From an uncultured virus (IMG/VR IMGVR_UViG_3300037067_002170) (Duplodnaviria > Heunggongvirae > Uroviricota > Caudoviricetes): DNA of 20,000 bases. Positions 1 through 20,000 of the stretch are shown one piece after another (within the stretch, counting starts at the first letter, position 1; the number at the start of each line of letters is the position of its first letter). The stretch spans positions 45,383-65,382 of the IMG/VR virus record IMGVR_UViG_3300037067_002170; one strand, 5' to 3'. The notes beneath the pieces were generated by a model, which worked only from the letters and a program-made list of their open reading frames with translations, did no database searches and was not told the DNA's origin. A program made the position numbers and the translations under genes.

Positions 1-1203
1 CATTGGCTCCCTCCTGAATATTTCGGAACATTCAACGTAACAAACTTCTCCTATAAGATAGACAAGATCGTTCTAGACGATGGGACCAAGGTGGAGATAG
101 AGGTTATCTTCCGAGCGCTGGACAAACCAGAGCAGGTTAGGAACCTTCTCTCCCTCGAGTTAACTGGTGCGTGGTTTAACGAGATCCGCGAGATGCCCAA
201 GGCGATCATTGATGCTATGGAGGGGCGTGTTGATAGGTTCCCTGCCCAAGATGATGGTGGCCCCACGTGGACCGGTATCATTGCTGACTCTAATCCCCCC
301 GACCAAGAATCGTGGCTCTATAAGTTCTTTGAGGAAAAGGTGCCCAAGGACCCAGAGTTACAATCTAAATATGTCCTCTATCGCCAACCATCAGGCAGGT
401 CTCCCCAAGCAGAAAATAGGAAGCACCTTTCAGATACCTACTACACCAATATGGCAATCGGGAAAGACCCGGAATACATCAAGGTATATATTGATGGAGA
501 CTATGGATATATCAGAGACGGCAAGCCAGTATTTGGGAATTATTCCGACTCTTTGCATTGCGCTGATGATATCATTATCCCTGTTCGTGGAGTCCCCGTT
601 ATAGTTGGGGTCGACTTCGGATTGACTCCCGCTGCCGTGTTTACCCAGTATCTCCCCAAGGGAAACTTTAACATCTTTCACGAGTTCACTTCTGAAGACA
701 TGGGCATTAGAAGGTTTTTCACAGATATAATCAAACCATATATATTTGCTAACCTACGGGGATATGATGTAGTTGTCACCGGCGATCCCGCTGGTGTAAG
801 GAGGCAAGATACCGACGAACGTTCTTGCTTCGACGAGTTACGTCTTATGGGCTATCCGGCTACACCTGCCCACTCTAACGCCTTCCTTGCCAGATACAAT
901 GCTATCGACCAGTTCCTGGTAAAACTAATAGAGGGAAAGCCAGCTTTCCAGCTATCTCCGAATTGCACAATGCTGCGAAGGGGGTTTATTGGGGAGTACA
1001 AGCTCAAGAAATATCGCGGTCTTAACGACAGATTTTCAGAGATCCCAGCGAAGGATGAATGGTCGCACCCGATGGATGCTGCTCAATATGCAGCAATGAT
1101 AGTAGATCGTGCGGCTAATATGGAGAAAACACGGACCCCATCACAGCTTCGTTACGCAAGCAAGTACGCTGCTGCTAGACCACAGATGTCAGCCTGGACA
1201 TAG
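1..1203 (+). CDS. terL: Phage terminase large subunit, 5'-truncated by the window edge
   Basis: Frame 1 is open from base 1 (HWLPPEYFG...), so the 91 start is not the true start. It contains a Walker-B-like LTGAWFNE, coupling motif DSNPPD, and RNase H-like nuclease motifs GVDFGLTPAA, GDPAG and SHPMDAAQY. It lies directly upstream of the portal. Confidence 0.93.
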   Translation, partial: HWLPPEYFGTFNVTNFSYKIDKIVLDDGTKVEIEVIFRALDKPEQVRNLLSLELTGAWFNEIREMPKAIIDAMEGRVDRFPAQDDGGPTWTGIIADSNPPDQESWLYKFFEEKVPKDPELQSKYVLYRQPSGRSPQAENRKHLSDTYYTNMAIGKDPEYIKVYIDGDYGYIRDGKPVFGNYSDSLHCADDIIIPVRGVPVIVGVDFGLTPAAVFTQYLPKGNFNIFHEFTSEDMGIRRFFTDIIKPYIFANLRGYDVVVTGDPAGVRRQDTDERSCFDELRLMGYPATPAHSNAFLARYNAIDQFLVKLIEGKPAFQLSPNCTMLRRGFIGEYKLKKYRGLNDRFSEIPAKDEWSHPMDAAQYAAMIVDRAANMEKTRTPSQLRYASKYAAARPQMSAWT

Positions 1204-1211
1204 GAGACGAA

Positions 1212-4200
1212 ATGCAAGTTATCCCAAACTCTGAAATAGGCAGGATGGAAGGAGAGCAGGCTACACTGGATGGTATCCTCGACGATACCGCCGCTGTGGG
1301 GCTTCAGAATTCCATGATCTCGGACTACATCTGGAACTGCTGGGAGAAGGCCAAGCGTTTCAAGGAGAACGGGGCAGAGGCTCGTATTCTCGCAAATATG
1401 CGACAGATAGACGGCCAGTATGATCCCGGTAAACTTGCCGACATCAAGAAGATCGGTGGTTCTGAAGTCTTCATGATGATTACTGATGCCAAACAAAAGA
1501 ACGCTAGTTACTGGGTGCAGGACATTCTTTTCCAGCCAGGACAGAGATCTTGGGGAATAGAGCCCTCCCCGGTACCAGAGCTTCCCCCTGAAGTTAAAGA
1601 GCAGATCGTAACCGCTATATTCCAATCACTAATGGAGGGACTATCTCAAGCAGCAGAACTCACTGGGCAGATGCCCAACGAGCAGTATATCCAGGGCGAG
1701 ATAGCCAGCGCTATGCCGGAGATAGAGAAGGCGGTTAAGGAAGAGATCCTCCGTACTGCCAGAGAGAGGGCCAAAGACACAGAGCAATCGGTAGATGACA
1801 AGCTCACCGAGGGTGGGTACTACTCAGCTCTCCGCAAGATGATCCCCAATTGCATTGCCCACACAGGGTTCCTAAAGGGTCCAATTAACAAGAAGCGCAG
1901 GATCATGAAGGTGGTTACCGATGGAGAGGGTAGACTTACCAAGCAAGTTACCGAGGAGATTTACCCCACATGGGAATCCCGTCACCCCCTCTATATTTAC
2001 CCTGCACCGGGTTCTGTGGACGTAAACGATGGATACCTCATTGACAGGGTTAAACTCACGCCACTTGCCCTCCAGGACCTCCTAGGGGTGGATGGTTATG
2101 ACTCCGAAGAGATTATGGCAGTACTCGATGAAGCAGAGAGCGGAAAACTGTTCGAGTGGCTCCCTGTAGACCAGGACATCGCAGACATCAACGAAGAGAA
2201 TTCTATGATCTCCTACGACTCTGACAAGATAGATTGCTTGGAGTTTTGGGGAACAGTAAGAGGCTCCTACCTTGCTGATTGGGGGTTAGCCGTAGAGAAC
2301 GAATCTTTCTTCTACAACATCAAGGCATATCTCATTGGTAGTCACGTTATTGGTATACAGTTTAACGATGACCCTATGGGGCGTAAACCGTTCTATAAGG
2401 ATTCATTTGAGAACAAAGATGGATCGTTCTGGGGTAAGGGGCTCCCTGAAGTAATTGCAGATTGCCAGGGTGTGTGTAATGCTGTCTCTAGAGCAATCGT
2501 GAACAACGCAGCTATGGCTAGCGGTCCACAGGTGGAACGCAACATAGATCGCATCCCTCCCCACGCTCGAGAAGACACAGCGCTCATCCCCTGGAAGGTG
2601 TGGGACACTACATCTGATATGATGAGCAATGGGAAAGCCATCGAGTTCTTCCAACCGCCAATGGTGGTAGAGAAGTTGCTCCAGGTATACAATGCTTATT
2701 CCAAGATTGCAGACGAGCACTCGGGGGTTCCGGGATTTGCTCATGGTGATACACAGGTCGGGGGAGCTGGCAACGCTCTAGCAAACTACGAGGAGATCTT
2801 GACTCCTTGTGGGCCGGTTGCAATGGGTGATGTTTCTGTTGGGGATGAAGTTGTAAATACTTATGGTGGGGTCTCTAAAATAACCGGAGTTTATCCGCAG
2901 GGAGAATCCGATATCTTTAGAATGTATTTTAATAATGGCGAACACGTAGATTGCGATATGAACCACAGGTGGTCAGTTGAGGCATTCGATCATTATGATC
3001 GTAAAGTCAGAACAATGACTACTGCCGAGTTACTGGAACGTGGACTTTTCCAGAAAACGAAAAAAACAGACAAGTACCCGGACGGTTACAGGCCAAAATG
3101 GGCATTGCCGTTGATAGATGGGGTGGAGTTTGCTCCCAGAGATGTCAAAATTGACCCATATACTCTGGGTTGTTTAATTGGAGATGGCACGTATGGAAGT
3201 CGTAGTTGCAAACTAATAAGCATGGACCAGGAAATATTTGACCGGATACCATATCCATTGGGCAAGAAGCAATTTAGACCGGAAAATAAATCATGGGTGC
3301 AATCAATAGGAACCATTACTGGTGATTTTAGAAGTTATGGTCTCAACTGTAAATCAATTCACAGGTTTATCCCAGAAGACTATCTGTACAATACAAGAGA
3401 AGTGCGTTTAGAATTGCTAAGAGGGTTGATGGACACGGACGGTACTGCGTATAAGACAGGTTCTGTGCGTTACTATACATCTTCAAAGAGGCTCGCTCGC
3501 GACTTTAAGGACCTCGTAAATTCTCTGGGTGCTAACGTTCAGCAAATAGAGAGAAGAGAGAATGGGTCGTTTGTTATTAAAGGCAAGAAGTATGTGAGTA
3601 AAACGTCTTATAGTGTTGTCTTTAATCTACCCGGAGAAAAAATATTTCACTTAGAAAGAAAACAGTCAAAGGTAATAACATCCGCAAAACCGCCACATAC
3701 TTTTATAGTTGGAGTTAAATACATCGGAAAATTCGAAGCCACCTGTATTTCGGTGGACTCTAGCAATGAACTGTTTGTTTGCAAAAACCTAATAGTTACG
3801 CATAACACAGCTTCGGGATTGAACATGTTGATGTCTTCGGCAGCTCGTGGCATCCGTGGGTTAGTGTCCTCTCTTGACGAGAACGTCATCAAGCCAGCGG
3901 TCGAACGCCAGTACGTATATATAGTCGACACCGAACCAAACTATGGATTCATTTGTGACTACAATATTGTAACCTCTGGATCTGCCGCAGCTCTAGTGAA
4001 AGAGCAGATGGCAGCACGCCGGATCGAGTTCATGAACGCTACAGCCAACCCACTCGATGCTCAGATCCTTGGGATCGAAGGACGCAAGTACCTCCTGGAG
4101 GAAACAGCTAGATCTATCCAATTGGATCTGTCTCGCGTGTTTCCGCCAGCACAAACAGCACCCCCACAACCAGCTGGTCCTGGCGACCAGTCAGAGAAAC

Positions 4201-4274
4201 CACAGGCATTAGATGCGGCAGGAAGCCCCGTAGTTGGGCAAGACTCGCGCGCTTTCAATCAACCAGCACAATAG
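1212..4274 (+). CDS. Portal protein precursor (1020 aa) containing an intein; spliced product ~676 aa
   Basis: RBS AGGAG upstream; follows terL. Podovirus-portal-like motifs include FWGKGLPEVIADCQ...NAVSRAIVNNAAMASGPQ and ADEHSGVP...GAGN|TASGLNMLM, and it ends in a Pro/Gln-rich C-terminal tail. Confidence 0.88.
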   Translation: MQVIPNSEIGRMEGEQATLDGILDDTAAVGLQNSMISDYIWNCWEKAKRFKENGAEARILANMRQIDGQYDPGKLADIKKIGGSEVFMMITDAKQKNASYWVQDILFQPGQRSWGIEPSPVPELPPEVKEQIVTAIFQSLMEGLSQAAELTGQMPNEQYIQGEIASAMPEIEKAVKEEILRTARERAKDTEQSVDDKLTEGGYYSALRKMIPNCIAHTGFLKGPINKKRRIMKVVTDGEGRLTKQVTEEIYPTWESRHPLYIYPAPGSVDVNDGYLIDRVKLTPLALQDLLGVDGYDSEEIMAVLDEAESGKLFEWLPVDQDIADINEENSMISYDSDKIDCLEFWGTVRGSYLADWGLAVENESFFYNIKAYLIGSHVIGIQFNDDPMGRKPFYKDSFENKDGSFWGKGLPEVIADCQGVCNAVSRAIVNNAAMASGPQVERNIDRIPPHAREDTALIPWKVWDTTSDMMSNGKAIEFFQPPMVVEKLLQVYNAYSKIADEHSGVPGFAHGDTQVGGAGNALANYEEILTPCGPVAMGDVSVGDEVVNTYGGVSKITGVYPQGESDIFRMYFNNGEHVDCDMNHRWSVEAFDHYDRKVRTMTTAELLERGLFQKTKKTDKYPDGYRPKWALPLIDGVEFAPRDVKIDPYTLGCLIGDGTYGSRSCKLISMDQEIFDRIPYPLGKKQFRPENKSWVQSIGTITGDFRSYGLNCKSIHRFIPEDYLYNTREVRLELLRGLMDTDGTAYKTGSVRYYTSSKRLARDFKDLVNSLGANVQQIERRENGSFVIKGKKYVSKTSYSVVFNLPGEKIFHLERKQSKVITSAKPPHTFIVGVKYIGKFEATCISVDSSNELFVCKNLIVTHNTASGLNMLMSSAARGIRGLVSSLDENVIKPAVERQYVYIVDTEPNYGFICDYNIVTSGSAAALVKEQMAARRIEFMNATANPLDAQILGIEGRKYLLEETARSIQLDLSRVFPPAQTAPPQPAGPGDQSEKPQALDAAGSPVVGQDSRAFNQPAQ
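2775..3806 (+). mobile_element. Class 3 (Ala1, W-C-T) intein with LAGLIDADG homing endonuclease, 344 aa, in the portal
   Basis: Block A ALANYEEILTP...VGDEV; block B CDMNHRW (Trp 2970-2972); LAGLIDADG motifs YTLGCLIGDG and LLRGLMDTDG; block F ATCISV (Cys 3744-3746); block G IVTHN followed by Thr+1. Removing it restores GAGN-TASG. The DNA looks more AT-rich than its flanks. Confidence 0.93.
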
Positions 4275-4285
4275 GAGGAAATAAA

Positions 4286-4747
4286 ATGGCAACAGCCGCA
4301 GCTCTTACAGTCACCACAAACAACAAATGGATGAGTCCTCATGACGATGATGTAAACGATCCTTGTCTTATTACTCTCGATTGGACATCTACTGATCTTG
4401 GTGTAGTGTCGCTTGGGGTATGCGAGGAGTACAACGATGCGTGGGCAGCAGCAGGGAAGAAGTTACCATATGTTGCTGCTATTAACGGTCGTATTTCAAC
4501 AATTGAGACTATTCCTGGGGCACTCGGGGTACCGGCAACCACGCCTCCTACAGACCTCTACGACGTTACCCTATTGGATGCATATGGATATGATGTGGCA
4601 GACGGTAACCTGGCTAATTTGTCCAGCACTTTGGCCAAAACGTTGGTGTTCGACACACCTATCGCAATCAACAGCGAAATCACCCTTACCATTTCCGCAG
4701 CTGGAGATGCAAAAAATGGTCGCATAATCATCACGGTAGTTAAATAA
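4286..4747 (+). CDS. Hypothetical virion-associated protein (153 aa)
   Basis: Strong RBS AGGAGG; Ala/Thr-rich, beta-strand-like composition; sits in the structural operon. Confidence 0.7.
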   Translation: MATAAALTVTTNNKWMSPHDDDVNDPCLITLDWTSTDLGVVSLGVCEEYNDAWAAAGKKLPYVAAINGRISTIETIPGALGVPATTPPTDLYDVTLLDAYGYDVADGNLANLSSTLAKTLVFDTPIAINSEITLTISAAGDAKNGRIIITVVK

Positions 4748-4759
4748 GGAGGACTAGCA

Positions 4760-6007
4760 ATGGCAGCAGGAACCGGAGTAGGTATCACCTACAAGACCTT
4801 CAAGGAACGGGGATCCACGCCCTCGACCCCTACAGCCACGTATCATCGACTTTATTACAAGGAAGACGGAAAACTCTACACCATTAACTCTGCCGGATAT
4901 GAGGAGATGGTGGGTTCTAGCGTTAATCTCGACTACCAAAACTCAGTCAAAGCGATTGCAACCGCCACTAGCGTTCCCCCAACCGAAGTCGCTGGGGACC
5001 GCTATCTCATCAGCGCTACTGGAACCCCACATGCCAACTGGGATGGTGCGTTAAATAACGACATTGTTGAATTCGATGGTATCGTGTGGATTGCTACACA
5101 TCCAACCGAGGGTATGTATACAGAAGTAGAAGCTCTTGACACCATATATATATACCTCACTTCTTGGGCTGCATGGCAGAATCAGGCGACAACAACAACC
5201 TCAAGTGTCACCTTCGCAAACCTCACCCTTGGTGACTCAGGAATTATGACTTGGGACAACGCCCCCGCCGCTAACAACGGCTTCTCTGGTGATGTAGAAT
5301 CAGTCACAGCGGGTGAAACAGTAGCCCTCAGTAATGTCCTATACGAGAAATCTGACGGGGAGTGGTATCTTGCAGACGCAGACGCCTCATCTACTATGCC
5401 AGCAATGAGAATGGCCGTAGGCGCAGGGACAGATGGTAATGCGGTAAGCACTATAACTCGTGGGGTGGTCCGCTATGACTCATGGACGTGGACTGTTGGC
5501 GCACCCATCTACGTAAGCACCACAGGGACGACCACAAATACTCTGACTCAAACGGCTCCCTCTGGCGATGGAGATCAGATTCAAATAGTCGGCTATGCTT
5601 TATCGGCTACGGTGATGTACTTCAATCCATCTCCCGTAGTGGTCGAGATTGGTCTGGATATAGTAGACCTCGGCACAGCAACTCCTTCAACAATCACCTT
5701 CGCAGAGATGACAGCTATCCCTAAGACTTGGATGGCTAACCATAGTAGCGATCAGACAATCACCTTTGCGGCTCCTGTAGCTGCGGACGTTGGGAAGCGG
5801 TTCACTATTGTCAAGAACGGGACAGGCGCAGGGAAACTAATCCTCGATGCTCCTGCCGACGTGTATCTGCATAGCGCTAGTTTTAGCTCTGCCGCCAGTG
5901 GTACAGCTTACCTTGCCGCAAGTGCCTACGGAAGCATGACGTGGCTAGTGACATCTGCTACGACCCTTCAACTACTCACCGCAGATGGCTCTGTGACGTT
6001 CACGTAA
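4760..6007 (+). CDS. Multidomain fibre/decoration protein (DUF2793-like, capsid-cement-like and fibre-type C-terminal domains)
   Basis: RBS AAGGAGG. PP...GDRYLI...W.G....I..FDG..W....P.EG resembles DUF2793. AGETVA...LY...DG.WYLADA...GAPIYVS...LTQTAP....QIVGYA resembles a cement/decoration domain. The C-terminal TITFAAP...GKRFTIVK resembles phage fibre repeats. Confidence 0.65.
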   Translation: MAAGTGVGITYKTFKERGSTPSTPTATYHRLYYKEDGKLYTINSAGYEEMVGSSVNLDYQNSVKAIATATSVPPTEVAGDRYLISATGTPHANWDGALNNDIVEFDGIVWIATHPTEGMYTEVEALDTIYIYLTSWAAWQNQATTTTSSVTFANLTLGDSGIMTWDNAPAANNGFSGDVESVTAGETVALSNVLYEKSDGEWYLADADASSTMPAMRMAVGAGTDGNAVSTITRGVVRYDSWTWTVGAPIYVSTTGTTTNTLTQTAPSGDGDQIQIVGYALSATVMYFNPSPVVVEIGLDIVDLGTATPSTITFAEMTAIPKTWMANHSSDQTITFAAPVAADVGKRFTIVKNGTGAGKLILDAPADVYLHSASFSSAASGTAYLAASAYGSMTWLVTSATTLQLLTADGSVTFT

Positions 6008-6016
6008 GGAGGCGAT

Positions 6017-6667
6017 ATGGCTACAGGAACACTTATACATGGAGTCCCTACAACACTACCCATCCCAGGTATCCAGATTGGGACAGGGGCAGACAAGGCA
6101 GTTATATCTAGCAGTGGAGTAATCACATGGGAGGGCACAGCCAAGCGTACCCTTACGATGCGTCCCTTCTTGGAGTTTACGATACTTAAACAAACCACAA
6201 AGCCCACAAGCGTCCCAGTTGGGTTGTTCCAGTCGTATTCCATGCCTATCTACAATGTGGATAATGAGGAGCTGTTCTTCCGCATGAGAGTTCCCTATCG
6301 TTGGGATGGGACTACTAACCCTTATTTCAGGATGATAGTAGCTCTTGCTGACGCCGAAGATATAGGCGACAAGTTTCAGTTCCAGTTTAGCTGGAACAAC
6401 GTCTCAGTTACTGGGGTTATTCCAGTTGACTCCCATGATGTGCCTGTGGAGACTACGGTTATTGCTGACCATGTGGCTCAGTATTCTACATATTCAGTAT
6501 CGTTTGAGTTAGACCTTGATGTAGCTGACCCTCACATGACTTCAAGAGACAACTTGGTAGGTAGGCTCCGGCGCATTGCTGCAAGTGGTAGTGAAGTTAG
6601 TAACGAGATATTAGTTCTCGATTGGATAACCTGCTGGACTGTAGACAAAATATACGGATCATTCTAA
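6017..6667 (+). CDS. Hypothetical virion protein, probably a beta-sandwich
   Basis: RBS AAGGAGG; N-terminus MATGTLIHGVP is shared with the 7424 gene. Confidence 0.65.
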   Translation: MATGTLIHGVPTTLPIPGIQIGTGADKAVISSSGVITWEGTAKRTLTMRPFLEFTILKQTTKPTSVPVGLFQSYSMPIYNVDNEELFFRMRVPYRWDGTTNPYFRMIVALADAEDIGDKFQFQFSWNNVSVTGVIPVDSHDVPVETTVIADHVAQYSTYSVSFELDLDVADPHMTSRDNLVGRLRRIAASGSEVSNEILVLDWITCWTVDKIYGSF

Positions 6668-6677
6668 GGATAGCGAT

Positions 6678-7412
6678 ATGATAGTTAAAACTATAGGACA
6701 AAAAGGCAGGTTGAGCATACCAACTGTAATCCCCGGCACAAGTACAGGACTACGCATCTCCGCTGTGGACTTAGCAGCCTTCCTCGATAACGATGTCGCT
6801 ATTGCTCAGTACGCAGATGGCCGTTCACGTATCAGGATATATGATGCCAGCTTGAGGTACTGCGAGGCGATACTGGGCAGCGTGGGGACGGGGGAAACGT
6901 ACGGAACAAACTTTTTTACTACGTTAGATTTTACTGTCGGTTGGACCGGCTCGGGGACGGCTGTTGATGCTGACAGTTTTTCTTCTGCCGCAGTCGGGGG
7001 ACTTGAAAAGACAAACTTACTTACTGCCTACGCCCTATATAAATGTGCTCTAAACGCATCTACAACAGCTAGTGGCTGTGCATTAAAGAATACGTCAAGT
7101 TCCGCAACATACGCAACGTCAATTGGAGCCGATGCGAAATATACTACGTGTCTATCAACAAACTTAGGATTGTATTTCCGTAATGACTCGGCAGGTCAAA
7201 CGGACGTAAACAAGGGTACGTCTTTACTATATACCGTCCTAACCCCCACATCCAACGGCTGCACTCTCAAGAACGCAGCAGGGGCGCAGAGCTTCATCAG
7301 TAAGGACGCCAACTTCACGTATAATGCAGCGTCCTATACATACAAGATATTCACCAACAGGCGCATAGTAAACCCCCGCAGCATCATGGGCGTGAACACC
7401 TTTAGGAATTAA
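6678..7412 (+). CDS. Hypothetical virion protein: carrier domain with an inserted beta-rich domain
   Basis: RBS AAGGA; shares split motifs with the 7839-9350 protein (see findings). Confidence 0.65.
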   Translation: MIVKTIGQKGRLSIPTVIPGTSTGLRISAVDLAAFLDNDVAIAQYADGRSRIRIYDASLRYCEAILGSVGTGETYGTNFFTTLDFTVGWTGSGTAVDADSFSSAAVGGLEKTNLLTAYALYKCALNASTTASGCALKNTSSSATYATSIGADAKYTTCLSTNLGLYFRNDSAGQTDVNKGTSLLYTVLTPTSNGCTLKNAAGAQSFISKDANFTYNAASYTYKIFTNRRIVNPRSIMGVNTFRN

Positions 7413-7423
7413 GGAGGCCAATA

Positions 7424-7837
7424 ATGGCAACTGGAACAGCTATACACGGATTCCCAAAGTCGGGAGGGGCACTGACTGACCTGAACGCCGGGTTACTCAC
7501 ATACAAGATGGTGCTTGTAACGGACTCTGAAACGGGAACCCTAGACGCCGCCAATATGTACGGGCAGGTCCATCGGGTAACGGGGAATTACACGCTCACC
7601 CTTCCGACGGGTGCAGCGGGAATGAGCGCTACATTCCGGGCGACTACGGCCTCTACCTACTCTATTAAAGCTGGAGAAACCGATAATTTCATCCTTCTGG
7701 GAACGGCGCTTAATGATGCAGACAAGATAACCTCTATGGGTGGTGCTGGGGATACCGTCTCGATCTATTGGGACGATACAGTGAGCGCATGGATAGCGGA
7801 TAGTATGAATGTCCTCTTTACGGATGGAGGAGCGTAA
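7424..7837 (+). CDS. Small fibre-type structural protein
   Basis: RBS AAGGAGG; YTLTLPTGAAGMSATF...GDTVSIYW...W motif typical of phage fibre repeats; N-terminus MATGTAIHGFP. Confidence 0.65.
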   Translation: MATGTAIHGFPKSGGALTDLNAGLLTYKMVLVTDSETGTLDAANMYGQVHRVTGNYTLTLPTGAAGMSATFRATTASTYSIKAGETDNFILLGTALNDADKITSMGGAGDTVSIYWDDTVSAWIADSMNVLFTDGGA

Positions 7838-7838
7838 G

Positions 7839-9350
7839 ATGCTTGGGATGATGACAATGCCGAGTAGTATCCCTGTCTACAAGGCTGTTGGGCAGACTTT
7901 GAGAATGGGAATGGGGGTTCAGTCGGGGGGTAATAAGTATGGGTTTTATTTCATATGGCATCCCACTACTGATTTAAGCGGTTTTGCGTGTCCAGAAGTA
8001 GATCCTGTATTTATTCCAGTAGAGTCTGGGGCTATCGACTCTAATGCTCAATACACTAACCCCTACTATTGGGTAAACGACTACAATCCAGAAGAATCGG
8101 TAGGCACAGGGCATTTTGTACCCGTACCCTGGTTATGCCGTCCGAACCTGAAAGATGGTGAAGCGTTCCTTGATATGACCGGAAAGAATATGACGGACTA
8201 TGCCGGTGATGATGTGGGTTCTACTCCATATCGTATAGAGTTGTTCGATAGTAGTGATAACTGCGCAAAAGGATTTATCGGGGCGGCAGGGACGGAATAC
8301 ACCCTTGGCGAAGAACTGATAACCGGATGGACAGAAGTTAAAGAAGGCACTTGGGAGTTCGCTACGCTAACCACGGATGGTAAAGATATAGACGTAATGG
8401 AAATCAATTATCCCACGTCTGGGGGTACTGCCGGACAGTGTAGATCTAACGCGCTATCACTTTCTGCGGGGAAAGTGTATAGGGTATATTTTGACGCTAC
8501 TAGGGAGGGAGGCGATGCTCGCCCAGAAGTACATATAGGTACATCTGTTGGACCCACCGGAGCAGGTACTTATAGGATAGCTTATGTGGGGTATGGAAGT
8601 AACTATCTTGAGTTTACTGCTACGGCTGCTGACGTAACCGCAGGGTATCTATGGTTTGTGCTCCCCGGTAATGCACGGTGGACAGGCATGGCAGTCTCCA
8701 TGAAGGAAAAAACTGAGCCGGTAGTAACGCTTGGCGGTGTGCATATTGTTTCCGCAGACGGCGGTTCTACTCGTAACTGGACTTTAATAGATGGTTCATT
8801 CAACGCTCACGCTATTTACTCCTTCAAGATTTACAATCACGACGATGTAGGTCTCCCTGCTTACCGATTCAGAGTCCAAGTACGTGATCCAGCTAACAAC
8901 AAATGGGCGAGAGGATGGATAGGGGGAACGGGTGGCAGCAATCCTTTTATAAGCCATGTGGTTACTGTACAGAACATCAGCAAGGCTAACCCAGGGGTAG
9001 TTACAGCAATCGGGACTCCCCCTTTTTCGGCAGGCCAACTTGCGTATTTTACGGGTCTGCAAGAGATGACGGAATTAAATGGTAGATATCTAACTATTGG
9101 AGCTAATGTTGGAGAATCTATAGATGGGTGGTGCTTAGACCATAACTTAATTGACACGAGTAGCTTTGGAACCGCAGAAACCTCCGATACCACGAGCAGT
9201 CTCATGTATTGGGATTGTAACGAAACTGGTCTGGATGTGTACAACAGCAAAACCGCACCTGAGACTTCCTCTAAGGGATGGGAATCTGTTGATGCTGGTT
9301 TCGACCCCAACCGTACCGACTACGAAGTATATATAACCTTGGAGAGATAA
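7839..9350 (+). CDS. Multidomain virion/adhesion protein with a CBM-like insert and an E1-FCCH-like domain
   Basis: Start placed at ATG 7839, 8 nt after GGAGG (7826-7830). VTVQNISKANPGVVT...G......GLQEMTELNG (~8961-9100) is the FCCH-like motif seen in phage tail proteins. It has an internal duplicated domain. Confidence 0.7.
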   Translation: MLGMMTMPSSIPVYKAVGQTLRMGMGVQSGGNKYGFYFIWHPTTDLSGFACPEVDPVFIPVESGAIDSNAQYTNPYYWVNDYNPEESVGTGHFVPVPWLCRPNLKDGEAFLDMTGKNMTDYAGDDVGSTPYRIELFDSSDNCAKGFIGAAGTEYTLGEELITGWTEVKEGTWEFATLTTDGKDIDVMEINYPTSGGTAGQCRSNALSLSAGKVYRVYFDATREGGDARPEVHIGTSVGPTGAGTYRIAYVGYGSNYLEFTATAADVTAGYLWFVLPGNARWTGMAVSMKEKTEPVVTLGGVHIVSADGGSTRNWTLIDGSFNAHAIYSFKIYNHDDVGLPAYRFRVQVRDPANNKWARGWIGGTGGSNPFISHVVTVQNISKANPGVVTAIGTPPFSAGQLAYFTGLQEMTELNGRYLTIGANVGESIDGWCLDHNLIDTSSFGTAETSDTTSSLMYWDCNETGLDVYNSKTAPETSSKGWESVDAGFDPNRTDYEVYITLER

Positions 9351-9352
9351 CA

Positions 9353-9694
9353 ATGAGCATCTTCAGCCCAACGCTAGGAGAACTAGTCAACACTTACAAC
9401 CACGCATCTGACTCGGTATCGGAGGAGACTGATAACGTAGTTGATTTGGACATCACCGTGCGGGTGAGGCTGTTTGGTAGGAGCGAGGACAAGAAGTGGG
9501 CATGGAATCAGTTGTGCGATAGTCCTGTCCAGTGGGCCACGATTGCAACTGATCCACCTCAGATATTCGGAGACTTGCGGGAAGTGGACGGGGAGTTGTT
9601 TGTGAACGTGGCAATGCTTGGGCATGAGTTGGTTCATGTCTTGAGATTGAAAGATAAGAGGATTAAAGACCCTGACACCTATGAGGGTTTGTAA
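9353..9694 (+). CDS. Small protein with HExxH zinc-metallopeptidase motif
   Basis: RBS GGAG; LGHELVHVL motif near the C-terminus. Confidence 0.55.
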   Translation: MSIFSPTLGELVNTYNHASDSVSEETDNVVDLDITVRVRLFGRSEDKKWAWNQLCDSPVQWATIATDPPQIFGDLREVDGELFVNVAMLGHELVHVLRLKDKRIKDPDTYEGL

Positions 9695-9731
9695 TACAGC
9701 ACCGCCACTAAGATTGAGGAGTAATGACAAC

Positions 9732-9983
9732 ATGGAGGATAAACGCGCAAACGGAATAGGAGAAAGCACGCTTACAATTAAATGGTGGGGCGTTCTTATA
9801 GTTATCATTACGTTCCTTGGCTGGATAACCCTTTCTGTAACTGCTCAAGAAACGCGAATAACAAAAATAGAGACCCAGTTTACATATATATCGCAATCTT
9901 TAAGTGAGGTAAAACAATTGACAGGAGAGATACGCCTAGATCAACTTAGGCGATACAGGGAAGAGGCAAATAAAGCAAGATAA
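9732..9983 (+). CDS. Single-pass membrane protein with coiled-coil tail; holin-like or lysis accessory (83 aa)
   Basis: ATG 9732 follows GAGGAG. TM segment WWGVLIVIITFLGWITLSV is followed by a heptad-rich tail. It lies upstream of the lysozyme. Confidence 0.55.
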   Translation: MEDKRANGIGESTLTIKWWGVLIVIITFLGWITLSVTAQETRITKIETQFTYISQSLSEVKQLTGEIRLDQLRRYREEANKAR

Positions 9984-10114
9984 TGTGGTGGATGGCCTAC
10001 AAAATCATCCCCGTTCCCCACGCCTTCGTTCTCCCCTGGCTGATATGGTGGCTCCCTTTTATGGTAGATGAACGCATGGCGAAAAAGCAGTTGAGGTTTA
10101 TCAATGGCAAATGA
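9983..10114 (+). CDS. Small Trp/Pro-rich hydrophobic protein (43 aa), not in the ORF track
   Basis: TAATG coupling to the preceding stop. Sequence MWWMAYKIIPVPHAFVLPWLIWWLPFMVDERMAKKQLRFINGK fills the gap to the lysozyme and overlaps it by 11 nt. Confidence 0.5.
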   Translation: MWWMAYKIIPVPHAFVLPWLIWWLPFMVDERMAKKQLRFINGK

Positions 10115-10589
10115 CAAGTTGAAAAAGATGATTAAGCGGCATGAGGGATATTCTAATCACGTCTATCTCTGTCCGGCTGGCAAACGGACTATCGGGTGGG
10201 GATGGAATATAGACGCTCACCCTCTCCCGAAGCCCATGCAGGTTTATCTTGACACTTGGGGATACCTGTTGCCGGAACATTGTGAGCAACTTCTTGATAT
10301 GGCTATCGGACTGGCAACTATTGATTGTAAGCGGCTGTACCCCAACTTCTCCGGGTTCACTGAGAACAGGCAGAACGCTCTTGTGGATTTTGTGTTCAAT
10401 GTAGGTGTGGGAACGGCCAGGACATTTAAGAACACCAACAGGGCTATCAACGAAGGCCGGTGGGATGACGCAGCGGAAGGGCTTAGAAAATCCCTCTACT
10501 GGAAGCAGTTGGGCGGCGATCCTCCCGGAACAGATGATGGAAAGCTTGAACGACCCGAAGAAGTAGCGAAGTTGCTAAGGGATGGATAA
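10104..10589 (+). CDS. Endolysin, T4-like lysozyme (glycoside hydrolase family 24)
   Basis: HEGYSNHVYLCPAGKRTIGWG gives the E-x8-C/D-x5-T catalytic triad; RQNALVDFVFNVG and A...S.YWKQ motifs also present. Confidence 0.9.
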   Translation: MANDKLKKMIKRHEGYSNHVYLCPAGKRTIGWGWNIDAHPLPKPMQVYLDTWGYLLPEHCEQLLDMAIGLATIDCKRLYPNFSGFTENRQNALVDFVFNVGVGTARTFKNTNRAINEGRWDDAAEGLRKSLYWKQLGGDPPGTDDGKLERPEEVAKLLRDG

Positions 10590-10987
10590 TGGCTAAATTC
10601 CTATCGTACTTGGTCATCAAGGACATTACGGACGACATTTGGGAGCTTCACGAACCCCTTATCTACGAATCCGACATTTTGGGTCGCATAGAGGTTCCTG
10701 TGGGCTTTCAGACGGACTTGGCATCTGTCCCGAAGGTTCCCCTTGTCTATGAGGCATGGGGCAACAGGAGTCATTACGAGGCCGTTATCCATGACTGGCT
10801 GTACCGGATCGACAGCGTTCCCCAAGCAACTTTCGATCAGGCCAACGATGTTTTTCTTGAGGCGATGGAAGTAAGGGGGAAGCCGTGGTATATCAGAAAG
10901 CCGATGTATTGGGGAGTCTGCATAGGGGGTAGATCAAGCTATCATAAAAGGAAGGTGGGAGAATGTTTGACGGAAATGCATGGATAA
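10589..10987 (+). CDS. DUF1353-like protein
   Basis: VPVGFQTDLASVP...AVIHDWLY...ANDVFLEAM...MYWGV..GG signature; TAATG-coupled to the lysozyme. Confidence 0.8.
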   Translation: MAKFLSYLVIKDITDDIWELHEPLIYESDILGRIEVPVGFQTDLASVPKVPLVYEAWGNRSHYEAVIHDWLYRIDSVPQATFDQANDVFLEAMEVRGKPWYIRKPMYWGVCIGGRSSYHKRKVGECLTEMHG

Positions 10988-11122
10988 ATGAAACTGATTG
11001 GCAAGAATTGGGTGCTGTTAATCCTGCTTTACAATATCCTTGCTGTTGTGTTCCCTGATGCCCAATGGCTGAAAAGATTAGGCGATGCCTTTGCTGACAG
11101 GTTCCCGGTGTTCAAGAAGTAG
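10988..11122 (+). CDS. Small membrane protein (44 aa), possible holin/lysis accessory, not in the ORF track
   Basis: ATG immediately after the DUF1353 stop. MKLIGKNWVLLILLYNILAVVFPDAQWLKRLGDAFADRFPVFKK has one TM helix and an amphipathic tail. Confidence 0.55.
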   Translation: MKLIGKNWVLLILLYNILAVVFPDAQWLKRLGDAFADRFPVFKK

Positions 11123-11186
11123 CAAAACCCCTGCGCCTCTCAACGATGCGAAATTCAGGGGGTCTTTAGAAAGGCGGTGATCCGAC

Positions 11187-11243
11187 ATGGGGTGTAAAAA
11201 AGGTGGAAAGGGTAAGGGCTCTAAGGGCGGCAAAGGCAAATAG
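11187..11243 (+). CDS. 18-aa Lys/Gly micro-peptide MGCKKGGKGKGSKGGKGK
   Basis: Strong SD-like AAGGCGGTGA ends 6 nt before the ATG. Varied synonymous codons for the repeated K/G residues suggest a peptide-level rather than DNA-level repeat. Confidence 0.55.
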   Translation: MGCKKGGKGKGSKGGKGK

Positions 11244-11250
11244 TTGTATA

Positions 11251-11281
11251 TTGACATCTAATAGAACGTATGTTCTATAGC
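11251..11281 (+). promoter_or_regulatory. Putative sigma70-type promoter overlapped by a palindromic operator ATAGAAC-GTAT-GTTCTAT (LexA/SOS-box type)
   Basis: Perfect TTGACA at 11251-11256 and a 7-bp-arm inverted repeat at 11261-11278 matching GAAC-RNRY-GTTC. The best -10 candidate, TATAGC (11276-11281, 19-bp spacer), is weak. The region is an AT-rich intergenic stretch before the head genes. Confidence 0.6.
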
Positions 11282-11294
11282 AACACAGGATTAT

Positions 11295-11540
11295 ATGAAA
11301 AATATATCAAAAGAAGTAGCCAAGGCGCTCGACACATTATCTGGATCTAAAGAGTTCCAGGTGTTTGTATCGTTCATTGAGGACGATCTTCGCAAGTTGC
11401 AAGCCGCCTCTGCTACGATGCTAGATGACACATTACTCCGTTGGAACCAAGGCCGCTGTCAGGTGTTACAAGAGCAACTAGACATTATTGCCAATTCACG
11501 TTCCAACCTGGAGAAATTAATTAAAGCGGAACACAGATAG
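11295..11540 (+). CDS. Small conserved head-module protein (Bbp19-like)
   Basis: 81 aa, helical, with an LRWNQGRCQVL motif; positioned directly before the scaffold, as in many podoviruses. Confidence 0.6.
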   Translation: MKNISKEVAKALDTLSGSKEFQVFVSFIEDDLRKLQAASATMLDDTLLRWNQGRCQVLQEQLDIIANSRSNLEKLIKAEHR

Positions 11541-11570
11541 CTCCGCGAAACCGGGAAGACGAAAGCTCCC
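11526..11570 (+). promoter_or_regulatory. Two tandem RNA hairpins with the same internal-loop motif, just before the scaffold RBS
   Basis: GCGGA-ACA-C-AGATA-G-C-TCCGC (11526-11546) and GGGA-AGA-C-GAAA-G-C-TCCC (11553-11570), followed by the SD-like AAAGGTGA. Confidence 0.45.
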
Positions 11571-11584
11571 AGAAAGGTGACACA

Positions 11585-12469
11585 ATGGATTTAGACAAGA
11601 TGGAACAAGAGATCGACGAGCTGCACAAAGAGGCATACGGAACAGACGACGCTCAGGGTGCCGACGATGTAAACGATAGCGACGATCTTGGATCAGAAGG
11701 TGATGATGAACCTGAGGTTAAAAAAGAAGAGGACTTCAAGCATAAATACGAAGTTCTTCAGGGGAAGTACAACGCTGAGATGGGGCGCATGAACGAGTTG
11801 CTTTCTGCAACGCTTTCAGAACGCGCAAAGGTTGACACTGGAAAGGACGATACGTTTAGCGACGGATCGGACGACGAGGAAGATCTTATCACCCAACTCA
11901 AAGAAGAGTTCCCCACAATAGCCAAGGGCGTTGAAGCCTTCATGAAAAAAGAAATTAAGGCTAAGTTGGCACCATCAGAGAGCAGGATTAACGAGCTAGC
12001 TGAGGCAACTAATACTGTTGTCGTCAACGATTATCTCGAAGCACTCGATGGAGCAATGTCACAATGGAGGGGGATTAGGGAAAAACCAGAATTTGTACAA
12101 TGGCTTGGGCAGCAAGATCGCTATACTGGGCAGACCAAGTTGAGTCTGCTCCAGAACGCTGATGCTAGACGCAATGTAAAAGCCGTTGCAGCCTTCTATG
12201 AGGACTTTGCTCGTGAGAGTGGGTTGCTCAACGATGAGGGCGCAAATGATAATGGTGCCGATACTCCTCCGCCGCCTAAAAAGAATATGGCCCCCTCTAC
12301 ATCCCAAAACCTGGCACCCTCTACGGGATCAAAGGGAACAATCACACGAGCTGAAATAACTCAATTCTATAGAGATCGCGCCTTGGGTAAGTACAGTGGA
12401 TCAGAAGAGGACGCAGCGAAAGCTGAGGGTCGCATCATGAAGGCTGTACGTGAGGGTAAGGTCCGATAG
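11585..12469 (+). CDS. Capsid scaffolding protein
   Basis: Very acidic N-terminus, KYEVLQGKYNAE coiled coil, W..I...PEF.QWL motif and C-terminal A.REGKVR; immediately upstream of the major capsid gene. Confidence 0.8.
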   Translation: MDLDKMEQEIDELHKEAYGTDDAQGADDVNDSDDLGSEGDDEPEVKKEEDFKHKYEVLQGKYNAEMGRMNELLSATLSERAKVDTGKDDTFSDGSDDEEDLITQLKEEFPTIAKGVEAFMKKEIKAKLAPSESRINELAEATNTVVVNDYLEALDGAMSQWRGIREKPEFVQWLGQQDRYTGQTKLSLLQNADARRNVKAVAAFYEDFARESGLLNDEGANDNGADTPPPPKKNMAPSTSQNLAPSTGSKGTITRAEITQFYRDRALGKYSGSEEDAAKAEGRIMKAVREGKVR

Positions 12470-12483
12470 AGAGGACAATAACA

Positions 12484-13194
12484 ATGTCAGTTGCAAGAGT
12501 GTCGGGTCACCCCGATTATAGTAATGACGGGACTTCCCGCTTCATACCGGAATTGTGGTCGGGTAAGTTTCTCGTTAAATATTACATGGCTACCTTCTGG
12601 AGGGATATCACAAATACCGACTATGAAGGCGAGATCAAAAACCAGGGCGATACGGTTATCATCCGTACCATCCCTACCCTGACCATCAATGATTATCAGA
12701 AGGGTCAGAAACTCAACTACGAGCGCCCTGAGTCTACTCCGCTTGAGATGGTTATCGACAAGGGAAAATACTGGGGCTTCACTGTTGACGACATCGACGC
12801 ATATCAGTCCGATATGAAGTTGATGAATGCGTTCTCGCAGGATGCTGGTGAGCAGTTGAAGATCACGGTTGACGCCGATGTTCTCCAGGGAATCACCTAT
12901 GGCTCCGCTGGAACGTTCCCTGGCTCGTCTTATAATGCTGGCGCTACTGCCGGTTATGAGAGTTCGAGCTTTAATCTGGGTGCCTCTGGCTCCCCTGTTC
13001 AGCTTACTAAAGCCAACGTCCTTGACTACATCATCGACTGCGGTACGGTTCTTGATGAACAGAATATTCCGAGCACTGGCCGTTGGATGGTTATCCCCTC
13101 CTGGATGTCTAACCTTTTGATTAAGTCTGATCTTAAGGATGCCTCCATGATTGGTGGAGAGTCCACGTTGAGAAATGGGAGAATAGGTGTGATT
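12484..13194 (+). CDS. Major capsid protein, exon 1 (aa 1-237)
   Basis: FIPELWSGK...ITNTDYEGEIKNQGDTVIIRTIP...IDKGKYWGFTVDDID...P..GRWMVIP...LRNGRIGVI is a P22/HK97-fold coat signature. The exon ends in U at the 5' splice site. Confidence 0.9.
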
Positions 13195-13962
13195 GAATCT
13201 CGATCCCTTGCACAGTAATGTGCATTGAATAACTGGGTGAATTCAGGGAAAGCTAAATTATGTGGATACTGATCGGACAAGAAAAAGCAACTGATGGAAG
13301 AACGATGAATCGCTGGAAATGCGGAGCGTGTGGATATGAATCCTGTTCCAGGTTTAAGCGATCTCAAGATCACATCAAATGCAAAAAGTGCTTGACGATC
13401 GAACGCAATAGGGCAACATTCGGTAAGCATCGTGGAGTTGGTGATCTTACCAGTACATTCTTTACATATTTCAAGGGCGTAGCAAGAAGAAGGGGTATAT
13501 CTTTTTCTGTTACCATTGAAGAGTTGTGGGATCTTTTTGTGAAACAGGGAGGCAAGTGCGCCCTGTCTGGATTACCGATCACTCTTTCCAGGTGCGTATA
13601 CCGGGGAAATTATGAAGCGTGTACATCTTCCATTGATCGCATTAATTCACACAAGGGGTACGAGTTGGATAATGTCCAATGGGTACACAAATATGTGAAT
13701 GTAATGAAAAATGGTTTTGCCCAAGATGAGTTTATTCATCTGTGTCACAAAGTAGCTACACAACATGCTGATCCTGAGCCAAGCTCTCTGAAAGGGTATT
13801 TGCTAAAAGACGGAGAGAAGGTGCAGAGACTAACTGGTGAGGAATCCCTTTCCAATAAACCAGACACGAGCGCCCGGCATCCTTTAAAGAAGGATGATGA
13901 TATAGTCCGACACTCCAAGGAAACTCGGAGGATGCTTTTAAGTGAAGCAGCATAAACATTTG
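13195..13962 (+). ncRNA. Group I self-splicing intron (IA-like, with P7.1 insertion), 768 nt, in the major capsid gene
   Basis: P1: exon GATT pairs with IGS GATC, giving a U.G pair at the splice site. P2: TGCACA-GTAA-TGTGCA (13209-13224). P3: CTGGGTG/CGCCCGG. P4: TTCAGGGA/TCCTGAG. P6a: CTCTCTG/CGGAGAG. R element GTGCAGAGACTAA (13821-13833). P8: CATCCTT/AAGGATG. S element ATGATATAGTCCG. P9 has a GAAA loop; terminal G at 13962. Splicing joins ...GVI|DTFTLY in frame. Confidence 0.92.
13260..13955 (+). CDS. Intron-encoded putative homing endonuclease (Zn-finger plus HNH-like beta-beta-alpha-Me domain)
   Basis: N-terminal CGAC...CKKC; ARRRGISF.VTIEEL; KCALSG...SIDRINSHKGY..DNVQWVHK.VNVMK nuclease motif; lies wholly within the intron. 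Confidence 0.82.
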   Translation: MWILIGQEKATDGRTMNRWKCGACGYESCSRFKRSQDHIKCKKCLTIERNRATFGKHRGVGDLTSTFFTYFKGVARRRGISFSVTIEELWDLFVKQGGKCALSGLPITLSRCVYRGNYEACTSSIDRINSHKGYELDNVQWVHKYVNVMKNGFAQDEFIHLCHKVATQHADPEPSSLKGYLLKDGEKVQRLTGEESLSNKPDTSARHPLKKDDDIVRHSKETRRMLLSEAA

Positions 13963-14196
13963 GACACCTTTACTCTTTATAAAAGTAACAACCTGTACAG
14001 CGCTACAGACGGTTCCTTCACGGGTTACTACATCCCGTTTGGTACCAACACGGCTACCTCCTTTGCGGCACAGATCACCAAGACCGAATCGCTTAGGGCA
14101 GAATCTACCTTTGGCGATCTCATCCGTGGCCTTATGGTCTATGGTTATAAGGTTGTTAAACCCGAAGCTCTTGGGCTTCTGTACGCACGTAAGTAA
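13963..14196 (+). CDS. Major capsid protein, exon 2 (77 aa; spliced protein 314 aa)
   Basis: DTFTLYKSNNL...SFAAQITKTESLR...FGDLIRGLMVYGYKVVKPEAL is the canonical C-terminus of this coat family and has no convincing independent start. Confidence 0.9.
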   Translation, partial: DTFTLYKSNNLYSATDGSFTGYYIPFGTNTATSFAAQITKTESLRAESTFGDLIRGLMVYGYKVVKPEALGLLYARK

Positions 14197-14222
14197 GACT
14201 CTAGGAAAGGAGAAAGCAAACT

Positions 14223-14705
14223 ATGGCTAACACTTATGATTTTACGGTAGCAGCAGAGGGCGGGATGAACGCCCCCTGGGATCGCCACGAGAACTTCTTC
14301 ATTATGAAGAAAACGATTGACTTTGGCGACAGCGATGTCCTTACGGCTGATCTCGCGTCTGACGACACCTATCAATTGTTCGACATCCCGGCCAACACCT
14401 ACGTTCTTGGCGCTTGGCTGGTGGTTACGGAAGCGGAAGCTACCAATACCACGGCTACTCTGGCTATTGGTGACACTAACAGCACCGCTGGGTATCTGAC
14501 TGCAACCGAAGTTAAGGTTACCGGTGGGTTCGGTGGACTTAAGGCTGGCTCAGAAGCATATCGTGCTCTTGCTGGACGGTTCTACGGGTCTGGCCAGGGA
14601 GATGCGGATGGTGCTGCTGAGAGGGTTATCTCTGCCATCGCTGGCACAGCTGCTCTTAGCAATGCGGTAATCGACTTCTATGTGGCCGGTATTAAAATGA
14701 CCTAA
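14223..14705 (+). CDS. Capsid decoration/minor head protein
   Basis: RBS AAGGAG; directly after the MCP; DTYQLFDIPANTYVLGA...ATLAIGD motif typical of jelly-roll decoration proteins. Confidence 0.6.
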   Translation: MANTYDFTVAAEGGMNAPWDRHENFFIMKKTIDFGDSDVLTADLASDDTYQLFDIPANTYVLGAWLVVTEAEATNTTATLAIGDTNSTAGYLTATEVKVTGGFGGLKAGSEAYRALAGRFYGSGQGDADGAAERVISAIAGTAALSNAVIDFYVAGIKMT

Positions 14706-14716
14706 GGAATAAACAC

Positions 14717-14746
14717 GGGGCCGGGGTAACTCCCGGCTCCTTAACT
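14717..14746 (+). terminator. GC-rich hairpin after the capsid/decoration genes; weak terminator or mRNA stabiliser
   Basis: GGGGCCGGG-GTAACT-CCCGGCTCC followed by only TTAACT, a poor U-tract. Confidence 0.45.
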
Positions 14747-14806
14747 ATCCTCTCGCGGGTAGGCTCCATTGCTCAGTCCCGTATTGGATGAAAGGAGTAT
14801 TAAATT

Positions 14807-15745
14807 ATGGCAAGACATGAACAGTTTAGCGTGAACGAACTGACCGTGAACAAGATTTTTAATCCCTATGGGTCAAACATTACCCCTGGGGCAAACCCCA
14901 CTGGTGCTATGGATTACTTTGTTGATCTCAACACGAGCAATTCTACGGCAGATGGACTCAGTTGGGATACGGCATTCGATACGATTGCTGAAGCCATTAC
15001 CGCATCTAATGCATCTATTGGGCTTGCTGCTAATCGTTGGTGGGCTAGACGGAACAGAATCTTTGTTTTGGGCGATGGTATTACTGAATCACTGACCGTT
15101 CTCCCCGAAAAGTGCGACATTATCGGTTGCGGGTCCGACCTTTATCCCTTCCCTCGCGTTACTGGTGCGCATACGATTGAGGTTGCTAAGGTTGGTTGCC
15201 GATTCATCAATATGGGGTTCCAGGCCAGTGGCACCGGTGATCTTTTTGTTGCTCCTGCGGCATGTCACGGGCTTTCTTTCCTCGGCTGCACCTTTACATC
15301 TTCTGCTGCTGGAAATACCAAGGCCCTGGAAATCACTGACTGTGCTCACGTAAGGATCGAAGGTTGTAACTTCCAGCCCGGAGCTGGTGTTGCTACCACG
15401 GGTCTGTTCGCTCTCGGCATCGGAATCGAAGGGACGGCCTCTATTCATGATCTCTATATCGCTGGTAACAGGATCTTCGCTACGGCAGGTATCGCAATTG
15501 CTGCTGGCGATCTGAATGGCAGCGTTGTGGAAAACAACATCATCAGATGTATGGGTTCTGGCAAGGCTTGTGTTGACAGTTCCAGTGAAGTAGCTTTCAT
15601 TAACAATAGGCTCATGACCGCTATCAACGATTTGGCAGTTGCTAGTTCCTGTACATGGAACGCTGCTATCGCAGTTGGTAACCTGCTTAATACGGTTCAG
15701 GCTCGTAACGCTGATATCCCAATCCAGGTTGTTATGACCTCCTAA
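14807..15745 (+). CDS. Right-handed parallel beta-helix (pectin-lyase-like) virion protein, possible head spike/fibre
   Basis: RBS AAAGGAG; YFVD....DGLSWDTAFDTIAEAI lead-in, then repeated beta-helix rungs (GCRFINM, SFLGCTF, RIEGCNF, IAGNRI, VENNII, FINNRL). Confidence 0.75.
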   Translation: MARHEQFSVNELTVNKIFNPYGSNITPGANPTGAMDYFVDLNTSNSTADGLSWDTAFDTIAEAITASNASIGLAANRWWARRNRIFVLGDGITESLTVLPEKCDIIGCGSDLYPFPRVTGAHTIEVAKVGCRFINMGFQASGTGDLFVAPAACHGLSFLGCTFTSSAAGNTKALEITDCAHVRIEGCNFQPGAGVATTGLFALGIGIEGTASIHDLYIAGNRIFATAGIAIAAGDLNGSVVENNIIRCMGSGKACVDSSSEVAFINNRLMTAINDLAVASSCTWNAAIAVGNLLNTVQARNADIPIQVVMTS

Positions 15746-15760
15746 GATTAACCCCCTTCC

Positions 15761-15797
15761 CCAGGGAGAATCAGGACCGTCCTGCTCTTCTCCCTGG
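15761..15797 (+). other. Long intergenic stem-loop
   Basis: 10-bp stem CCAGGGAGAA/TTCTCCCTGG plus inner CAGGA/TCCTG; no U-tract. Confidence 0.5.
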
Positions 15798-15817
15798 ACC
15801 TCCTTAAAGGACGCACC

Positions 15818-15961
15818 GTGGAAATGATTCAGTGCAGAAAATGTCTTACCACCCAGGAGTATAAGGGTGAGAAATGCGTAGTCTGCGGTAAACCATTTCT
15901 TGGTCCGTATGTTCCCGAAGCAAAGAAACCCAAACGATCACGTAAGAAGAAGGAGGCGTAA
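15818..15961 (+). CDS. Small zinc-ribbon protein with basic tail (47 aa), not in the ORF track
   Basis: AAGGA RBS and GTG start. MEMIQCRKCLTTQEYKGEKCVVCGKPFLGPYVPEAKKPKRSRKKKEA has CxxC-x10-CxxC and is TAATG-coupled to the next gene. Confidence 0.7.
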   Translation: MEMIQCRKCLTTQEYKGEKCVVCGKPFLGPYVPEAKKPKRSRKKKEA

Positions 15962-16881
15962 TGACTTCCGCTGAATATTTAACATCTATTCGTCAGTGGT
16001 TGAACGATGAAGTATCTACCACTTACAAATGGACTACCTCCGAGCTTATCAATTATATTAACTATGCGTTTGATGAGCTGGCTAGGGACTCCGAGTATTT
16101 TAAGGATGCATACACTAGTGCAGTAGCAGAGGTAACACTTGTTGCTGGAACATCTGATTATGCTCTAGATTCTCGTGTTACCAAGATAAACTCGGTCAGG
16201 ATGGCCGGAGAAACCACAAACTTGGATAGTATTTCCACACACGATCTAACGGAATACTCTATTACGTGGCGTTATAATAACTCGTTATACGGTGCGGACA
16301 TCTCGTTTGCCGATAGTAATCCAGACACGATCATATCGACCACTACTGACCTCACTAGCGCCGACTTTGGTGATACAGACTACCTGGAAATCAGTGGGTG
16401 TGTGACAGCTGCCAACAACAAGGTGGTGCTTTCCGCCTCTATTGCTGAACACCTTATCACGCTAGCAACGGCTGCTACACTTACGGCCAGGGTTGCGGGC
16501 GACCCAATTTTGCTGCGCTCTGTTAATGTTGGCACTCCAACTAAATACACCCTTGATTATAGAGATGGGTATATTACGTTGTTTCCCGCCCCTGACACTG
16601 CCAATAAGTTGTTCATGCATGTAGACCGCTGGCCTCTTACTCCGTGGACTTCGGCCAACTATGGAACGGAGAGCGTACCGTTTAATGCCCACTATCATCA
16701 AGAGCTAGTACACGGTCCCTTGTCCCTTGCTTATCTTAAATCTGGACCATCTACGTTTAATGTTGATAAAGCTTCTATACACAAAGGGGAGTTCACCCTT
16801 CTGAAAAAGAAGATCAAAAGAGATCTACTTAACCTAAGGGGGAAATCGGCAAATCTTTCACCAGCACGTGGGGCATTGTAA
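15961..16881 (+). CDS. Head-tail adaptor/connector protein with internal inserted domain
   Basis: IRQWLND...W...ELINYINYA, L.AGTSDYALD, GTPTKY...ITLFPAPD and P....YH..LV....LAYLK motifs of podoviral adaptors. Confidence 0.7.
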   Translation: MTSAEYLTSIRQWLNDEVSTTYKWTTSELINYINYAFDELARDSEYFKDAYTSAVAEVTLVAGTSDYALDSRVTKINSVRMAGETTNLDSISTHDLTEYSITWRYNNSLYGADISFADSNPDTIISTTTDLTSADFGDTDYLEISGCVTAANNKVVLSASIAEHLITLATAATLTARVAGDPILLRSVNVGTPTKYTLDYRDGYITLFPAPDTANKLFMHVDRWPLTPWTSANYGTESVPFNAHYHQELVHGPLSLAYLKSGPSTFNVDKASIHKGEFTLLKKKIKRDLLNLRGKSANLSPARGAL

Positions 16882-19220
16882 TGGCGAATCCAACTCTGAG
16901 ATCCAAGTCCCATGCGATAGAAGGGGTACGTATAGTGCCAGAGATGGACTATATCCCGTTTCAAGGTGGAATGGATACCTACCACGAGATATATCAGTTG
17001 CCCCTGTCTGGATATTCTAATATCGTCAATTATCGCCCTATGCGTCCAGGGTTTCGCAAACGCAAGGGAGCCCTCAAGTTGCACAGCACACCCGATAGCT
17101 CCAACAAGGTAATGTCGATGTATATGTACTCCAAAGGCAAACAGTCGTCGTTGGAGTTTTTTGCGCAGATGAGTGATGGCGATGTACTAAAGGCCACCAA
17201 TAATCCTCCTGCTGTTACAACTGGGGCGTTCGGATCTGCCGCATACACGTCAGCCGCGCCCTCAACCATGCTACCCGCTTCCTGGGCTATCATCAACGAT
17301 CGGATGATGTATGCTGATGGCACTAATGGAGGCAAGATATATTCCTCTACCAACGAGAAGGTTGGTGGGTTCATCGTCTATATCGGGGCAGAGACTATCC
17401 CTGTTATCCCCACTAAGGGTGAGGACTGGACGTTGCAGGTGATAGATGACAGCTTGACTACATATGCTGAGGTTGGGTCTCTTTCTACCCTTGCAGCATA
17501 TGACTGTATCTATATCAAAACAGATACCCCCGCTAACACGTTTAATTTCCTCTTCAGCGCATTAAATGTCGATGCCGCAGTGTTCCAGTTGCACTATTGG
17601 AACGGCGACTGGGCGGCAACGTCAGGCTTCTCAGACGGTACTTCGTTAACCTCCTGTGGATTTGGACAACCTGGAGCAATGACATGGACCGATACGACAG
17701 ACCATCGTCCACATTATATGTTTGGGCAACCCGGATATTGGTATCGTTTGTCGTTGGCATCTGGAGCCCTTAGCGCTGGAGCCCAGGTGTGTTCGGTAAC
17801 CTACAACTCTAGTTGGAACTCCCTTCAGAATGTGTGGGACGGTATTCCCATTGCTGCTGCCGAAAGCTATGTCTATAACGCAGACGATGCTACATATGCA
17901 TTCTACGCTAGTTCCTCTATTGATATTGGCGGTATGACATCAACCGGCAAGTATTACTTCAACTCCAAGTATCCAGTGATCGGGATGTATGTGTCGGTTG
18001 GTAGTGTACCAAATACAACGGCAGCTACGACAGCGGCTATTAAGTACTGGAACTCTACGAGTTTTACTGCTGTAGCCGGGACATCCGACGCCACCATTGA
18101 GGATGCTAAGTCTCACGCTAAGGATGGATGGATCACTTGGAATCATCCTACCGATGAACAGCCGACCATGTTCCAATCAGCCGAGTACTTCTCCTACTGG
18201 TATGAGGTTAGTTTCGATACTACCATTGCAGACGACATGACTATCAGTGTAGAGGTTATGCCGTACTTATCTATGGATGACTACGGGAACTGCTTGGCAC
18301 TATCTACCTTCAAGACACGCATGGCATATGGATATAAGTATCTCCCCGGATACGTGTTACTCTCTGCGAGTATCAACCCCATGACGCTGGAAGGATCTGA
18401 TGCTATCATTCGAGACATTGGAGATGGTAGGGCTAACGATATTACCTGCATCAAGAAGTTCTACAATGAGATCATCGTATGGCAGGCAGAGAAGGGCAAG
18501 GATGGTGGGTGTACAACTCTCGTTGAGGGATACGATAAGGACACCATCGGTATCAGGTTGATCTCCACCAAGTACGGAACGTTCTCTGCCAAGTCAGCAG
18601 TGGTTGTGGAGGATGTGCCCTTTGGAAGTTCGCTGAATGTATCTGGAGCTGGTGAATTATCGTCCTCCCCAAAGCGCGCTACAGTTGCTTTCTTCCTCTC
18701 TCGCGAGGGAGTCCTCATGACAGATGGCAAGGATGTGCACGTTGTATCTCAAGTGATTCGTAACTATTTCGATCCCACTGATGCAGACTGTATCCGCAGG
18801 GGATACGAGACAGAGCACTGGATCGACTATGACTCAACCTACCAGGTAGTTAAGGTTGGGCTGGTTACTGGAGCATCTGCTACAGTGCCAAATACATTCT
18901 TGATATATGACATACTGAACGGCTCCTGGTCGAGCGACACCAACGCACAGGCCTTCTCTTGCCATACAGAAACAGAAGCAGCCTCAGGGCAGTTCCCGAT
19001 AGTTCAGGTGGGCGGTGGTACGAACGATGGAACGATCCATTTACTCAATACCGGACTTACTGACAATGGCACCACGATTACATGTAGGGCAAAGATGGAG
19101 TTTGATGGACGTGGACACAATCTGCACATTGAGGAAGCAGTAATAAGATCATCCGGGGATCTTTCGGTCATTCCATACACCGAAAACACCCCCGGAACAA
19201 CCATAGTAATTACAGCATAG
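16881..19220 (+). CDS. Tail nozzle / head-stabilisation protein (P22 gp10- or T7 gp12-like position) with insertions
   Basis: FQGGMD...N..P...G.RKRKG N-terminus, beta-propeller-like strands, YGTFSAKS, FFLSREGV..TDG; follows the adaptor with TAATG coupling. Confidence 0.65.
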   Translation: MANPTLRSKSHAIEGVRIVPEMDYIPFQGGMDTYHEIYQLPLSGYSNIVNYRPMRPGFRKRKGALKLHSTPDSSNKVMSMYMYSKGKQSSLEFFAQMSDGDVLKATNNPPAVTTGAFGSAAYTSAAPSTMLPASWAIINDRMMYADGTNGGKIYSSTNEKVGGFIVYIGAETIPVIPTKGEDWTLQVIDDSLTTYAEVGSLSTLAAYDCIYIKTDTPANTFNFLFSALNVDAAVFQLHYWNGDWAATSGFSDGTSLTSCGFGQPGAMTWTDTTDHRPHYMFGQPGYWYRLSLASGALSAGAQVCSVTYNSSWNSLQNVWDGIPIAAAESYVYNADDATYAFYASSSIDIGGMTSTGKYYFNSKYPVIGMYVSVGSVPNTTAATTAAIKYWNSTSFTAVAGTSDATIEDAKSHAKDGWITWNHPTDEQPTMFQSAEYFSYWYEVSFDTTIADDMTISVEVMPYLSMDDYGNCLALSTFKTRMAYGYKYLPGYVLLSASINPMTLEGSDAIIRDIGDGRANDITCIKKFYNEIIVWQAEKGKDGGCTTLVEGYDKDTIGIRLISTKYGTFSAKSAVVVEDVPFGSSLNVSGAGELSSSPKRATVAFFLSREGVLMTDGKDVHVVSQVIRNYFDPTDADCIRRGYETEHWIDYDSTYQVVKVGLVTGASATVPNTFLIYDILNGSWSSDTNAQAFSCHTETEAASGQFPIVQVGGGTNDGTIHLLNTGLTDNGTTITCRAKMEFDGRGHNLHIEEAVIRSSGDLSVIPYTENTPGTTIVITA

Positions 19221-19232
19221 GAGGATATACCA

Positions 19233-19661
19233 GTGGCCATAACGTTCACCTTATATGATTCATACGACCAGTATGTGCATGATGGCACGATAAATTTAAA
19301 CAATACAGGCAAGGTGATGCTGGCTCTTGTAACCAGTTCATACACCTTCTCGGCAGCACACACCATCTGGGGTGACGCATCTGCAAATGAAGTTGCTAGC
19401 GGGGATGGATACACCACTGGTGGTGCTGCTATCGGAACTCTGGCTGTGTCTGCCACTAAGTTCTCGTCTGCTAACGTGACAATCTCAGCGCTCACCAAGA
19501 CATTCCGCAGAGGTATACTATATATTAACGACACGGTTAACGGGATTGTTAAGCCACTCATTGGGGCCATCCTGTACGATTCCACCCCTGCGGATATTTC
19601 GATTACTGGTGGAGACTTCGTTACTCAGGTCCCAGCCTCTGGATGGATTGCGTTTGGATAA
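19233..19661 (+). CDS. Tail-associated structural protein
   Basis: AGGAGG RBS and GTG start; KVMLALVTSSYTF...H......NEVASGDGYTTGG motif of a recurrent phage tail-fibre adaptor-like family. Confidence 0.6.
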   Translation: MAITFTLYDSYDQYVHDGTINLNNTGKVMLALVTSSYTFSAAHTIWGDASANEVASGDGYTTGGAAIGTLAVSATKFSSANVTISALTKTFRRGILYINDTVNGIVKPLIGAILYDSTPADISITGGDFVTQVPASGWIAFG

Positions 19662-19664
19662 CCA

Positions 19665-20000
19665 ATGGCCGATGTAACCTCAGCAGCATATTCGCATTAC
19701 ACGGATGCCTCCCAGCCTGGGCAGACCGATGGTACCTACGTAAGCGATAACGATACGGGGACGTACATCCAGACGTTCACGTATATTGCCATCGACCTTG
19801 GTGTTGGTAACGCCAAGACAGTCACTACCCTTAAGACATACTCTCTAAATGCTGCATCTAAGGGCGCGTTGCAGGCGGGAACATTCTACGGTTCCAACGA
19901 CACAACTAACGGGGTAGATGGCTCATGGACATCGTTATCCACTCTCGCTGCTCTTGACGTAGATACTGGATGGGACGATACAGCGTTTGCGAATACAACA
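19665..20000 (+). CDS. Tail/fibre protein with discoidin (F5/8 C)-like N-terminal domain, 3'-truncated
   Basis: Open to the window end: MADVTSAAYSHY...SDNDTGTY...IAIDLGVGNAKTVT..K.Y...GTFYGSND....W, the pattern of a discoidin/galactose-binding fold. Confidence 0.6.
   Translation, partial: MADVTSAAYSHYTDASQPGQTDGTYVSDNDTGTYIQTFTYIAIDLGVGNAKTVTTLKTYSLNAASKGALQAGTFYGSNDTTNGVDGSWTSLSTLAALDVDTGWDDTAFANTT

Follow-up and report, generated by a model that had tools for sequence, protein, structure and literature searches.

The locus raises the question of how a tailed phage makes its major capsid protein when the gene for it appears as two separate open reading frames. The stretch analysed (the window, 20,000 nucleotides) is the final 20 kb of a 65,382-base record of an uncultured virus with an estimated completeness of 99%, and it holds a tailed-phage morphogenesis block comprising the end of the terminase gene, portal, lysozyme, a probable scaffold, major capsid, adaptor and tail genes. 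Two tRNA genes, Gln(ttg) at G000:C1:31022-31093 and Pro(tgg) at 34583-34660, lie outside the window. The capsid protein belongs to phrog_267 (PHROG 267, major head); its closest cultured relatives are 48% identical and come from the Rhizobium phages RHph_TM, and relatives at 53% sit in Marinobacter and Smithella bins. ORF 12484-13218 encodes 244 residues and ORF 13942-14196 the missing C-terminal end of the capsid protein, as an earlier sequence-only reading had described. Gene callers would report them as a truncated capsid and an orphan fragment.

The interval between the two coding parts is a group I intron in the single major capsid gene of the genome. The gene is built as follows.

12484..13194, plus strand: major capsid exon 1, codons 1-237, ending in U; phrog_267 match with E 7e-44 over profile positions 38-248
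13195..13962, plus strand: group I intron of 768 nt with terminal G 13962, placed by RF00028, by its absence in the relative L170 and by junction score
13963..14196, plus strand: major capsid exon 2, codons 238-314, 77 residues; phrog_267 match with E 3e-12 over profile positions 251-325

The group I identity proposed by the sequence-only reading is confirmed by a match to RF00028 at 13185-13930 (70.6 bits against a cut-off of 50, E 2.2e-16), which is the sole Rfam match in the window and the one RF00028 match across the entire 65-kb record. The core helices are paired, and their parts lie at the following positions.

13191..13205, plus strand: P1 (13191-96 with 13200-05), a U13194.G13202 pair at the 5' splice site, internal guide 13200-13205
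13209..13224, plus strand: P2, a perfect 6 bp, whose GUAA loop 13215-13218 contains the in-frame stop TAA 13216-13218
13233..13263, plus strand: 5' strands of P3 (13233-39), P4 (13243-48) and P5 (13251-63, two possible registers)
13763..13908, plus strand: 3' core, with P5' and P4' at 13763-77 and P6/P6a at 13778-13822
Further helices, plus strand: P7 (13826, 13828-32 with 13903-08), P7.1 (13834-63), P3' (13871-77) and P8 (13878-96)
13909..13962, plus strand: P9 (13913-30, GAAA loop), P9.1 (13934-48), P9.0 of 2 bp by eye, and the terminal G

Pairing is as expected in P2, P3, P4, P5, P6, P6a, P7 (with a bulged A), P7.1, P8, P9 and P9.1, and the P3-P7 pseudoknot and the G-binding site (bulged A, G-C pair) are present. 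P10 with the 3' exon amounts to about 2 bp by eye and includes no in-register run of 3 bp; the two intron halves have unremarkable folding z-scores (-0.23 and -1.69). The insertion between P7 and P3' at 13834-63, which has an inner hairpin, is of the P7.1/P7.2 type, named elsewhere as a feature of group IA (IA2-like) introns (PMC3984707).

Joining 13194 to 13963 is in frame and gives 237 + 77 codons, a protein of 314 residues as in L170. Since this close relative lacks exactly 13195-13962 and joins position 13194 directly to 13963 (exon 1 alignment 88%), the position of the junction is fixed. A boundary slid by two bases is equally compatible with the L170 alignment; the boundary given here alone has a U before the intron and a G at its end. 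When junctions were enumerated by profile score, this choice reached 26.6 against 12.8 for the runner-up. The U at the 5' splice site, the terminal G, the 314-residue coat protein and the 244-residue unspliced product ending in the P2 loop all stand as they were first read. Exon 1 extends to position 248 of the phrog_267 profile and residue 3 of exon 2 begins at 251, so that the two are contiguous without a gap; the Pfam Phage_capsid_4 match of exon 1 fell below the cut-off. In a capsid alignment of 21 rows there is no gap at the exon junction, which sits in a conserved motif of the family. The exon matches abut without extra DNA in 35 of 37 viral loci, the remaining two being one that is contiguous across the codon-237 site and one cut by a contig end.

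The most unusual detail lies in the capsid codons beside the intron, which are almost entirely rewritten relative to L170 with the protein unchanged. The capsid proteins of the window and L170 differ at 14 of 314 residues (96% identical), and their DNA is 89% identical. After codon 22, a place that is uninterrupted in the window, L170 carries an insert of 620 nt that contains a LAGLIDADG ORF; this insert gives no RF00028 match and is a probable group I intron. The window and L170 are a reciprocal pair, each having its own intron at its own site in the capsid gene, and so near-identical a pair provides a clean natural experiment. The rewritten codons fall in two parts.

13152..13191, plus strand: upstream part of the recoded tract, from sequence comparison with L170
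13965..13986, plus strand: downstream part of the recoded tract, codons 238-245, all of which differ with no amino-acid change

Of the 16 synonymous-eligible codons lying no more than 8 codons from the junction, 14 differ from L170; in the rest of the gene 60 of 270 do (Fisher p 1.7e-7). No other peak in the capsid gene is as strong, and a stretch as high arose anywhere in 0.025% of 20,000 permutations (P 0.00025). The whole tract of 19 codons causes no amino-acid change, and the exon 2 protein does not differ from that of L170 at all; the silent changes in codons 238-245 together with this identity indicate that exon 2 is under protein-level selection. Third-position GC in the window is 0.40 in the tract against 0.57 elsewhere, and in L170 it is 0.65 against about 0.62 (the latter computed with the first 22 codons out of frame, a small effect), so the intron-bearing side is the odd one.

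Most simply, the recoded flank is a homing co-conversion tract, since repair that copies donor exon along with an intron would leave such a tract, here about 40 nt on the upstream side and 24 nt on the downstream side. Co-conversion, overlap of the ORF with the core, and in-frame stops have been documented in introns of T4 and in other bacterial introns (PMC2988022, PMC3984707). A contig of run X5 aligns to 12880-13280 with no gap, reaching 86 nt past the start of the intron, and has L170-type bases at seven listed places between 13152 and 13176. This one contig, for which 14 of the 36 differences are not displayed, suggests that another genome with the intron has a shorter tract, as would be the case if homing events differ in how much exon they carry over.

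It may also be that the intron splices and its flanks were recoded in an arms race (self-immunity, escape) or by repeated mutagenic repair, and not by one import. The near-saturated synonymous change over codons that keep every amino acid and the odd codon usage of the intron side both agree with this, and no donor was found for the tract: over 57 nt the window differs from its nearest alleles at 18 positions and from L170 at 21. The tract peptide is identical to that of L170; had the donor been very distant, such identity could not be counted on, a point against the co-conversion reading. In fungal mitochondria, raised diversity beside mobile introns has been reported, with mutagenic repair as a candidate cause (PMC5378118). 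However, import from an AT-richer donor predicts the same odd codon usage on the intron side, the X5 contig appears to be intron-bearing with L170-type bases up to 13176, and other sites in the capsid family have no such peak. We consider recoding by conflict or repeated repair possible but doubtful.

Sixteen further intron-site comparisons had enough codons, and in none of them is there a comparable excess. The best is site 22 of L170 (7/14 against 67/272, p 0.055), and site 46 of the relative L175, at a contig edge, gives 1/6 against 0/245. The proposal that divergence peaks mark all insertion sites of the family proved weak: the pooled other sites reach 0.40 against a background of 0.24 (p 0.03), an excess driven by codons 41-50 and absent in other pairs. 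A second patch of divergence from L170, at window positions 12603-12639, changes 9 of the 10 codons 41-50. It is centred on the codon-46/49 sites, which hold introns in relatives and none now in the window or L170, and is possibly a scar of past homing.

The sequence-only reading, which was right about the intron, its splice sites and its products, missed a long ORF within the intron.

13260..13955, plus strand: intron ORF of 231 residues, predicted from PHROG matches, alignments and a structure model to comprise an N-terminal CxxC-CxxC domain and a PacI-like HNH nuclease

The ORF begins in the P5 region, runs through the 3' core and ends 7 nt before the terminal G, its last ~60 codons being the ribozyme core read as protein. 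PHROG endonuclease families match it with E values of 2e-19 to 5e-14; Pfam assigns no family to it or to any of 22 aligned members, and sequence searches against the PDB returned chance rows only. It keeps all 14 invariant residues of the 22-sequence family alignment, and the start at 13260 is consistent with its relatives. The tail encoded by the intron core is common to all 13 closest relatives aligned, so these are intron ORFs of the same build. RF00028 at its cut-off has no match in 19 of 20 endonuclease-homologue loci, from which it follows that most distant relatives are either free-standing or in introns missed by the model. At L039:896-2686 a ribonucleotide reductase gene is interrupted by group I introns, two in tandem; a GIY-YIG ORF lies in one of them, and the other encodes the closest locus-level relative of the window endonuclease. 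A literature search found no characterised member of this family of P5-inserted group I intron enzymes.

The structure model of the protein (pLDDT 84.5) has PacI as its best, though moderate, match in both Foldseek (E 9.8e-3, probability 0.99, with no match under 1e-3) and VIA (Z 8.2, rmsd 4.5 A, 110 aligned; an unrelated chain reaches Z 7.0). The leading rows of both searches are mostly HNH nucleases, with the beta-beta-alpha-metal fold and PacI first, and the modelled HNH fold may be taken as secure. The nuclease part contains D126, R127, Y134, N138, N147, C100 and C162. D126-R127 and Y134 are invariant in the 22-sequence alignment; H143 is invariant there and variable in a second alignment. 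PacI, of His-Me finger group 20 (PDB 3ldy, 3m7k), is the closest structural match of the intron protein, in which Asp-Arg replaces Asp-His and is followed by an invariant Tyr seven residues on and by an invariant Asn. This Tyr would fit the Tyr-for-His site of PacI at what we take to be the residue spacing of that enzyme. Unlike PacI, the protein is intron-encoded and not a stand-alone restriction enzyme, has an extra N-terminal four-cysteine domain, and shares 16-17% identity with it. In PacI a tyrosine takes the place of the histidine found in other HNH enzymes (PMC5714182, PMC4081073, PMC3384342). We hypothesize that the intron endonuclease may use a PacI-type mechanism, which if true would add one more nuclease type to the intron-encoded set.

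The ORF likely encodes a homing enzyme that would cleave intron-less alleles and promote homing. A homing endonuclease ORF makes this an ordinary mobile intron, whose presence is explained without a regulatory role. The endonuclease AUG lies in P5 and an SD-like AGGG, likely its ribosome site, in P4; with the ORF continuing through the 3' core, translation should compete with folding, and at the start itself the two should exclude each other. A fuller version of the PacI hypothesis, in which a PacI-type (tyrosine-for-histidine) homing endonuclease targets the capsid gene of co-infecting relatives and the 19 recoded codons reflect self-immunity or escape with the protein tightly constrained, seems to us unlikely. 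If it were true, the window and L170 would be a natural reciprocal pair for intron warfare over a virion gene.

How unusual the insertion is depends on the rest of the capsid family. Four scans gave 277 capsid loci, a non-random sample in which three of the scans contributed the best 80 of about 570-590 matches; grouping them together with the window at 95% identity over the final 75 residues gave 147 clusters. Among the matches listed in this non-random sample, 17 of the 147 clusters, about one in nine, have a split member, and the insertions occupy eight sites, after codons 22, 43, 46, 49, 96, 122, 216 and 237. The count includes L013, which was taken from the comparison of exon matches in viral loci. 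The split at codon 237 is found in the window only and in none of the 277 loci among the matches listed. A 17-nt junction pattern had no match in viral contigs, and an 18-nt P3-P4 pattern matched 46 loci, none with a capsid exon match. The codon-237 site is new among these loci, and the novelty is modest. The literature search found no survey of capsid insertion sites.

In three sets of loci tested, RF00028 matched 6/12, 11/14 and 1/7, with 7 over the cut-off. Inserts at sites 22, 43 and 122 were missed or barely matched, and even at E 10 there was no match to those at site 22 (L013, L170), site 122 (L035, L183) and site 43 (L329). The inserts at sites 22 and 122 have junctions with a U before and a G at the end, shared compact core-like motifs and LAGLIDADG ORFs, and are probably a group I subtype poorly modelled by Rfam.

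Site-22 and site-122 inserts: L170:499-1118; L002:2388-3000; L013:2405-3000; L030:1423-2025; L031:2023-2624; L035:413-1416; L183:1477-2500

L175 and its near-identical relative L165 differ at 1 of 251 synonymous-eligible codons, and the site-122 insert is present in L175 only, so gain or loss has been recent in the family. A contig in a Smithella bin (L404:398-2500) has a capsid gene of the family whose inserts match the L175 inserts, which hints weakly at anaerobic hosts for part of the family.

The terminase, portal and capsid genes of the window phage each have a mobile insertion. The portal gene at 1212-4274 (1020 residues) contains an intein-like insert of ~350 residues with a LAGLIDADG domain, at residues ~519-870. 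It ends in His-Asn before Thr and apparently starts after Gly-Asn-Ala, without Cys or Ser, and may be a non-canonical or Ala-started intein. The terminase large subunit gene (G000:C1:43148-46585, ending at window position 1203) encodes 1145 residues with Cys-started intein-like segments.

Mobile insertions in three morphogenesis genes, and the different introns that the window and L170 hold at different sites of one gene, would suit an element that is adaptive for the phage, either as an endonuclease weapon against the capsid gene of co-infecting relatives or because splicing times capsid synthesis. An intron endonuclease of PhiPA3 mediates interference competition (PMC11620839). Yet selfish homing accounts for all the observations, and no regulatory element was seen: promoter-like matches (4 against 5.2 in shuffled sequence) and terminator-like matches (3 against 3.2) are at chance level. 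Eight scattered sites, each occupied in a minority of lineages, also fit parasitism better than a switch that has been kept. An adaptive role is rather improbable, and selfish homing is preferred.

Splicing of the intron is expected from the biology of group I introns. The capsid exons have a single match in the whole record, and because a genome 99% complete has this one capsid gene, capsid output would depend on splicing. Contigs of 4 runs, probably all DNA, gave no joint skipping 13195-13962. A joint of 13071 to 14140, with 300 letters between and 25-letter sides, belongs to the capsid gene of another organism and is not a spliced form.

Were the intron degenerate or poorly spliced, the capsid could be made in two pieces, one of 244 residues and one of 84 residues from GTG 13942. 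The second frame does exist (13942-14196). In the interval 13927-13944, a GGAGG in P9 lies 10 nt before this GTG, which is in frame with exon 2, and the endonuclease stop is 11 nt past it; low-level separate translation of the C-terminal piece could occur from this GGAGG and GTG. Against a capsid built of two pieces, the core helices are all intact, the GGAG is paired in P9, the junction is inside a gap-free conserved motif, and the best-studied parallel, LittleE, splices (PMC3706429). A two-piece capsid is very improbable, and splicing remains the preferred reading.

An assembly artefact or chimera, which might be feared in a contig of an uncultured virus whose own source may be run X1, has a negligible probability, because one X1 contig covers the whole stretch with no differences, the independent study X2 has 13775-13943 and 14005-14220 unchanged, X5 covers the 5' junction, and the insert has complete group I anatomy.

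Very probably, then, the element is a mobile group I intron in the sole capsid gene that splices, encodes a homing endonuclease and is bordered by co-converted flanks. In the model that we propose, ribosomes translating the late transcript would get no further than the UAA of the P2 loop, 7 codons past the 5' splice site, and the ribozyme core would be left free to fold. An exogenous G would attack after U13194, the exons would be joined at G13962, and the 314-residue capsid protein would be made. Translation of the endonuclease, in competition with folding, would be kept low or would proceed from the excised intron. During mixed infection the endonuclease would cut or nick intron-less capsid alleles near codon 237, and repair would copy the intron together with some tens of donor exon bases.

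As a kind of element, group I introns in capsid genes are already known, and the rarity implied by the sequence-only reading did not hold: they have been reported for LittleE, Tuc2009 and crAss-like phages and are common in the phrog_267 family. The capsid gene of mycobacteriophage LittleE has an 819-bp group I intron with an endonuclease ORF, spliced in vivo according to RT-PCR and protein sequencing (Pope et al. 2013, PMC3706429), and the paper on it cites Tuc2009 as another phage whose major capsid gene has a group I intron (PMC3706429). LittleE resembles the window in the similar length of its capsid intron, the U before and the G at the end, the endonuclease ORF and an intron-less close relative (PMC3706429), and also in a stop shortly after the 5' splice site (PMC11855218). 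It differs in that its ORF is on the opposite strand and LAGLIDADG/HNH-related, in the capsid family and the site, and in that splicing is demonstrated for LittleE (PMC3706429), whereas for the window we infer it.

In the Delta members of the crAss-like phages, introns of group I in the MCP are typical, and a Zeta MCP is in five pieces (Yutin et al. 2021, PMC7886860). These uncultured phages share with the window phage the combination of capsid group I introns and terminase inteins, and differ from it in that the capsid gene can lie in as many as five fragments and a genome can have as many as 14 introns (PMC7886860), against one RF00028 match in the window record. The window phage uses the standard code and belongs to an unrelated phage group. 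Group I introns number 18.5 on average in Jug phages, and 37 of the 76 that were tested have RNA support (PMC12880540).

The T4 introns of td, nrdB and nrdD, with I-TevI-III, resemble the window intron in an in-frame stop just inside the intron, an ORF that runs into the core, a sequestered ribosome site, co-conversion of flanking exon and a P7.1-type insertion between P7 and P3' (PMC2988022, PMC3984707). Unlike the window intron, they have DNA-metabolism genes as hosts (PMC2988022, PMC3984707); in the window no dedicated promoter was detected, the ORF is in P5 and the nuclease is of another type. What the window adds to these systems is modest: an insertion site seen in no other locus compared, a reciprocal pair of introns in one capsid gene, and a sharp peak of synonymous divergence, whose abrupt borders mark the part of the gene on which homing or pressure from the endonuclease acted.
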